In this document: piece by piece, positions 1 to 64,000 of the stretch | Position numbering within the stretch: position 1 is the stretch's first letter | How the letters are laid out: every line of letters starts with the position of its first letter | Assembly (NCBI GenBank): GCA_003223135.1 | Contig: QHXX01000023.1 | Span: 64,120 to 128,119, forward strand | Source of the DNA: Acidobacteriota bacterium | GTDB taxonomy: Bacteria > Acidobacteriota > Polarisedimenticolia > Gp22-AA2 | Direction: 5' to 3' | Length of the DNA: 64,000 nucleotides | Position numbers and translations under genes: made by a program | Notes under the pieces: model-generated | Database searches by the model: none | The model's input: the letters and a program-made list of their open reading frames with translations, nothing else | Told to the model about the DNA's origin: nothing

Positions 1-1
1 T

Positions 2-1870
<1,869 letters not shown>

Positions 1871-2294
1871 GGGGTTGCCTCGCCGCCCGGCACGCGGCCT
1901 GGCTTCCCGCCGGGTCCCCCGCCTCCGCACGAACTCCGCCGCGAACCTTCATATTCTCCGGCCGGGCACCCGTCCAGCGCGCGCGTGTATGCCCTTCAAC
2001 GCACTGATCGTCTCCTCCGATTCCTTCCCCGTCCGTGCCGACGAACGCCGGCGCCTCGGTATCCCCGCGCGCCGGACCGACGGCGCCGTGCGCGCCGTGC
2101 GGCTTGAGGGGGTCCCCCCCAAGACGGCCCGCGCCCTGGTCGAGATCATGGGCGGCGCGGGAGGGTGCGCCCAGGCCGCGGGCATGCGGCGTGGCGGGAG
2201 GGCGGTCGTCATTCTGCAGGGCGACGGCGTTCACTATCACGCTTTCCTCGAGAAGGCCTCCCGGCGCGAGTCGACTCGCGAGGCGGCGCTCGAG

Positions 2295-3188
2295 ATGCGC
2301 GACGTCCTGATGCGGGCCTCCACCTGGCCGCGCGTCCTGGCCCTGGCCCGCGGCCGGCTGCCCCTCGGGCAGCGCACCCTCATCATGGGCATCCTGAACG
2401 TCACCCCCGACTCGTTCTCCGACGGGGGTCAGTACCTCGATCCGTCCCGGGCCGTCGACCGGGCGGTGCAAATGGCGCGACAGGGGGCCGACCTGATCGA
2501 CATCGGCGGCGAGTCAACCCGCCCCGGGTCGAAGCCGGTATCCCTCAAAGAGGAGTTGCGGCGGGTCATGCCGGTCCTCGAGGCGGTGGTCGAGGCCGTC
2601 CGGGCCCTTCCCGACCGGCGGCCGTTCCTGTCGGTCGACACGCGCAAGGCGGAGGTCGTCCGGCGCGCCGCCGCCGCGGGTGCCGACCTGATCAACGACA
2701 CTTCCGGCCTGACGCACGACCCGGCCATGGCGGCGGCCGTGGCGGAGAGCGGACTTCCGCTCGTATTGCAGCACATCCGCGGCACGCCCGGGACCATGCA
2801 AAAGCACCCGCGCTACACACATCTGATGCCCGAGATCGCCGCCTTCCTGCGCGTGCAGATGGAAAAGGCCGTTCGTGCCGGCGTGCGTGAGGATAAGATC
2901 GTCATCGATCCCGGCATCGGGTTCGGCAAGCGCCGCCGGGACAACCTGGCGATCCTTCGAAATCTGGAAGTGCTTGTCTCGCTGGGGCGGCCGATCCTGG
3001 TTGGCGCGTCGCGCAAGTCGTTCCTCAAGGAGGGACACCCCCTGCCGCCCGCCGACCGTCTGGAGGCGAGCCTCGCCGCGGAGGCATTGGCCATCGCGGG
3101 GGGCGCTGATATTATTCGGGTGCATGACGTCCGGGAGGCGGTACGCGTTGCCTCCCTATGCGATGCCGTCCTCAGAAACCATGATTGA
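2295..3188 (+). CDS. folP: dihydropteroate synthase
   Basis: Translation MGILNVTPDSFSDGG...GGESTRPG...DPGIGFGK...IRVHDV matches DHPS pterin-binding domain; start chosen at first ATG (2295) ~30 aa before the MGILNVTPDSF motif; the same frame is open and coding-like (high GC3) back to 1875 so an N-terminal extension is possible. Confidence 0.85.
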   Translation: MRDVLMRASTWPRVLALARGRLPLGQRTLIMGILNVTPDSFSDGGQYLDPSRAVDRAVQMARQGADLIDIGGESTRPGSKPVSLKEELRRVMPVLEAVVEAVRALPDRRPFLSVDTRKAEVVRRAAAAGADLINDTSGLTHDPAMAAAVAESGLPLVLQHIRGTPGTMQKHPRYTHLMPEIAAFLRVQMEKAVRAGVREDKIVIDPGIGFGKRRRDNLAILRNLEVLVSLGRPILVGASRKSFLKEGHPLPPADRLEASLAAEALAIAGGADIIRVHDVREAVRVASLCDAVLRNHD

Positions 3189-4011
3189 ATCGCTGCTCTC
3201 GCAGATCGCGTCCTACAGCTTCGACTGGCGCGATCTCCTCGACATTCTTCTGATGACCGTGCTGATCTACCAGATCGGTCTGCTGCTGAAGGGCACGCGG
3301 GCGCTGCAGACGCTCCTCGGCGTCCTTCTCGTGGTCGTTGCCTACGGGATCACCGCCCCGGAGCGCCCCCTGTATCTGCGCACGTTCCACCGGGTGCTCG
3401 GGCAGGTGCTCTTCTACTCTCCCTTCGCCATCATCATTCTGTTCCAGACGACCATCCGGCGGGCCCTGGCCAGGCTCGGGCGGACGTCGCTCCTGCGCCT
3501 GGGCTATCACGAGATGACCGAGAAGATGCTGGACGACATCGTGCACGCCGCCACGTCGCTCGCGGCCCGGCCGACCGGTGCGCTCATCGTGATCGAGAGG
3601 GAGCAGGCGCTCCCCGATCAGATCGAATCCGGCATCCAGATCGACGCCGCCATCTCCTACGACCTCCTGATGAACATCTTCACTCCCGGATCGCCCATGC
3701 ACGACGGTGCGGTGATCATCGGCGAGGGGCGCGTGAAGGCCGCCTCCTGTTTCCTGCCGGTGACCACCGATCCGCGGCTGTCGCGGGAGTATGGGTCGCG
3801 GCACCGGGCGGCGATTGGCTTGACCGAAGAATACGACAGCGTGGTGATCGTGATCTCGGAGGAGCGCGGCACCATCTCCGGGGCGGTCGAGGGGCGGCTT
3901 TTGGGTCCGCTCGACGCCGTCTCGCTGAAATCGTTCCTGCGTACCCACCTCGGAGGGCGTTCGTCCCGGCGCGACGCCCACACGGCCGCGGAGAGGACGC
4001 ACGCGGCCTAG
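3181..4011 (+). CDS. cdaA: diadenylate cyclase CdaA (c-di-AMP synthase, DAC domain with 3 N-terminal TM helices)
   Basis: Internal ATG of ORF 2875..4011 at 3181 (MIESLL...), overlaps folP stop by 8 nt; N-terminal TM helices plus DAC-domain motifs (DGAVII, RHRAA). Confidence 0.85.
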   Translation: MIESLLSQIASYSFDWRDLLDILLMTVLIYQIGLLLKGTRALQTLLGVLLVVVAYGITAPERPLYLRTFHRVLGQVLFYSPFAIIILFQTTIRRALARLGRTSLLRLGYHEMTEKMLDDIVHAATSLAARPTGALIVIEREQALPDQIESGIQIDAAISYDLLMNIFTPGSPMHDGAVIIGEGRVKAASCFLPVTTDPRLSREYGSRHRAAIGLTEEYDSVVIVISEERGTISGAVEGRLLGPLDAVSLKSFLRTHLGGRSSRRDAHTAAERTHAA

Positions 4012-4044
4012 GAGTGTGTTCGCGTCCAGGGATATCTTCGCGTC

Positions 4045-4800
4045 ATGCGGTTCAGCCTGAGACAGAACCTTTACTTGAAGCTCTTCTCGCTGATTCTGGC
4101 GGTCGTCTGCTGGTACGTCGTGCGCGGCGAGGAGGAGCGGGTGAGAGACTATGCCGTGCCGCTCGAGTACACGAATCTGCCCTCCTCCTACGACCTGTCG
4201 GGGCAAGTGATCGACACCGTCGCCGTGCGCCTGCGCGCCCCCGAGCCGGTCCTGCGGACGATCACCGAGGACCGCCTGTCGGCCCGCATCGATCTGTCGA
4301 AGGCGCCTCTGGGAGAGCAGTACATCACGCTCACTCCCGGGATGATCGGTGTCCCGGGTGGCGCCCGGGTCGATCAGGTCAACCCCGACCTCATCAAGGT
4401 GCGGATCGAACGCAAGATCAAGCGCGAGGTGCCGGTGGTGGCGGAGTTCGCCGGAGCTCCCCCTCGGGGTTACACGAAGATCCGGCACGTCATCGACCCG
4501 CCCATGGTGACGATCGAGGGACCGGCGAACGAGGTGACGCAGGTCATCCGGGCTCTGACCGGCACGATCCTTCTGGACGGCGAGACCGTCGACTACGAGG
4601 TCGAGGCCACGCCGATCCCCGACGCTCCATCCTGGAGCCGGGTGCACGGCGTGGCGCCGCAGGGGCCGGTGCGGGTCTCCGTGTCGATCGGCCCCGCCGG
4701 GGGCGCCTCGGAACGCGGCACCGGGTCGCCTACAGGAGACGCGCGATCCCGGGCGGCGGCCCGGCGGACGCCGCGGCGGATCGACACCGGGCGAAGATGA
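4045..4800 (+). CDS. cdaR: CdaR/YbbR-like domain protein (CdaA regulator)
   Basis: N-terminal TM anchor followed by YbbR-like repeats; conserved position between cdaA and glmM as in the Bacillus cdaA-cdaR-glmM operon. Confidence 0.7.
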   Translation: MRFSLRQNLYLKLFSLILAVVCWYVVRGEEERVRDYAVPLEYTNLPSSYDLSGQVIDTVAVRLRAPEPVLRTITEDRLSARIDLSKAPLGEQYITLTPGMIGVPGGARVDQVNPDLIKVRIERKIKREVPVVAEFAGAPPRGYTKIRHVIDPPMVTIEGPANEVTQVIRALTGTILLDGETVDYEVEATPIPDAPSWSRVHGVAPQGPVRVSVSIGPAGGASERGTGSPTGDARSRAAARRTPRRIDTGRR

Positions 4801-4810
4801 GGGTCTTGCG

Positions 4811-6220
4811 ATGAAGCGCCTGTTCGGGACCGACGGCATCCGCGGAGTCGCCGGGATGTTCCCCCTGGACGAAGCGACGGTCGTGCGCATCGGCCGGGCG
4901 CTTGCCGAATCGCTACGTGCCACGAGAGGCGGCCCGCCGCGCGTCGTCGTCGGCCGTGATACACGCGAATCGGGCCCCGCCATCGAGGCGTCCCTGGCGC
5001 GCGGTGTCGTCGAGGCCGGCGGCCGCGTCGACCTGGGCGGTGTTCTCACCACCCCGGCGATCGCCTGCGTCACGCGCCTGGTCGGTTACGACGCGGGCCT
5101 GGTCGTCTCGGCCTCGCACAACCCTTACCGCGACAACGGGATCAAAATCTTTTCGCACACGGGCGAGAAGCTCTCCGACGAGACGGAGGCCACCATCGAG
5201 CGCAGCGTCCTCGACGGGCCGGGGGCGCATGACCCGGGCGGGGCGTCCCCCTCCCGACGGGCCGCGGCGCCCGCCTGGCGCTTGGACCACGCTTTGCCCG
5301 GCCCGCCGGCTCTGGACGAGGCCCAGCTGGCCGAGCGCTACCTGGCGTGGCTCTTGAGCGCGGTCGGACCGGACGCCTCGCTCCGGGGTACCAGCATCGT
5401 CATCGACTGCGCCAATGGCGCCGCCTGCTCACTGGCCCCCGAGCTCTTCCGGCGCGCCGGGGCGACGGTGGCGGCAATTCACGATCAGCCCGACGGCCGC
5501 AACATCAATGAAGACTGCGGCTCCCTCTACCCGGAGCGGCTGGCGGCCGAAGTCCGGAGGCAGAAGGTGCGCGCCGGTCTGGCGTTCGACGGCGACGCCG
5601 ACCGCTGTCTTCTCGTGGACTCGACCGGGCGCCTCCTGGACGGTGACTACGTCCTGTACCTGGCGGCCAGGGACCTCAAGGCGGCGGGACGCCTGCGCGG
5701 CAACGCGGTCGTCGGCACCGTCATGTCCAACCTGTGGCTCGATCGGGCGCTGCGGGACGAGGGGATCCGTCTCCTGCGCGCCCCGGTCGGCGACAAATAC
5801 GTCCTGGAGGAGATGCAGCGCGGCGGCTACGTTCTGGGGGGGGAGCAGTCGGGCCACATCATCTTCCTGGAGAGGGCGACCACGGGAGATGGTCTCCTGA
5901 CCGGACTTCTTGTCCTCGACCTGCTGCGCCGCGGAGGGATCGACCTCTCCGAGTGGGCGGCGAGCGTAAGGCCCTGTCCTCAAGTGCTGGTCAACGTGCC
6001 GGTCCGCGCCCGGCCCCCCCTGGACTCGCACCCGCGCATCGGCCCGGCGATAAGGGACGAAGAGCGGAAGCTCGGCGACGGCGGCCGGCTTCTCGTCCGC
6101 TACTCCGGCACCGAGCCGAAGGCGCGCATCATGGTAGAGGGCGAGTCGCCGCAGGCGGTCGAGCAGACGGCCGCGCGCTTGAAAGCGATCATCCAGGACG
6201 AGATCGGACAGGAACCGTGA
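4811..6220 (+). CDS. glmM: phosphoglucosamine mutase
   Basis: [15 protein letters not shown]... and active-site SASHNP (phosphoserine loop); full-length alpha-D-phosphohexomutase fold. Confidence 0.9.
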
Positions 6221-6233
6221 CCAAGGAGACCCG

Positions 6234-6956
6234 ATGGAGCCGGTGAGACTCGGAGTCAACGTCGATCACGTCGCCACGATCCGCGAAGCGCGCCGTGGGC
6301 GCGAGCCGGACCCGGTCGCGGCCGCGGTCCTGGCGGAGCTGGCGGGCGCCGACGGCATCACCGTGCACCTGCGCGGCGACCGCCGTCACATCCAGGACAG
6401 GGACGTGGACCTGCTGCGCCGTACCATCGGCACGCGCCTGAACCTGGAAGCGGCGGCGACGCCGCAGATGGTCACCGTCGCGGCGACCCACAAGCCGGAC
6501 ACGGTGACGCTCGTGCCGGAGCGCCGCGAGGAGATCACGACGGAGGGAGGGCTCGACGTCCTTCTGAACCACAACCTGGTGCGCAAAACGGCGCAGGACC
6601 TCAGGGCGGCGGGTGTCGTGGTGTCGGTCTTCGTCGATCCCGACTTCGACCAGATCAAGGCGATCGCCAAGCTCGAGATTGGGCTGATCGAGATCAACAC
6701 CGCCAAATACTCCGAGGCGATGAAACCCGAGCAGGCGGCCGCCGAGGCCGGCAAGGTGTCGCAGTGCGCCCGCGCCGCCGCCAGGCTGGGTCTCAAGGTC
6801 CTCGCCGGCCACGGCCTGAACTATCGCAACGTCCGCCGCGTCGTCGAGATCCCCGAGATCGAGGAGCTCAACATCGGCCACTCGATCGTGGCGCGCGCCT
6901 CTCTCGTCGGCATGGAGAGGGCCGTGCGCGAAATGAAGGAGCTCATGCGCCGATGA
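6234..6956 (+). CDS. pdxJ: pyridoxine 5'-phosphate synthase
   Basis: [15 protein letters not shown]... TIM-barrel PdxJ signature across 240 aa. Confidence 0.9.
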
Positions 6957-7972
6957 AGCGCTACGCGGCCTACGATCCTCCCGAGTACGTCGCCTTCAAG
7001 CCGGACCCGGAGGTCATGGCGGAGTACCGCGAGACCCTGAGGCGCGACCCGCGGCGCGCCCGCCTCATCGAGAAGCTCGACAGGGAGGCCCTGAACGCGG
7101 GAGCCTGTTGCGAGATGGGGATGCCGGTGGCGCAGATGCTGAAGGCGTACCTCGGCACCGCCGACCAGATCACGCGCGGCCGCGACCTGCACACCGGCGA
7201 CCCTTCGCTGGGTGTTCTCCCCCCGACCAGCCTGATGGGCAGCTTCGTCCCGGTCTTCACGGGGATCGGCCTCGCCTTCAAGCAGCGCCGGGAAAAGCGC
7301 GTCGGGCTGACCTGGCTCGGTGACGGCGCCAGCCGGACCTCCGCCTTCCACGAGGGGATCAACTTCGCCGCCGTCCTCGGCGTGCCGGTGATTTTCGTCG
7401 TGCAGAACAACCAGGTGGCGCTCGGCACCGCCGTCGAGAAGCACAGCCGTGGCCCGATGGACGAGCTGCGGCATGTCTATGGCATGGACGGAGCCTCCTG
7501 CGAGGGGAACAATGTTCTGGACGTGTACGCGGCGACGAGTCTCCTTGCGGAGCGCTGCCGCAAGGGGAAGGGACCCTTCCTCCTGACCGCCCGAACGTTC
7601 CGGATGGGAGGGCACGCCACTCACGACGAGGCCGAGGCCCGGGCCCTGTTCACCAACGAACAATTCCGTTATTGGGGGCTCCGGGATCCCATCGGCACGT
7701 ATGAGGCCTATCTTAAAGAGGACGCCCCCGCCCTGGATGGCAGGAAGCGCGCGGCCGGCGCCCGCCGCGCGGTCAACACCCGCATCCTGGAGGAGACCGA
7801 GGCGAGGGTCATCGCCGAGGTCGAGGCGGCCGAAGCAGAGGCGCTCGCGAGTCGCAGGAGCCTCATGCCCGAGCCCGAAGACGCGGTGCGTGGCGTCTAC
7901 GCCGAGCCCGGGACGCCCGGGACCCTGGTCACCCGTCCGGCTCGCGCCGCGGGCGCCCGGCGGGTATCATAG
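6953..7972 (+). CDS. thiamine-diphosphate-dependent 2-oxoacid dehydrogenase E1 alpha-like subunit (divergent N-terminus)
   Basis: Internal ATG (MKRYAAY) of ORF 6764..7972, ATGA overlap with pdxJ stop; TPP-binding motif [35 protein letters not shown] and [11 protein letters not shown]. Confidence 0.7.
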
Positions 7973-8006
7973 CCAGGCAGGGGCTTTTGAGGAGGGCACC
8001 CCCCGA

Positions 8007-10124
8007 ATGCGCGCCAAGACAGCCGAGCCGAGCCGGGTCAAGGGCGAGCTCGACCCGCAGGAACTCAAGAACCTCGGGCTGGCCCGCGAGGATTTGATCG
8101 CGATCTACCGAACCATGCTCCTGTCGCGCCGGATCGACGACAAGGAGATCCAGCTCAAGCGCCAGAACAAGATCTACTTTCAGATCAGCGGCGCCGGCCA
8201 CGAGGCGGTCCTGACCGCGGCCGGCCGGCTTCTGCGTCCCGGGCATGACTGGTTCTACCCGTACTACCGCGATCGGGCGCTCTGCCTGCAGCTCGGCGTC
8301 ACGCCGCGCGAGATGTTCCTCGAGGCCGTCGGATCGTCCGAGGATCCGGCCTCGGGCGGCCGGCAGATGCCGAGCCACTGGGGCCACGCCGGCCTGCGGA
8401 TCGTGTCGCAGTCGAGCCCGACCGGCACGCAATTCCTGCAGGCGGTCGGCTGCGCCGAGGCCGAGCGGATGCTCGACCCGGACTCCGACGCCGTGGTGTA
8501 TGTCTCCGGCGGCGACGGCGCCGTCAGCGAGGGAGAATTCTGGGAGTCGATCAACGCCGCCTGCCTGCGCAAAGCGCCGGTCCTGTATCTGATCACCGAC
8601 AATTCCTTCGCCATCTCCGTGCCGATCGAGGTGCAGACCGCCGGCGGCAGCATCTCGGCCCTGGCGCGCTCCTTTCCGGGGCTCCAGGTCGAGGAGGTGG
8701 ACGGCTGCGATCCGATCGCATCGTATGCCGTGCTGAAGCGCGTCATCGACCACCTGCGTTCGGCCCCGACCGGCCCGGCGCTCGTGCACGCCCGCACCAT
8801 CCGCCCGTACTCGCACTCGCTCTCGGACGACGAGCGCCTCTACAAGACCGAGGCCGAGCGCGACGAAGAGGCGAGGCGCGACCCGATCCCGGTCTTCGGG
8901 CAGATCCTGATCCAGAGCCGGGTGGCCGACCAGGGGTTCCTGGAAGCCGTCCGCGAGGAGGTCGACCGCGAGGTGGACGAGGCGGCGCAGTCGGCGCTCG
9001 CGGCCCCGAAGCCCGACCCCGCAACCGTCACCCTGCATGTCTTTTCCGAAGAGGTCGATCCGACCTCCGTCCGCTTCGACGCTCCCCCCAGCCTTTCGGG
9101 CGAGCCGCGCACCATGGTCGACCTCCTGAACGACTGCCTGCGCGACGAGATGCAGCGCAACGACCGGATCGTGGTGTTCGGAGAGGACGTGGCCGATTGC
9201 AGCCGCGCGGACCATCTGAACGCGGTGAAGGGGAAGGGTGGAGTCTTCAAGGTCACGCACAATCTGCAGCGACGCTTCGGGGCGGAGCGCGTCTTCAACA
9301 CGCCGCTCGCCGAGGCGGCCATCATCGGCCGGGCCATCGGCATGGCGACGCGCGGCCTGAAGCCGGTCGTCGAGATCCAGTTCTTCGACTATTTCTGGCC
9401 GGCGATGATGCAGGTGCGCAACGAGCTCGCACCGATGCGCTGGCGTTCGAACGGCGCTTTTTCCTGCCCGGTCGTCGTGCGCGTGCCCGTCGGCGGCTAC
9501 CTGCAGGGTGGCGCCGTGTACCACAGCCAGTCGGGCGCGTCGCTGCTCACGGCGATTCCCGGGTTGCGCGTGGTGATGCCCTCGAACGCCCTGGATGCGA
9601 ACGGACTGCTGCGCACCGCCATCCGGTGCGACGACCCGGTGATGTTCCTGGAGCACAAGCACCTCTACCGACAGACCTACAACAAGAGCCCCTACCCCGG
9701 TCCGGACCACTCCATCGCGTTCGGCCGCGCCAGGGTCGTGCGCCAGGGCGGCGATCTGACCGTCGTGACCTACGGTGCTCTGGTCGAGCGATCGCTGCGC
9801 GCCGCGAAGACGGTGGCGACGCAGGGGACCGAGAGCGAGGTCGTCGATCTGCGTTCGCTCAATCCGTTCGACTGGGAGACGGTGGCCGCCTCGGTGGCCA
9901 AGACCGGCAAGGTGATCGTGGCCTACGAGGACTCGATGTCCTTCGGCTACGGCGCGGAAATCGCGGCCCTGATCGCCGACCGGCTGTTCGAGTTCCTTGA
10001 CGCTCCCGTCCGCCGCGTCGCCGCCCTCGACACCTTCGTCGCCTACGAGCCGGGGCTCGAGGACCGGATCCTGCCGCAGGTCGACGACCTCGTCCGCGCG
10101 ATGCAGGAGTTGAGCGCGTACTGA
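8007..10124 (+). CDS. 2-oxoacid dehydrogenase E1 component, alpha/beta fusion (TPP-dependent)
   Basis: Internal ATG (MRAKTAEP) of ORF 7701..10124; N-terminal half E1alpha ([14 protein letters not shown]..., [17 protein letters not shown]), C-terminal half E1beta/transketolase-like pyrimidine-binding and C-terminal domains. Confidence 0.8.
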
Positions 10125-11794
10125 TGCTTCTTCGCAGGCCTGTCTCCGTCCGCCTGACCGGCGTCCTCGCCGTCGGAGCGTTTCTGTCCTGGGCCGCCGC
10201 CGCTCCCTTTCCGACCTACGCGATCTCGGCCGGCGAAGCCCGCACGACCTCGTTCAAGCTGCAGTCGGAGGGGATGCGCCTCTACAAGGAAGGAAAGTAC
10301 AAGGACGCCATCGAGGCGTTCCGGCAGGTCGTCAATCTCAATCTCAACTCGTTCATGGCGTTCCACTACCTCGGACTATCGCTGCTCGCCGACCGGCGCT
10401 ACGGTGAGGCGATCGAGCCGCTCAAGATCGCCCTCGACCTGCAGCCCGATTACGTGCAGGCCCACCTGGCCCTGGGCGACGCCTATCTGAAACAGGGCGA
10501 TACGACCGAGGCGCGCGCCGAGTACCTGCGCGCCCTCGAGCTGCAGCCGGCGTACGCCGCCGCGTTCGACGGTCTCGGTCGACTGTTCGAGGTGAAAGGC
10601 GAAGACGACCAGGCCGAGCAGCAGTACCGCAAGGCGCTCGAGATCAACGTCGCCTTCGGCGACGCCTACACGCACCTCGGCGACCTCTACCTGCGCAAGA
10701 ACCGCCCCGAGGACGCCATCGTTCTCTTCCTCAAGGCGATCTCGGTGAAGCCCGACTTCAGCAGCGCCTACACCCGCCTCGGCGTCGCCTCCGCGAAGGA
10801 GAGGATGTACAACGACGCCATCGCCGCCATCCGCAAGGCGCAGACGCTGTCGCCGCAGGATCCGGAGCCTTACGTCTCCCTGGCGCGGATCTACCTCGAG
10901 CTGCAGAGCTTCCGGCGGGCCGAAGCGCAGATCCAGGCGGCCCTGGCGCAGGACAACAACAGCCCCGAGGCGCACCTCGTCCTGTCCGATCTGAAACGCT
11001 CGCAGGAGGACTTCGACGCCGCCGTCGAGGTCCTGCAAGGTCTCTACGAGCGCGGCATCGAGGACACTCTGATGCGCCGCGCCGTCGCCGAGGCCCTGAA
11101 AAGCGCCCGCCTGGACGCCACCCGCCATGCCTCGCTCAAGGCCGCAACCGAGGCGCCTCCGCCCCGGCCGCAGGCGTTCATCGACTTGGCGCGCTTTGTC
11201 TCGAGCCAGGGGGCGCACAGGCACGCTGCCGATCTTCTGGTGCTGGCGGCGACTCTCGTCGAAACGTCGCCGGCGAGCGCCGCCGCGGCGGCGGGCCCCG
11301 CGCGACCTTCCGGCACGACGGCGTCCGCTCCGCCGCTCGATGCGGCCCAGGTGCGCTATCAGGCGGGTCTCGAGTTCATGGCCGCGGGCCTTCTTTCCCA
11401 GGCGGCCGACCTGTTCGAGAGCCTGGCCGGCGCCGGCGCTCCCGCCGCAATGCCCGAAGCGGCGCCCGGAATCGCGGCCCCGGGCGTGAAGGCCGCTCCT
11501 GACCTGAGCGCCGCCGCGCTGTTCAACCTCGGGGTGGCGCGCGCCGGGCTGCATCTCGACGAGCAGGCGGCCCAGGCGTTCACCTCGTACCTCGGCCGCT
11601 CCCCGAACGACGAGCGCGCCTACCTGTATCTCGGCAACGCCTACCTGCGTCTCGGGAAGAAGGACGACGCCCGCGCCGCCTACGAGTCGTTCCTCGAGCG
11701 CGCCGCGCCCGGACCGGACAACGCGCACGTGGAGAAGATTCTGAATGACCTCGGCACGGAACCCAAGGGACGCGCCACGGGGAGCGCGCCATGA
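10124..11794 (+). CDS. tetratricopeptide (TPR) repeat protein with signal peptide
   Basis: Start overlaps E1 stop (TGATG); N-terminal signal peptide; multiple 34-aa TPR repeats (AxxxYxxAL, LxPxxxxAxxxLG patterns). Confidence 0.7.
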   Translation: MLLRRPVSVRLTGVLAVGAFLSWAAAAPFPTYAISAGEARTTSFKLQSEGMRLYKEGKYKDAIEAFRQVVNLNLNSFMAFHYLGLSLLADRRYGEAIEPLKIALDLQPDYVQAHLALGDAYLKQGDTTEARAEYLRALELQPAYAAAFDGLGRLFEVKGEDDQAEQQYRKALEINVAFGDAYTHLGDLYLRKNRPEDAIVLFLKAISVKPDFSSAYTRLGVASAKERMYNDAIAAIRKAQTLSPQDPEPYVSLARIYLELQSFRRAEAQIQAALAQDNNSPEAHLVLSDLKRSQEDFDAAVEVLQGLYERGIEDTLMRRAVAEALKSARLDATRHASLKAATEAPPPRPQAFIDLARFVSSQGAHRHAADLLVLAATLVETSPASAAAAAGPARPSGTTASAPPLDAAQVRYQAGLEFMAAGLLSQAADLFESLAGAGAPAAMPEAAPGIAAPGVKAAPDLSAAALFNLGVARAGLHLDEQAAQAFTSYLGRSPNDERAYLYLGNAYLRLGKKDDARAAYESFLERAAPGPDNAHVEKILNDLGTEPKGRATGSAP

Positions 11795-13125
11795 TGCGGA
11801 TCGCCGCGCGCCCCTGTCGTGCGCCGCTCACGCGCGCTTTCGCTCTGTCCCTTCTCCTGGCCTGGACCGGCACAGGCAGCCGAGGTCAGGAGCCGGGCCC
11901 TTCCCCGGCGCCTTCGCCTGCACCCCCGACAGCACCCGGCGTCGCGCCGCTTCCCGCGGCGCCCGAGGCGGCGCCGGCCGAAGGCACCGAGAAGACCCTG
12001 CCGAAACCGCCGCAGGTGCGCACCCGCAAGGGGTTCTCCATCCGGATCACCAATCCCGCTCACAACGACTTCCGTTTCGGCCGATCGGAGATCGACGCGG
12101 AGGTGACCGCGGCCGACCCCGCGCTGGTCGACAAGGTCGAGTTCTTCGTGGACGACCGGCTCGTGTTCATCGACACCGAGGCGCCGTACAAGTGCTTCTT
12201 CGACTTCGGCGCCGAGCCGCGCTCCTGGGTCATCCGCGCCACGGCCTACCACAAGGAAGGCGTCACCGTCTCCGACACGGTCATCCTGAAGCGCGTGGTC
12301 CTCAATTACGCGGTCGAGGTGAACCGCGTCATCCTGTACGCCACGGCCTACAGCCGGGAGGGCGAGCGGCACTACGCACTCGACCTGAAGAAGGACGACC
12401 TGGTCCTGGAAGAGGACGGTGCCCGGCAGAAGATCATCGATTTCTATGTCGAGAAACGGCCGGTGGACCTCGCGGTCATCCTGGACAGCAGCGGCAGCAT
12501 GCAGCCGGCGATGGACAAGGTGCACAACGCCGCGAGCCGGTTCGTCGACACGCTCGGGAGCGAGGATAAGGCGCTCGTCATCGACTTCGACGAAAAGGTC
12601 TATCTCCTGCAGGACCTCACGGACGACAAGAACCTGCTGCGCAAGGCCATCATCAGCACGAACGCTCTCGGCGGCACGGCGCTGTACGACGCGCTCTACG
12701 CCTCGTTCCGCAAGCTGCGCGCCATCGAGGGGCGCAAGGCGATCATCCTTCTGACCGACGGAGACGACACCGCCAGCAAGTTCTCCTTCAAGCGCATCCT
12801 CGACGAGGCGAAGATCTCCGACATCATCATCTTCCCCATCGGCATGGGCACGACCCTGCTCGACGTCGACCTGAGGCACGTCCTCAAGACGCTGGCGGAG
12901 GAGACCGGTGGCCGCGCCTACTTCCCGTCGAAGGTCGAGGAGCTGGAGGGGGTCTACAGGCAGATCGCCGAAGAGCTGAAGAGCCAGTACTACATCACCT
13001 ACGAACCGACCAACACCGTGTGGGACGGCCGCTGGCGCAAGATCAAGCTGGAGGGCGCCTCCGGGCGGAACCTCGATATCCGGACGCGCAGCGGCTACTA
13101 CGCCGTCAAGAAGACTGCGAAGTAG
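11791..13125 (+). CDS. secreted von Willebrand factor type A (VWA) domain protein
   Basis: ATGATG overlap with TPR gene stop; signal peptide, Pro-rich linker, beta-rich N domain, VWA/MIDAS motif DLAVILDSSGSM...LTDGDD. Confidence 0.75.
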   Translation: MMRIAARPCRAPLTRAFALSLLLAWTGTGSRGQEPGPSPAPSPAPPTAPGVAPLPAAPEAAPAEGTEKTLPKPPQVRTRKGFSIRITNPAHNDFRFGRSEIDAEVTAADPALVDKVEFFVDDRLVFIDTEAPYKCFFDFGAEPRSWVIRATAYHKEGVTVSDTVILKRVVLNYAVEVNRVILYATAYSREGERHYALDLKKDDLVLEEDGARQKIIDFYVEKRPVDLAVILDSSGSMQPAMDKVHNAASRFVDTLGSEDKALVIDFDEKVYLLQDLTDDKNLLRKAIISTNALGGTALYDALYASFRKLRAIEGRKAIILLTDGDDTASKFSFKRILDEAKISDIIIFPIGMGTTLLDVDLRHVLKTLAEETGGRAYFPSKVEELEGVYRQIAEELKSQYYITYEPTNTVWDGRWRKIKLEGASGRNLDIRTRSGYYAVKKTAK

Positions 13126-14065
13126 GGGAGGGTCGAGGCGCCGGTATCGGCACTTCTTTCGGCAGCCTCTCCAGAGGACCTTCCTTCGTGTTCAGCGGAT
13201 AGTCGACGAGGCTGAGGCTGAGGTAGAGCCCGCTCATGGGCGATACCTCGACCGATTTCAAGTCGATCGGAACGTACCCCGGGGAGAAGACCAGCACACG
13301 GTACCGCCCCGGCGGGACGGCGGGGATCGCGAACGATCCGTCGTCCCCGGAGACGGCCTGGAAGAGCCCCTTCCCGTCCAGCGCCACGATCGTCACCGGC
13401 ACGTCGGCGACCGGCCGCTTCTCCGCATCCACGAAGGTGCCGCGGAAAGGGACCCCGGTCGCCGCCTCGGGCGCGCCGTCCCGGGGGATGCCGTCGCCCG
13501 CGCCCGCTGGCTTTCTCTTCGCCACGAGCCCGGCGAGCGGGTCCGCCTTGTCGTCCTTGTGCGGTCCGACCTCGAAATCGACGATGTTCCGGAACGGCGG
13601 CCTGACCTCGATTCGCCCCTTCTTGCGGGCCGCGTCGTCACCGGCTCCGATTTCGATGTCGTACGTCCCGGCAGGCAGGTCCTTGAAGACGTACTGTCCC
13701 TTGTCGTTCGTTCCCGTGACACGCAGCTGACCGTCCTGACCACGCGCCGAGAGCTGCACCATCCACCCGCTCAGCGGTTTCTTCTTCGCGTCGTAGACTG
13801 CGCCGACGATGGTGCCGAAGACGATGCGCCCGATCTTTCCTCCCGCGGCCGTCGGCGCGGCCTGGTTCCCCTGGGACGCGGGCGCGCCGGAAGCGCCCTG
13901 CGCCGAACCCGGGTCGTCCTGGGGGGCAGGGGAGGGCGCCGGCCTCGGCTCGTCGGCGCGCGGCGCGATGCCGGGGGCGAGCAGAATTGCCGTGAGCAGG
14001 ACCGCCGGAACCAGGCGACCCGACGCCCCGGACCGCCGTGGTGCCCGTCCCGAGATGATGGACAT
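13106..14065 (-). CDS. secreted protein with two carboxypeptidase-regulatory-like (CarbopepD_reg) beta-sandwich domains
   Basis: Internal ATG (MSIISGRAP..., signal peptide) of ORF 13106..14146; two repeats resembling the CarbopepD_reg_2 fold with Pro/Ala-rich linker; convergent 20-nt overlap with VWA gene. Confidence 0.55.
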   Translation of the reverse strand: MSIISGRAPRRSGASGRLVPAVLLTAILLAPGIAPRADEPRPAPSPAPQDDPGSAQGASGAPASQGNQAAPTAAGGKIGRIVFGTIVGAVYDAKKKPLSGWMVQLSARGQDGQLRVTGTNDKGQYVFKDLPAGTYDIEIGAGDDAARKKGRIEVRPPFRNIVDFEVGPHKDDKADPLAGLVAKRKPAGAGDGIPRDGAPEAATGVPFRGTFVDAEKRPVADVPVTIVALDGKGLFQAVSGDDGSFAIPAVPPGRYRVLVFSPGYVPIDLKSVEVSPMSGLYLSLSLVDYPLNTKEGPLERLPKEVPIPAPRPSPTSQSS

Positions 14066-14096
14066 GGTGAAGGAATTATAGTCCAAGATCGCCGCC

Positions 14097-14558
14097 ATGA
14101 AATTCGCCGCCGACTGCATGCTCGGGACCCTCGCCAAGTGGCTCATCCTGCTGGGCCATGACGTCGCCTACTTCCCCCGCATCGAGGACCCCGAGCTGGT
14201 TCAGATGGCCCGCCGGGAGGGCCGCACGATCCTGACGCGCGACCGGAGGCTCGTGCAGCGGAGGGACGCGAAGGACCACATCCTGATCGAAAGCCAGAAC
14301 CTGCGCGACCAGATCCGCCAGGTGCTCGAGGAGCGGCGCCTCCGCATTCGTAAAGATAGCCTTTTCCGCCGCTGCATCAAGTGCAATCGACGCACGCTTG
14401 CGGTCGCCAGAACCAGCGTGCGCGCCGAAGTCCCGCCTTTCGTCTACAGGATGAAGCGCCGCTTCACCCGCTGCCCGGGCTGCCGCCAGGTCTTCTGGCG
14501 GGCGACGCACGTGGACCGGATGTTCCAGGACCTGCGGGCGCGGCTCGGACGGCCGTGA
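14097..14558 (+). CDS. Mut7-C RNase (PIN-like) domain protein with C-terminal zinc ribbon
   Basis: MKFAADCMLGTLAKWLILLGHDV... plus C-terminal CxxC...CxxC (RCIKCN...RCPGC); typical ~150-aa Mut7-C/DUF82 architecture. Confidence 0.75.
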   Translation: MKFAADCMLGTLAKWLILLGHDVAYFPRIEDPELVQMARREGRTILTRDRRLVQRRDAKDHILIESQNLRDQIRQVLEERRLRIRKDSLFRRCIKCNRRTLAVARTSVRAEVPPFVYRMKRRFTRCPGCRQVFWRATHVDRMFQDLRARLGRP

Positions 14559-14577
14559 GTCGAGATGATCCGTTCGT

Positions 14578-14607
14578 TTGACAACCCGTCGGCCGCCGGG
14601 CTAGCAT
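14578..14607 (+). promoter_or_regulatory. sigma70-type promoter for tRNA-Val/tRNA-Asp (TTGACA-18 nt-TAGCAT)
   Basis: TTGACA at 14578-14583, 18-nt spacer, TAGCAT at 14602-14607, ~35 nt upstream of tRNA-Val 5' end. Confidence 0.5.
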
Positions 14608-14642
14608 GACCCGCTTCAGCAAAGGCGCGCGGCGGCCTCGTT

Positions 14643-14717
14643 GGGCGGTTAGCTCAGCGGGAGAGCACCTGCCTTACAAGCAGGGGGTCACTGGTTCGAA
14701 TCCAGTATCGCCCACCA
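14643..14717 (+). tRNA. tRNA-Val (anticodon TAC)
   Basis: Cloverleaf folded by hand: acceptor GGGCGGT/ATCGCCC (one G-T wobble), anticodon stem CCTGC/GCAGG, loop CTTACAA, T-arm GGTTCGAATCC, encoded CCA. Confidence 0.93.
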
Positions 14718-14765
14718 TGGGCCCCCGTCAGCGTGAGGGGGGCGCCGCGGGTCCCACCCGAGTGC

Positions 14766-14842
14766 GGGGTCGTAGTTCAGCTGGTTAGAACGCCGGCCTG
14801 TCAAGCCGGAGGTCGCGGGTTCGAGCCCCGTCGACCCCGCCA
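14766..14842 (+). tRNA. tRNA-Asp (anticodon GTC)
   Basis: Acceptor GGGGTCG/CGACCCC, anticodon stem CCGGC/GCCGG, loop CTGTCAA, T-loop GTTCGAG, discriminator G, encoded CCA. Confidence 0.93.
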
Positions 14843-14856
14843 TCGTCTCCAGCGCA

Positions 14857-15420
14857 ATGCAGGATCGAGTCGTCCTGGAACGGTTGCACGGCGGAGCGGT
14901 CCTGCGCGCCATCCTCGACGCGCCGCCTGGGAACATCCTCGACATCGCCACGCTCTCCGACCTGAACCGTCGGGTCGCCGCCGAAGGCGGCTCCAAAGCA
15001 CTCAAGGCCATCGTCTTCGAGGGGGCCGGTCCCAACTTCTCCTTCGGCGTGAGCATCCAGGAGCATCGCACGGACACCGTCGAGGAAATGCTTCGCGCCT
15101 TCCACGATCTGTTCAGAACACTCCTGCGGCTCGACCGGGTCCTGGTCGCGGTGGTGCGCGGCCGATGCCTGGGCGGCGGGTTGGAGCTGGCAAGTTTCTG
15201 CCACCGCGTCTTTGCTCACCCGCGGGCCCGACTCGGGCAGCCGGAGATCAATCTGGGGGTCTTTCCGCCGCTGGCCTCGGTCATTCTCCCCCTGCGCTGC
15301 GGCCAGGCGGTTGCCGACGAAGTCTGCCTGACCGGCCGGACGTTTTCCGCCCGCGAGGCCCTGGCACGGCGCCTCGTCGATGAAATCGCCGCCGATCCGC
15401 GGCGCGCCGCGGACCGATGG
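14857..15420 (+). CDS. enoyl-CoA hydratase/isomerase (crotonase-fold) protein, apparently 3'-truncated
   Basis: First ~185 aa of ORF 14857..16569 match crotonase fold (GAGPNFSFG oxyanion region, GGGLELA, FG.PE..LG..P); homology ends near 15420 where the opposite-strand nitrilase domain ends; rest of the ORF is antisense artefact; no SD upstream. Confidence 0.5.
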
Positions 15421-18400
15421 ATCGCGAAGCATCTCCGGACGGCTGTAGTGTCCGGTGACGTCGAGGGCCATGCTCTCCTCGGCGATTTTCCCGAGGTCGA
15501 GGTCGGCGACGAGAATCTCTTCCCGGTCGAACACCGGGCCCGCCAGAATCGAGCCGTCCGGCGCGATGATGCACGACCCTCCGGCGCAGACCAGGGTGTC
15601 GGGCCTGCTCTTGATCTCGGCCGGAAGCTCCAAGTCCCGGGGAAGGTCGCGGGCCGCGGTGATCGAGCCCGCGGCCAGGACGAAGCAGCGCCCCTCGAAG
15701 GCGTAATGGCGGCTGGCGACCAGATACATGTCGCGAACGGTCGGCCAGTTGGCGACGTGGATCTCCTCGGCCGACTCGTGCATCGCCTGCCGGGCCAGCG
15801 GCATCCAGTGCTCCCAGCAGATGAGCGAGCCGACCCGGCCGGCGGAGGTCGTGACGGCCTCCAGACCGCTCCCGTCGCCCTGACCCCAGACCAGCCGCTC
15901 GGCGTGGGTAGGTACCAGCTTTCGGTGGCGGCTCAGGATCGACCCGTCGGATCCGATGAGCAGATTCGTGTTGTAGAGCGTCCCGTGGCCGGGGCCGGCC
16001 TCCACCTTCTCGTGCGCCCCGATGACGATCACCAGGCCATTCTCGCGGGCGGCGTCGCACAGGCGATCGGTCTCCGGGCCGGGAATGACGGGGCTGTTCT
16101 GGGCCAGCCGGGCGTAGGCCCGCTTGGCCGGCGCATGGTCCCAGGTGGCCGACCCGGGGCAGAGGTCGAGCCAGGCGGGATACCCGGGGAGCCACGACTC
16201 CCCGAAGGCCACCAGGTGCTCGGTCACCGGCTTGTCCTGGATGATGGTGCTCCTTTCATGGCTTCCATCGTCCATTTCGAGATCGATCGGAATGTACATC
16301 TTCTTGAAAGTGTCGTCTGCAGGCTGCTCGGAGCGGCCCTCCAGCAGGAACCCACCGTCCACCCGGGGCTGGATGCGGTATTCGATGTGGATCCTCGGGA
16401 TGCCGCCATGGCGAACCCACTGATCGAAGAACCACCCCATGTCCTGGCCCAGGACCTCCCCGGCGACGCTCTCGAGGAGGTCGGTCGTCCCCCTCCCGTC
16501 CTGCGCGGCCCGCGCGAGAAAGCGCCGCAGGATCGCGAAGAAATTCTCGTCCCCTGCGATGCCGCGTAGCATGTGAAGCACGAGCGGACCACGGTCGAGG
16601 AGGAGTCTTTCCCTCTGTGGCATGCCCTTCGGTCCCGTGTGAAGGCTGGCGCCTTCGATCGACCCCGCCCCGGCAGACTTGCGGGCGTCGTGCCACCAGC
16701 GCGCCCGAATTTCTGAAGCATGCTTCCGTCCGGTCTCGTCCTTCAACAGCGCTTCCGTGGCCATGCCGGCGAAATATTCCGCCGCAGACTGGTACAGCCA
16801 GGCATCCTCATCCGAAATGACGAAGGCATCCATGCCGAACCACTGGTGCGCTACTTCGTGGGCCAGTATTTCTTCCCCCAACGCGGTTCCCGCTTCGAGG
16901 CGCTTCAGGACGTGAGGCTTGAGGAGGACCATTCCGGAAGCACCGAGCCCGTCGAACGGCGTCCGAGCCCGGGGGACTTCGACGATGTCGAGAGCCTCCT
17001 CGCGGTATGCGCCGAGTCGGTCGGCGAAGAAGTCGAGGAAGAAGCCGGCGTGTTTCGCCATCCTCGAGAGGAGGTCGTCGTCTTCCCGGAGAAGATGGAC
17101 CCGCACCGGTGTGATGCCGGCCAGGAATTCCCGAGTGTGGTAGGCGCCGGCAAGAAGAGGCACCCACCGTTTCGGGACCCGCGCTGCGACCTCAAGCTCG
17201 CGTACATTCCCCGACTGGCGGGAGGACCTGACTTCGCCCGGCGCGACGGCCACCACAGGCGCCCGCGTCCTGACGTCGAGCGTGTAGGTGAACAAGCCCG
17301 GATCCGGGGCAACCGGTTCGGGGTACCAGGAGAACCAGTCGAACGAGAAGGAGCTGTCCTCTCGACCCTTGACCGCGAACACGTCTCCTTCGCACTCGAA
17401 CCGAAGGCGCACCGTCGCGCCCCGAGCCGGGGCTGCAGGCAGGCGCACCAGGACACGACCGACCCGGTGGGCGAACTCGAGGGCGCGACCCTGATCGTCC
17501 GTGACCCGCCTCAGGTAGAGGACACGCTCGTCGGACGCGGGACCGCGGGCGCGCGGATTCCTGTGGCTCACCAGTTGGAACGGGAGGACATGGACACCCT
17601 CACGCGTGATGCTACAAGTCAGCTCGCTGACGATCGAGCCCGACCTGTTGTCGGCGGTGGCCACCTCCAGCCGCGCGTCCAGGAGCCGCGCCATGGCCGG
17701 CTCGCCGCGATCGTCCCCGCCCCGCCGGGCCGCGGTCAGTGCTCGATACCCTCCCTCCCTGGGATCCCAGACGGACAAGCTGCTGAGGAAAAGCTCGGCC
17801 TCATCCCACTCGTGCTCGAGGTCCATCATCCCACCACTGAAGCTGGCCTTCAGGTATTTCCCCCCGTTCATATCCGCAGTGGCGAGCACCTGATCGATCG
17901 ACTCCCACTCCATCGCCCTCGCCAAATACTTCGTTTGCCTTGCGGGAGAGCTGTCAGAAAGGCCGATGTCTTCCCCGTGACCGTCGGCGACGGCCTTGGT
18001 TGTTCCCCAATCCCCGTTGGCCGGATCGAAGGACGACACGACGAGAACCTGGTCGAAACGGTCCGCGAAGATACCCTCGTGATAGAGGTCGAGCATATTC
18101 CTGCGTTCCAGGCTGCTCTCGAGGAGGCGCCCCTCCACGGGGTCGTCCGCCCGGTATGTGAACCGCCCCTCTCCTTCGAAGAGGAGACCCGCTTTCACAC
18201 CCGCACGGGTCGTGATCGGATAGATCCATCCCGCCGTGAGCGTCACGTCCATGCCCCCCAGCATCATTTCCCTGTCCCGCACCGGCACACCCTCCCTGCC
18301 GACGGCGAGGGAGCGGTAGTCCTCCAGAATCGCTTGCAGGCTGTCGGGGCGGGGCGCCTCGGCCTGAGACGGAGCGGGGAGGCCACCCGGGACGATCCCC

Positions 18401-18462
18401 AGCAAGACCAACGGTATCCGCAGGCACCACCGCGTTCCGGAATGATGGCTGGCAGCTCTCAT
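15412..18462 (-). CDS. secreted M1-family zinc metallopeptidase fused to C-terminal nitrilase/carbon-nitrogen hydrolase domain (3' end unresolved: no in-frame stop until 14785-14787, inside tRNA-Asp)
   Basis: ORF 14785..18708; start taken at internal ATG 18462 (signal peptide MRAASHHSGTRWCLRIPLVLLGIVPGGLPAPSQA, GAGGA SD 6 nt upstream); gluzincin motifs GASGM(GxMEN-like), HEVAHQWFG, downstream Glu (EYFA); then nitrilase domain with E-K-C triad context (LVAFGESWLPGYPAW ... RKLVPT ... LICWEHWMP ... GHYSRPEML). Confidence 0.75.
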
Positions 18463-18787
18463 GGACGTCCTCGGATGGAGTCCTATCATGTCCCAAATCG
18501 GCGTGACGGTAGCGGAGAGATCCAAGAAATCGGCCCACGGTATGAAATCCTGTTGATCCTCCGGGGATTTGAGCGTATATGAGACGTCGTCGAGGGAACA
18601 CCGTGAGCGCTTTCCAGACGATCTCCAGGAAGCTCCGCAGCGGCGCCAGCGCCGTCTGCGCCATGGTGTCCCCCGCCTGTTGCTGCTGTTGTTGTTGTCG
18701 GCCAACACGGCCGACCGGCGGCAGCGGGCTTGGAGGGTTCATAGAGTAGCGAAGTAGCAGGGCTCTCCAGGGTATTCGGAGGAAATC

Positions 18788-18828
18788 TCAAACCCACTGC
18801 CGGTGGCAGTGGGTTTTTTGTTTTTCGG
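18788..18828 (+). terminator. rho-independent terminator (9-bp stem CCCACTGCC/GGCAGTGGG, GGTG loop, TTTTTTGTTTTT)
   Basis: Perfect hairpin at 18793-18814 followed by U-tract on + strand only; lies in the divergent M1-peptidase/cysH intergenic region ~60 nt upstream of cysH start. Confidence 0.6.
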
Positions 18829-18877
18829 GACTCTTTCCGGGCCGGCCTCAGGGCCCTCAACCGAGAGGAGCACGCGA

Positions 18878-19624
18878 GTGGACGTGATCCAGACCGTGAC
18901 CGAGATCGACCCAACCGAGATCCAGGCCGAGCTTCAGCGAGTCTCGGGCGCGTTCGAGTCGAGTTCCCCCCAGGACGTGCTGCGCTGGGGGCTCGAGAAG
19001 TTCCGCGGCGGCATCACGCTGGCCTGTTCCTTCGGCGCCGAGGACGTGGCGCTGGTGGACATGATCGCCCGCATGGATCGTTCCGTCCCGGTTTTCTTCC
19101 TCGACACCGAGTACCTCTTCGCGGAGACCTTCGAGGTCCGCGATCGGATCGTCGAGAGGTACGGCATCCGCCCGCTGGGTGTGAAGCCGGTCCTGACGAT
19201 CGACGAGCAGGCGGCCCTGCACGGGCCGGATCTGTTCGCGCGCCGACCGGACCAGTGCTGCAAGATCCGCAAGGTCGAACCGCTGCGCCGACACCTCGGC
19301 GGCTTCCAGGCCTGGGTCACCGGCATCCGGCGTGACCAGGCCCCGACGCGGGCCAACGCCGGCCTCGTCGAGTGGGACAAGCTGTTCAACCTGGTCAAGC
19401 TGAATCCCCTGGCGCGCTGGAAGTCGGAAGACGTCTGGGCCTACATCCGCGCCCACGACGTCCCGTACAACGTTCTGCACGATCGCAATTACCCGTCCAT
19501 CGGCTGCACTCCCTGCACGCGCCCTGTCCAGCCGGGCGAGGATCCGCGGGCCGGCCGCTGGGCGAATTTCCAGAAGAAGGAGTGCGGGCTGCACACCGAG
19601 TCCGGGCCGGGGCGGGCTGCCTGA
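18878..19624 (+). CDS. cysH: phosphoadenylyl-sulfate/adenylyl-sulfate reductase (thioredoxin-dependent, Fe-S type)
   Basis: PAPS-reductase fold (LACSFGAEDVALVDM...), CC...CxxC cysteine pairs (CCKIRK, GCTPCT) typical of APS reductase; start at GTG 18878 preceded by GAGAGGAG SD (7-nt spacer) inside ORF 18803..19624. Confidence 0.85.
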   Translation: MDVIQTVTEIDPTEIQAELQRVSGAFESSSPQDVLRWGLEKFRGGITLACSFGAEDVALVDMIARMDRSVPVFFLDTEYLFAETFEVRDRIVERYGIRPLGVKPVLTIDEQAALHGPDLFARRPDQCCKIRKVEPLRRHLGGFQAWVTGIRRDQAPTRANAGLVEWDKLFNLVKLNPLARWKSEDVWAYIRAHDVPYNVLHDRNYPSIGCTPCTRPVQPGEDPRAGRWANFQKKECGLHTESGPGRAA

Positions 19625-19663
19625 GCCGCCTCGGCCGTGGTGACCGCCCTCCGGGAGGTTGTC

Positions 19664-21445
19664 ATGCCGATCGATGATGCCGTCAAGACACAGGCGCCGC
19701 CCCGCCGCTTCGCCTCGGCGAAGGACATCGAGGAATTCGTCTCGGTCCTCGAGGCGTACGAGCGGGGCGTCATCGGGCCGGACGAGTTCCGCACGTTCCG
19801 CCTGACGCGCGGCATCTACGGCCAGAGGCAGGACGACGTCCAGATGATCCGCGTCAAGATCCCGCAGGGGATCCTGAGCGGCGACCAGCTGCGCCGCCTG
19901 GGGCGCGTGGCGCGGGAACACTCGCGCGGATTCGGGCACGTCACCACGCGTCAGAACGTGCAGTTCCACTTCGTCAAGATGGCGGCCGTCCCGAAGGCGA
20001 TGGAGGCCCTCGAGGCGGTCGGGCTGACGACGCGCGAGGCCTGCGGCAACACGGTGCGCAACATCACCGCCTGTCCGATGGCCGGCGTATGCGCCGACGA
20101 GCCGTTCGACGTCACGCCCTACGGCGAGGCGCTCACGCGCTTTTTCCTGCGCAACCCGATCTGCCAGGCCCTGCCGCGCAAATTCAAGATCGCGCTCAGC
20201 GGCTGTCCCACCGACTGCGCCATGGGCGCCATGCACGACATCGGCGTCATCGCGCGCACCCGCGAGGTGGACGGGAGGCGCGAGATCGGCTTCAAGGTCG
20301 TCATCGGGGGCGGCCTGTCGGTGTCGCCGCAGAATGCCTGGGTGCTGCACGAGTTCCTCCCGCCCGAGAGACTCCTGCCCGTGTGCGAAGCGATCGTGCG
20401 CGTCTTCGACCGCACCGGCAACCGCAAGAACAAGGGGCAGGCGCGCATGAAGTACGCCATCCGCAAGCTCGGCTTCGAGACGTTCAAGGCGGAGATCGAG
20501 AAGGAGCTTTTCGGTCTGCCGGCGATGCGCGACCCGGAAGCCGGCCGGTACGTCGAGGACGCGCGCCCTCCGCGTCCGGAAGCCCCGGCGGACCTTCACA
20601 CCCGCATCGCGCGCTCGGGGGTCCCCTCCTTCCGCGCTTGGGCGGCGACCAACACACGGCCGCAGAGGCAGCGTGGCTACTCGATGGCCTTCATCACCCT
20701 GCCGCGCGGCGACGTCACCACCGAGCAGTTCGAGGCGATCGCCGGCATCGCCGAGACCTACGGCAACGGCGCGGTGCGCACGGCGCAGGACCAGAACATC
20801 CTCGTGCGCTGGGTGAAGAGCGAGGAGCTCCCGGCCGTGCACCGGGCGCTCGAGGCCATCGGCCTGGGACAGGGCGAGGCGGGGCGGTTGCTCGATCCGA
20901 CGTCCTGTCCCGGGGCCGAGTCCTGCAAGATCGCCATCACCGGCTCGCGCGAGCTGGCGCTGGCGGTGAAGAGCGCCTTGAGCGCTTCGGCCGGCAACGG
21001 CGGCGGGCACCTCGTCGAGGCCGCCTCCGACCTGCGCATCAAGATCAGCGGCTGCCCGAACTCCTGCGGCCAGCACCACGTCGCCGGCATCGGCTTCCAC
21101 GGCGCCGCCCGCAACGCGAACGGCTGCGCTGTCCCGGCCTACCAGATGTTCCTCGGCGGCAGCGTCGATGGGGACGGAGCCCACTTCGGCAGGCGCTCCG
21201 CCAAGATCCCGGCCCGCCGCGTGCCCGAGGCGCTCACCCGCCTCCTGGCATTGTTCCGCGACGAGCGTCTCCCCGGCGAATCGGCGCTGGCTTTTTACAA
21301 GCGCGTCGACCTCGAACGCGTCAACACGGTTCTCGCCGACCTGACGACCTGCTCCGAGGCCGATCTGCGGGACGACGACTTCAAGGACATCGGGTCGGAC
21401 AGGCCGTTCGAGATGGAGGTCGGCGAAGGGGAGTGCGCGACCTAG
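19664..21445 (+). CDS. sir: ferredoxin-dependent sulfite reductase (nitrite/sulfite reductase family, siroheme/4Fe-4S)
   Basis: Two nitrite/sulfite reductase ferredoxin-like half-domains and 4Fe-4S/siroheme Cys cluster (CPxxC, CPNSCGQHH); start ATG 19664 with GGGAGG SD; immediately downstream of cysH. Confidence 0.85.
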   Translation: MPIDDAVKTQAPPRRFASAKDIEEFVSVLEAYERGVIGPDEFRTFRLTRGIYGQRQDDVQMIRVKIPQGILSGDQLRRLGRVAREHSRGFGHVTTRQNVQFHFVKMAAVPKAMEALEAVGLTTREACGNTVRNITACPMAGVCADEPFDVTPYGEALTRFFLRNPICQALPRKFKIALSGCPTDCAMGAMHDIGVIARTREVDGRREIGFKVVIGGGLSVSPQNAWVLHEFLPPERLLPVCEAIVRVFDRTGNRKNKGQARMKYAIRKLGFETFKAEIEKELFGLPAMRDPEAGRYVEDARPPRPEAPADLHTRIARSGVPSFRAWAATNTRPQRQRGYSMAFITLPRGDVTTEQFEAIAGIAETYGNGAVRTAQDQNILVRWVKSEELPAVHRALEAIGLGQGEAGRLLDPTSCPGAESCKIAITGSRELALAVKSALSASAGNGGGHLVEAASDLRIKISGCPNSCGQHHVAGIGFHGAARNANGCAVPAYQMFLGGSVDGDGAHFGRRSAKIPARRVPEALTRLLALFRDERLPGESALAFYKRVDLERVNTVLADLTTCSEADLRDDDFKDIGSDRPFEMEVGEGECAT

Positions 21446-21489
21446 GAGGGCGGTTCGCTCTCCGTATGATTGGAAAACCCGCTCCGGGT

Positions 21490-21900
21490 GGCGGGCCGCA
21501 GCGGGGTGCGGCTCATGCTCGCTCGCGCCGGCACTTCTGTGTCCATCCGCTCCGCATGGCGCGGCTCGAAATCGCCGCACCCCGCTGCGCCCCGCCACCT
21601 GACCTTCGGGATGATTCCTGCGGCTGATCGGGTCGCCCTCCGCTCGAATCGCAACGAGGGCGGTCGACCCGATGCCCACCGCCTGCGACAGCCTCGGGCT
21701 TTCTTGGTCGGTTGCCATCCACTTCCTCTCTGACGTTGGCCGCTGACGTGGTCTCGGCGGTGAGCGGCGCCGGGGGGCGCGCCCGCCGGGCCGTCTGAGA
21801 CCGCGCGCCGGGGCCCCGCCGCGCGCTTCACAGCGCGGTGGGCGGCGCGTGGCGAAGCGAGGGGAGGCTTGCGCAGCAAGCCGGACCCGTGCCCGGCGGG
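21490..21900. repeat. intergenic dispersed repeat, copy A (two conserved blocks ~21490-21610 and ~21799-21890)
   Basis: Block 1 (~80% identical to 37918-38040, with 28 identical nt GCATGGCGCGGCTCGAAATCGCCGCACC) and block 2 (~96% identical over 92 nt to 38157-38248, containing hairpin GGCTTGCGCAGCAAGCC). Confidence 0.6.
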
Positions 21901-21994
21901 TGCGCCCCCCGGCGCCGCATGCACCCGGAAAGACTTGACGCCCGGCCGGTACAACGAGTAGAAACGCGGCGCACCGACAAACAAGGAGCCCGTG

Positions 21995-24900
21995 ATGCGC
22001 CGTGCGCCGTCCCCCCGCTCAGTCCCGCCGATCTGCGCCGCTCTCATCATCCTGAGCGCTCTCTTCGTGGCCCGGTCACCCGGGGCGGCCGAGCCGGACG
22101 AGGCCGCGGCGACGCGTCTCCTCCGATTTCCGACCCTGTCGCGCGACTCGATCGCCTTCGTGTACGCGGGCGACATCTGGACGGTCGCGCGGGGCGGCGG
22201 CCTGGCGCGGCGACTCACTGCCGATCCGGGGCTGGAGCTCATGCCGCGCTATTCCCCGGACGGGACGTGGATCGCATTCACCGGCGAGTACGACGGAAAC
22301 CGCGACGTGTACATCGTCCCGGCCGAGGGGGGCGAGCCGAAGAGGCTGACCTTCTGGACCGACACCGGCCACCCGGCCGAGAGGGCGGGACCGAACAACA
22401 TGGTCGTCGGCTGGACGCCGGACGGGAAGCGGGTCCTGTTCCGATCCCGCCACCAGGCGTGGGAGGACCGGGCCGGCCGGCTGTACACGGTCGCCGTCGA
22501 CGGCGGCCTGCCGGAGCCCTTGCCTATGCCGGAGGGGGGCCTCGCCTCCTTCTCGCCCGACGGCCGGCGGCTCGTCTACAACCGCATCTGGACCAACTTC
22601 CGCACCTGGAAGCGGTATCGCGGCGGGATGACGCTCAGCCTCTGGGTCTACGATATCCCCGGAAACAAGCTGGAGAAGCTGACCGAGAACGACAACAATG
22701 CGACCGAGCCTGCCTGGATCGGCGACCGCATCTACTTCGACTCCGACCGTGACAAGACGTTCAATCTCTTCTCCGTCGACCCGGAGTCGAAGAAGGTCAC
22801 GAAGCTGACCGATCACCGCGAGTACGACGCGCGCTGGGCCTCGGGCGGCCCCGGTGGCGTCGTGTACGAGAACGGCGGCGACATCTACCTGTACGACATC
22901 GCCGCCGGCAAGAGCGCGAAGGTCACCATCCGAGTGCCGGCCGAGCGGCCGGCGGCGCGGCCGGGCTTCATGTCGCTGTCGGAGAAGATCACCGAGTTCG
23001 GACTGTCGCCGGACGGCAAGCGGGCGGTCTTCGTGGCGCGCGGCGAGGTCCTGACGGTCCCCGCCGAGAAGGGGAACACGCGCAACCTGACCAACTCGTC
23101 CGGAGCGCACGACCGCGGCGCCTCCTGGTCGCCCGACGGGAAATCGATCGCCTACCTCTCCGACCAGACCGGCGAGGACGAGATCTGGATCGTCCCCCAG
23201 GACGGCTCCGCCCCGGCGAGACGCCTGACGAGCGACGGCCACGGCTGGCGTTTCGGACCGATCGTCTCGCCCGACAGCAGGAAGATCGCGTTCGCCGACA
23301 AGGACCTGAAGCTGTTCTGGGTCGATGTCGCGAGCGGCAGGGTCACGCAGGCCGACCAGGCCAGGGAAGCGGAGATCAACGATTACGCCTGGTCTCCCGA
23401 CAGCCGCTGGCTGGCCTACTCGAAGCAGAATCCCGACCAGATGCGGCAGATCTACCTTTACTCCCTCGAAACGGGCAGGGTGACGCGGGTCACCTCCGAC
23501 ATGAACGACAGCCGCGCCCCCGTCTTCGACCCTGACGGACGCTACCTCTACTTCCTGTCGGACCGCGACCTGAATGCCAGCGTCGGGGCGTTCGACTTTT
23601 CCTATGTCTACAACAACGTCACGCGCGTGTATGCCCTGACGCTCCGGAAAGATCTGCCCTCTCCGTTCGCCCCGGAATCGGACGAGGTGAAGGTCGGGGA
23701 GGCGGGCAAGGAGGCCGGGACGGAGAAGGAGACCGGCAAGGAGAAGAAGGCAGGCGCCAGAGAGGCGGCGAAGGAAGTCGCGCCGATCAAGGTCGACCTG
23801 GAGGGCATCGAGGAGCGGATCGCAGCGTTCCCGATACAGCCCGCGACCGTGTCCGACCTCCGCGCCGGCAAATCGACCGTCTATTACATGACCGGGCCCT
23901 CCCCGAACCTGAGCGATGACGGAGATGATGGCGGGTCGAAGGGCATCGTGCACGCCTTCGACATGGAGAAGCGCAAGGACGCGGTGCTGATCTCCGACGT
24001 CGGCAGCTACGACCTCTCGGCGGACGGCGCCAAGGTGATCTACTCAGCCGGAAAGCAATACGGGATCATCGACGCGAAGCCGGGTGCTGTGGCGGCCAAG
24101 GTCGGCGACGGCGTTCTGAAGCTCGACGGGCTGTCGATGTTTCTCGATCCGAGGGCCGAGTGGCGGCAGATCTTCGACGAAACCTGGCGGCTCGAGCGCG
24201 ACTTCTTCTACGTCCCGAACATGCACGGCCTCGACTGGCCGGCGATGAAGCGGAAGTACGGCGCTCTGGTTCCGCACGTCGCCCACCGCTTCGCCCTCAC
24301 GTACCTCATCGGCGAGATGATCGCCGAGCTGAATGCGGGTCATGCCTACGTCGGCGGCGGCGACATGCCGAAGGCGAAGACCGTGCCGATAGCACTTCTC
24401 GGCGTCGACTACGGGCTCGACAGGGCGAGCGGTCGCTACCGCATCGGGCGCATCCTGCAGGGGCAGAACTGGGTCGAGTCGCGCCGCGCGCCGCTCACCG
24501 AGCCGGGCGTCGACGTGCCGGAGGGGTCCTACGTCCTGAAGATCGACGGCGTCGATCTGAAATCGCCGGCGGTTCCGGACGATCTGCTGCAGAACAAGAC
24601 CGGGGGGACGGTCACCCTGACCATCAACAGCCGCCCGGACGACAAGGGCGCCCGGCAGGTCGCGGTGCGGCCGCTTGCCGACGAGGAGCAGCTGCGCTAC
24701 TTCGACCGGATCGAGACCCTTCGGAAGAAGGTCGAGAAGGCGACCGAAGGCAAGGTCGGCTACCTGCACATCCCGAACATGGGCGGCGACGGGCTGAACG
24801 AGTTCGTGCGCCAGTACTACCCGCAGATCCGCAAGCAGGGAATGATTATCGACGTGCGCAACAACGGCGGGGGCTTCGTCTCCGAGCTGATCCTCGAGCG

Positions 24901-25351
24901 TCTGCGCCGCGTGCTCGCCGGCATGGGGAACAGTCGCAACGGCGGCGTGACCACCTACCCATCCCAGGTCTTCTACGGGCCGATGGTCTGCCTGATCAAC
25001 CACTACTCGGCGTCCGACGGCGACATCTTCCCTTACTTCTTCAAGAAATACGGACTCGGGCCGCTCATCGGCACGCGCACCTGGGGCGGCGTCGTCGGCA
25101 TCCGCGGTTATTCGCCGCTCGTGGACGGGGGCTATGTCACCCGCCCGGAATTCGGGACGTACGGTCTCGAAGGGCAGTGGGTCATCGAGGGGCATGGCGT
25201 CGATCCCGACATCGAGGTCGACAACCGGGACGACCTGGTCGTTGAGGGCCGCGACCCGCAGCTCGAGAAGGGAATCGAGGTGGTCATGGAGCAGATCCGG
25301 AAGGGGCCGAAGACGCTCCCCCCGGTGCCGCCGCCGCCCGTGAAGAACTGA
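21995..25351 (+). CDS. tricorn protease homologue (beta-propeller + PDZ + S41 C-terminal peptidase domain), secreted
   Basis: ATG 21995 with AAGGAG SD (ORF listed from GTG 21992); signal peptide; WD40-like/beta-propeller repeats (PDG/SPDG motifs), C-terminal S41 domain (IPNMGGDGLNEF...VRNNGGGFVSELILERL). Confidence 0.8.
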   Translation: MRRAPSPRSVPPICAALIILSALFVARSPGAAEPDEAAATRLLRFPTLSRDSIAFVYAGDIWTVARGGGLARRLTADPGLELMPRYSPDGTWIAFTGEYDGNRDVYIVPAEGGEPKRLTFWTDTGHPAERAGPNNMVVGWTPDGKRVLFRSRHQAWEDRAGRLYTVAVDGGLPEPLPMPEGGLASFSPDGRRLVYNRIWTNFRTWKRYRGGMTLSLWVYDIPGNKLEKLTENDNNATEPAWIGDRIYFDSDRDKTFNLFSVDPESKKVTKLTDHREYDARWASGGPGGVVYENGGDIYLYDIAAGKSAKVTIRVPAERPAARPGFMSLSEKITEFGLSPDGKRAVFVARGEVLTVPAEKGNTRNLTNSSGAHDRGASWSPDGKSIAYLSDQTGEDEIWIVPQDGSAPARRLTSDGHGWRFGPIVSPDSRKIAFADKDLKLFWVDVASGRVTQADQAREAEINDYAWSPDSRWLAYSKQNPDQMRQIYLYSLETGRVTRVTSDMNDSRAPVFDPDGRYLYFLSDRDLNASVGAFDFSYVYNNVTRVYALTLRKDLPSPFAPESDEVKVGEAGKEAGTEKETGKEKKAGAREAAKEVAPIKVDLEGIEERIAAFPIQPATVSDLRAGKSTVYYMTGPSPNLSDDGDDGGSKGIVHAFDMEKRKDAVLISDVGSYDLSADGAKVIYSAGKQYGIIDAKPGAVAAKVGDGVLKLDGLSMFLDPRAEWRQIFDETWRLERDFFYVPNMHGLDWPAMKRKYGALVPHVAHRFALTYLIGEMIAELNAGHAYVGGGDMPKAKTVPIALLGVDYGLDRASGRYRIGRILQGQNWVESRRAPLTEPGVDVPEGSYVLKIDGVDLKSPAVPDDLLQNKTGGTVTLTINSRPDDKGARQVAVRPLADEEQLRYFDRIETLRKKVEKATEGKVGYLHIPNMGGDGLNEFVRQYYPQIRKQGMIIDVRNNGGGFVSELILERLRRVLAGMGNSRNGGVTTYPSQVFYGPMVCLINHYSASDGDIFPYFFKKYGLGPLIGTRTWGGVVGIRGYSPLVDGGYVTRPEFGTYGLEGQWVIEGHGVDPDIEVDNRDDLVVEGRDPQLEKGIEVVMEQIRKGPKTLPPVPPPPVKN

Positions 25352-25401
25352 AAGGGAGTAGCGCCCCGCCACACCGGGGCGAGCGATCGACAGGAGCCGC
25401 C

Positions 25402-25968
25402 ATGGAACGCCATCCTCCGAACCCCGACGCACGATCCCTCGAGGAGGCCTTCTTCGCCAAGCAGAACGCCGAGCTGCTGGAGAAACTCAGGAAGGAGGCC
25501 CGCCACAAGGAGCGCCGCCAGGCCCTGCGCGAGGTGGTCCCGAACGCCGACGAGGCGCTCCTCGACCGCTTGCTCGAGATGGATCTAGGACCCGAGACTA
25601 TCCTGGCCCTCATCCTCGTCCCGCTCGTGGCGGTGGCCTGGGCCGACGGCCGGATCGATCCCCGCGAGCGCGCCGCACTCCTCAAGGCGGCCGAGGAGCG
25701 AGGCGTCGCGCCGGGGAGCGCCGCCCGCCGGCTCCTCGAGGGCTGGCTCATACGCCGGCCAGAGTCTCATCTCCTCGAGGCGTGGACGCGTTACGTGCGC
25801 GCCATCTGGGGCTCGCTCGGGGAGGCGGAGCGCCGCGCCGTGCACTCACGCATGATCGAGCTCGCGCGTGGCGTTGCCGAAGCCGCCGGCGGCTTCCTCG
25901 GACTCGGGTCCAAGGTCTCCCCCGCCGAGCGCGCGGTCCTGGAGGAGCTGGAGCGGGCGCTGCGCTGA
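25402..25968 (+). CDS. TerB-like (tellurite-resistance TerB / DjlA N-domain-like) protein
   Basis: Two TerB-like motifs (ILALILVPLVAVAWADGRIDPRERAALLKAAEERGV and GFLGLGSKVSPAERAVLEELERAL); CAGGAG SD; assignment tentative. Confidence 0.4.
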   Translation: MERHPPNPDARSLEEAFFAKQNAELLEKLRKEARHKERRQALREVVPNADEALLDRLLEMDLGPETILALILVPLVAVAWADGRIDPRERAALLKAAEERGVAPGSAARRLLEGWLIRRPESHLLEAWTRYVRAIWGSLGEAERRAVHSRMIELARGVAEAAGGFLGLGSKVSPAERAVLEELERALR

Positions 25969-25983
25969 GGGCGCCCGCCCTTT

Positions 25984-28900
25984 TCAGCTCGCGGTCCGGA
26001 CCCCGGTGGTATCGAAGTCGGCCGTACCGGGGACTCTCGTCGTCTGCGGCGGCGCAGCCGGGTCGGAGGCGCGCCAGAGGTCGCGGACCCAGCGGGCGGC
26101 GGCCTCGACGCCGAGGTTGATGTAAGGCAGGACGATGAGCGTCAGGAGAGTCGACGAGGCCAGGCCCCCGATCACGGTCCGGGCGAGAGGATAGTAGTAG
26201 ACGTCGCCGCCCAGGGTGGAATGGCCGAGGGCCAGCGGGATCAGCCCGACGATGGCAGTCAGCGCGGTCATCAGGACCGCGCGCAGCCGGTCGCGCCCGG
26301 CCTGCAGGATCGCCTCGTCGCGTCCCAGGCCGGCCCGCCGCAGCTGGTTCATGTGGTCGAGAAGGACGATGCCGTTCTTCACCACGATGCCGATCAGCAT
26401 CAAAAGACCGATCTGGGCCATCAGATTGAACGGCGTGCGGGTCGCGGCCAAAAGCCAGGCGGCGCCCGGCAGCGCGAACGGGATCGAAAAAAGGATCGCG
26501 AAGGGCTGCGCGACCGATTCGAACAGCGACGCCATGGCGAGATAGACCAGGACGAGCGCCAGGAGGAAGTTGATCCCCATCTGCTGGTTCTCCTCTCCCT
26601 GCTGGATGATCTTGTCGTCGTAGGACCAGGTGTAGCCCGGCGGCAGGTCGAAGGAGTCCATCAGCGCGGTGATCTGTTTCTGCGTGCTTTGCCAGTCCTT
26701 CCCTTCGTAGGTGGCGTTGACCGCGACCCGCACCTTGCGGTTCTCGCGCGCGATCTGGTCGGCGCGCCGGATGACCTGGAACGAGGCGATATCGCCCAGG
26801 CGCACCGGCCGGTCCGGCGGGCCCAGCTGGATCGCCCTGAGGTCCTCGAGGTTCTCGCGATCGATCTGCCGCAGCTCCAGCCAGGACTCGACCTCCTTGT
26901 CCCCGGTGTTGAACCGCCGCAGGCGCATCCCGCCGAGGGTGAACTGGAAGATCTGCGACACGTCGTCGGCCGTCAGGCCGGCGCGCAGGCTCTTGGCCCG
27001 ATCGATCACCACCTGGATCTCATTGCGTCCCTTGTTGAGGGACGAATTGATGTCCTGCACCCCCTCGACGGTCGACAGGCGTCGCGCCGCCTCGTCGGCG
27101 AGCTTCGTCAGGATGCCGCTGTCATGCCCGAAGAACTTGACCGCGAAGTAGGTGCTGTTGCCCCCTTCCTGCGCCTCCTCGGAGAAGAAGATGCGGGCGC
27201 CCGGGACCTGGGGCAGCTCGTCCCGGATCTGCTTGCGGATCGCCTTGATCTCGTCGTCGCCGATGTTCTCGCGCGTCAGAATGAGCACGGTGCCCGCTTC
27301 GTTTTCGCGGAAGAAGCTGTAGATCGACTTGATGAAGAAGCGCTCCCGGTTGGCGCGGAAGAACGCCTCGGCGGTGCTCACCGCCTTCTCGGCGTCCGAC
27401 TTGTAGGCGAAATCGGAGAACTCATACCGCATGAACAGCCGCTTGTTGCTGACCCCGGCGAACAGCGCCGTCTGCACCATCCCGGTCATGAACGGGACGA
27501 CCCCGGCGCCCAGCCCCAGCACGACGATGAGCAGTGTCCAGGCCTTGTGTCGCAGGGTCCAGGCGAGCGCCGCGACGTAGCGCTCCTCCAGCCAGGCGAG
27601 GCTCTTCGGCTGCTCCGCCGGCCGGCGCCGCAGCCACCAGGCCGACATGAGGGGAATCAGCGTCAGCGACGAAAACAGGGAGCAGGCGAGCGAGATCGAG
27701 ATCGACAGGCCCACCTCCTTCAGCCAGGTGGTGAGCTCTGTGCTGGCGCCGACGACCAGGGGCAGGAAGACGATGATCGTCGTGAGGGTCGAGCAGGTCA
27801 CCGCCATCGACACCTCGCGCGCCCCGATCTGCGCCGCGAGGTTTGCGTCGCTTACCGTGCGCCGGCGGCGGTCGATCGACTCGAGGACGACGATGGCGTC
27901 GTCCACCAGCATCCCGATGCCGAGCATCAGCCCGCACATGGACAGGATGTTGAGTGTCTTGCCCATGAAATACATCAGGCCGCAGGCCGCGATGACCGAA
28001 AACGGAATACACAGCGACACGATGAACGTCGAGTCGAAGCGGCGCAGGAAGAAGTACAGCACGATGATGGCGAATACGCCACCGAGGATGCCGGCGTGCT
28101 TCAAGCCGTCGATCCCGGAGGTGATCTGTTTCGCCTGGTCGTCGAAGGTGAAGAGCTTGATCCCGTTCAGGAGCGGATCCTTGTCGATGTCCTCCGTGAT
28201 GACCTTCATCACGGCGCGCACGACGTCGACGGTGTTGGCCGTGGACTCCTTGAAGATGTCCAGGGCCACCGCCTGGCTGCCGTCGAGATGACGGCCGATG
28301 CCGATCGGCGGCTCTTCGTAACGGATCTCGGCGATGTCCTTGAGCTTGAGCCCGCGGTCGTTCACCGAGAGCTCGCCGATCGCCTCCAGCGACTCGAACG
28401 ACCCCAGGGCGCGCGCCGTGTAGCGCAGGCCGTCGTGGCTGACCTGCCCGAGCACCAGGTTCGAGGTCGCCCCCTGCAGCCGCTGCAGGAGAGAGCCGAT
28501 GTCGACGCCGTGCTCCTTGATCCGATCGAGGACCAGGTCGATGAAGATCTCGCGCGCCTCGACACCGCTGAGGCTGACGCGCGCCACGCCGGGGACCCGG
28601 CGGATGCGGTTCACCACGCGGCTCTCGAGCAGGTCGTAATTCTTCGACAGGTCGATCCCCTCGGTGGCGATGCGCGACTGCACCACCGGAATGTCGCTGG
28701 TGTTGAAGGAGACGATCAGGATCTCGCCGATCCCCTCCGGCAGGCTCGGCTTGACCTGGTCCATCTTCTCGCTCACCTGCATCCGCACGATGTCGAGGTT
28801 CTGGCCCCAGTTGAATTCGAGCTGGATCTCGGCACTGTCGGCGGTCGAGGTCGAGCCGAGCCGATTCACCCCCGGGATGGTGGCCAGGACCTCTTCCACC

Positions 28901-29097
28901 GGCTTGGTGATCTGTTTCTCGATCTGCGTCGGGTTGGAGTTCGGGTAGGGGATGGTGATGCTGATTTCGGGAATGTCGACGCTGGGCAGGAAGGCCAGCG
29001 GCAGCCGCGCCATGGCGATGCCGCCCACGACCATGACGCTCAGCAGGATCATCAGGGTGGTGATCGGGCGCTTGATCGACAGCTCGGGAAGGCTCAT
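25984..29097 (-). CDS. RND efflux transporter permease (AcrB/MdtC-like)
   Basis: 12-TM RND architecture with two large periplasmic loops; N-terminus MSLPELSIKRPITT..., downstream gene of MFP-RND-RND operon. Confidence 0.9.
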   Translation of the reverse strand: MSLPELSIKRPITTLMILLSVMVVGGIAMARLPLAFLPSVDIPEISITIPYPNSNPTQIEKQITKPVEEVLATIPGVNRLGSTSTADSAEIQLEFNWGQNLDIVRMQVSEKMDQVKPSLPEGIGEILIVSFNTSDIPVVQSRIATEGIDLSKNYDLLESRVVNRIRRVPGVARVSLSGVEAREIFIDLVLDRIKEHGVDIGSLLQRLQGATSNLVLGQVSHDGLRYTARALGSFESLEAIGELSVNDRGLKLKDIAEIRYEEPPIGIGRHLDGSQAVALDIFKESTANTVDVVRAVMKVITEDIDKDPLLNGIKLFTFDDQAKQITSGIDGLKHAGILGGVFAIIVLYFFLRRFDSTFIVSLCIPFSVIAACGLMYFMGKTLNILSMCGLMLGIGMLVDDAIVVLESIDRRRRTVSDANLAAQIGAREVSMAVTCSTLTTIIVFLPLVVGASTELTTWLKEVGLSISISLACSLFSSLTLIPLMSAWWLRRRPAEQPKSLAWLEERYVAALAWTLRHKAWTLLIVVLGLGAGVVPFMTGMVQTALFAGVSNKRLFMRYEFSDFAYKSDAEKAVSTAEAFFRANRERFFIKSIYSFFRENEAGTVLILTRENIGDDEIKAIRKQIRDELPQVPGARIFFSEEAQEGGNSTYFAVKFFGHDSGILTKLADEAARRLSTVEGVQDINSSLNKGRNEIQVVIDRAKSLRAGLTADDVSQIFQFTLGGMRLRRFNTGDKEVESWLELRQIDRENLEDLRAIQLGPPDRPVRLGDIASFQVIRRADQIARENRKVRVAVNATYEGKDWQSTQKQITALMDSFDLPPGYTWSYDDKIIQQGEENQQMGINFLLALVLVYLAMASLFESVAQPFAILFSIPFALPGAAWLLAATRTPFNLMAQIGLLMLIGIVVKNGIVLLDHMNQLRRAGLGRDEAILQAGRDRLRAVLMTALTAIVGLIPLALGHSTLGGDVYYYPLARTVIGGLASSTLLTLIVLPYINLGVEAAARWVRDLWRASDPAAPPQTTRVPGTADFDTTGVRTAS

Positions 29098-29133
29098 AAA
29101 ACGAACGCTCCGTCGGCCCGGGGGCGCGCGGCG

Positions 29134-32100
29134 CTACAGCTCCTGCCGCGTCGGGACCGGGCCCGGCTCGACCCCGTCGGCGAAGCGGGCCGAAAGGGGG
29201 CTCCCCAGGGCCGGCTGCGGCAGGAAGCCGGATCCGGGAGCCGCGCTCGATGATTCGGTTTCAGGGGTCATGCCCGGGGCTCCGTCGCCCCCCGGCGCCG
29301 GGGCGCCGGCGACCGCCGGGACGAACGCCTTGCGGTCGACGAGCGTGTAGATCACCGGGATGACGATGAGGGTCAGGACGGTCGACACGCTCAGGCCGCC
29401 GATGACGGTCACCGCCAAAGGCCCGCGCAGCTCGGCCCCCTCGCCCAGTCCCAGCGCCATCGGCAAAAGGCCCAGGATGGTCGTGGCCGTGGTCATCAGG
29501 ATCGGGCGCATGCGCCGGAGCCCGGCCTCGATGAGCGCCTCTTCGCGCGGCATCCCCTCGGAGCGCAGCATGTTCACGGCGTCGATCAGGACGATGGCGT
29601 TCTTGACCACGATCCCGGCCAGCATCACCGCGCCGATCATCGCCACCACGTTGACCGAGTGCCCGGTGACGACGAGCGCCAGGACCGCGCCGATCACGCC
29701 GAGCGGTACTGTGAACATGACGACGAACGGATGCAGGAGCGACTCGAACTCGCAGGCCATCACCAGGTACACCAGGAAGATCGCCAGCGCCATCGCCATC
29801 TTCAGCGACTGGAACGAGCGCTGCATCTCGTCCTCCTGGCCGCTCAGCCCGGCGACGACGCCGGCCGGGAAGGAGTGCCGCCCGATCGTCGCCCGCACGT
29901 CGGCCGCCACCGCCCCCATGTCCCGCCCCGAGATGTCGCCGGAGATGACCGCCGCGCGCTTCTGCGCCACGCGCCGGATCTCGCTCGGCCCCTCCGCCAG
30001 CTTCACGTCGGCGACCGACTTGAGGAAGATCGGCACGCCGTCGCGCTGCGCGACGATCATCCCGCTGACGTCGTCCACCGTGGCGCTCCCGACCTCGACC
30101 GAGCGCACCAGGATGTTGATCTCACGGTCGCCCTCGAGGAAGCGGGTCGCCACCTCGCCCTGCACCTTGTTGCGCACGGTCGTGGCCACCTGGAACAGGT
30201 CGAGCCCGAGCCTGGAGAGCTGCTCGCGGTTGAAGGTGAGCTGCAGCTCGGGGTTGCCGATCTCCATCGACGACTTCACGTCGACCAGTCCCGGGACCTT
30301 TTCGATCTCCTTCTTCAGGGACGCGGCCGAAGTGTCCAGATCGGTCAGGCTGTCGCCGTAGATCTCGACCTCGATCGGCGTGCGGAACGTGAAGTAGGAC
30401 GGGCGCTCGAACTTGTAGCGCGCGATGCGCGTCGATTCCAGCCGCGATCGCAGGACCGCCGCTACGGCCTCCTCGTCCTTGCGCCCCAGGCCTTTCTTGA
30501 GGCGCACCTGAAGGCGGGCGGCGTTCTCGCCCTCCGTCCCGGTCTTCGAGAGCGACAGCCCGGCCCCGCCGATGATGCTGGAGACCGCGTCGACCCGCGG
30601 GTCGTCCTTGAGGACCGCCTGGACGTCCTGAACGAAGCGGTCGGTCGAATCGAGCGGCGTCCCCTCCGGCAGCTCGACCAGGAAGCTGAACTCCCCCTGC
30701 GAGAAGGACGGGATCAGGTCGATCCCCAGTCCCTGCGCCAGAGCCAGGGACCCCAGGAAGGCGAGGAGCGCCGTGCCCAGGACCGTCCCCGGCGCCCGCA
30801 GCGACCAGCGCAGGACGACGGGGTACGACTTCATGACGGCGTCCAGGCCGCGGTCGAACGTGTAGGTGATCGGACGCGCCACCCGGGCGATGAACGACCC
30901 CGTGACGCCGGCCCAGCGGCGGACATACCGCAGGCCGACCCCCGGGGCTGTGACGAACGAGCGATGCAAGAGACGCTTCATGCCCTGTCTGTCCCCGGCG
31001 GTCGCGGCGGCGGCCGGCGCCGCCGGGCGCGCGGCCCCCATGAGCGCCGAGACCATCGGGATGATTGTGAGCGACACGACCAAAGACGCCAGGAGCGAGA
31101 ACGACACGGTCAGCGCCTGATCGCGGAACAGCTGCGCCGCGATCCCCTGGACGAACACCACCGGCACGAACACGGCGATCGTCGTCAGGGTCGACGCGAC
31201 CACGGCGCGGCCGACCTCCATAGCACCCCGCTGCGCGGCCACCGCCCCCGACTCGCCCCGCTCGCGCCTCTTGAAGATCGCCTCCAGGACGACGATCGAG
31301 TCGTCCACCAGCATGCCGACGCCGAGCGCCAGGCCGCCGAGCGACATGACGTTGAGCGTCGTGCCGGTCTGGTACATCAGGAAGAAGGTGGCGATGATCG
31401 AGATCGGGATCGAGACGCTGATGATCAGAGTGCTGTAGAGATCCTTGAGGAACAGCAGGATGATCAAGATGGAAAGGGCGCCCCCCTCGAGGGCGTTGAC
31501 GATCACCTCGTGGATCGAATCCTGAATGAAGCGGGACTGGTCGACACCCGCGGTCACCGTGATGCCGGACGGCAGCTCCTTCTGCACGGCCTCGAGCCGC
31601 TTCTGCACGGCGCGCGCCACGGACACGGTGTTGGCGTCCCCTTCCTTGTAGATCGCCAGCTCGACCGCTTCCTCACCGCCGAAGCGCGTGATCGCCTCGC
31701 GCTGCTTGTGGCCGCGCGTCACCTCGGCCACGTCGGACATCACGACGTTGCGCCCGTCCTTCGTCACCAGGACGGTCTTCATGATGTCGTCCAGATCCTT
31801 GAACTCGTTGCGGGAGCGCACCAGGTAGCGCGCCTCCTGCTCGTACAGGCTGCCGCCCGCCTGGTTGACGTTCTCACGCAAGAGCTTCTGGTTGACGTCC
31901 TGGATGCCGACGCCGAGAAGGGAGAGCTTCCCCTGGTCGACCCGGACCTGGATCTCCTCTTCGTAGCCGCCGTTCACCTTGATCGCCGCGACCCCCTCGG
32001 TCGACTCGAGGTCCTTCTTCAGCACTTCGTCCGCGACGTAGCGGAGCTGGTACAGGTTCGCGCTGCCGCGGAGGTACAGGCGGAGGATCGGGTCGTTGTT

Positions 32101-32493
32101 CGGATCGAGGCGCAGGACGATCGGCTTTCCCGACTCGCGCGGCAGGCGCACGAGATCCAGCTTCTCGCGCACGTCCAGGGCGGCGAAGTCCATGTTGCGC
32201 CCCCAGCCGAACTCGAGCGTCACCTGCGACAGCCCCGGTCGCGACACGGAGATCAGACGCTGCACGCCCGCCACCACACCGACCACCTCTTCGACCGGAC
32301 GGCTGACGAGCGACTCGATCTCCGCCGGCGCCGCTCCCTGATAGCGGGTCTCGACCGTCAGGCTGGGGTACGAGATGTTCGGCAGGAGGTTGATCGGCAG
32401 GCGGGTGAAGGCGACGATGCCGAACACGACGAGTGCGATGGCACACATCGTGACCGTGACCCGCCGCCTTAACGAGAACTCGATGAGGCTCAT
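29134..32493 (-). CDS. RND efflux transporter permease (AcrB/MdtB-like) with ~70-aa Pro/Gly/Ala-rich C-terminal tail
   Basis: MSLIEFSLRRRVTVTMCAIALVVFG... RND fold; tandem with second RND gene as in mdtABC. Confidence 0.9.
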   Translation of the reverse strand: MSLIEFSLRRRVTVTMCAIALVVFGIVAFTRLPINLLPNISYPSLTVETRYQGAAPAEIESLVSRPVEEVVGVVAGVQRLISVSRPGLSQVTLEFGWGRNMDFAALDVREKLDLVRLPRESGKPIVLRLDPNNDPILRLYLRGSANLYQLRYVADEVLKKDLESTEGVAAIKVNGGYEEEIQVRVDQGKLSLLGVGIQDVNQKLLRENVNQAGGSLYEQEARYLVRSRNEFKDLDDIMKTVLVTKDGRNVVMSDVAEVTRGHKQREAITRFGGEEAVELAIYKEGDANTVSVARAVQKRLEAVQKELPSGITVTAGVDQSRFIQDSIHEVIVNALEGGALSILIILLFLKDLYSTLIISVSIPISIIATFFLMYQTGTTLNVMSLGGLALGVGMLVDDSIVVLEAIFKRRERGESGAVAAQRGAMEVGRAVVASTLTTIAVFVPVVFVQGIAAQLFRDQALTVSFSLLASLVVSLTIIPMVSALMGAARPAAPAAAATAGDRQGMKRLLHRSFVTAPGVGLRYVRRWAGVTGSFIARVARPITYTFDRGLDAVMKSYPVVLRWSLRAPGTVLGTALLAFLGSLALAQGLGIDLIPSFSQGEFSFLVELPEGTPLDSTDRFVQDVQAVLKDDPRVDAVSSIIGGAGLSLSKTGTEGENAARLQVRLKKGLGRKDEEAVAAVLRSRLESTRIARYKFERPSYFTFRTPIEVEIYGDSLTDLDTSAASLKKEIEKVPGLVDVKSSMEIGNPELQLTFNREQLSRLGLDLFQVATTVRNKVQGEVATRFLEGDREINILVRSVEVGSATVDDVSGMIVAQRDGVPIFLKSVADVKLAEGPSEIRRVAQKRAAVISGDISGRDMGAVAADVRATIGRHSFPAGVVAGLSGQEDEMQRSFQSLKMAMALAIFLVYLVMACEFESLLHPFVVMFTVPLGVIGAVLALVVTGHSVNVVAMIGAVMLAGIVVKNAIVLIDAVNMLRSEGMPREEALIEAGLRRMRPILMTTATTILGLLPMALGLGEGAELRGPLAVTVIGGLSVSTVLTLIVIPVIYTLVDRKAFVPAVAGAPAPGGDGAPGMTPETESSSAAPGSGFLPQPALGSPLSARFADGVEPGPVPTRQEL

Positions 32494-32511
32494 GGTCGGC
32501 CGTCCCCGGGG

Positions 32512-33735
32512 TCAGCCGCGGGCCGGACGATCGGCGGCGGCGCCGAGGTCGGACGCCTCGGGCGAGGGGATGACCTTGATCGGCGAGCCCTGCCTCAGCC
32601 CGCCCTGGCCGGCCACGATCACCTGCTCGCCCGGCTTCACACCGGACAGCGCCTCGACCCGGCCGCCCTCCTCGAGGCCGAGGGCGACGGTGCGCTTCTC
32701 CGCCACGCCGCCCGCGGCCACGAAGACGTAGGCGTCCTGCAGCTCGCGGATGACCGCTTCGCGCGGCAGCAGGATCGCCTGCGGGTGCGTCGTGCGAACG
32801 ACGTCGATCGTGACGAAGGCGCCCGGCCGCACCTCCGCGGGCGGCTCCTTGGCCTCGATGGTCAGCTTCACCGTGCCGGTCGCCGTGTCCACCACCGGGC
32901 TGATCTGGCGAATCCGTCCGCTGAAGCGCGTCTGCTCGTTGGCCTTCAAGGTGATCCGGACCTCGCGCCCTTCCTTCAGCCCGTAGACGTCCTTCTCCGG
33001 CACGAAGATCTTCGCGATCAACGGGTCGAAGTCGGAGACCGTGAACAGCTGGTCCCCCGGCCGGACGTGCTGGCCGAGCTTCATGAAGCGCTCGGTGACC
33101 CGGCCGCCGAAGGGGGCGCGAATCGTCGTCCTCTCGAGCCGCCACTGCGCCTCGGCCAACTCTTGTTGCGCGATCTGGAGGTCGAGGTGGTCCTTGTCGA
33201 ACTGCTCCCGGCTGATCAGGTGGTCGGCCACCTCCTGCTCCGCCCGCTCGAAGTTGATCCGGGCGTTCTCGAGCCGGACCTGCGCTTTCTTGAGGGCGAT
33301 CTCAGTGTCGTCCTTGACCAGCTGCGCCAGGACTTGCCCCTTGCCGATCCGGCTCCCCTCCTCGACGTGAAGCTCCGCGACCCGACCCTCCGCTTCGGCG
33401 AGGACCTTGACCTCGCTCTCTGCCACCAGGTTCGCCGTGGAGGAGATGTAGGATGACACCGGCCCTGTCCCGATCGCCGCCACGCTCACCGGCACCGGGG
33501 CCTTCTCCTCACCATTCTTGCCTTTGTCGGCCGGCGTGCCGCCGGCCGTCTTCGTGCTGGCCAGGGCGACCCCGCTCGAGGCTCCCTGCCCCCTCGACCC
33601 TGGCTGTCCCTGGGCGGTCGCCGCCGCCCCGGATTTTCGGTGGATGTACAGGCCGGTGGCTGAAGCCGCCACCACCACGGCCAGGAGAACCATCGAGAAG
33701 ACGAGGGCGCGCTTGCGACGGGAACTGAGGTTCAT
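32512..33735 (-). CDS. RND efflux periplasmic adaptor (membrane fusion protein, HlyD/AcrA family)
   Basis: N-terminal TM anchor, coiled-coil hairpin, lipoyl and beta-barrel domains typical of MFPs. Confidence 0.85.
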   Translation of the reverse strand: MNLSSRRKRALVFSMVLLAVVVAASATGLYIHRKSGAAATAQGQPGSRGQGASSGVALASTKTAGGTPADKGKNGEEKAPVPVSVAAIGTGPVSSYISSTANLVAESEVKVLAEAEGRVAELHVEEGSRIGKGQVLAQLVKDDTEIALKKAQVRLENARINFERAEQEVADHLISREQFDKDHLDLQIAQQELAEAQWRLERTTIRAPFGGRVTERFMKLGQHVRPGDQLFTVSDFDPLIAKIFVPEKDVYGLKEGREVRITLKANEQTRFSGRIRQISPVVDTATGTVKLTIEAKEPPAEVRPGAFVTIDVVRTTHPQAILLPREAVIRELQDAYVFVAAGGVAEKRTVALGLEEGGRVEALSGVKPGEQVIVAGQGGLRQGSPIKVIPSPEASDLGAAADRPARG

Positions 33736-33880
33736 CAGCCTCTCCAGATCTCTGATCCTGAAATTTGGTTGCGGTGGAACTCGGTCACCGTCCCTGTCCG
33801 TCCGTTCAACGGACGGCCCCGGCTCCCGGTTCCCGGAACTTCCGCGAAGGACTAGCAGCTGCCGCGGCGGTCCGGGGCCC

Positions 33881-34357
33881 TCACTTGGCTCGCTCGATGG
33901 TGACCTTACCGAAGGCGAAGCCGATGTCCACCCCGCGCCCCTTCCCCACCAGGGTCAGGGAGACCTCTCCCTTCGTCATGGCCTGGGCGTCGGCCGACTT
34001 GCCGGCCCCGGCGTGCGCCTCCGATTGGACGTACGACCCAAGTACCTCTTCGAGGTTCCGTGCGCCGGTGAACCTGCCGGTGCCGCCGATGATTTCGGAC
34101 TTTCCAAATGTAATACCGCCGCCCGTGGTCTTGATCCTGACCCTGGCCTTCTGGCCGTTGTCGCAGGTGATCGTACCGGTCCCCTTGGCCGTCTTGTAGA
34201 AGGCGGACCAGCCCTTGAGGTTGAATGTCATCTTGCATTGGACCAGTGCGTCGCTCGATTCCTTCGCCTCGTCTGCGGCGAACAGACGGTCGGCGGCACC
34301 GGTCGGGAGCACGAACGCGCACATCAGCCAGGCAGCGAGGATCGTTTCGGGCTTCAT
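33881..34357 (-). CDS. small secreted Gly-rich hypothetical protein (two Cys), heads the MFP-RND-RND operon
   Basis: Signal peptide MKPETILAAWLMCAFVLPTGAA; no recognisable family. Confidence 0.5.
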   Translation of the reverse strand: MKPETILAAWLMCAFVLPTGAADRLFAADEAKESSDALVQCKMTFNLKGWSAFYKTAKGTGTITCDNGQKARVRIKTTGGGITFGKSEIIGGTGRFTGARNLEEVLGSYVQSEAHAGAGKSADAQAMTKGEVSLTLVGKGRGVDIGFAFGKVTIERAK

Positions 34358-34398
34358 GTCATCCCCCGCGGGCGAGGATCTCCTTTGCGAGGGCCATT

Positions 34399-35727
34399 AT
34401 GACATCGGCAGGATATAATCCGCGCCCCATGACGCGAAGAGGTGTCCGCCCGGGCGCGCGCCGCCGGGCGCCGCGCGTCCTCACGGGTATCGAAGTCCTC
34501 GCCCGGTCCCGGCCGCGCTGGCTGCGGGACCGCCGGGTCGGGCTCCTCATGCACCCCGCCTCGGTCACCTCACGATTCGTCTCCTCCCGGCAGGTGGTCA
34601 CGGATCTGTTGGGCGCGAAATCGTTGCGCGCCCTGTTCGGCCCGCAGCACGGCATCGCGGGCGAAAAGCAGGACAACATGATCGAATCGGGTCACGGGGC
34701 GGATGCTGACCTCGGAATCCCCATCTACAGTCTCTATTCCGAGACCCGCTCACCGACGCCGAAGATGCTCCAGGACATCGACGTCCTGCTGGTCGACCTG
34801 CAGGATGTCGGCACGCGGGTCTACACCTTCGAGTGGACCGTGGCGCTGGCCCTCGAGGCCTGCGCTCAGATGGGGAAAGAAGTGGTCGTCCTCGACCGGC
34901 CCAATCCGTTGGGCGGCGAAGCACTCGAGGGAAACCTGATCCGCCCCGGCTACACCTCCTTCGTCGGTCTGTACCCGGTGCCGATGCGCCACGCCCTGAC
35001 GCTGGGGGAGCTGGCCGCCCTGGTCAATGCGCGGCTGGCCGGCGGGAACGGCGCGATGGGGCGGGACGGCGCGGGCGCCCGGTCAAAACGGCGCAAGGAT
35101 GGAGCCGGCTGGCGCTTTACGGGTCTGTGCGATCTGACGGTCGTGCCGATGGAAGGGTGGCGCAGGCGGATGCTTTTCCCCGACACCGGACTGCCGTGGG
35201 TCCTGCCGTCACCCAACATGCCGATGTTCGATACCGCCGTCGTCTATCCAGGACAGGTCCTGCTGGAAGGGACGAGCCTGTCGGAGGGGCGCGGCACCAC
35301 GCGGCCGTTCGAGATCTTCGGCGCCCCGTGGCTCGACACCCGGGCGGTGGCTTCCAGGTTTGACAGGCGCCGTCTTCCCGGGCTGGTCCTGCGCGAGCAT
35401 CCCTTCGAGCCCACCTTCCAGAAGTGGGCCGGGAATGTCTGCCAGGGATTCCAGATCCAGGTCACCGACGTCGGGACGTTCCGGCCCTACCTGACCACGC
35501 TCGCGCTCCTGCAGGACATCATCGCGGAGCACCGCGACCGCTTCGAGTGGAAGCAGCCTCCGTACGAGTACGTCACCGACCGACTGCCGATCGACGTCCT
35601 GACCGGCGACCCGGCCCTGCGGGAGGCGCTCGAGTCGGGCGCGGAGCTGCGGGACCTCGAGCGCGGCTGGCGCGGGGAGATCAAGGCGTTCGAGCGCGAG
35701 TCCCGTCCCTTTCGTCTCTATGCCTGA
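34399..35727 (+). CDS. DUF1343-family protein (exo-beta-N-acetylmuramidase NamZ-like)
   Basis: LFGPQHGIAGEKQD...DIDVLLVDLQDVGTRVYTFEWT matches the DUF1343/NamZ family; start at first ATG after the divergent minus-strand gene (alternative ATG at 34429). Confidence 0.7.
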   Translation: MTSAGYNPRPMTRRGVRPGARRRAPRVLTGIEVLARSRPRWLRDRRVGLLMHPASVTSRFVSSRQVVTDLLGAKSLRALFGPQHGIAGEKQDNMIESGHGADADLGIPIYSLYSETRSPTPKMLQDIDVLLVDLQDVGTRVYTFEWTVALALEACAQMGKEVVVLDRPNPLGGEALEGNLIRPGYTSFVGLYPVPMRHALTLGELAALVNARLAGGNGAMGRDGAGARSKRRKDGAGWRFTGLCDLTVVPMEGWRRRMLFPDTGLPWVLPSPNMPMFDTAVVYPGQVLLEGTSLSEGRGTTRPFEIFGAPWLDTRAVASRFDRRRLPGLVLREHPFEPTFQKWAGNVCQGFQIQVTDVGTFRPYLTTLALLQDIIAEHRDRFEWKQPPYEYVTDRLPIDVLTGDPALREALESGAELRDLERGWRGEIKAFERESRPFRLYA

Positions 35728-35745
35728 GACATCCGAGGTGCCGCG

Positions 35746-36843
35746 ATGCCATCACTTCCGAGCCTAACCGACGGCGCCTGGACCGCCTCTCCGTGGCTGA
35801 TGGCGCCCGCGGCGCTCATCCTCTGGGTCGCCGTGTTCCTGGCCGTCAAGACGATCGTCCTGGGCGCCATGCGCGGAGTGGCCCGGAGGACGGCGTGGGC
35901 CTGGGACGACATCCTGATCGACGCCCTCTCGGTGCCCCTCCTGATCGCCATCGTGTCCAGCGGTCTCGTCGTCTTCAATCGCATCCTGCCGCTCCAGCCG
36001 GAGTGGGACCGCGCTTTCGACATCTTGTTCGACTTCTCGATCGTCCTGGCGCTCGTGATGTTCGTCGATCGCGCCACGCGCGGCGTTCTCGATCGCTTCG
36101 CCGCCGGTTCGGCCGTCATGCAGGGCGCGCGCGGGCTCATTCAGGCCGGTGTGCGCGGCGTCGCCATCGGTATCGGGATCCTGATCTTCCTGGACAGTAT
36201 CGGCATCTCGATCACGCCGATCCTGGCGTCCCTGGGCGTTGGCAGCCTGGCCGTCGCCCTGGCGCTCCAGGACACCCTGGCGAACCTGTTCGCCGGCCTC
36301 TACATGATCGCCGACAAGCCGATCGAGCCCGGCCACATGATCCGGCTGCCAGGCGGCGAGGAGGGCCACGTCACGAAGATCGGCTGGAGAAGCACCTGGA
36401 TCCGGCAGCCGCCCAACAGCATGCTGGTGATCCCGAACGCGAAGCTGGCAGGCGGCATCATCATCAATTACGACCTCCCGCAGCGCGAGATCGCGGTCAC
36501 CGTTCCGATCGGTGTACGCTACGACAGCGATCTGGGAAGCGTCGAGAGCGTGACCCTCGACGTGGCGCGCGGGGTGCAGCGCACCGTGGCGGGAGCGGTC
36601 GCGGAGGCCGAGCCGGTTCTGCGCTTTCTCGGCTTCGGGGATTCCTCCATCCAGTTGAACGTCACGCTCCGGGCCCGGGACTTCACAGGAATGGCCGAGG
36701 TCAGGCACGAGTTCGTGAAGCGCGTGCAGTCGCGCTTCCGGCAGGAGGGAATCATCATCCCGTACCCGGTTCGCACGCTCGACTTCCCGCCGGCCCACCT
36801 GGAAGGGCTGAAGGACATCCTGGGCGGCGGCAGGCGCGACTGA
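35746..36843 (+). CDS. mechanosensitive ion channel, MscS family
   Basis: TM3 pore helix region GVGSLAVALALQDTLANLFAGLYMIADKPIEPGHMI and beta/alpha-beta cytoplasmic domains. Confidence 0.85.
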   Translation: MPSLPSLTDGAWTASPWLMAPAALILWVAVFLAVKTIVLGAMRGVARRTAWAWDDILIDALSVPLLIAIVSSGLVVFNRILPLQPEWDRAFDILFDFSIVLALVMFVDRATRGVLDRFAAGSAVMQGARGLIQAGVRGVAIGIGILIFLDSIGISITPILASLGVGSLAVALALQDTLANLFAGLYMIADKPIEPGHMIRLPGGEEGHVTKIGWRSTWIRQPPNSMLVIPNAKLAGGIIINYDLPQREIAVTVPIGVRYDSDLGSVESVTLDVARGVQRTVAGAVAEAEPVLRFLGFGDSSIQLNVTLRARDFTGMAEVRHEFVKRVQSRFRQEGIIIPYPVRTLDFPPAHLEGLKDILGGGRRD

Positions 36844-36872
36844 GCGGGCCTTTCGACTAGAATCGTCCCGTC

Positions 36873-37865
36873 ATGCCGCTCCCGCACATCGTCTACCTGT
36901 CGCGCGCCGACGTCGAGGCGGCGCGCCTGCCGATGAAGGCGATCATCGAACGGCTGGAGATCGCCTTCGGCGAGAAGGGGCGCGGTCGCGTCGAGATGCC
37001 GCCCAAGCCGGGGATCCACCCCGGACCGCCCGGCAGCGACAACTTCATCCACGCCATGCCGGCCTCTGTTCCCGCCCTGGGTGCGGCGGGTGTGAAGTGG
37101 GTCAGTGGCTTCCCTCACAATGACACGCGCGGCCTGCCCACGATCTCGGGGCTTTTGATCCTCAACGATCCCGAGACCGGTCTCCCGAAGGCGGTCATGG
37201 ACGCCGCCTGGATCACGGCGATGCGCACCGGCGCGGCGACGGCCGTGGCGGCAAGGCATCTGGCGCGCCGCGGCGCCGCGACCTTCGGCATCCTCGGCTG
37301 CGGCGTGCAGGCACGCACGAACCTCGAGGCGCTGACGCTCGTCCTGCCGTCCCTGAAGGAGGTGCGCGCCTACGACATCCATCCGGAGAGGGCGGCGCGC
37401 TACTGCGAGGAGATGGGGACCGTCCACCCGGGGCTGCGCCTCGAGCCGGTCACGACCCCAAGGAAAGCGGTCGAGGGCGCGGATGTCGTCGTCACCGCCG
37501 GCCAGATCCAGGCCAGGCCGGATCCCGCCATCGCTCCGGGGTGGCTGTCCGAAGGGGCGCTGGGCGTGCCGCTCGATTACGACTCGTACTGGAAGCCCGA
37601 GGCGATGGCCGCCGCCGATCGCTTCATGACCGACGACACGCCTCAGCTTCTGCACACGCGGGCCCGCGGCGTCTTCTTCCAGCGCATCCCCGAGGTCTAC
37701 GCCGATCTCGGGGAGATCGTCGCCGGGCTCAAGGACGGCCGCCGCAACGACCGCGAGCGCCTCCTCTGCATGAACCTCGGAATCGCGCTCGAGGACATGG
37801 CCACAGCACCCCTGGTCCTGGAGCGCGCCCTCCAACAGGGCCTGGGGACGAAGCTCGCGCTGTAG
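36873..37865 (+). CDS. ornithine cyclodeaminase / mu-crystallin family protein
   Basis: Rossmann GILGCGVQA and OCD-family N- and C-terminal regions over 330 aa. Confidence 0.8.
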   Translation: MPLPHIVYLSRADVEAARLPMKAIIERLEIAFGEKGRGRVEMPPKPGIHPGPPGSDNFIHAMPASVPALGAAGVKWVSGFPHNDTRGLPTISGLLILNDPETGLPKAVMDAAWITAMRTGAATAVAARHLARRGAATFGILGCGVQARTNLEALTLVLPSLKEVRAYDIHPERAARYCEEMGTVHPGLRLEPVTTPRKAVEGADVVVTAGQIQARPDPAIAPGWLSEGALGVPLDYDSYWKPEAMAAADRFMTDDTPQLLHTRARGVFFQRIPEVYADLGEIVAGLKDGRRNDRERLLCMNLGIALEDMATAPLVLERALQQGLGTKLAL

Positions 37866-37917
37866 TAGCCCGCGGCCGGACCCAACGACGACCACCGAGG
37901 TCCCCCGACCTCCACCT

Positions 37918-38250
37918 GGCGGACCGCAGCGCGGCGCGGCTCATGCTCACTCGCGCGGGGTCTCCCCCGGACATCTCGCGCGCATGGCGCGGCTCGAAAT
38001 CGCCGCACCGCGCTGCGGCCCGCCATGCACCTGCGGGGCTTCATCGCGAGCCTATCGGAGAGTCTTCCTGTGCCCGAACCCGACCAGTTCGATGAGAGCG
38101 TGTCGGCGTGAGCCCCGAGGTGCGGCGCCGAGGCTTGCGCTCGCCGGAGCGTGCGAGACCGCGCGCCGGGGCCCCGCCGCGCGCGTTCCAGCGCGGTGGG
38201 CGGCGCGTGGCGAGCCGAGGGGAGGCTTGCGCAGCAAGCCGGACCCGTCT
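37918..38250. repeat. intergenic dispersed repeat, copy B (blocks ~37918-38040 and ~38157-38248)
   Basis: See copy A (21490-21900); spacer between blocks is ~70 nt shorter than in copy A. Confidence 0.6.
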
Positions 38251-38307
38251 CCGGCGGGCGCAGGGCTCGGCGCCACCCGGCCGGAGATGCTCCCGCGATC
38301 AGGGCTC

Positions 38308-38364
38308 TTGAAATCGGGATGGACGGGTGGTAGATTCATGTCCTCGTTTCAAACGATCGTTTTG
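38308..38364 (+). promoter_or_regulatory. promoter (TTGAAA-17 nt-TAGATT) plus palindromic operator AAACGATCGTTT in the leader of the tetR-efflux operon
   Basis: -35 at 38308-38313, -10 at 38331-38336; 12-bp perfect palindrome at ~38351-38362 just downstream of predicted TSS, typical TetR autoregulatory operator. Confidence 0.5.
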
Positions 38365-38382
38365 ACGGCAGGAGAGACCCGC

Positions 38383-39048
38383 ATGATCCCGGCCCGCGCC
38401 ATCGATCGAGGGTCACCCGAGACCCCGACGAAGACGCGCGAGCGTCTCCTCGACACTGCCGAGCGCCTGTTCGCCGAGCGCGGTTTCCGGGCGGTGTCGG
38501 TGCGCGTCATCACCTCCCACGCCGGCTGCAACGTCGCCGCGGTCAACTACTACTTCGGCGGGAAGGAAAACCTGTACCGGGAGATGTTCCGGCGCCGCCT
38601 CGTCGCCCTGCGCGAGCAGCGCATCTCAAGCATCCGCCGGGCGATGGCCGAGGCGGGAAGCGGGGCGAGCCTGGAGCTGCCGCTGCGCGCCTTTACCACC
38701 GCGTTCCTCGAGCCGCATCTCGACCAGAGCGGCGGCCGGCGCCTGATGCGACTGTTCTCACGGGAGCTCCTGGATCCGCATCTCAAGGCAGGGACCCTGC
38801 AGCGGGAGGTGATCGAGCCGGTCCACAGCGCGCTGGTCGAGGCGATCCAGGCGGTCTGTCCCGGTCTCGATGCCAGCGCGGCGCGCCGGTCCATCCATTC
38901 GCTGGTCGCCCAGCTGGTGCATGTCGTGCACATGCGGAACGCCCCGGGAGTCCTGCGCGGGGCGGGACGGGAGGACTTTTCGTTCCCCGCCGTCGTCGAT
39001 CACATCGTCAGGTTCTCCGCCGCCGGCATCCGCGGCAGCCTGACATGA
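38383..39048 (+). CDS. TetR/AcrR-family transcriptional regulator
   Basis: HTH TRERLLDTAERLFAERGFRAVSVRVITSHAGCNVAAVNYYFGGKENLY; start at ATG 38383 with GGAGAG SD (the upstream ATG 38338 abuts the -10 box). Confidence 0.8.
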   Translation: MIPARAIDRGSPETPTKTRERLLDTAERLFAERGFRAVSVRVITSHAGCNVAAVNYYFGGKENLYREMFRRRLVALREQRISSIRRAMAEAGSGASLELPLRAFTTAFLEPHLDQSGGRRLMRLFSRELLDPHLKAGTLQREVIEPVHSALVEAIQAVCPGLDASAARRSIHSLVAQLVHVVHMRNAPGVLRGAGREDFSFPAVVDHIVRFSAAGIRGSLT

Positions 39049-40496
39049 AGACGTCCTCGGTCGCGCTTCCGGTCGCGCTGGCCGGCCTGTTCTCCGCCGC
39101 GGGCTGCGTCCACGAGATGTCGGCGGGCCGCACGGAGCCGGGGGTCGCGCCAGGTCCAGGCTTGCCCTGGACTCCGCCGGCCTCGGTCGAAACGACACCC
39201 GCACCAGCCCCGGCGCCGTCGCAGATTCCGCCGGATCTGGTGAAGACGGCACAGGGCTGGGGCCTGAACGATCTCATCGACCTGGCGCTGCGCAACAACC
39301 CCGACACACGGGCGGCCTGGTTCGCCGCCCGCTCGGCCGCCGCCGATCTCGGCGCTCAGCGCGGCGCCTACTACCCGACGACCTTCGCGCAGGAGGCAAC
39401 GACCCGGCAGAAAGGCTCGGCGGTCGGGGGGCAGTTCACGTTCCACTCCACCACGACCAATCCTTCGATCGTGATGAACTATCTCCTCCTCGACTTCGGC
39501 GGGAGGAACGCGGCGGTCGAGGAGTCGCGCCAGGCGCTGATCGCCGCCAACTGGTCGCACAACGCGGCGATCCAGGATGCCGTCCTCGGAGTCCAGCAGG
39601 CGTACTACCAGTATCTGAACACGCGGGCGCTCGAGGTCGCGGAGCAGGCGGCGCTCAAGGAGGCCCACGCGAATCTCGACGCCGCCGACCACCGTCACGA
39701 GGCGGGTCTCAGCACCGTCGCCGACGTCCTGCAGGCCAGGACAGCGCTGTCGCAGGCGCGGCTCAGGCTCGAGACGGCGCAGGGGCAGATCCAGGTGATC
39801 CGCGGCGTCCTCGCGACCGCCGTGGGGCTTCCCGCCAACACGTCCTTCGACGTGGAAATTCCGCTGCAGGAGGTGCCGCTGGCGCAGGGGACCGAGCAGG
39901 TCGACCGTCTGATCGAGCAGGCCCAGGCCCGAAGACCGGACCTGTCGGCGGCTCGGGCTCTCGTGTTGAAGGCGCAGGCGAATCTCGACAACGCCCGGGC
40001 GCAGGACCGGCCCACCCTCACCACGACCCTGAACGGCGGACGGATCTTCTACGCCCCCGATTACAATAGCCAGGACACGTACAGCCTGGGCTTCATGCTG
40101 ACCGTCCCGATCTTCAACGGATTGACCTATCACTACAATGTGTTCAAGGCGGAGGCCGACACCGAGGTCTCCCGGGCCCGGCTTGACAGCCTGCAGCAGC
40201 AGGCGACCTTCCAGGTCTGGAACAGCTACTACAACCAGAAAACCGCGACACAGCGCGTCCTGACCACGCGCGATCTGCTGGAGAGCGCGAGCCAGTCGTA
40301 CGACGTCGTCTCGGCGCGTTACAAGGCAGGCGTCGGCAGCATCCTCGATCTCCTGAGCGCGGAGAGCGCCCTCGCCAGCGCGCGCGCACAGGAGGCTCAG
40401 GCGCGCACCGACTGGTTCGTCGCCACGGCGCAGCTGGCGCACGATACCGGCGGAATCTGGGGGCCGGCCGGGCCCGGGCAGAAGGAGACGCCATGA
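39045..40496 (+). CDS. RND efflux outer-membrane factor lipoprotein (TolC/NodT family)
   Basis: Lipobox LFSAAGC; two TolC-like repeats; ATGA overlap with tetR. Confidence 0.85.
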   Translation: MKTSSVALPVALAGLFSAAGCVHEMSAGRTEPGVAPGPGLPWTPPASVETTPAPAPAPSQIPPDLVKTAQGWGLNDLIDLALRNNPDTRAAWFAARSAAADLGAQRGAYYPTTFAQEATTRQKGSAVGGQFTFHSTTTNPSIVMNYLLLDFGGRNAAVEESRQALIAANWSHNAAIQDAVLGVQQAYYQYLNTRALEVAEQAALKEAHANLDAADHRHEAGLSTVADVLQARTALSQARLRLETAQGQIQVIRGVLATAVGLPANTSFDVEIPLQEVPLAQGTEQVDRLIEQAQARRPDLSAARALVLKAQANLDNARAQDRPTLTTTLNGGRIFYAPDYNSQDTYSLGFMLTVPIFNGLTYHYNVFKAEADTEVSRARLDSLQQQATFQVWNSYYNQKTATQRVLTTRDLLESASQSYDVVSARYKAGVGSILDLLSAESALASARAQEAQARTDWFVATAQLAHDTGGIWGPAGPGQKETP

Positions 40497-41665
40497 AGAG
40501 GCCGTGGATGAGGGCCGCCACGATCGCGGGCGTCCTGGCGCTCACGGCACTCGCCGCCTGCTCCGGGAAGGCCCCCGCGGGGAGCGGCGGGCACGACCCC
40601 GTGCCGGTCACGGTCGGTGTCGTGACACAGATGAATGTTCCGATCGTGATCAACGAGATCGGCTCGGTCGAGGCCTACTCGACCGTCGACATCAAGGCGC
40701 AGATCGGAGGCGAGCTGATAGAGGTCGGCTTTCGTGAGGGCCAGGACGTGCAGAGAGGCGCCCTCCTGTTCCGCATCGATCCGCGGCCGTACGAGGCGGC
40801 CCTCAAGTCGGCGCAGGCCCAGCTCGAGAAGGACTCGGTCCAGCTCAAGACCGCGCAGCAGGACCTGGCGCGCTACGGCGACCTGGTGAAGAAGGACTAC
40901 GTCACCCAGGAGGAGTACGAGCGGATCCGCACCAACGCCGCTTCGCTCGAGGCGGCCGTCGCCGCGGACCGAGCCGCCGTGGACAACGCGACCGTCCAGC
41001 TCGAGTACTGCACCATCCGTTCCCCGATCGTAGGCCGCACCGGAAAGCTGATGGTGAACCGGGGGAATCTCGTCAAGTCGAACGCCGATACTCCGCTCGT
41101 GGTCATCAACCAGATCGATCCGATCTACGTCGCGTTCTCGGTGCCCCAGCGGGAGCTGCCGGAGATCAAGAGCCGCCGCGCGGCGGGGAGTCTGGTGGTC
41201 CAGGCGGTCATCCCCGACAGCGCCGTCCAGCCTCCCCCGGGCACCCTCAGCTTCATCGACAATGCCGTCAACACCACCACCGGCTCGGTCCTCCTGAAGG
41301 CGACCTTCCCGAACCGCGATCGGGTTCTCTGGCCGGGGCAGTTCGTCACCGTCAGTCTTCAGGTGTCGATGCAGCCGAACGCCCTCCTCGTCCCGACCCA
41401 GGCGATCCAGACGGGGCAGCAGGGCCCGTACGTGTACGTCGTCAAACCCGATCTCACCGTGGAATCGCGCCCCATCGTGCCGGGCGGAGTCTACGAGCAC
41501 GAGACGATCGTGGAGAAGGGAATCGCGGCGGGGGAGCGGGTGGTGAAGGACGGACAGATCCGGCTCGTCCCCGGGGCGAGCATCAGGATCCAGGAGGACG
41601 CCGCGGGTGGATCGGCGCCTGCCGCGCCGGCCACCTCCCCCCCGGGGACGGAGGCCCGCCGATGA
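40493..41665 (+). CDS. RND efflux periplasmic adaptor (AcrA/MexA-like MFP)
   Basis: Lipoprotein signal LTALAACSG; MFP domain order. Confidence 0.85.
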   Translation: MKRPWMRAATIAGVLALTALAACSGKAPAGSGGHDPVPVTVGVVTQMNVPIVINEIGSVEAYSTVDIKAQIGGELIEVGFREGQDVQRGALLFRIDPRPYEAALKSAQAQLEKDSVQLKTAQQDLARYGDLVKKDYVTQEEYERIRTNAASLEAAVAADRAAVDNATVQLEYCTIRSPIVGRTGKLMVNRGNLVKSNADTPLVVINQIDPIYVAFSVPQRELPEIKSRRAAGSLVVQAVIPDSAVQPPPGTLSFIDNAVNTTTGSVLLKATFPNRDRVLWPGQFVTVSLQVSMQPNALLVPTQAIQTGQQGPYVYVVKPDLTVESRPIVPGGVYEHETIVEKGIAAGERVVKDGQIRLVPGASIRIQEDAAGGSAPAAPATSPPGTEARR

Positions 41666-44600
41666 ACATCGCGGAGATCTTCATCCGCCGTCCCGTCATG
41701 ACGACCCTCGTCATGCTCGGGATCCTGATGTTCGGGATCATGGCCTATCGGCAGCTCCCGGTGAGCGATCTTCCGAACGTCGACTTCCCGACCATCTCCG
41801 TCAGCGCCAGCCTGCCCGGCGCGAATCCCGAGACGATGGCCTCGGCGGTGGCCACACCGCTCGAGCGCCAGTTCACCACGATCGCCGGGCTCGACTCGAT
41901 GATTTCGACGAGCGCCCTGGGGATGACCGGGATCACGCTCACGTTCGACCTGAGCCGCCCGCTGGACGCCGCCGCCCAGGACGTCCAGTCGGCCATCGCC
42001 AAGGTCGCCTCCCAGCTTCCCAGGGACATGCCGAGCCCGCCGACGTACCAGAAGGTCAACCCTGCGGACCAGCCGATCCTCTATCTGGCGCTCACATCCC
42101 AGACACTCCCGCTGTACGCCCTGGACGAGTACGGCGAGACGAACCTGGCCCAGCGCATCTCCACGGTGAGCGGCGTGGCGCAGGTCAACGTGATCGGGGC
42201 GCAGAAGTACGCGGTCCGCATCCAGCTCGATCCGCGCGCCCTGGCGACGCGCGGCATCGGCATCGACGAGGTCTCGCAGGCGGTCCAGGACCAGAACGTG
42301 AACTTGCCGACCGGGACGCTCTACGGCGCGCACAAGGCGTTCACCGTGCAGGCCAGCGGTCAGCTGACGGCGGCCGAGGACTACCGGCCTCTCGTCGTGG
42401 CTTACCGGAACGGCTCCCCCGTGCGGCTCCAGGAGCTCGGCCGTGTCATCGACAGCGTCGAGAACGACAAGACCGCCGCCTGGTTCGTAACCCCGACTTC
42501 TATGGACCGGGCCATCATCCTGTCGATCCAGCGCCAGCCGGGAACGAACACCGTCGAGATCGCCCGCGCCGTGCGCGCCCTTCTACCGTCGTTCCGCAAC
42601 GATCTGCCGGCCTCGGTCTCCCTGAACATCCTCTACGACCGGTCGGTCTCGATCGAAGCGTCGGTCAACGACGTCAAGTTCACGCTGCTCCTGACCCTCT
42701 GCCTCGTCGTCCTAGTGATCTTCCTGTTCCTGCGCAACCTGTCCGCGACTCTGATCCCGAGCCTGGCCCTCCCCTTCTCGATCGTCGGGACGTTCGCGGT
42801 CATGTACGCCCTCGGCTACAACCTGGACAACCTCTCGCTGATGGCCCTCACGCTGTCGGTCGGGTTCGTGGTCGACGACGCCATCGTCATGCTCGAGAAC
42901 ATCGTCCGTCACATGGAGATGGGGGAGCCGCCGCTCGTGGCGGCCCTGAACGGCTCGAAGGAGATCTCCTTCACGATCCTGTCGATGACCCTGTCGCTGG
43001 CGGCGGTGTTCATCCCGATCCTGTTCATGGGCGGCCTGGTCGGACGGCTGCTCCACGAGTTCGCCGTGACCATCGGCACCGCGATCCTGGTCTCCGGCTT
43101 CGTGTCTCTGACCCTGACCCCGATGCTCGGCAGCCGTTTCCTGCACCATCAGAAGAACGAGCGTCACGGTCGGGTCTACCAGGGCTTCGAGCGGGTGTTC
43201 GAGGGTTCCCTCGACTTCTACAAGTCGAGCCTCGCGTGGTCTCTGCGGCACAAGTGGGTGAACCTGATCGGGCTGGTCGTCGTCCTCGTCCTGACGGGTG
43301 TCTTCGGATACGTGATCCCCAAGGGACTCTTCCCGAACGAGGACAACTCCCAGATCCTCGCGTTCACGGAGGCGATCGAAGGGATCTCCTTCGACTCGCT
43401 GGTGGAGCACCAGAAAGCGATGGCGGCGATCGTCCAGAAGGAACCGGCCGTCCTGGCCTTCCTCTCGAGCGCCGGGGCTCGAGGATTCACCGGCAGCAAC
43501 CAGGGACTCATGTTCATGCATCTCAAGCCGCGCGGCGAGCGGCCTCCCGCGGAGGTCTTGATCCAGCAGATGCGGCCGAAGCTCTCCCAGGTCGCCGGGA
43601 TGCGCGCGTACATGCAGATCCCGCCGACGATTCGCATCGGCGGCAATCTCACCAAGAGCCCCTACCAGTACACGCTCCAGGGCGCCGACACCGACGAGCT
43701 CTACCGCGTGGCTCCCCTTCTCGAAGCGAAGATGCGGACGCTCCCCGGCTTCCAGGACGTCACGAGCGATCTGCAGATCAAGAATCCCGAGCTCGATATC
43801 CAGATCCAGCGCGACAAGGCGGCGACGCTCGGGGTCACCGCGTCTCAGATCGAGAACGTCCTTTACGATGCGTACGGGTCGCGGCAGATCTCGACGATCT
43901 ACGCCCCGAACAATGAATACCAGGTCATCCTGCAGCTGCTTCCGCAATACCAGGCCGACCCGGCGGCGCTCTCGATGCTCTACGTCCGCTCGTCCTCGGG
44001 AGCGCTCGTGCCGCTGAGCGCCGTGGCCAGCCTGAAACAATCACTCGGCCCCCTGACCGTCAGCCACCTCGGGCAGCTTCCCGCCGTCACGATCTCCTTC
44101 AACCTCAAGCCGGGCGTCTCCCTGGGCGAGGCCGTGAAGGAGGTGAATGACGTCGCACAGGGGATGCTGCCCGAGGGGGTCACCACGAAATTCCAGGGGA
44201 CCGCGCAGGCGTTCCAGGACGCGACGGCCGGTCTCGGCCTGCTCCTGGTGATGGCGATCCTGGTCATCTACATGGTCCTCGGCATCCTGTACGAAAGCTT
44301 CATCCACCCGATCACCATCCTGTCGGCGCTGCCGTTCGCCGGGCTCGGGGCCCTCATCACGCTCTTTACCTTCAGGCTCTTTTACCCTTCCACGGATCTG
44401 TCGCTCTACGCCTACGTCGGAATCATCATGCTCGTCGGTCTGGTCAAGAAGAACGGCATCATGATGATCGACTTCGCCATCGAGGCCCGGCGCGATGGAC
44501 TGAAGACGCCGGAGGAGGCGATCTTCGAGGCCTGCGTCGTCCGTTTCCGGCCGATCATGATGACCACCATGGCGGCGCTGATGGGGACCCTGCCGATCGC

Positions 44601-44817
44601 CGCCGGCTTCGGCGCCGGCTCCGAGTCGCGCCGCCCGCTGGGCCTGGCGGTCGTGGGCGGCCTGCTCTTCTCGCAGATCATCACCCTGTACGCCACACCG
44701 GTCGTCTACGTCTATCTGGAACGCCTGCAAACCTGGCTCCGGCGCTCCCCCGTTCCGGTCCGTGCCCGGGAGGAGCGCGAGGAGCCGCAGGTCGCCGGGC
44801 TCCCGACCCGTTCCTAG
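41662..44817 (+). CDS. RND multidrug efflux transporter permease (HAE1, AcrB/MexB-like)
   Basis: [45 protein letters not shown]... canonical AcrB N-terminus and 12-TM organisation. Confidence 0.9.
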   Translation: [1051 protein letters not shown]

Positions 44818-44878
44818 ACATGCGCCGCGCGGCGCGGTCCCTGGTGTATCATCGCTCCTTCAACCGCGAGGAGACCTC

Positions 44879-46111
44879 ATGACCGCATCGTCCAAGACCG
44901 CCGCGACGACGAAGGACAAGACCCACGCGTTGATCGACCTGGCCGAGACCTGGAGCGCCCACAACTACCACCCGCTGCCCGTCGTCATCGCCCGCGCCGA
45001 GGGGGTCTGGGTTTACGATCCCGAGGGCCAGCGGTACATGGACATGCTCTCGGCGTACTCCGCGCTCAACCAGGGTCACAGACACCCGCGCATCGTCCAG
45101 GCGCTCAAGGAGCAGGTGGACAAGGTCACCCTCACGTCGCGCGCCTTCCACAACGAGCTGTTCGGTCCGTTCTGCGAGAAGCTCTGCCGGCTGGCCGGGA
45201 TGGAGATGGCCCTCCTGATGAACAGCGGCGCCGAGGCGGTCGAGACCGCCATCAAGACCGCCCGCAAGTGGGGCTACGTGGTCAAGAAGGTGCCCCGGCA
45301 CAAGGCGGAGATCATCGTCTGCGAGAACAATTTCCACGGCCGCACCACGACGATCGTCGGGATGTCCTCCGAGCCGCAGTACAGGGAGGACTTCGGCCCC
45401 TATGACGGCGGATTCCGGATGATCCCGTACGGCGACGTCGCGGCCCTGGAGAAGGCGATCACGCCGAACACGGTGGCCTTCCTGGTCGAGCCGATCCAGG
45501 GAGAGGCGGGCATCCTGGTCCCGCCCGACGGCTATCTCAGGGCCGCTCTGGATGTCTGCCGCCGCCATAACGTCCTCCTGCTGGCCGACGAGATCCAGAC
45601 CGGCTTCGGGCGGACCGGCAGGATGTTCTGCGCCGAGTACGACGGCGTCACGCCGGACCTCTTCATCGTCGGCAAGGCGCTCGGAGGAGGCGTGCTGCCG
45701 GTCTCGGGTGTCGTCGGCAAGCGCGACACGCTCGGGCTGTATCGTCCCGGCGACCACGGATCGACGTTCGGCGGGAACCCGCTCGCCTGCGCCGTCGGCA
45801 TGGCGGCTCTCGACGTCATCGTCTCGGAGCGGCTGCCGGAGCGCTCCTTCGAGACGGGCGCCTACTTCATGTCCCGTCTGCGCGCCATGAATTCCTCCCA
45901 CGTGAAAGAGATCCGGGGCAAGGGGCTCTTGATCGGCGTGGAGATCAAGGAAGAGCGCGGCAAGGCGCGCCCCTACTGCGAGAAGCTGATGGATCTGGGC
46001 ATCCTGGCGAAGGAGACGCACGACCAGGTCATCCGCTTCGCTCCTCCCCTCGTCATCTCTCGCGAGGAGGCGGACTGGGCCCTGGAGCGGATCGCCAGGG
46101 TGCTCGCCTGA
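44879..46111 (+). CDS. rocD: ornithine--oxo-acid aminotransferase (class-III PLP aminotransferase)
   Basis: Internal ATG of ORF 44762..46111 with GAGGAG SD; OAT-type N-terminus HNYHPLPVVI..., PLP-lysine region FIVGKALGGG. Confidence 0.85.
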   Translation: MTASSKTAATTKDKTHALIDLAETWSAHNYHPLPVVIARAEGVWVYDPEGQRYMDMLSAYSALNQGHRHPRIVQALKEQVDKVTLTSRAFHNELFGPFCEKLCRLAGMEMALLMNSGAEAVETAIKTARKWGYVVKKVPRHKAEIIVCENNFHGRTTTIVGMSSEPQYREDFGPYDGGFRMIPYGDVAALEKAITPNTVAFLVEPIQGEAGILVPPDGYLRAALDVCRRHNVLLLADEIQTGFGRTGRMFCAEYDGVTPDLFIVGKALGGGVLPVSGVVGKRDTLGLYRPGDHGSTFGGNPLACAVGMAALDVIVSERLPERSFETGAYFMSRLRAMNSSHVKEIRGKGLLIGVEIKEERGKARPYCEKLMDLGILAKETHDQVIRFAPPLVISREEADWALERIARVLA

Positions 46112-46284
46112 GGGCAGGGACGGGATCTTCCGGGATCCCCGATCACCTTCGCAACCACACGCCGGCGACCCTGGCTGCCGCGCGGCGCGATCTGCGCCTC
46201 GATCCCGGGCTCGCCAACCGGATCGTCGCACGCCTCGTCGCGCACGATCGCTCCGATCTCGACGGCGTCGTCGGCCTTTCCAAA

Positions 46285-47220
46285 GTGACGACCCGCTCGC
46301 TCCTGGCGGTCGCCGGAACCGCCCGCCTGAAAGTGCTCGATCGGCGCAAGAGCGGCGTCGATGGGTTCGTGAAGTATTTATTCCGCTCGGGTGACGAGAC
46401 CTTCGAGACCGTGCGCATTCCGCTCCAAATGCCGCGCTGGAGCGTGTGCGTCTCGTCGCAGGCCGGCTGCGCCCTCGGTTGCGCGTTCTGCGAGACCGGG
46501 CGGGTCGGCTTCACGCGCAACCTGGAACCGTGGGAGATGGTCGAGCAGGTTCTGACGGTGCGGCGCGAGGCCCCCGAGCGGCCGGTGACGGGAGCGGTCT
46601 TCCAGGGGCAGGGGGAGCCGTTCCAGAACTACGACAACGTCATCCGTGCGGCGCAGGTCCTGCAGCATCCCTGCGGCGGCCGCATCCGCGGGCAGAACAT
46701 CACGATCTCGACCGTCGGCATCCTGCCGATGATCGAGCGCTACACCGCTGAAGGCCACGTGTTCCGCCTCATCCTGTCTCTCACCTCGGCGTTCGACGAC
46801 AGGCGCGTAGGCCTCATCCCGGTCGGCCGGCGGTACATGGTGGCCGACCTCGCGGCCGCCATGCGCCGGCACGCCGAGAAACGCGGCGACAGGGTCCATC
46901 TCGCGTGGGTCCTCATGTCGGGGATCAACACGGGGCAGGATGAGGCGGAGGAGCTCGCACGCCTGTTTCGTGGTGCCGTGCTTCGCCTGTCGGTCATCGA
47001 CGTGAACGACCCGACCGGAACGTTCAAGCGTGCGGACGACACCGAGCGCTCAGCCTTCTTCACCGCCCTCGCCCGTCGGGGCATCGGGTTCATCCGCCGT
47101 TATTCCGGCGGCGCCGACATCCACGCCGCCTGCGGCATGCTCGCCTCGCGCGCGGGCGGCGGGGACGCCCTCAACGCCCCGCCCCCGGCGCCATTCCCCG
47201 GCCCGCGCGTCCTGGGATAG
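46285..47220 (+). CDS. rlmN: RlmN/Cfr-family radical-SAM rRNA methyltransferase (first canonical start GTG 46285; homology extends upstream to ~46120 without ATG/GTG/TTG)
   Basis: CVSSQAGCALGCAFCETG radical-SAM CxxxCxxC, conserved C-terminal DIHAACGML; N-terminal-domain-like sequence (LANRIVARLV...SDLDGVVGLSK...DGFVKYLF...ETVRIP) continues in-frame upstream of the annotated start. Confidence 0.7.
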   Translation: MTTRSLLAVAGTARLKVLDRRKSGVDGFVKYLFRSGDETFETVRIPLQMPRWSVCVSSQAGCALGCAFCETGRVGFTRNLEPWEMVEQVLTVRREAPERPVTGAVFQGQGEPFQNYDNVIRAAQVLQHPCGGRIRGQNITISTVGILPMIERYTAEGHVFRLILSLTSAFDDRRVGLIPVGRRYMVADLAAAMRRHAEKRGDRVHLAWVLMSGINTGQDEAEELARLFRGAVLRLSVIDVNDPTGTFKRADDTERSAFFTALARRGIGFIRRYSGGADIHAACGMLASRAGGGDALNAPPPAPFPGPRVLG

Positions 47221-47260
47221 AATGCCGCCATTCCCTCGGACAGACGACGGGGAGGCGCCC

Positions 47261-48742
47261 ATGGCGGTCCGCAAGCTCCGGAACTACGCGAACGGCCAAT
47301 GGACCGAGCCGGCCGGCTGCGACTGGCTCGACGTCGAGAACCCGTCGAACGGCGAAATCGTCGCCCGCGTTCCCCTGTCGCGCCCCGGCGACCTCAACAC
47401 CGCCGTCGCGGCCGCGCAAGCCGCCTTCCCGGGCTGGTCGACGACCCCCGTCGACAAGCGCGTCGCCCCGCTGTTCAGCCTCGCGGCGATGATCCGTGAC
47501 AACCGCGAGACGCTCGCGCGTCTCATCACCGAGGAGAACGGCAAGTCGCTCCCCGACGCGCGCGCGGAGATCGACCGGACCCTCGAGAACGTCGAGACGG
47601 CGTGCGGCATGCCCGTCCTGCAGCAGGGCGACAAGCTCGTCGGCGCGGCCCCGGGAATCGACGGGGAGGTCATGCGCCTGCCGATCGGCGTGTTCGCCAT
47701 GATCGCTCCTTTCAACTTCCCCGCCATGGTCCCCTTCTGGTTCATCCCCTACGCGCTCGCGACCGGCAACACGTTCGTGCTCAAGCCGTCCGAGCTGGTC
47801 CCCTGCACGATGCAGACCCTGACCGAGTTCATGGACCGCTGCGGCTTCCCGAAGGGGGTGTTCAACGTCGTGAACGGCGATCGCGCGGTCGCGGAGGCGA
47901 TCGTCGGCCACCCCGGCATCGCCGGGGTGTCGGTCGTCGGCCGCTCGGCGACCGCGAAGGCCATCGCCGAAGCCTGCGTGAGGACCAACAAGCGCTTCCA
48001 GGCGATGGGCGGAGCCAAGAACCATCTCGTGGTGATGCCCGACGCGCGCATGGACGAGGCGGTCCGCAACATGATCACCTCCGGGTATGGATGCGCCGGC
48101 CAGCGCTGCATGGCGTCCTCCGCCATCGTCTGCGTCGGCGACGCGACTTACAGGGACGTGACCGACCGCTTCGTGCGCGCCTCCAGGGAGGTCATCGTCG
48201 CCAACCCGCTCGACCCCGAAGTCGCCGATCGGCCGATGGTCATGGGTCCGGTCATCTCGGCGAAGGCAAAGGAGTTCATCCTGTCGATGATCGACGCGGG
48301 GGTGAAGGAGGGGGCGAAGCTCGCTCTGGACGGGCGCGGTGTCCACGTGCGCGGCGGCGAGAAGGGGCACTTCATCGGTCCGACCGTTTTCACGGAGGTC
48401 CGCCCCGGCACGGCGGTCCACCAGACCGAGATCTTCGGCCCGGTGCAGGTGATCCTCAAGGCGGCCACGCTCGAGACGGCGATCCGCATCGTCAACGATC
48501 ACCCGTACGGCAACGGCGCCTCGATCTACACGCAGAACGGCTACCACGCCCGCAAATTCAAGCTCGAGGCCCAGGCCGGCATGATCGGCGTCAATGTCGG
48601 CATTCCTGCGCCCGTCGCCTATCTGCCATTCGGCGGCATGAAGTCCTCGCAGTTCTCCCACATCAAGGCGCAGGGCAGGGCGATCGTCAACTTCTTCACC
48701 CAGGACAAGATCGTCACGGAGCGGTACTGGCCCGAGGCGTGA
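47261..48742 (+). CDS. mmsA: methylmalonate-semialdehyde dehydrogenase (CoA-acylating)
   Basis: Internal ATG of ORF 47030..48742 with GGGGAGG SD; ALDH fold with catalytic Cys (GQRCMA) and MMSDH-type C-terminus. Confidence 0.85.
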   Translation: MAVRKLRNYANGQWTEPAGCDWLDVENPSNGEIVARVPLSRPGDLNTAVAAAQAAFPGWSTTPVDKRVAPLFSLAAMIRDNRETLARLITEENGKSLPDARAEIDRTLENVETACGMPVLQQGDKLVGAAPGIDGEVMRLPIGVFAMIAPFNFPAMVPFWFIPYALATGNTFVLKPSELVPCTMQTLTEFMDRCGFPKGVFNVVNGDRAVAEAIVGHPGIAGVSVVGRSATAKAIAEACVRTNKRFQAMGGAKNHLVVMPDARMDEAVRNMITSGYGCAGQRCMASSAIVCVGDATYRDVTDRFVRASREVIVANPLDPEVADRPMVMGPVISAKAKEFILSMIDAGVKEGAKLALDGRGVHVRGGEKGHFIGPTVFTEVRPGTAVHQTEIFGPVQVILKAATLETAIRIVNDHPYGNGASIYTQNGYHARKFKLEAQAGMIGVNVGIPAPVAYLPFGGMKSSQFSHIKAQGRAIVNFFTQDKIVTERYWPEA

Positions 48743-48888
48743 GACGCCCGGTCCTGCCACCCGGACGGTTTCAATTCCGAACTCGGCTCAACCTTCCCCG
48801 GCCACGTCGGGTCTTGATCTTCGAGCAGGCCCTGGATGCGGCCAGGCCCGGAACTTAGATTGAAGGGCAGATCCCAGAGGAGGAGCCG

Positions 48889-49581
48889 ATGAAACGGATG
48901 GGAATCGTCGCAAGCATGCTACCGCTGGTGCTGACCGCCTGGCTTTCGCCGGCGCGCGCCGATGACCCGCCCGCCGACCAGGCAGGCGGTCGGTCGTCCG
49001 CACAGCCGGACCAGTCCCAGCCGCAGGAGCAGGGCGATCCGCAAAAGAAGATTGAAACCCACACCACGGTCACCGGTCCCGAAGGCAATACCGCTACGAA
49101 GGACGTGACCGTGACGAAGGAGGGGGACACCGTCGCGCGTGACGCCACCCTGACGGGCCCCAAGGGCAAGACGATCACCAAGCACGACACCTGGACGAAG
49201 GACGGCAAGACCGTCACCCGCCAGGGGACGCCCACGGGTCCCAAGGGCGGGACGATCACGCGGAACGCCACCACGACCCGCGAGGGGAACACCGTGACGC
49301 GGCAGGGGACGGTGACGGGACCGAAGGGCAAGACGGTCACTCGCGCCGCGACGTGGACGAACGACGGCAATACGATCATCCGGCAGGGGACGACCACCGG
49401 CCCGAACGGCAGGACCTGGAAGCGCGCCTCGACGACGACCAGGGAAGGGAACACGGTCACGCGCCAGGCCACGCACACCGGCTCGAACGGTCAGACGATT
49501 ACGACGAATACGACCGCGACCGGCCCCAACACCGGAAAGCCCGCGAAGCGCAAGCCGCGCCCGCGGCCCAGACCGCACTGA
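48889..49581 (+). CDS. secreted Thr/Gly-rich tandem-repeat protein (~6 x 27-aa repeats T.TGPKGKT.T....TWT.DG.TV.RQG), basic Pro-rich C-tail
   Basis: GAGGAGG SD, signal peptide MKRMGIVASMLPLVLTAWLSPARA; 81-bp coding tandem repeats. Confidence 0.6.
   Translation: MKRMGIVASMLPLVLTAWLSPARADDPPADQAGGRSSAQPDQSQPQEQGDPQKKIETHTTVTGPEGNTATKDVTVTKEGDTVARDATLTGPKGKTITKHDTWTKDGKTVTRQGTPTGPKGGTITRNATTTREGNTVTRQGTVTGPKGKTVTRAATWTNDGNTIIRQGTTTGPNGRTWKRASTTTREGNTVTRQATHTGSNGQTITTNTTATGPNTGKPAKRKPRPRPRPH
49066..49534 (+). repeat. 81-bp in-frame tandem repeats (~5.7 copies) inside the 48889..49581 CDS
   Basis: Periodic TGP(K/E/N)G(K/N/G)T and T(V/I)TRQG motifs every 27 codons. Confidence 0.6.
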
Positions 49582-49741
49582 AGAGGGGAGACATCCCGCC
49601 GGACGCAGACTCAGCCGGCCGATGATCGGCGCCGTGGATCGCGTGGAGCGGTCCCGGCGCCATTCTTTTCGGGGTGTCCTCAAGAGACCGGGGAAAGCGC
49701 GGCCGTGTCGTCCGGTGCAGGGTCGCCTGACCGGGACGCGC

Positions 49742-50887
49742 TCAGGACCGCTCGAAGATCTCCTTGGCGATGATCAGCCGCTGGATCTGCGAGGTGCCTT
49801 CGTAGATCTGGAAGATCTTGGCGTCGCGCATGAGCTTCTCGACCGGGTACTCGCGCGAATAACCGTACCCGCCGAAGACCTGCACGGCGTTGAGGGCCAC
49901 CTCCATCGCGCTGTCGGCCGCGAACGCCTTGGCGAAGGCGGCTTCCCGGGTGTTGCGCTCGCCGCGGTCGATCTTCCAGGCCGACTGCCAGACGAGAAGC
50001 CGCGCCGCCTCGATCTTCATCGCCATCTCGGCGATCGTGAAGGCGATCGACTGGTGCTTGTGGATCGGGACGCCGAATGTGGTGCGCTCTTTGGCGTAGC
50101 GGATGGCGTGCTCCATGGCCGAGCGCGCCAGGCCGACGGCGGCGGCCGAGACCACGGGCCGGCTGTGGTCGAACGCGGCCATCGCCAGGAACCACCCCTG
50201 GCCCTCCTTCCCGAGGAGGTTCGCCTTCGGCACCTTGACGTCGTTGAAGGTGACGGCGCGGGTGTCGGAGGCGCGCTGACCGAGGTTCTGCTCCTTCTTG
50301 CCGACCTCGATGCCGGAGGAGTCTCGCGGCACGACGAAGGCGCTCATACCCTTGTAGCGCTGCACCGGGTCGGTGTAGGCGACGACGAAATACCAGTCGG
50401 CGACGCTGCCGTTGGTGATCCACATCTTGGATCCCTTCAGCACGTAATCCTCGCCGACCTTGCGGGCGACCGTCTTGATCCCCTGCACGTCGGAACCGGC
50501 CTGGGGCTCGGTGACACAGTAGGCGGCGAGCTTGAACTCCTTCGTCATCGGGGTCAGGAAGCGCTTCTTCTGCTCGTCCGACCCGCCCACGATGACCGGG
50601 GCCTCGGCCAGGGTGTTGGCCTCCATGGCGGTGCCGATGCCGGTGCAGCCCCAGGCGACCTCCTCCGCGATCATGCAGCCGTCGAGCACGCCGAGCCCGG
50701 GCCCCCCGTACGCCTCAGGGACGTGGGTGTTCATCAGGCCGAGATCCCAGGCCTTGCGGCAGATGTCGCGCGGAAATTCGCCGGTCTGGTCGTGGTGCGG
50801 CGCCTTCGGGACGATTTCCTTCTCCGCGAACTCGTGCGCGAGGGCGCGGAGCTGCTGCTGCTCTTCGGTGAGCGCGAAGTCGACCAT
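49742..50887 (-). CDS. acyl-CoA dehydrogenase (short/branched-chain type)
   Basis: MVDFALTEEQQQLR... ACAD N-, middle (beta) and C-terminal domains; catalytic Glu region YEGTSQIQRLIIAKE. Confidence 0.9.
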   Translation of the reverse strand: MVDFALTEEQQQLRALAHEFAEKEIVPKAPHHDQTGEFPRDICRKAWDLGLMNTHVPEAYGGPGLGVLDGCMIAEEVAWGCTGIGTAMEANTLAEAPVIVGGSDEQKKRFLTPMTKEFKLAAYCVTEPQAGSDVQGIKTVARKVGEDYVLKGSKMWITNGSVADWYFVVAYTDPVQRYKGMSAFVVPRDSSGIEVGKKEQNLGQRASDTRAVTFNDVKVPKANLLGKEGQGWFLAMAAFDHSRPVVSAAAVGLARSAMEHAIRYAKERTTFGVPIHKHQSIAFTIAEMAMKIEAARLLVWQSAWKIDRGERNTREAAFAKAFAADSAMEVALNAVQVFGGYGYSREYPVEKLMRDAKIFQIYEGTSQIQRLIIAKEIFERS

Positions 50888-51000
50888 GACGCCTCTCTTC
50901 TCCGGGCCGAAAAACGTCGCCGCCGGGCGGAGCCATCCGCCCGGCGGCGATTATCGTGCCGGCCGCCACAGGGGTCAAGGCGCCCCGCTCCGGGGCGCCG

Positions 51001-51492
51001 CTACTTCTGCTGGGCCATCTTCTTTTCGAACTCCGCCCTGCGCTTGTCGATTTCTTGAGGGCTCAGATCCTCTTTGTGCGTGGCGATCCCCCAGTGATGG
51101 CCGAACGGATCGGAGACCTTCCCGAAGCGATCGCCCCAGAACTGGTCGGACACGGGCATGATCACGTTCGCGCCTGCGCCCACGGCCCGCTTGAACACCG
51201 CGTCCACGTCCGGAACGTACAGGAAGATCGACCCGGTCACGATGCCGCCGGTCGACTCCGGCGCCTTGATCTGGGGCGCCATGTCGGGAATCTCGTCGCT
51301 CACGAAGACCGCCGAGTCCCCGATCCGGATCTCGGCGTGCATGATCCGGCCCCCGGGGCCCGGCATGCTCAGTTTCGTCTCGGCGCCGAACGCCTTCTTG
51401 TAGAACTCGAGGGCGCGCCTCGCATCGCGCACCACGAGGTAGGGGGTGACGGTGTGAAATCCCTCGGGAACTGGCTTGACGGCTTTCGCCAT
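51001..51492 (-). CDS. VOC-family (glyoxalase/bleomycin-resistance/PhnB-like) protein
   Basis: Internal ATG (MAKAVKPVPEGF...) of ORF 51001..51816 with AAGGAGG SD; strong two-hairpin terminator downstream (50900-50970). Confidence 0.75.
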   Translation of the reverse strand: MAKAVKPVPEGFHTVTPYLVVRDARRALEFYKKAFGAETKLSMPGPGGRIMHAEIRIGDSAVFVSDEIPDMAPQIKAPESTGGIVTGSIFLYVPDVDAVFKRAVGAGANVIMPVSDQFWGDRFGKVSDPFGHHWGIATHKEDLSPQEIDKRRAEFEKKMAQQK

Positions 51493-53005
51493 GAAGACCT
51501 CCTCCTTACGTAAAGGCCCGGGCAGGGGCTGTGATCTCGGTGCGGGAGATCCTACACCCGCCCGGCATCGAAAGGCGAAACGCCCCGTCACGCTGGATGT
51601 CATCAATCCGGCCACCCGCGAGGTCATCGCGCGGGTCCCCGACTCGGGCGCCGCCGACGTGGATCGTGCGGTGCAGGCGGCCCGACGCGCCTTCGACAGG
51701 GACGGCTGGCCCCGGACCAGCGCGCGCGAGCGCGGCCGGATCCTGTTCCGTCTCGCCGAGTACGTGCGCAAGCACGGCACGAGGTTCGCCGAGATCGAGA
51801 CGACGAACAACGGCAAGCCTCTCGCCGAGGCGCAGGCTGACGTGTCGGACGCCGCCTTCTGCTTCGAGTACTACGGGGGGCTGGCCACCAAGATCCGCGG
51901 CGACGTCCTCACGATATCCGACAACGCCATGGCGCTGGCCGTGCGCGAGCCGGTCGGCGTCGCGGGCCAGATCGTCCCGTGGAACTACCCGCTGATGATG
52001 GCCGTGCAGAAGCTGGCGCCGGCTCTGGCGGCCGGCTGTACCTCGGTCCTGAAGCCGGCCGAGCAGACGCCGGTGTCGATCCTGGAGCTGGCCAGAGGTT
52101 TCGAGGAGTGCGGCGTGCCGCGCGGAGTCGTCAACATCGTCAACGGCCCGGGCCCGGGCGCCGGGGCCCCGATCGTCGCGCATCCCGGCGTCGACAAGAT
52201 CGCCTTCACGGGCAGCAGCCAGGTCGGCAAGACCATCATGCGCGAGGCGGCCACCACCTTGAAGAGGGTGTCGCTGGAACTCGGCGGCAAGTCGCCCAAC
52301 ATCTTCTTCGCCGACGCCGACTTCGACCAGGCGGTCGAGGGGGCGCTGTTCGGCGTGTTCCTCAACCAGGGAGAGGTCTGCTCGGCCGGAAGCCGGGTCC
52401 TGGTGCAGAGGCCGATCTACAGGAGGCTTCTCGACGCGATGACGGAAAAGGCGAAGACGATCGTCGTTGGGCCGGGTCTGCACCCCGACACCAGGATGGG
52501 ACCGCTTGTCAGCCAGGAGCAATACGACAAGGTCCTGTCGTACCTCGAGGTCGGCAAGCGGGAGGCGAAACTGGCGGTGGGCGGCGGCCGCCCCAGGACC
52601 CTGCCGAAGGAAGCCCAGAGCGGCTTCTTCGTCGAGCCGACGATCTTCTACGACGTGGACAATTCGGCGAAGATCGCCCGCGAAGAGATCTTCGGGCCGG
52701 TCATGGCCGTCATTCCCTTCGACAAGGAGGAGGACGCTTACCGCATCGCCAACGACACGCCGTACGGTCTGGCAGCGGCCGTCTGGACGCGCGACATCTT
52801 CAAGGCGATGCGGGCCGTCAAGAGCCTGCGCGTCGGCATCGTCTGGGTCAACCACATGCAGCCCGCGCCCGTCGAGGCGCCATGGGGCGGCACCAAGCAG
52901 TCAGGCTTCGGCCGCGAGCTCGGCCCCTACGGCCTCGACGAGTACATGGAGATCAAGCAGGTCTACATCAACCTCGACGACCGGCCGATCGGCTGGTACC
53001 GGTAG
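51491..53005 (+). CDS. NAD(P)+-dependent aldehyde dehydrogenase (betaine-aldehyde DH-like)
   Basis: INPAT...GNPL... catalytic Cys (GEVCSAG), ELGGKSP; start uncertain (first ATG 51491 shares a CATG with the divergent VOC start; TTG at 51476 also possible). Confidence 0.8.
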   Translation: MKTSSLRKGPGRGCDLGAGDPTPARHRKAKRPVTLDVINPATREVIARVPDSGAADVDRAVQAARRAFDRDGWPRTSARERGRILFRLAEYVRKHGTRFAEIETTNNGKPLAEAQADVSDAAFCFEYYGGLATKIRGDVLTISDNAMALAVREPVGVAGQIVPWNYPLMMAVQKLAPALAAGCTSVLKPAEQTPVSILELARGFEECGVPRGVVNIVNGPGPGAGAPIVAHPGVDKIAFTGSSQVGKTIMREAATTLKRVSLELGGKSPNIFFADADFDQAVEGALFGVFLNQGEVCSAGSRVLVQRPIYRRLLDAMTEKAKTIVVGPGLHPDTRMGPLVSQEQYDKVLSYLEVGKREAKLAVGGGRPRTLPKEAQSGFFVEPTIFYDVDNSAKIAREEIFGPVMAVIPFDKEEDAYRIANDTPYGLAAAVWTRDIFKAMRAVKSLRVGIVWVNHMQPAPVEAPWGGTKQSGFGRELGPYGLDEYMEIKQVYINLDDRPIGWYR

Positions 53006-53018
53006 GCACTCCCCGGCC

Positions 53019-53384
53019 ATGGAACCGCGGCGCTATCCTCCCCTCCCCCCGCGCGACAGGTACCTTCGACAGGTCGCGCGCAACGCGGCTGCCGCGGGGG
53101 TGCTCATTTTCGGTTCGCTGGCGCTGGGCATCGCCGGGTACCACGTCTTCGGCCGGCTGTCCTGGCTCGATGCGCTCGTCAACGCCTCGATGATCCTCAC
53201 GGGAATGGGGCCCGTGGATTCGATCGTGACGGTGCCGGGAAAGGTATTCGAATCGTTCTACGCCCTGTGGAGCGGAGTGGCGTTCTTGACCGGCGTCGCC
53301 GTCCTGCTGGCGCCGGTCGTGCACCGTTTCCTCCACCGCTTCCACCTGGACCTGGCGGACGAGCCGCCCGAGAAGAAGCGTTGA
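53019..53384 (+). CDS. two-TM ion-channel (Ion_trans_2-like) protein with non-canonical filter TGMGPVD
   Basis: Internal ATG (MEPRRYPP) of ORF 52467..53384; TM1 - pore helix (WLDALVNASMILTGMGPVD) - TM2 layout resembling K+ channel pore. Confidence 0.5.
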   Translation: MEPRRYPPLPPRDRYLRQVARNAAAAGVLIFGSLALGIAGYHVFGRLSWLDALVNASMILTGMGPVDSIVTVPGKVFESFYALWSGVAFLTGVAVLLAPVVHRFLHRFHLDLADEPPEKKR

Positions 53385-53426
53385 CCCGGCGGCGACGGGC
53401 CACCCGCCACAGTACGCGGTGAAGGC

Positions 53427-54056
53427 GTGCGTGTCGAGACCGCCCCGGAGTTCGCCCAGGCGGCTGCGGCGGCCGTGGTCATTCTCTGCTGGCTCGCCTT
53501 CGCGGCGGTGTTCACCTTCAGGATGAGAGGCCCGAGGCCGAAGGAACGCCGGCGCGAGCGCGCGTCGATCATCGGGATCGTCCTGCAGGGGATGAGCTTC
53601 GCCTGCGTCTGGTGCACCGGGCGACTGACTTTCAGCCCGATCACTCCGGACCACCCGGCGATCGGAGCGATTCTCACCGGCCTGTGCGTGCCGCTGGCGG
53701 TCGGCTCGATCTGGCTGACGATCACGGCGGCGAGCGTCCTCGGCAAGGAGTGGAGTTTTCAGGCGCGCCTGGTCGAGGGGCACAGGCTCGTGACCGCAGG
53801 ACCTTACGCGCTGGTGCGGCACCCGATCTACACGGGAATGTTCGGGATGCTCCTGGCGACCGGTCTGGCCTTCGCCCACTGGATCGCCGTCGTACCGGCG
53901 ACCGTCCTGTACGGCGCCGGCACGATCATCCGCGTGCGCAGCGAGGAGAAGCTCCTGCGCGAGGCGTTCGGCCGGGCGTTCGAGGAGTACGCCCGTCGCG
54001 TGCCGGCGGTGTTTCCCGGCTTGCGCCGACCCTCTGACCGGCGACCCACGCCATGA
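53427..54056 (+). CDS. isoprenylcysteine carboxyl methyltransferase (ICMT/PEMT) family membrane methyltransferase
   Basis: C-terminal RLVTAGPYALVRHPIYTGMFG...EEKLLREAFG motif. Confidence 0.75.
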   Translation: MRVETAPEFAQAAAAAVVILCWLAFAAVFTFRMRGPRPKERRRERASIIGIVLQGMSFACVWCTGRLTFSPITPDHPAIGAILTGLCVPLAVGSIWLTITAASVLGKEWSFQARLVEGHRLVTAGPYALVRHPIYTGMFGMLLATGLAFAHWIAVVPATVLYGAGTIIRVRSEEKLLREAFGRAFEEYARRVPAVFPGLRRPSDRRPTP

Positions 54057-54799
54057 CCTCCCGACTGAACCGCAGAGCAGGTAGGCGAGCCCCACGGGAC
54101 ATCACGAGGAGACTGTCGGTCTCTTCTGGGAGGAGCGCGCTCGTTAAGCGAGTTCTCTCCATCCTCGCCCGGGAAGGGCTGCTTCTCCTGTCGGATGCGC
54201 GCCTCCCGAGCATCGCGGGTCTTGTGGCCGGAGCCCCCATGCGCGGCTCGTGGTGGGGGCACCCGGCCGGGCAGGCCATCTACCAGGTCTCCGAGGCGCT
54301 GGCGGATCATCCCGACGTCGCGGTGAATCGCCTGGTCACCGGAAAGGTCACCTACGTGCACCGCAGGCTCTGGCCGGCGCTTCAGGCGATCGGGCGCGCG
54401 CGCGACCCCTGGCAGACGCGCCGCCTGTCGCGGACGGCGCGATCGCTCCTCCTGCGCGTGACGCGCCAGGGGACCCTCCGGACCGATCGGATCGCAGGGC
54501 CAAAGTCCCGGGTGTCCGGGGCGGCGCGCGAGCTCGAGGACAGGCTCCTCGTGCATACCGAGTGGATCCACACCGAACGCGGCTCGCACGCGCGGAGGCT
54601 CATGAGCTGGGACCACTGGGCGCGCCGGCAGGGGACAGGTCTGCGCGCCGGCGCCTCCCGGGGCCCCGTGAAGAATGCACGGAGCGCCAGGGAGATCCTC
54701 GAGCGGATCGTGAACGAACTGAACGCCCGCTGCGGGGCCGACGGACGGCTGCCGTGGCAGGTCTCTCAACCGAACGCAGGAGCCCGCCTCCGCCGATGA
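54053..54799 (+). CDS. hypothetical Arg-rich protein
   Basis: ATGA-coupled to ICMT; helical periodicity favours + frame over the overlapping minus ORF 53828..54769; no family recognised. Confidence 0.35.
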   Translation: MTSRLNRRAGRRAPRDITRRLSVSSGRSALVKRVLSILAREGLLLLSDARLPSIAGLVAGAPMRGSWWGHPAGQAIYQVSEALADHPDVAVNRLVTGKVTYVHRRLWPALQAIGRARDPWQTRRLSRTARSLLLRVTRQGTLRTDRIAGPKSRVSGAARELEDRLLVHTEWIHTERGSHARRLMSWDHWARRQGTGLRAGASRGPVKNARSAREILERIVNELNARCGADGRLPWQVSQPNAGARLRR

Positions 54800-55101
54800 C
54801 GACGATCGTCCTTCTCACCCTGTCCAACATCTTCATGACGTTCGCCTGGTACGGACACCTCAAGTACAAGTCTTCGCCTCTGTGGAAGGCGGTCCTCGTC
54901 TCCTGGCTGATCGCATCTTTCGAGTACTGCCTGCAGGTGCCGGCGAACCGCATCGGCAGCTCCCGCTTCACGACCGCGCAGCTCAAGACGATCCAGGAGG
55001 TCGTCACGCTCGTCGTGTTCTGAGAAGATCTGAAATGGAACTATCTCGTCGGCTTCGGTCTGATGGTCCTGGCCGTCTTCATCATCTTCAAGAAGTGGTG
55101 A
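54796..55101 (+). pseudogene. DUF486-family small membrane protein gene interrupted by in-frame TGA at 55021-55023 (plus ~8-codon deletion)
   Basis: MTTIVLLTLSNIFMTFAWYGHLKYKSSPLW...VTLVVF*EDLKWNYLVGFGLMVLAVFIIFKKW*: both halves are in the same frame and together resemble full-length DUF486 proteins. Confidence 0.55.
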
Positions 55102-56414
55102 GCTCCCGCGAGGCGCTGCGTTTCTGGGTGAAGCTCGGCTTCATCAACTTCGGCGGCCCCGCCGGCCAGATCGCCCTCATGCATCGGGAGATCGTCGAAC
55201 GGAGGCGTTGGATCACAGAAGAGCAGTTCCTGCGGGCCCTGAACTTCTCGATGTTCCTTCCGGGGCCGGAGGCCACGCAGCTCGCCATCTACGTCGGCTG
55301 GCTGCTGCACGGGACCATGGGTGGTGTCGCCGCAGGGACCTTCTTTATCCTCCCATCGGTCTTCGTCCTCCTGGTCCTGAGCTGGTTGGTGGCCGCGCAC
55401 GGCCAGGTGCCGGCGGTCGCGGGCCTCCTGTACGGCGTGCAGCCTGTCGTCATCGCCATCGTGGCCGAGGCGGTCATCCGGATCGGCAGGAGGACGCTGC
55501 GTCATCCGGTCCTGGCCCTGGTCGCCGCCGCCGCGTTTGCCGCCATTCATGTCTTCGCCGTCCCGTTTCCGCTCGTCGTCGCGGCGGCCGCGGGCGCGGG
55601 GATCCTCCTGGCGCGTATTGTCCCCGGGTCATTCGCTCCGCGCGGACAGGTCGAAGGAGACGCGGCGCCGGCGCGAGCGGGAGAGAACGTTGATGAGGTG
55701 GCGGCAGCGCGCCCGGCCGCCGGGCCGCGCCGGGTCTATCCTCCGATCGGCCGCGCCGTCCGTATCGTCGCGCTGTTCGCGGCGCTGTGGGCGGTTCCCG
55801 TCGGCGCCCTGTGCCTCTGGCGCGGCGCCGGCGACGTGCTCGTGAAGGAGGCCCTGTTCTTCACCGGGGCGGCCTTCGTGACGTTCGGCGGGGCCTACGC
55901 CGTTCTCGGCTACATCGCCCACGTGGCAGTGAATTCCTACGGGTGGCTGAGCGCGTCCCAGATGGTCCAGGGACTGGCCCTGGCCGAATCGACGCCGGGC
56001 CCTTTGATCATGGTCACGCAGTACGTCGGCTTCCTGGGGGCCTGGAATCACGCCCGCGGGATCGGCCCGCTCGCGTGCGGCGTCCTGGGGGCGCTGATCA
56101 CAACCTACGTCACGTTCCTGTTCTGTTTCATGTTCATCTTCGTCGGGGCGCCATACGTCGAGGCACTCGCCGGCAACCGCCGCATCCAGGCCGCCCTCGT
56201 CGGCGTGACCTCGGCGGTCGTCGGCGTCATCCTGGGCCTCGCGGTCTTCTTCGGCACGCGGGTGCTCTTCCCTCCCGGCCAGGGCCTCGACGTCTTCGCA
56301 CTGCTGCTGGCGCTCGCGTCGTTCGTCGCCCTCGTGCGGTTCAGGGTTCCGATCCACGACCTGGTGATGGCGGGGGCGGTTCTTGGGATGGGCTTCAGGC
56401 TCTTCGTCCTGTAG
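55095..56414 (+). CDS. chrA: chromate transporter (CHR family, two-domain ChrA)
   Basis: GTG start at 55095/55098 in ORF 54882..56414; WVKLGFINFGGPAGQIALMH and second-half FVTFGGAYAVLGYI motifs. Confidence 0.85.
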   Translation: MVSSREALRFWVKLGFINFGGPAGQIALMHREIVERRRWITEEQFLRALNFSMFLPGPEATQLAIYVGWLLHGTMGGVAAGTFFILPSVFVLLVLSWLVAAHGQVPAVAGLLYGVQPVVIAIVAEAVIRIGRRTLRHPVLALVAAAAFAAIHVFAVPFPLVVAAAAGAGILLARIVPGSFAPRGQVEGDAAPARAGENVDEVAAARPAAGPRRVYPPIGRAVRIVALFAALWAVPVGALCLWRGAGDVLVKEALFFTGAAFVTFGGAYAVLGYIAHVAVNSYGWLSASQMVQGLALAESTPGPLIMVTQYVGFLGAWNHARGIGPLACGVLGALITTYVTFLFCFMFIFVGAPYVEALAGNRRIQAALVGVTSAVVGVILGLAVFFGTRVLFPPGQGLDVFALLLALASFVALVRFRVPIHDLVMAGAVLGMGFRLFVL

Positions 56415-56575
56415 CCGCCCCGCGGCGAGCGGGGCGCGACCCCGATCCGGCCGGCGGGAGGGAGGGATCCGCCCCTGCGACATCCCCTTGACGTAGAGGG
56501 AGCGGGCGGGCCCCACCCGTGGTAGAGTTCCGGCGGTTTGCCGGTCCGATTCCAACACTTTCGCTGGAGGAACAG

Positions 56576-56845
56576 ATGGCCGCTAAGAAAGGTCGGAAGC
56601 CGAGCGCCGCTTTCATGAAGCCGATGTCGCCGAGCGCTGCGCTCGCCGACGTCATCGGGTCAAAGGCGATGCCGCGCACGCAGGTGACCAAGAAGCTCTG
56701 GGACTACATCAAGAAGCACAAGCTGCAGGACAGCAAGAATCGCAGGATGATCAACGCGGATGAGAGCCTCAAGAAAGTGTTCGGCGGCAAGAGGCAGGTC
56801 AGCATGTTCGAGATGACCAAGCTCGTCTCAAAACACTTGAAGTAG
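56576..56845 (+). CDS. SWIB/MDM2 domain-containing protein
   Basis: Internal ATG (MAAKKGRKPS) with GGAGGAACAG SD; SWIB motif TQVTKKLWDYIKKHKLQD...VSMFEMTKLVSKHL. Confidence 0.75.
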   Translation: MAAKKGRKPSAAFMKPMSPSAALADVIGSKAMPRTQVTKKLWDYIKKHKLQDSKNRRMINADESLKKVFGGKRQVSMFEMTKLVSKHLK

Positions 56846-57019
56846 CCCCTCCGCGCGGAGCACCCGCCCCCGCGGCCGCCCCGGTCTGCACGCGCGCAGG
56901 CCGCCGGACCGGGGCCACGGGAGTTGGAGTCCGCTCCTCCGCCCGCCGGGCGGCCGGTACCCGTCAAGTGCCGGCGCACCGGGCCCGCGGGCGGAGGGGT
57001 TTCCCCCCGGGAGATCCCG

Positions 57020-57748
57020 ATGAGTGAGACCACCGGCGCACCGGGCGGGTGCGGGGTGACGCCGCCTCGCCTCGAAGCGCCGCCGGTCGTCACGCCTCCA
57101 CCCTTCGTCGCTCCGCCCCTCGCGGCGCCGGCCGAACCGCTCGATCCCTGGTTTGCGATCTGGACCCGACCGCGGGCCGCCCTACGGCAGATCCTGGACA
57201 GCGACCCGCGCCGTTCGATCTATCGCCTCGCGGCGCTCGGCGGAATCGCCGGCGCCCTGAAGCTGGCGACTGAGTCCGGCGCCGCGGAAACCGCGCCGGT
57301 GGCGACGACTCTCGCCATCGCCGTGACGGGTGGGGCGCTCGGCGGCGTCCTCTTCCTGTTCCTCTTCCCCGGTCTGGTGCGCGTCGCGGGCCGTTGGCTG
57401 GGAGGGCGCGGAGGGATGATCGAGATCCGGGCGGCTGTGGCGTGGTCGAACGTGCCGGAAATCTGGGGCATGGCTCTCTGGCTCCCGAGAGGCGTCCTCC
57501 TGGGAGAGGAGATGTTCCAGCCCGTACCGCCCGGCATCGAAGGAAACCCGCCCGCGGCCCTGTTTTTCGGACTCCTCGTGCTCGCGCAGACCCTCGTCGG
57601 TTTCTGGGGACTGGTGATCGGCTTGAAGTGCATCGCCGAGGCGCACCGCTTCTCCGCCTGGCGCGCCCTGGGCACGCTCGTCCTGGTCGGGCTGATGCTC
57701 ATCGTGCCGGTCGGACTGCTGATGATCGCCGCGCAGGCGCTGAGCTAG
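57020..57748 (+). CDS. Yip1-family-like polytopic membrane protein with Pro-rich N-terminus
   Basis: Internal ATG (MSETTGAP) with GGGAG SD; 5 predicted TM helices. Confidence 0.5.
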   Translation: MSETTGAPGGCGVTPPRLEAPPVVTPPPFVAPPLAAPAEPLDPWFAIWTRPRAALRQILDSDPRRSIYRLAALGGIAGALKLATESGAAETAPVATTLAIAVTGGALGGVLFLFLFPGLVRVAGRWLGGRGGMIEIRAAVAWSNVPEIWGMALWLPRGVLLGEEMFQPVPPGIEGNPPAALFFGLLVLAQTLVGFWGLVIGLKCIAEAHRFSAWRALGTLVLVGLMLIVPVGLLMIAAQALS

Positions 57749-58953
57749 TCAGAGCGTGTCCGAGGTTCGGGGCCTTCGACCCGCTCCAGAAGGCCCGCAA
57801 GCAAGGCGGCGCGCGGTGCTATCCGGTCGAGACGCACCCTCTCGCTCTCGGCGTGCGCCCCTTCCCCTTCGACCCCCAGACCGTCGAGCACCGGCACGCC
57901 GAGGGCGGCGCAGTACGATCCGTCGCTCCCGCCTCCGGTCGCCCCCTCTCCCAGATCGAACCCCGCGTCGCGCGCGACGCGCCGGGCCTGGTCGTAGAGC
58001 GCGGCGATCGCCGCGCTCCGGACCATGGGCGGGTGCGTCAGCGCCGCCTCGACGCGCAGTCGGGCCCCGGGGTTGCGTGGCCGCAGATTCAGGACCGCCG
58101 TCTCGATTCGGGCCCATTCCACGGGCGAAGGAACCCGTACGTCGAGCTCGGCGCGCGCCCGCGGGGCGACGACGTTCCTGGCGACCCCTCCTTCGATGAG
58201 GCCGGCGTTCACCGTCGTGCTCATGGCGCGGTCCTCGAGGAGCTTGACCGCCAGGATCTGAGCCGACAGCTCCTCGATGGCGTTGACGCCCTTCTCGGGA
58301 TCGATGCCGGCGTGGGCGGGCACGCCGATCACCTCGACGACGAGTCGCCCCACCCCCTTGCGCGCGGTCTTGGCCCCGCCGTCCGGGTTGCTCGGCTCGA
58401 GACCGAGGACGTAGCGCGCGGCGCGCGCCTCCGCCTCGACGTGCGGCCTCGACGCCGGGCTGCCGGTCTCCTCGTCGCCGCTGAAAAGGCAGACGACCGG
58501 CAGGCATGGTTTGAGGACGCCCCCGCTGACCGCGCGCGCCAGGAGAACACACAGGACGACCCCGGCCTTCATGTCATAGACACCGGGCCCATACGCCCAG
58601 GGTCCCTCGATCCGAAACGGCCGGCGCGCCGCCTCGCCGCGCGGCCAGACGGTGTCGAGGTGGGCCAGAAGCATCGCCGCCTGTCCGTCGGAAGAGACCC
58701 CGGCGCCTCGGACGCCCGGGCCGCCGACCGGGCCGAAGGTCGCGCGCACGACATCCCCCGCGTTGTCCTGCGGGATGATCGTCACTCGCGCGCCGGCGGC
58801 GCGGAGCTCTTCCCCGACCAGCGCCCCGACCCGATCCACCCCCGCCTTGTCCGAGGTGGGCGAGTCGATCGCGACGAGCCTCCCGAGCAGGTCGACCGCG
58901 GCGCTTTTTTGCGATTCGAAGTAGGCGAGAAGCTCGCGCGCCCGGGTCGTCAA
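57745..58953 (-). CDS. M20-family metallopeptidase/amidohydrolase (ArgE/DapE/CPG2-like)
   Basis: AHLDTVWP (His metal ligand), SGDEETG (Asp/Glu ligands), dimerisation domain; ATGA overlap region with upstream aminotransferase operon. Confidence 0.8.
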   Translation of the reverse strand: MTTRARELLAYFESQKSAAVDLLGRLVAIDSPTSDKAGVDRVGALVGEELRAAGARVTIIPQDNAGDVVRATFGPVGGPGVRGAGVSSDGQAAMLLAHLDTVWPRGEAARRPFRIEGPWAYGPGVYDMKAGVVLCVLLARAVSGGVLKPCLPVVCLFSGDEETGSPASRPHVEAEARAARYVLGLEPSNPDGGAKTARKGVGRLVVEVIGVPAHAGIDPEKGVNAIEELSAQILAVKLLEDRAMSTTVNAGLIEGGVARNVVAPRARAELDVRVPSPVEWARIETAVLNLRPRNPGARLRVEAALTHPPMVRSAAIAALYDQARRVARDAGFDLGEGATGGGSDGSYCAALGVPVLDGLGVEGEGAHAESERVRLDRIAPRAALLAGLLERVEGPEPRTRSD

Positions 58954-58980
58954 GGTGTCACGGGGGAGTCGTGGCCCGCC

Positions 58981-60321
58981 CTAGAGAGATTTGAGGAGTG
59001 GCGCCACCTTCGCGAACGCCTTCAGGTGCGTCTCGATGTCCGCCTCGGTGTGCTGGACCGAAATCGTCCATTGCTCGTCCGGGCCGGGCGGTTGCGGGAT
59101 GACTCCCTCGTTCAACATCGCCAGGTACCAGGCCTGTGAGGCGACCCGATCGACGACGTACCAGTCGCGATAGTCCCGGATGACGTCCTTCCTGAAGTTG
59201 ATCGTTCCCATCGAGCCGACGCCGTTGGCGTAGCAGGGAAGGTTGTGCTCGCGGATGAGGGTGCTATAGCCGTCGACCAGCTTCTTGTTGAGCGCGAAGA
59301 CGCGGCGGTAGGCCTCGTCGGTGAGGATGTCCTTGAGCGTCGCCTCCGCTGCCGCCAGAGTGACCGGATTGCTGGCGTAGGTGCCGACGTGGATGACGCG
59401 CAGCGAGTTGAGCTCTTCCATGATTTCAGCCGAGGAGCCGAAGGCGGCGAGCGGCATGCCGCCGCCAATCGCCTTCGCCAGCACGGTGATGTCCGGCTTG
59501 ACCTTGAAGTACTCGGTCGCTCCGCCGCGGGCGATCTTCACGCCGGTCTTCACCTCGTCGAAGATGAGCAGGGCGCCGAACTCGTTGCACAGTGCGCGCA
59601 GACCGGGGAGGAAGTCGGGGAGCGGCTCGGTCACCCCCATGTTCATCATGATCGGCTCGAGGATGACGCAGGCGACCTCGTTCAGGTGCTCCTCGAGCAG
59701 GGCGCGCACCCCCTTCAGGTCGTTAAAGGACGCGACGAGCGTGTGCGCATAGGACTCCGCCGGAATGCCCTCGCTCCAGGGGATCGGGCGCGGCCGGCTC
59801 CTGAGCCCCGCCAGTCGCAGTGGCGGCTTGTTCGACACCAGGACCGTGTCGTGCGCCCCGTGATAACCGCCTTCGAACTTCAGGAGCCCGGGCCGGCCGG
59901 TATACCCGCGCGCCAGACGGATGGCATGCATCGTGGCCTCGGTGCCCGAGTTTGCGAAGCGCCACTGGTCCTGCCCGAAGCGTTCCCGGAGCTCCTTCGC
60001 CACAGAGATCTCCAGCCGATGCGGCATCGCGTGCAGCGTCCCGCGCTTCGCCTGCGCCGCGATCGCATCAACGATCTTAGGATGGGCGTGCCCCACCAGC
60101 ATCGCGCCGAAGGCATTGGAGAAGTCGGTGTAGCGGTTCCCGTCGGCGTCGGTGATGGTCGCGCCGACCGCGGACTCGATGAAGATCGGGTTCGGGTCGA
60201 CGACCCGGAAGTTGGACGAGACCCCGCGCGGCAGGAGGCGCTTCGCCTCGCCGTGCAGCTCGCGGGACTTCTTCGTCCGCTCGATGTAGCGGTTGACGAT
60301 CGCGTCGTAGGTGCCGGACAT
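58981..60321 (-). CDS. class-III PLP aminotransferase (glutamate-1-semialdehyde 2,1-aminomutase-like)
   Basis: GSA-aminomutase-like fold, PLP-Lys region IFDEVKTG; GGGGAGGGG SD. Confidence 0.85.
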   Translation of the reverse strand: MSGTYDAIVNRYIERTKKSRELHGEAKRLLPRGVSSNFRVVDPNPIFIESAVGATITDADGNRYTDFSNAFGAMLVGHAHPKIVDAIAAQAKRGTLHAMPHRLEISVAKELRERFGQDQWRFANSGTEATMHAIRLARGYTGRPGLLKFEGGYHGAHDTVLVSNKPPLRLAGLRSRPRPIPWSEGIPAESYAHTLVASFNDLKGVRALLEEHLNEVACVILEPIMMNMGVTEPLPDFLPGLRALCNEFGALLIFDEVKTGVKIARGGATEYFKVKPDITVLAKAIGGGMPLAAFGSSAEIMEELNSLRVIHVGTYASNPVTLAAAEATLKDILTDEAYRRVFALNKKLVDGYSTLIREHNLPCYANGVGSMGTINFRKDVIRDYRDWYVVDRVASQAWYLAMLNEGVIPQPPGPDEQWTISVQHTEADIETHLKAFAKVAPLLKSL

Positions 60322-60449
60322 GCTGCCCCTCCCCGCCGCTCGACCCGGGACCTCCCGTCGTGGGGGCCTGTCCCAACGAGGCCGTCCCGGCGGGGGACAC
60401 CGAGGCAGGCGCGGCCTGTTGCAACTGGTGCGGCTGAAGGCCGGAGTCT

Positions 60450-60528
60450 ATCAGAGAAAAAGAAAACCCGGAAGCGTCTGCGGCGCAGCGCGCCGCCCCG
60501 GGTGGACCAATGTGCCGGGGCTTCCGGG
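60450..60528 (-). terminator. compound rho-independent terminator on minus strand (outer stem CCCGGAAGC/GCTTCCGGG enclosing two hairpins, then UUUUCUUUUUCUC)
   Basis: Read on minus strand: nested inverted repeats followed by a U-tract; no U-tract on + strand. Confidence 0.55.
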
Positions 60529-60591
60529 TTCGGTGGCCGGCCGGTATTCCTCAGGCGGAGATACCGAGCGGCCCGATGACCGTGGGTCCGC

Positions 60592-60651
60592 CTAAGTTGC
60601 CGCCACCTCACGGGTCCGGTAAGACACCTCGCTGCTACTGTGATAACTCAT
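60592..60651 (-). CDS. candidate 19-aa small ORF (MSYHSSSEVSYRTREVAAT) with consensus SD
   Basis: AAAGGAGGTG followed by 8-nt spacer and ATG; AT-rich codons atypical for this genome; ~80 nt downstream of the DCC gene stop and ~60 nt upstream of a structured region plus terminator. Confidence 0.35.
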   Translation of the reverse strand: MSYHSSSEVSYRTREVAAT

Positions 60652-60728
60652 CTGCTGGACCACCTCCTTTCTCGTGTACGGGAAACATACTCCGGTCGGG
60701 AGGCGGCTGCAACCCACCGCATCCCGTT

Positions 60729-62087
60729 CTAGCGCGTGCCCTCGGCGGGGGACGCGGAAGGGTCGGCGGGATCGAGGCGGCCGGAGGCGGTCGGGACGGC
60801 GGCGGAAGAAGAGTCGGCCGTCTCCGCCGTCATGCCGCTCCAGATCTCATCGCCGAACGGCGCGTCGAAGCGTACGTCCGAGTACTCGACGATCGCTTCG
60901 AGGGGCCCGATCAAGCCGGTCACGTCCGAGGCGTGCACCGTGCGGCGGGTCGGGACACGCACGGCGCCGTACGTCTTGTGGTCGGTAAAGAGCGACACCC
61001 AGTAGGTGCGGTCCCCGCCGCGGTAGGAATGGATCCGATCGATGAGGTGGTTCACCCGGCTCACGTAGATGTCGTGCCAGTCGTCCTTCCGGGCTGCGTC
61101 TTTCGCGTCGAAGGTCAGGCGGACGACATCGCACAGGTCGGACGGCACGCGGCTGGCCGTCGGTGGCGTCCTCTCGCCGAGGTACTGCAGGCGCGATTCG
61201 GCGGCGAGCAGATTCCAGGGCAGGAGAAAGGACCAGCGGGCGATTCGCATGAACGCCCGGGGAAACTCGAGCTGCGCGGGGTCGGTCACGGTCACGCCCG
61301 CGCGCACGACCTCGATCCGGCCGCCCGCGACGCGCACGATCTGCGGCGCCGTCTCGTCAAGGTCCTGGGCGAACGACCGGTCGCCGGGTCCGAGGTCGAG
61401 CCGGTGGACCTGGCGCGCGTTCGCCTGCGGCTCCTTCTGCCCGCCATAGAACTGCAGACGGTAGACGTATTCGACGTTGTGATGGGCGCTCCAGACACCG
61501 TATGGCCCGTAGGCCTGGAACAGGGCCAGGACGACGCCCTTCGCCTGCGGGTCGGCGATCGCCTCCAGGCGTTCGACCACCGGATCGGGCCTGTTCTCTC
61601 CGCATCCCCAGGCCGCGACGACGTTGAGGAGCGTCGGGAGGAGCAGGATGACGACCAGCGCGCGCGGACCTCCGCCGGCGGGCTCTCGACGCCGGGCGTT
61701 TTCTCCCGGCCTGCGGCAGGCGGCGTCGCGGCACGACAGGCGGTACCGTCGAGCCGCTATATATCGATAGACGCGGTCCATCACGAAGGGCACCCCGGGT
61801 ATCTTGTACGCGGCCGCCACCCACGAGAGCCCATCCAGGACGCGGAACAGCACACGCCATCCCTCCGCCCCCTTGTGCACCGATCCGTCGGGAGCGTAGA
61901 CCCACATCTGGCGCATCGCATCCGCGCGATCGAGACCGGGGAAACGCGACGCGGCCGCCGGGTCGTGGACCGACAGCCACTCGACCACGCCCTCCGGGTC
62001 GCGGACCATCATGCGGTCGCGCCAGCGGGTGCAGAACTGGCAGTCGCCGTCGTACAGCGCGACGTAACGGGCCGGGGCGGCGCTCAT
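60729..62087 (-). CDS. DCC-family thiol-disulfide oxidoreductase (DUF393) domain fused to a TM segment and an uncharacterised ~300-aa C-terminal domain
   Basis: N-terminal YDGDCQFC motif and ~120-aa DUF393 region; hydrophobic segment ALVVILLLPTLLNVVAAW; remainder without recognisable family. Confidence 0.65.
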   Translation of the reverse strand: MSAAPARYVALYDGDCQFCTRWRDRMMVRDPEGVVEWLSVHDPAAASRFPGLDRADAMRQMWVYAPDGSVHKGAEGWRVLFRVLDGLSWVAAAYKIPGVPFVMDRVYRYIAARRYRLSCRDAACRRPGENARRREPAGGGPRALVVILLLPTLLNVVAAWGCGENRPDPVVERLEAIADPQAKGVVLALFQAYGPYGVWSAHHNVEYVYRLQFYGGQKEPQANARQVHRLDLGPGDRSFAQDLDETAPQIVRVAGGRIEVVRAGVTVTDPAQLEFPRAFMRIARWSFLLPWNLLAAESRLQYLGERTPPTASRVPSDLCDVVRLTFDAKDAARKDDWHDIYVSRVNHLIDRIHSYRGGDRTYWVSLFTDHKTYGAVRVPTRRTVHASDVTGLIGPLEAIVEYSDVRFDAPFGDEIWSGMTAETADSSSAAVPTASGRLDPADPSASPAEGTR

Positions 62088-63031
62088 GGCGCGTCGGCCC
62101 GTCCCGGCGACGCCGGGCCCGCGCCCTGGCTTGTGGCCGGCTTCGAGTTGGGATTCGGACCGAGCCAGGTCACGGCACCCTCCGCATCGATGCGGAACAT
62201 GAAGCGCGGTGTCAGGACCAGGAGCGGCGCCAGGACGCGGTGGCGCAGCACCAGCGCCACGTCGGTTGGAGCCGGCAGGTCTCTTTGATCGTGCTCGTGC
62301 AGAAGCGGCGTGCCGGGCGCTCGTGGCTGCAGCGACATGGAGGTATTGCGGTCGTGCAGCTTCTCCACCGAGAGAACCTGCCGGCCACTCGCCGCGATCC
62401 GGACCATGAAGTCGCGTCCGAACAGCACGCTTCCCCCCATCCCCGCCGCCACATCCCGTTCGCTCCCCTCCTTCTGCTGGGAGATGACGTACACGGTGAA
62501 CGTGGCGTCCTTCTCCCGCACGACCGCCTCCAGCAACGGCCGTCCCCCCTCCGGGCGGCCGATGGTCGCGATCTCTGCCTGTTCCAGAGAGCGGACGTAG
62601 GACTGAATGGTCGCCGAGGCCGCGCGCGGCGGGCTGGCGAGCCCCAGCGTCCCGAGCTGTCCGGCGTCCGGGCTGAACGTGGTCTCGGCGACGATCGAGA
62701 GTCCCTTGCGGACCATGCCGGACGCGGCGAGGTCCCTCGAGGAGTCACCCACGTAGATGACCCGCCAACCTTCACGATCCGGGATGACGACCGTCCGGTC
62801 CGACGGAGCGGCGCCGCTTCCCTGCGCCTTCAGGAGATCGGCCGCCTTGTCCACGGCCTGCAGATACAGGGCGATCAGACGGCCACGCTCCTGCAGGGAT
62901 GCGAGCGCCTCCGCCGGCGGCCGATCGTTCTGCGCCGCGAGCGGCGTCAGCGCGGCGGCCAGGCAGAGACATCGGAGGGACGCGCGGCCCGCGGCGGCCC
63001 AATCGAACCCACCTCTCGGCGTCATCGCCAT
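62084..63031 (-). CDS. secreted hypothetical protein
   Basis: Internal ATG (MAMTPRGG...) with AGGGAGG SD; signal peptide LRCLCLAAALTPLAAQ; ATGA-coupled to DCC gene. Confidence 0.5.
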   Translation of the reverse strand: MAMTPRGGFDWAAAGRASLRCLCLAAALTPLAAQNDRPPAEALASLQERGRLIALYLQAVDKAADLLKAQGSGAAPSDRTVVIPDREGWRVIYVGDSSRDLAASGMVRKGLSIVAETTFSPDAGQLGTLGLASPPRAASATIQSYVRSLEQAEIATIGRPEGGRPLLEAVVREKDATFTVYVISQQKEGSERDVAAGMGGSVLFGRDFMVRIAASGRQVLSVEKLHDRNTSMSLQPRAPGTPLLHEHDQRDLPAPTDVALVLRHRVLAPLLVLTPRFMFRIDAEGAVTWLGPNPNSKPATSQGAGPASPGRADAP

Positions 63032-63168
63032 GCCTCGAACCTCCCTTGCGATGAGTTCCAGTCTACACCAGCCCATACCCGCCGAAACGAAAGGCCGCCG
63101 CGCGCTTGAAGGACCCGTTTCGATCCCGTATCATGGCCGGTCCCGAACGATTTTCAAGGGAAACGGGT

Positions 63169-64000
63169 GATGGCGACGAACCTTGCGGTCGATCTCAGGG
63201 CGCTCATCGCGGGGCAGGTGCTGGACGACCCTGCCGCACGCGCCGACAGGAGCAGCGACTTCGGCAGGATGATCCACCGCCTCCCGGGCGTGGTCGTCCG
63301 GCCGGCGTCGACCCAGGACGTTGCGACGGTCATCGGGTACGCCCGCAAGAACGCCGTGGCGGTCGCCCTACGCGGCGAGGCGCACACCCAGAGTGGCCAG
63401 GCGACCGTCGCCGACGGCATCCTCATCGACCTGACCTCCCTCGATCGCATCCTCGAGATCGACCCGTCCGGACTCTCCGCCGATTGCCAGGCCGGCGTGA
63501 AGTGGGAGACCCTCGTCCGGCAAAGTATTCAGCAGGCGGTCGTGCCGCCGGTCCTCACCAACAACCTGGGGGTCACGATCGGCGGGACGCTGTCGGTCGC
63601 CGGCCTCGGCGTGGCGTCCTTCCGGTACGGCGCCCAGGGAGACAACGTCACCGAGCTCGAGGTCGTGACGGGCACAGGGGACGTCGTCGTCTGCTCCGAG
63701 GTGAAGGCCAGGGAGGTGTTCGACGCCGTGCGCTCGACGCTCGGCCAGTTCGGCGTGATCACCCGCGCCCGGCTGAAGCTTCGCCGCTGCAAGCCGAAGA
63801 CGCGCACTTACTTCCTGCTCTACGACGACCTGGGCGCCGTCATGCGCGACGCGCAGGCGGTCATCGAGAGGGACCGCGTGGATTACCTCGAGTCGACATG
63901 CGTCCCGTGCCCGCAGGGGTTCCGGAGCGCGGGAGCGATCAAGGAGGCGTTCGCCGCCTGGTTCTTCCCTCTACAGCTCACCGTCGAGTTCGACCCTCAG
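63169..64000 (+). CDS. FAD-linked oxidase (PCMH-type FAD-binding domain), 3' end beyond window
   Basis: Open frame to window end; FAD-binding PCMH motifs (RPASTQDVATVIGYARKNAVAVALRGEAHTQSGQ, TNNLGVTIGGTLSVAGLG). Confidence 0.75.

Follow-up and report, generated by a model that had tools for sequence, protein, structure and literature searches.

Two intergenic regions of an uncultured soil acidobacterium as probable copies of a modular, structured interspersed repeat

Acidobacteria are abundant in soil and are mostly uncultured. Structured MITE-like repeats of bacteria include bcr1 of the Bacillus cereus group, ERIC/IRU, the BOX elements of pneumococcus and the Correia elements. They measure 100-170 nt, have covarying structure and a modular build (as in BOX A-B-C), and lie near gene ends or promoters, where their effects as RNA are debated. 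Proposed roles for REP, ERIC and BOX elements are those of 3'-end or stability elements, of insulators or terminators, or of sites for RNA-binding proteins. The REP, BIME and REPIN sequences of Proteobacteria are mobilised by RAYT tyrosine transposases. REP elements carry a tag, GTAG or CGTC, that is conserved at one end of the palindrome, and RAYT-like 'TIRYT' genes with repeat families of their own, including an Acidobacteria-specific group, have been described in Acidobacteria (PMC3733652). REP-type repeats are also targets of IS110/IS1111 elements (PMC1525189, PMC11208160, PMC12288879, 10.64898/2026.03.19.712850), and ISPpu10 has been reported to require a stem-loop in its target DNA (10.64898/2026.03.19.712850). 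Elements of the IS1111 group are recognised by a DEDD transposase, by subterminal inverted repeats of 11-13 bp and by a long non-coding region 3' of tnp with target-matching segments (PMC11187229).

Here we describe two intergenic regions of one acidobacterial contig that share a pair of structured blocks. With moderate confidence, we propose that both belong to a modular repeat that is interspersed in the genomes of an uncultured lineage of soil Acidobacteriota and is made up of block 1, a spacer of ~100 nt and block 2, and that this repeat is non-autonomous and REP/BIME/REPIN- or MITE-like. A general literature search and a comparison with Rfam found no intergenic repeat family with such structure in Acidobacteria.

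Two copies in the window and many sites beyond it

The window, by which we mean the whole 64-kb stretch of DNA that was analysed, holds two collinear blocks in each of two intergenic regions. Copy A lies between a sulfite-reductase-like gene and the gene of a tricorn-like protease, and copy B between an ornithine-cyclodeaminase-family (OCD) gene and a tetR-efflux operon, with gene identities taken from Pfam. The organism belongs to an uncultured MAG lineage of soil Acidobacteriota, with PYT37266.1 ('Acidobacteria bacterium') and OLE66339 ('...13_1_20CM_2_68_14') as exact matches at the protein level. Repeat alignment pairs 21482-21597 with 37910-38025 for block 1 (116 nt, 80% identity) and 21764-21916 with 38122-38274 for block 2 (153 nt, 86% identity, the inner ~92 nt being nearly identical). 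The two copies are 16.4 kb apart and are the only ones in the window. The 21-nt core of block 1 has two exact matches there (0.02 expected from shuffles), as does the 17-nt hairpin of block 2 (0.32 expected). Both blocks are bounded by inverted repeats of 96% complementarity, with arms of 26 nt in block 1 and 28 nt in block 2, and their folding z-scores against dinucleotide shuffles range from -5.3 to -9.4. The blocks, identical cores and hairpins that a first-pass annotation had picked out in these regions are all present. An apparent third copy at 7744-7774 was rejected as a chance GC-rich match within coding sequence.

We built two covariance models, R1 for block 2 (from 22 distinct copies) and R2 for block 1. 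In copy A, block 1 is a long hairpin at 21484..21602, with no strand assigned (R2 score 119.6 bits). Its outer stem of 25-26 bp pairs 21487-21512 with 21574-21599, and its conserved interior contains CTCATGCTCGCTCGCGC and GCATGGCGCGGCTCGAAATCGCCGC. The middle spacer (21603..21764, no strand assigned) is weakly conserved and, at 160 nt, is longer than the family norm of ~100 nt. Block 2 follows on the + strand at 21765..21917 as a Y-shaped three-way junction (-143 kcal/mol, z -9.4; R1 score 135.1 bits). A possible promoter of the tricorn-like protease gene, weak and identified by eye, lies 3' of block 2 at 21935..21964 on the + strand (TTGACG-N18-TAGAAA); a consensus promoter scan did not report it.

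Copy B has the same order: block 1 at 37912..38030 (no strand assigned; R2 score 112.3 bits), a middle spacer at 38031..38122 (likewise) and block 2 on the + strand at 38123..38275 (-127.9 kcal/mol; R1 score 134.5 bits). A sigma-70-like promoter of the tetR-efflux operon is predicted at 38308..38336 on the + strand, 33 nt 3' of block 2 (TTGAAA-17-TAGATT). The consensus scan found this one site in the tetR region against 0.0 expected, and the L014-type haplotype keeps it as TTGCAA-..-TAGATT. An ATG at 37984, within block 1 of copy B, is the start of a mis-extended 354-aa tetR annotation (PYT37267.1).

How widespread are the blocks? A 25-mer from block 2 matched 27 contigs among JGI metagenome contigs. 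In the retrieved DNA, R1 identified 29 block 2 copies with at least 16 distinct intergenic flanks, including inverted doublets and more diverged variants, and R2 placed block 1 at no fewer than 12 distinct sites in related genomes; these counts are of distinct sites across metagenome contigs, not of copies per genome. All of the sites are intergenic, with composite and doublet arrangements. At about nine block 2 sites, block 1, intact or decayed, precedes block 2 by ~100 nt in the same orientation. It also occurs without an intact block 2 (L047-L049) and as the flanks of insertion sequences (L047-L049, L018 and L050). The carriers are soil Acidobacteriota metagenomes from many samples and several species, and several contigs that cross insertion sequences or block 2 are assembly chimeras. 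The idea of a two-copy family thus holds inside the window and fails overall, with at least 16 further block 2 sites and at least 12 block 1 sites.

No known family was recovered for either block. Among 4227 Rfam models none reached its gathering threshold with either block, and the window yielded only two tRNAs. Below threshold (E up to 10), the best matches in both regions were miRNA or CRISPR noise at E 0.18 or worse, and typical copies in L030 and L034 gave no match. A viral contig collection searched with both cores returned 0 matches, and BLASTN of the composite against plasmids and phages returned no similar sequence. The 21-mer hairpin GAGGCTTGCGCAGCAAGCCGG, searched against a genome contig collection from which the source genome is absent, matched only unrelated DNA, namely a repeat of Pseudomonas guariconensis and single chance sequences. 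A concatenated six-frame translation of the composite found nothing among proteins at E<=0.001, in a search that was probably swamped by low-complexity words.

Folds kept by compensatory change

Each block is a self-folding element with a nearly invariant interior and a long closing stem that drifts freely but stays complementary. The exact 25-mer by which block 2 copies were ascertained is located in hairpin 1, so the apparent invariance of the core and of hairpin 1 is inflated.

Block 2 is a 153-nt three-way junction in which a stem of ~27 bp closes off a long, bulged hairpin 1 and a hairpin 2. It had earlier been described as a ~92-nt unit with a hairpin, which corresponds to the nearly identical inner part of the whole junction. 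Hairpin 2 (GGCTTGC-GCA-GCAAGCC, 21866-21882 in copy A) stands within a GGG/CCC helix. Copies A and B have different bases at many positions of the closing stem, which nevertheless stays paired. Across the 29 copies, double compensatory changes occur in 34 of the 61 pairs, and 97.5% of the alignment cells pair. Sliding the partners lowers pairing to 32-46%, and 0 of 500 shuffles reached the observed values. A hand alignment of 22 copies gave similar figures (26/61 pairs with a double change; 97.8% pairing). The first-pass suggestion of a family whose pairing is preserved through covariation is supported.

Covariation is strong in five of the six helices of block 2. In helix 1, which is formed by the terminal arms, 23 of 26 pairs have changed on both sides. 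The junction helix covaries (CU/AG versus GC/GC), as does the base of hairpin 1, where G:U is replaced by U-A in diverged copies. The variable stem pairs of hairpin 2 are U-A or C-G in one case and G-C or C-G in the other. Its loop is GCA, with the GNRA-type loops GCGA or GAGA in diverged copies. Two G:U pairs are nearly invariant, and several U:G pairs recur often. The fold of block 2 favours the + strand of the window, which is the more stable in all 22 of the 22 copies compared, with a mean difference of 14 kcal/mol from its complement.

In block 1, a long hairpin of 119 nt around a conserved interior, seven of the 25 outer-stem pairs covary among six copies. The swap between G-C and C-G that the first-pass annotation had noticed in this stem is real: it falls on column pair 21:102, which is C-G in five copies and G-C in copy A. 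In a seventh copy, reconstructed from the flanks of an insertion sequence, the stem that encloses this conserved interior is wholly different but still complementary. The mismatch types (8 A.C versus 1 U.G) hint that the - strand is the folded one; folding energies show no difference between the strands (5 versus 2, p = 0.58). The folds of both blocks are thus maintained by compensatory change. A peptide reading of block 1 through the frame MARLEIAAPRC was rejected, in agreement with the earlier view of that frame, since ATG is replaced by ACG in L025 and there is no synonymous pattern.

Insertion into the blocks and turnover of copies

Who uses these repeats? Block 1 of L018 contains a 1.4-kb IS110-family element, and elements of this type are found in at least three different block 1 copies (L018, L047-50). 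A relative with 65% transposase identity lies within block 2 in L029, and a fourth relative within an unrelated long hairpin repeat in L051-53. Diverged block 2 copies in L054 and L055 hold a third relative (72% identical), which has inserted at a different position. The inserted elements encode a transposase with Pfam domains PF01548 and PF02371 (DEDD, IS1111 group), have 12-bp subterminal inverted repeats (TGAAGTGGCTGG / CCAGCCACTTCA) and carry a non-coding region of 263-273 nt 3' of the tnp stop codon. When aligned, these non-coding regions consist of a conserved scaffold and two variable segments. One of the guide segments matches the left flank of the element and the other the complement of the right flank, and between L018 and L048 one guide base differs exactly as the target bases differ.

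To judge by these matches, the conserved interiors of both blocks serve as specific targets for at least three related IS1111-type RNA-guided elements. Such targeting supports the view that the blocks are abundant, long-lived repeats. The ends of the elements (ATGGGATGAAGTGGCTGG...CCACTTCACAGAA) have no relation to the blocks, which are the sites of their insertion. We considered whether the blocks are orphan copies of an insertion-sequence bridge RNA or seekRNA (compare ssr9 of ISPpu9) and rejected this, as only short guide matches are common to them by eye. A parent insertion sequence that shares its ends with the blocks was not found among the insertion sequences seen, which are of IS1111 type only. 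A group II intron begins directly after one block 2 copy. Group II introns are known to start after terminator-like hairpins.

Copies appear, they decay (by deletions inside hairpins, or to scars), and near-identical strains exchange them. Around the tetR locus, the flanks in the window and in the L014 strain type are 99.2-99.7% identical. Between them, 253 nt in the window (block 1 and the middle) stand against 63 unrelated nucleotides in L013, L014, L016 and L017, and the block 2 cores are 91% identical, below the flanks. At the tricorn locus, L038, L056 and L057 (99-99.8% identical) are without 75-77 nt of the block 1 interior. Scars or partial copies occur in L034, L024, L037, L035 and L041; of block 1, L034 keeps no more than a stem scar, and L024 and L037 keep a truncated form.

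Block 2 is kept at orthologous sites in species that are ~15-20% diverged, and in orthologous pairs with flanks of 79-87% identity its cores are mostly ~95% identical (range 86-96%). Taken with the strain differences, this core identity looks like concerted evolution or exchange among copies rather than vertical descent. Retention at orthologous sites could also mean selection at the level of the host. Among the strains and contigs compared, no clean pair of a filled and an empty site was seen for block 2.

Competing explanations and comparison with known repeats

Three readings had been offered for these regions at the outset, a cis-regulatory RNA, a small RNA family and a non-autonomous repeat. 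It is the repeat that we favour, on account of copies beside genes of unrelated function, of the loss or replacement of block 1 between strains of 99-99.8% identity and of the interruption of copies by insertion sequences. A role as a 5' leader is not supported, as the predicted tetR promoter lies downstream of block 2. As repeats, the blocks would be copied or moved through a single-stranded folded intermediate, for block 2 that of the + strand. A trans-acting enzyme would recognise the invariant interior, with RAYT/TIRYT-type HUH tyrosine transposases as the candidate class, and the closing stem would need only to pair. Gene conversion among copies would homogenise the cores.

Some observations speak against the repeat reading: no mobilising gene, target-site duplication or conserved terminal inverted repeats were found. 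On the contigs examined there was no mobilising gene, and no master copy flanking a gene; among the called neighbour genes of the copies, which are crude calls, none had a Y1_Tnp domain, as a RAYT would. The longest flanking direct repeat averaged 4.1 nt against 4.0 nt for mismatched flank pairs, with somewhat uncertain boundaries. The terminal arms are the most variable part of the block and contain no conserved terminal inverted repeats.

The rival that survives best, which we still think unlikely, is that block 2 (and perhaps block 1) is a structured RNA of general role: a 3'-end or stability element, an insulator or terminator, or a site for an RNA-binding protein, transcribed by read-through or from a promoter of its own. 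The covariation and near-invariant G:U pairs of block 2 are equally expected of a functional RNA. The preference for the + strand in every copy compared, the GNRA-type loops of hairpin 2 in diverged copies and the group II intron that starts just after one copy fit such a role, as do cores that are mostly better conserved than the flanking coding sequence in orthologous pairs and are kept at the same sites. An orientation bias can be added. By crude gene calls, block 2 and the gene that follows it point the same way at ~10 of 13 sites, a bias that could reflect function or strand-specific insertion alike.

Against this stand several observations on how such an RNA would be made and kept. Neither window region has a terminator-like site (0 found), and the hairpins have no U-tract, for which reason an intrinsic terminator was rejected; no conserved promoter occurs in the element or the spacer across copies. 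In divergent intergenic regions, copies lie upstream of both flanking genes, including inverted doublets (L031, L041, L043 and L054), so no host transcript is expected over them. Copies that are truncated or disrupted by insertion sequences are tolerated, and no Rfam relative exists.

A bolder claim, which we put forward tentatively and rate below the general-role RNA, is that block 2 belongs to an undescribed class of structured nucleic acid with block 1 as its partner. Its core would then serve a new type of non-autonomous mobile element as the module for catalysis or recognition, or else act as a functional RNA, present in many copies and new to Acidobacteria. In the mobile-element version, the core might be self-processing or be recognised as folded single-stranded DNA or RNA. 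The covariation and the strand-specific fold are compatible with this claim, as is the absence of Rfam, terminal-repeat, target-duplication and RAYT signatures.

We regard it as improbable that the blocks are structural sites at the level of DNA, whether cruciform-forming or protein-bound repeats that bind gyrase, IHF or a nucleoid protein as in the BIMEs of E. coli, or absorbers of supercoils between divergent promoters. Their position suits such a role: most of the other sites, too, have promoter-like hexamers 3' of block 2 (by eye), inverted doublets sit between divergent genes, and the palindromic stems are very long and near-perfect. However, a cruciform needs both strands, and a G:U pair on the + strand is A:C on the - strand, with the difference of 14 kcal/mol noted above; a covarying three-way junction core is also more elaborate than a protein site needs.

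Very unlikely indeed is a cis-regulatory leader RNA of the riboswitch kind, or a trans-acting sRNA, that controls the tricorn-like protease and the tetR-efflux genes. It would account for stable, conserved folds 100-300 nt upstream of two + strand genes. In addition to the position of the predicted tetR promoter, it is opposed by the downstream genes of the family as a whole, which are functionally unrelated (protease, tetR, GAPDH-like, YqeY-like, DUF255-type, FAD oxidoreductase, HU-like and the 3' end of a response regulator gene), and by copies that are convergent with the next gene. Moreover, the tricorn locus has lost the block 1 interior in strains that are 99.8% identical, and strains of 99.5% identity have no block 1 at the tetR locus. 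We infer that any effects on these two genes are incidental to the placement of the copies between an upstream gene and the next promoter. A recent local duplication without a wider family, to which the two lone copies 16.4 kb apart in the 64-kb window might point, has next to no probability given no fewer than 16 further sites, which have unrelated flanks and come from many samples and several species, and the refuting case of only two copies, raised beforehand, falls away with it.

Whichever reading holds, the blocks have practical consequences. They break metagenome assemblies, with contigs that end inside block 2 (L011, L013, L020, L022 and L039), they create chimeric contigs (L012, L018 and L047-50), and block 1 causes mis-annotation, as in the 354-aa 'tetR'. 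Masking or a census of the repeats could rely on R1 and R2. The system also offers a natural example of related IS1111-type guides re-aimed at three positions of one repeat system, which is useful for comparing bridge-RNA and seekRNA recombinases. Should the conserved three-way junction turn out to be an active RNA, or a module through which single-stranded DNA is recognised, it would represent a new kind of mobile element.

How, then, do the repeats that we favour compare with those already described? Like REP, BIME and REPIN sequences, the blocks are intergenic, GC-rich, hairpin-forming and multi-copy. They resemble BIMEs as a mosaic of different palindromic units with linkers and REPINs in their inverted doublets, and they share with REP and BIME sequences compensated stems, strain-level turnover, decay by deletion and a role as IS110/IS1111 targets. 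The inverted block 2 doublets were nevertheless rejected as one REPIN-like mobile unit, since the spacers of unrelated loci are not homologous. The blocks differ from REPs in size and shape, at 119 and 153 nt against a simple stem-loop of 20-40 nt, and block 2 is a branched three-way junction. They also differ in conserving the interior while the closing stem varies. As to the GTAG or CGTC tag, no invariant form was seen: CGTC stands 5' of hairpin 1 in most copies, with CGTG or CGTCC in others, and GGGGTAGC is found 3' of the element in only a subset.

The repeats of TIRYT genes come from the same kind of lineage and are longer and partly self-complementary, occurring as singles, dimers and clusters, and their enzymes are a candidate class for strand-specific recognition of a single strand. 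In contrast, no TIRYT gene adjoins any copy here, and the conserved cores do not contain, by eye, the GGGGWSAS motif that has been reported for many TIRYT repeats. We therefore treat a relationship to TIRYT repeats as a lead only. Integron attC sites were rejected, as the core motifs RYYYAAC ... GTTRRRY are absent in, and within 20 nt of, 24 copies, and the flanking genes are housekeeping genes rather than cassettes.

As targets, the blocks resemble the natural targets of other IS110/IS1111 elements (IS621 in the REPs of E. coli; ISPpu9 and ISPpu10 in the REP or hairpin sites of P. putida) in offering one fixed position in a hairpin-forming intergenic repeat. They resemble seekRNA targets in that guide segments match both target sides (PMC11187229, PMC11208160). 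In the present family, re-aiming has brought at least three related insertion sequences to three separate positions of the two modules. Being targeted tells us who uses a repeat, not what the repeat is.

In size class, covariation, modular build and location near promoters or gene ends, the blocks resemble bcr1, ERIC, BOX and Correia elements, with which they share no sequence similarity and, through Rfam, no match. Conserved terminal inverted repeats and target-site duplications mark true MITEs, and the blocks have neither. The blocks thus act like REP/BIME/REPIN and MITE-like repeats while lacking several of the features that define membership in those families, and we therefore file them under interspersed structured intergenic repeats.

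Mobile elements at the repeats

A related group of IS1111-type insertion sequences, whose transposases are 65-92% identical and whose 12-bp subterminal repeats read TGAAGTGGCTGG, was found at the repeats. Members lie in block 1, the long hairpin repeat (L018:1577-2977; L047-L050), in block 2, the three-way junction (L029:~229-1636; L054:~2846-4260; L055), and in a third hairpin repeat (L051-L053). The 3' non-coding region of these elements carries two guide segments, which natural re-aiming has directed to block 1, to two block 2 positions and to the third hairpin repeat. Between L018 and L048, a single guide-base difference exactly mirrors the difference between their targets. The third repeat is itself a long hairpin, GAGGCGGGAACGGGAGGGAGGCCGGCGGGGC ... 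GCCCCGCCGGCCTCCCTCCCGTTCCCGCC, seen in a forest-soil metagenome (L051:~2790-2910 and 4300-4440); it has no sequence relation to block 1 or block 2, and likewise serves as an IS1111-type target.

Block 2 also occurs as head-to-head, inverted doublets between divergent genes, in four contigs (L031:1640-2128, L041:5678-6134, L043:5513-5996 and L054:2593-4355). Each copy is directed at its adjoining gene, and the ~180-190-nt spacers have no homology from locus to locus. On the L054 contig, Rfam D1-D4 matches at 2240-2507 identify a minus-strand group II intron (727-2560) with an RT/maturase ORF (727-2115). The intron starts a short distance past the minus-oriented block 2 copy (2593-2693), and the block 2 hairpin may have been its landing site.

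Assembly and annotation

The repeats break up and shuffle assemblies of this Acidobacteriota lineage. Five metagenome contigs (L011, L013, L020, L022 and L039) end inside block 2, and contigs spanning insertion sequences mix the flanks of different block 1 copies. In another contig (L012:1-5805), the left side of copy A, comprising the end of the sulfite-reductase-like gene, block 1 A and spacer A, is fused via block 2 to the right side of copy B with the tetR operon. The junction reflects either chimeric assembly or a genuine 16.4-kb deletion via recombination between copies A and B.

Gene calling is affected as well. GenBank PYT37267.1, a 354-aa "hypothetical protein" (window 37984-39048), is mis-annotated because of the repeat: its annotated start is an ATG within block 1, and the frame crosses block 2 into tetR. 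The true TetR is 221 aa long and starts at 38383. A minus-strand ORF (window 21513-21722) opens at an ATG in the copy A spacer (21718), with SD-like GAGAGGAAGTGG upstream, and traverses block 1. Because it carries non-synonymous changes in the 99% strain L038, this frame is probably not a gene.

Other repeats and RNA genes

Two side-by-side tRNA genes (14643-14839) are the sole Rfam matches in the window. A 135-nt direct repeat, 76% identical (window 27874-28008 and 31276-31410), sits within two neighbouring RND (ACR_tran) transporter genes; most likely it is paralogous coding sequence outside the block 1/block 2 family.

Pseudomonas guariconensis has its own multi-copy repeat of ~100 nt (L001:5881-5984 and 6275-6378; L002; L006; L008), which is absent from Rfam. 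It contains a 21-mer, GAGGCTTGCGCAGCAAGCCGG, identical in block 2, and apart from this the two are unrelated. The hairpin common to both may reflect convergence.

Follow-up and report, generated by a model that had tools for sequence, protein, structure and literature searches.

The minus strand of the 64,000-nucleotide (nt) stretch of DNA analyzed here (the window) almost certainly carries, at positions 60456-60677, a stand-alone small RNA (sRNA) gene of the Ms_IGR-5 family. Judged by its sequence, the element is a divergent member of Rfam family RF02471, which is labeled "Actinobacteria sRNA Ms_IGR-5" and filed as an sRNA gene. The family's namesake is IGR-5 of Mycobacterium smegmatis, flanked by MSMEG_5794 and MSMEG_5795, and is described in the literature as "validated but yet uncharacterized"; our literature search found no functional study of it. 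The best overall explanation, to which we assign a probability of roughly 0.55, is a stand-alone Ms_IGR-5 sRNA gene whose product captures ribosomes and is remodeled by translation.

A preliminary description of this DNA had pointed out a Shine-Dalgarno (SD) sequence, a short open reading frame, hairpins and a U-tract on the minus strand. These features are real, occupy 60456-60677, and form one conserved unit. The same description offered three options for them: a small secreted or regulatory peptide, a dual-function sRNA, or a conserved 3′-UTR element. The dual-function sRNA comes nearest to the present picture; the peptide option is unlikely, and the 3′-UTR option very unlikely. It had also foreseen that a known Rfam family might explain the region fully; RF02471 does supply the identity, but since that family has no assigned function, the match names the element and explains nothing of its role.

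Family membership

The Rfam model of RF02471 scores the element at 28.1 bits (E 1.4e-4) when 551 nt around it are scanned, below the gathering score of 45, whereas canonical members reach 52-185 bits with the same model. A gathering-threshold Rfam scan of the whole 64-kb window returned two tRNAs and nothing else. The low score is accounted for by an insertion in the reading frame and by a different P2 domain: compared with the consensus of the family, the mini-ORF in the window is longer by 21 nt, or seven codons, inserted in frame. An anchor-based search for the P1 3′ strand and the terminator misses bulged or divergent members, including the one in the window, and a covariance model (R1) was used instead. 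R1, trained on 41 actinobacterial members alone, matches 60456-60677 on the minus strand with 62.9 bits (E 2e-14 to 8e-14, its E-values being rough) over model positions 1-195 of 195, and matches nothing else within the 64 kb.

The signature motifs succeed one another in the window in the family order: a 5′ ACAC, the extended SD, GGAC.NGUGAGGUGG, and a stop codon 15 nt after GAGGUG, continuing 3′ with the GAAUNCC bulge, the CACC strand and a terminator with a GUCC loop. An identical order was seen by eye across 38 diverse members. The element resembles RF02471 in its ACAC start and extended SD, its core, its bulge, its terminator domain and its probable stand-alone transcription unit. It differs in residing in an apparently acidobacterial rather than actinobacterial genome, in having a canonical U-tract, and in that P1, the 5′-end helix and the pseudoknot supported here are lacking from the Rfam consensus structure, as given in the part of the record consulted. 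A Streptomyces-like origin of the window was rejected because the DCC protein encoded next to the element has acidobacterial homologues; the host appears to be a soil acidobacterium, to which expectations drawn from Streptomyces do not apply. Conservation in other genomes, which the preliminary description had proposed as a check, is extensive: the element recurs with unchanged architecture in more than 140 loci, at the least, of other genomes and metagenomes among the matches listed, and these matches span Actinomycetota, Acidobacteriota, Gemmatimonadota and Zixibacteria. The collected member set was picked via an exact SD pattern, and the conservation of ACAC and SD within it is true by construction. 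In the phage and plasmid collections, one "phage" record holds a member, yet has housekeeping genes as neighbors. A Nocardia record filed as a "plasmid" is 2.66 Mb long.

A probable independent transcription unit

The element lies 51 nt downstream of, and co-directional with, a DCC-protein gene (stop codon 60729-60731), and the ATG of its mini-ORF starts 77 nt after that stop, in agreement with the ~80 nt given earlier. The preliminary description took this as the tail, or 3′-UTR, of the DCC operon. That placement is contradicted by a -35/-10 promoter between the DCC stop and the element, whose geometry recurs in 145 of 146 members among the matches listed. In the window, the -35 element TTGCAG (60707-60712, minus strand, as are all features below) stands 17 nt upstream of the -10 element TATGTT (60684-60689), which ends 7 nt before the A of ACAC, giving the layout TTGCAG-17-TATGTT-7-A. 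Among the distinct upstream regions of the matches listed, a TTG -35 element is found at 16-19 nt spacing in 139 of 146; 142 have a TANNNT hexamer whose last base falls at -7 or -8, and 145 have one whose last base falls between -6 and -9. Within the window clade this spot is always occupied by TATGTT, TAACCT, TAGATT or TATCTT. A promoter scan of 59800-61300 reported no promoter-like site at the scanner's thresholds. The element would possess a sigma-70-type promoter of its own, with a predicted start at the A of ACAC (60677).

At the other end, the transcript is predicted to stop at 60456 in an intrinsic terminator built on a three-way junction. Counted from the ACAC at its 5′ end through the U-tract, the whole transcript would then be 222 nt long (60456-60677), coinciding with the full-length R1 match. 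The U-tract itself, TTTTCTTTTTC (60456-60466), is read in the window, and a U-tract follows P3 in non-actinobacterial members. A simple terminator scan of 59800-61300 found nothing; its rules exclude compound stems, and it missed this terminator because the stem is compound. Expression of family members is known from the literature for Streptomyces and Mycobacterium: those of S. lividans and S. avermitilis are sRNA transcription units validated by RNA-seq, and the M. smegmatis RNA bears an NAD-capped A at its 5′ end. For the organism of the window, the case is made by promoter geometry read from the DNA. Genes next to family members vary by lineage, and the downstream gene in mycobacteria is convergent; neighbor clustering relied on ORF calls that are noisy in high-GC DNA, and is good only for lineage-specific synteny.

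A covariation-supported pseudoknotted fold around the end of the reading frame

Comparative analysis supports a fold in which three covariation-backed elements, namely a long-range helix, a 5′-end helix and a pseudoknot, act together with P2 to enclose the final eight codons of the mini-ORF and its stop codon. In the 5′-end helix (H5′), CACG at transcript nt 2-5 (60673-60676) pairs with CGTG (60609-60612), which comprises codon -6 and the G of codon -5. This helix covaries across the family: nt 5 and the first base of codon -6 form a Watson-Crick pair in 116 of 121 distinct sequences among the matches listed, using four pair types, and this pair ranks seventh in an unbiased mutual-information scan. 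Immediately upstream in the reading frame, GGACC of codons -8 and -7 (60613-60617) forms a pseudoknot with GGTCC in the apical loop of P3a (60504-60508). Compensatory changes in the pseudoknot occur family-wide and also within the clade (GC 18, UG 2, UA 1). P1 joins the SD-like strand GGTGGCGGC of codons -5 to -2 (60599-60607) to GCCGGCCACC, or GCC(G)GCCACC (60532-60541), a pairing kept in family and clade alike. Across the family, P1 spans 10 bp, five of which show compensatory changes, and pair 77-172 in the clade is GC in 18 sequences and UA in 5. P2, finally, pairs CTTAGGCGGA (60587-60596), which holds the stop codon, with TCCGCCTGAG (60550-60559). In the clade, 97.8% of its cells are paired, with U-A to U-G swaps, and the helix appears in the minimum-free-energy fold of the window. 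The two strands of the first hairpin of the preliminary description, CGGTAT..ATACCG, are indeed complementary, but the hairpin is a competitor of P2, which has comparative support, and is missing from the minimum-free-energy fold.

An unpaired bulge, GAATACC(G) (60542-60549), separates the 3′ strand of P2 from that of P1. Its family motif, GAAUNCC, is kept in both sequence and position in Actinobacteria, Acidobacteria and Gemmatimonadota, and the bulge is a candidate interaction site. Downstream of P1 follows the three-way-junction terminator domain (60466-60529), composed of the outer stem P3 (60520-60529 with 60466-60475), which shows compensatory changes at 12 of 13 pairs family-wide, and the hairpins P3a (60496-60519) and P3b (60481-60495). 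The clade retains all three of these helices, and the minimum-free-energy fold contains them as well. The terminator hairpins described earlier, an outer stem CCCGGAAGC/GCTTCCGGG around CCCCGG..CCGGGG and CGGCGCGCTGCGCCG with TTTTCTTTTTC behind it, all recur in the minimum-free-energy fold.

Every assigned pair is standard in the window. The clade alignment has 98% of its cells paired, and it shows compensatory changes at the pseudoknot, P1 and P3. Across the family, 94-96% of helix cells are paired versus 83-86% in shuffled controls, none of 500 shuffles reaching the observed value, and sliding the 3′ partner by 1-3 columns lowers pairing to 34-46%. The 5′-end helix and the pseudoknot are absent from the model structure, yet both were recovered by the unbiased mutual-information scan; a search of the same scan for more tertiary contacts yielded none past these two. 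The transcript folds modestly better than its shuffles (z = -2.5). In thermodynamic ensembles of 123 members, the SD core and start codon stay largely free of pairing, and the segment from GAGGUG to the stop is largely paired. Within the loop, the UGGUCC part is mostly paired, and the AAAGGAGG core and start codon are mostly unpaired; in the window ensemble this core is 85% unpaired. Two alternative local pairings, GUCC-GGAC and Rfam's GGUGGU-GCUGCC, are 94-97% compatible with the sequences and would occlude the 3′ half of the SD; neither has informative covariation, because one side never varies. A fold of the interval originally described, in which the SD pairs with an upstream CCGCCUCC, was rejected, since CCGCCUCC lies in the promoter, before the inferred start.

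A mini-ORF that appears to be selected for translation

The core SD, AAAGGAGGTG (60661-60670), is perfect, as first described, and the full match is longer: the extended SD AGAAAGGAGGTGGTCC (60657-60672) is complementary over 16 nt, with a single G-U pair, to GGAUCACCUCCUUUCU, which we take to be the 16S rRNA 3′ tail. From AAAGGAGGTG to the ATG there are 9 nt (GTCCAGCAG) rather than the 8 reported. The mini-ORF (60592-60651) runs for 19 codons from ATG (60649-60651) to TAG (60592-60594), and its translation is exactly the MSYHSSSEVSYRTREVAAT given before. Its codons are also unusually AT-rich, as had been claimed: the ORF has a GC content of 55% and a GC3 of 0.63, compared with a GC3 of 0.88-0.90 in both flanking genes. 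The lowest-GC 150-nt window stands at 60.7%.

In all 122 distinct members among the matches listed, the NTG that comes first downstream of the SD shares its frame with a stop codon whose position is fixed. TAG, TGA and TAA all occur at that position in these 122, and a sense codon never does. The frames range from 12 to 20 codons, and the seven distances from start to core are every one a multiple of 3, while the spacer from SD to start varies freely (1, 4, 5, 6 or 7 nt), again among the matches listed. The start codon is often a weak UUG. In the window clade, codons 2-12 are hypervariable over 30 nt, and this stretch has acquired no stop or frameshift, only one 3-nt deletion.

The encoded peptide behaves differently. 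Its N-terminal half is unconstrained, and hypervariable in the clade; its C-terminal T-R-E-V-A has an invariant E-V and a nearly invariant T and A. Residue -6 is R, C, G or S, with a codon that is always NGT and covaries with transcript nt 5; residue -8 is R, W or G, always encoded by NGG; and the ACN codon of residue -7 varies with the P3a loop. Even synonymous positions, as in CGT and GCT, do not vary, although high-GC genomes seldom use these codons. The 19-residue peptide contains no hydrophobic or signal-like segment, and the predicted peptide found no match in the M. tuberculosis Ribo-RET supplements. A Ribo-seq signal has been reported for the family; such signal is also seen on classical non-coding RNAs and hence constitutes weak evidence. 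Since the amino-acid variation tracks RNA base pairing, it is apparently translation, not the peptide, that is under selection. We consider it quite probable, from these alignments, that the act of translation is selected while the peptide sequence is not.

A tentative ribosome-capture mechanism

A mechanism of ribosome capture and unzipping can be drawn from this fold, and it is offered tentatively, at somewhat less than even odds. The pairing of nt 2-5 with codon -6 would close an A/U-rich loop of ~55 nt, presenting the 16-nt complement of the 16S 3′ tail together with the start codon. A 30S or 70S ribosome would dock where the SD and start codon are exposed, and the folded core would lie at its mRNA entrance. 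The mini-ORF would really be read, its start, frame and stop being under selection and the peptide not being the product. Four adjacent helices would each draw one of their strands from the final eight codons and the stop, and translation would unzip the knot in turn: the pseudoknot, then the 5′-end helix, P1 and P2. As a result, the RNA would toggle between two states, compact when free of ribosomes and opened when engaged by one. The output may be sequestration or parking of ribosomes, or else translation-dependent exposure or decay of the RNA.

The arrangement recalls stalling and frameshifting pseudoknots. In the 12-codon forms, the pseudoknotted core sets in some 13-14 nt downstream of the start codon's first base, a position that, by geometry, we infer to be the mRNA entrance of a ribosome with the start codon in its P site. 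Unlike those pseudoknots, the element has neither a slippery site nor a second frame. In the window clade, moreover, the distance between start codon and core exceeds that of the 12-codon forms by 21 nt. A docked ribosome would therefore not reach as far as the knot, and a strict, made-to-measure version of docking is weakened.

More speculative still is the idea that Ms_IGR-5 represents a new class of "ribosome-docking" RNA, whose function is to be bound and read by the ribosome. Such an RNA may be a sensor or buffer of free ribosomes and initiation capacity, or may serve as a ribosome parking or test substrate. It would be neither a base-pairing sRNA nor a coding gene.

Alternative explanations

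The regularities of the mini-ORF invite two opposite readings, that the peptide is everything or that translation is nothing. Were this a small-protein gene, the peptide of 19 residues (12 in most relatives) would itself be functional, for example in ribosome arrest or signaling, and the RNA would only tune its expression. The strong SD, the start, frame and stop kept in 122 of 122 members among the matches listed, and the conserved C-terminal residues speak for such a gene. All of those conserved residues, however, are encoded by base-paired nucleotides, and the residues that do vary shift with their pairing partners (NGT of -6 with nt 5, ACN of -7 with the P3a loop). Frozen synonymous positions in rare CGT and GCT codons, an unconstrained N-terminal half, a GC3 of 0.63 against about 0.9 in the flanking genes, a departure from the host codon bias, and the lack of a hydrophobic or signal-like segment add to the case, and a functional peptide, secreted or regulatory as first suggested, is improbable. 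A purely non-coding RNA, binding a protein, the 16S 3′ tail or mRNAs, with start, frame and stop as structural by-products and no productive translation, is unlikely for the converse reason. Pairing does explain all conserved codons: the stop lies inside P2, where GCUAGC is palindromic, and two thirds of the ORF is hidden in P2 and the covariation-supported helices; Ribo-seq, as noted, provides weak evidence. Yet pairing leaves unexplained why the first NTG keeps the frame in all 122 members among the matches listed, across seven length classes and with a free upstream spacer, why the stop position holds TAG, TGA or TAA but no sense triplet, and why the clade's hypervariable 30 nt lack stops and frameshifts.

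Two further readings look to the neighboring genes. The layout of a leader ORF, alternative helices and a terminator resembles that of classical attenuators, in which case translation of the leader ORF would determine whether the terminator forms, and thereby govern the class-III aminotransferase and M20 peptidase genes that lie downstream. The aminotransferase does follow 240-320 nt downstream in most loci of the window clade, and the 3′ half of the ORF pairs with sequences abutting the terminator. A conserved downstream gene is absent from the family as a whole, however, the downstream gene being convergent in mycobacteria and unrelated in Micromonospora and Nocardioides, and even clade loci (L124, L131, L138) have no aminotransferase directly downstream. 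No antiterminator pairing was noticed in an informal, non-systematic look; a conserved TGnTAnACT motif after the terminator, resembling an extended -10, could itself drive the downstream genes; and in Streptomyces the RNA accumulates as a discrete sRNA. Control in cis of this kind is accordingly doubtful. Least credible is the upstream counterpart, in which the element would be the 3′-UTR and terminator of the DCC operon and the short ORF would be translated from the operon mRNA. Besides the DCC gene ending 51 nt upstream, many lineages have a co-directional gene ending 40-60 nt upstream, but that gap is occupied by the conserved -35/-10 promoter. The upstream gene also differs by lineage (aminodeoxychorismate-lyase-like, ABC transporter, MsrA or DCC protein), and at locus L123, where a 470-nt insertion separates gene and element, the promoter has stayed with the element.

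Relation to known RNAs

A free-standing, translated Ms_IGR-5 RNA, the reading preferred here, shares features with several known systems. Like the dual-function sRNAs SgrS/SgrT, RNAIII/hld and SR1/SR1P, it is a small independent transcript with a short ORF inside a structured RNA. In those RNAs the peptide itself is selected, and the ORF lies apart from the base-pairing seed; in contrast, the Ms_IGR-5 peptide is apparently unconstrained, and the RNA is without a known seed or target. With trpL, tnaC and the whiB7 uORF it shares the principle that translating a short ORF matters while the product does not, and an ORF that overlaps a strand of alternative helices beside an intrinsic terminator. 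It differs from them in having no conserved downstream gene and in being a complete gene itself. tmRNA, too, is stable and structured, contains pseudoknots, and encloses a short ORF with its stop codon in a helix, but the ORF of the element has its own SD and ATG start. ARAGORN detected no tRNA-like domain in 60200-60900, and Rfam gave no tmRNA match; nor did Rfam report SRP or RNase P, in keeping with the preliminary description, which had recognized none of the three.

Implications

For annotation, the element is best entered as an independent sRNA gene of a catalogued family, and as neither an operon tail nor a peptide gene. Its family extends to at least three phyla outside Actinobacteria, and the covariation-supported pseudoknotted fold is an addition to the Rfam consensus, as far as the part of the record consulted goes. 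The reading frame of Ms_IGR-5 appears to be selected for being read and not for what it encodes. If ribosome capture is true, the family would offer a rare RNA whose ligand is the translating ribosome itself.

Family membership and distribution

An Rfam scan, proposed in the preliminary description as a check, returns only two tRNAs across the whole window at gathering thresholds and nothing at the element, whereas a permissive scan of the region yields a single meaningful match, RF02471 (Ms_IGR-5), at 60525-60677(-), which reaches 28.1 bits where the gathering score is 45 and has an E-value of 1.4e-4. The two tRNA genes lie at 14643-14714 (+) and 14766-14839 (+). A covariance model built from 41 actinobacterial members only (A1, R1) finds the element at full length with 62.9 bits and an E-value of ~1e-14, the E-values of this home-built model being rough, and has no second match within the 64 kb. 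Its alignment places a 21-nt insertion, exactly seven codons, within the element's 19-codon mini-ORF and shows a different P2 domain; these two differences explain the low Rfam score. Given the full-length match, the element, a predicted sRNA gene at 60456-60677(-) with a 222-nt transcript, is filed as a new, divergent member of the catalogued RF02471, although it scores below the curated Rfam threshold and its phylum is not the one that the family is named after.

Species-representative genomes were scanned for the exact Shine–Dalgarno (SD) pattern ACACNNGNAAGGAGGTGGTCC, which thus defines the genome set. Among the matches listed, at least 120 loci, most belong to Actinomycetota (Micromonospora, Mycobacterium, Nocardioides, Pseudonocardiaceae) and the remainder to Acidobacteriota, Gemmatimonadota, and Zixibacteria. 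RF02471 scores above threshold in 15 of the 18 loci checked (52-185 bits), non-actinobacterial ones included, and MAGs of Gemmatimonadota, Zixibacteria, Blastocatellia, and Polarisedimenticolia carry members that exceed the gathering score. The Rfam name "Actinobacteria sRNA" is too narrow. The literature searched contained no account of this cross-phylum distribution. One further full-length member (94.7 bits, perfect GGAGGUGAUCC) lies at 3001-3177 of locus L154 (GenBank MT835602.1, "UNVERIFIED: Bacteriophage sp.," human faeces), next to DJ-1/PfpI, carboxylesterase, and CNNM/CorC genes; from these flanking genes the record resembles a misassigned bacterial contig more than a phage.

The search for conservation in related genomes, likewise suggested at the outset, was productive within the element's own clade as well: synteny, together with a clade-specific pattern run against metagenomes, gathered 33 further loci, with 23 distinct sequences including the window's, two loci (L126 and L130) being identical to it across the element. 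The clade's structured RNA is almost invariant, and nothing else in the element varies as much as mini-ORF codons 2-12, which are open in every case; the frame is 19 codons long except in L138, where an in-frame 3-nt deletion leaves 18.

A predicted autonomous gene

The co-directional upstream gene (within 60729-63076, stop codon 60729-60731(-)) encodes a 452-residue DCC-domain fusion protein, and where organism names were given, its 50 homologues come only from Acidobacteria or Acidobacteriota MAGs. The window therefore seems to derive from an acidobacterium and not from an actinomycete. Gene order is kept in acidobacterial relatives: MauE/DoxX, FAD-binding oxidase, an unknown gene, DCC, the element, aminotransferase, and M20 peptidase. 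Of the two genes that flank the element, the class-III aminotransferase downstream is by far the better conserved in the clade (L121-L153), at 78-95% amino-acid identity versus 53-74% for the DCC fusion protein.

The gap between the DCC gene and the element holds a −35 element, TTGCAG (60707-60712(-)), a 17-nt spacer, and a −10 element, TATGTT (60684-60689(-)), 7 nt from the A at 60677 that begins an ACAC start. The family provides 146 distinct upstream regions: 142 of them have a TANNNT hexamer with its end at −7/−8, 145 have one with its end at −6 to −9, and 139 have a TTG −35 element spaced by 16-19 nt. The adjoining genes differ by lineage. Mycobacteria carry a class-IV aminotransferase (aminodeoxychorismate-lyase-like) gene upstream and, downstream, a convergent ~220-residue gene followed by a convergent thiosulfate-sulfurtransferase-like gene, neighbours that we take to correspond to Rv0812–Rv0815c in M. 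tuberculosis. The element is preceded by MsrA and followed by a metallo-beta-lactamase-fold gene in Micromonospora; in Nocardioides it follows an ABC transporter and precedes an MFS transporter or MarR. At clade locus L123, the promoter remains with the element despite a 470-nt insertion that parts it from the DCC gene. Taken together, the conserved promoter, the lineage-specific neighbours, and L123 overturn the earlier placement of the element at the tail of the DCC operon, and at the level of sequence it is an autonomous gene. Published family members are discrete sRNAs with RNA-seq support in S. lividans (PMC8079986) and S. avermitilis (PMC8780764), and an A-initiated, NAD-capped sRNA, "validated but yet uncharacterized," in M. 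smegmatis (bioRxiv 10.1101/2021.12.14.472595).

Within the ~470-nt L123 insert (5285-5740), which is possibly a repeat or mobile insertion, lie two inverted repeats that are long and rich in GC (for example GGGCGGGCTGCGGGGGCGTGGC .. GCCACGCCCCCGCAGCCCGCCC). Directly past the window's U-tract lies TGATAGACT (60445-60453(-)), whose clade form TGnTAnACT (CTGATAGACT, CGGATATACT, CTGCTAGACT) looks like a candidate extended −10 promoter for the downstream aminotransferase–M20 genes; it is not present in clade loci L124 and L128.

A mini-ORF probably selected for its reading

All features first read from the minus strand are indeed there: an SD core AAAGGAGGTG (60661-60670), an ATG (60649-60651), a 19-codon frame translating to MSYHSSSEVSYRTREVAAT and ending in TAG (60592-60594), and, 3′ of it, a compound hairpin formed by CCCGGAAGC/GCTTCCGGG around CCCCGG..CCGGGG and CGGCGCGCTGCGCCG, with the U-tract tail TTTTCTTTTTC. 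The SD–ATG spacer is 9 nt rather than 8, and complementarity to the bacterial 16S rRNA 3′ tail, GGAUCACCUCCUUUCU, runs beyond the stretch originally reported, spanning 16 nt with one G-U pair (AGAAAGGAGGTGGTCC, 60657-60672). The mini-ORF has 55% GC and a GC3 of 0.63, against 0.88-0.90 in the flanking genes.

In a frame-blind test, the first ATG, GTG, or TTG after GGTCC was taken in 122 distinct sequences. It is in frame with a conserved GAGGTG in 122/122, at 21, 24, 30, 36, 39, 42, or 45 nt, all multiples of three, while the untranslated stretch from SD to start is free to vary in length (1, 4, 5, 6, or 7 nt). A stop codon follows 15 nt past GAGGTG in all 122 (TAG 109, TGA 8, TAA 5). Start codons across the 120 mini-ORFs from other genomes (L001-L120) are TTG 69, ATG 39, and GTG 12, an excess of TTG that is striking for high-GC bacteria, and many of the first four codons end in A or T (TTA, ATA, AAT, TAT, AGT), codons presumably rare in the high-GC genomes of these hosts. 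Such codon usage points to a landing pad free of structure, to early decoding that is slow, or to the two combined. Codon −6, counted back from the last sense codon, is always NGT (R, C, G, or S), codon −8 always NGG (R, W, or G), and the rare codons CGT and GCT do not change at the third position; residue variation follows the demands of the RNA. This pattern, read from sequence, indicates a mini-ORF selected for reading and not for its product, the peptide being unconstrained. The literature searched held no description of a conserved but "meaningless" Ms_IGR-5 mini-ORF.

A predicted knot over the mini-ORF

A plain MAFFT alignment submitted to RNAalifold gives two helices, each with many compensatory changes: P1, a 9-10-bp long-range helix of GGUGGCUGYN (codons −5 to −2) with NRCAGYCACC 40-95 nt downstream, and P3, the terminator's 13-bp outer stem. 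Two further pairings were spotted by eye and formally tested afterwards. H5′ joins transcript nt 2-5 (CACN) to N′GUG at codons −6 and −5, nt 5 and N′ forming G-C 87, A-U 21, C-G 7, U-A 1, and non-pair 5 in 121 distinct sequences. The pseudoknot joins GGACN (codons −8, −7) to N′GUCC in the apical loop of the terminator domain's first inner hairpin (pair 55-347: CG 88, UA 4, UG 1, unpaired 0; pair 59-346: GC 30, UA 19, AU 14, UG 3, CG 1, other 26). Both lie outside the covariance model's structure, so the alignment was not fitted to them. With all helices taken together, 94-96% of cells pair, versus 83-86% in shuffles; none of 500 shuffles, which serve as controls and not as probabilities, matches the observed pairing on any measure, and sliding the 3′ partners by 1-3 columns lowers pairing to 34-46%. 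An unbiased mutual-information scan ranks H5′ 7th and the pseudoknot 18th, amid P3 pairs. Pairing in these helices rises to 98% in the clade of the window, where the pseudoknot, P1, and P3 each show compensatory changes.

The P2 helix contains the mini-ORF stop codon, and a conserved GAAUNCC bulge sits between the P2 and P1 3′ strands. Four partners thus cover codons −8 to −1 and the stop without a break, and the A/U-rich loop that H5′ closes holds the SD, start codon, and first codons. Covariation supports a knot that takes in most of the mini-ORF. Rfam's RF02471 consensus, in the part shown in the match, lacks P1, the 5′-end helix, and the pseudoknot, and no such revised fold appeared in the literature searched. 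In thermodynamic ensembles without the pseudoknot, the median unpaired fraction over 123 members is 0.60 for the SD core (0.85 in the window), 0.65 for the start codon, and 0.22 from GAGGUG to the stop. Two alternative local pairings over the SD 3′ half, GUCC/GGAC and Rfam's GGUGGU/GCUGCC, are each 94-97% compatible and carry no informative covariation; a switch between SD-occluding and open pairings is possible.

The first hairpin of the preliminary description, CGGUAU..AUACCG (60543-60565(-)), is complementary but incompatible with P2: the conserved GAAUACC bulge pairs with GGUAU of P2 and excludes that helix. Its complementarity is preserved in L128, a distant member of the clade (GCUGGUAU with AUGCCAGC), and it could be a clade-specific alternative conformer arising after P2 opening. 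The full transcript's minimum-free-energy fold joins the U-tract UUCUUUUUC (60456-60466) to GAGAAAGGA of the SD region (60665-60673). This pairing is not conserved in Actinobacteria, which have no U-tract, and is therefore probably incidental; it could mask the SD in the clade's full-length transcripts.

Proposed ribosome engagement and its rivals

Several other readings of the element can be weighed. A non-coding RNA that is never translated is an unlikely one: in its favour, published Ribo-seq signal for the family also occurs on classical non-coding RNAs; against it, the frame is kept throughout the family. Slightly less credit still goes to a functional peptide, which would suit a strong SD and an open frame and would have to accommodate the hypervariable codons, and, at the same low level, to a cis-attenuator of the downstream aminotransferase–peptidase genes, suggested by their place downstream in acidobacterial relatives and set against a family whose neighbours change. 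An operon 3′-UTR, which the co-directional DCC gene would invite, is very improbable beside the conserved promoter.

The preferred reading, at a probability of about 0.35, is a family of mechanisms built on ribosome engagement and unzipping. The RNA would present an exceptionally strong ribosome-binding site, and an initiating ribosome would have to unzip the pseudoknot, H5′, P1, and P2, in that order, before the stop codon; through this ordered unzipping the RNA would alternate between two states, one compact and the other opened and engaged by the ribosome. In 12-codon forms the knot starts ~13-14 nt past the first base of the start codon, which would place it at the mRNA entrance of the initiating ribosome. 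The clade's knot begins 21 nt later, so translation, beyond docking alone, would belong to the cycle. Between the end of the internal GAGGUGG and the last sense codon lie 5 nt, a spacing that would allow the 16S tail to re-pair at termination. Such a cycle may serve to sequester or park ribosomes, to expose the GAAUNCC bulge or the 5′ end when the RNA is translated, or to make its decay depend on translation.
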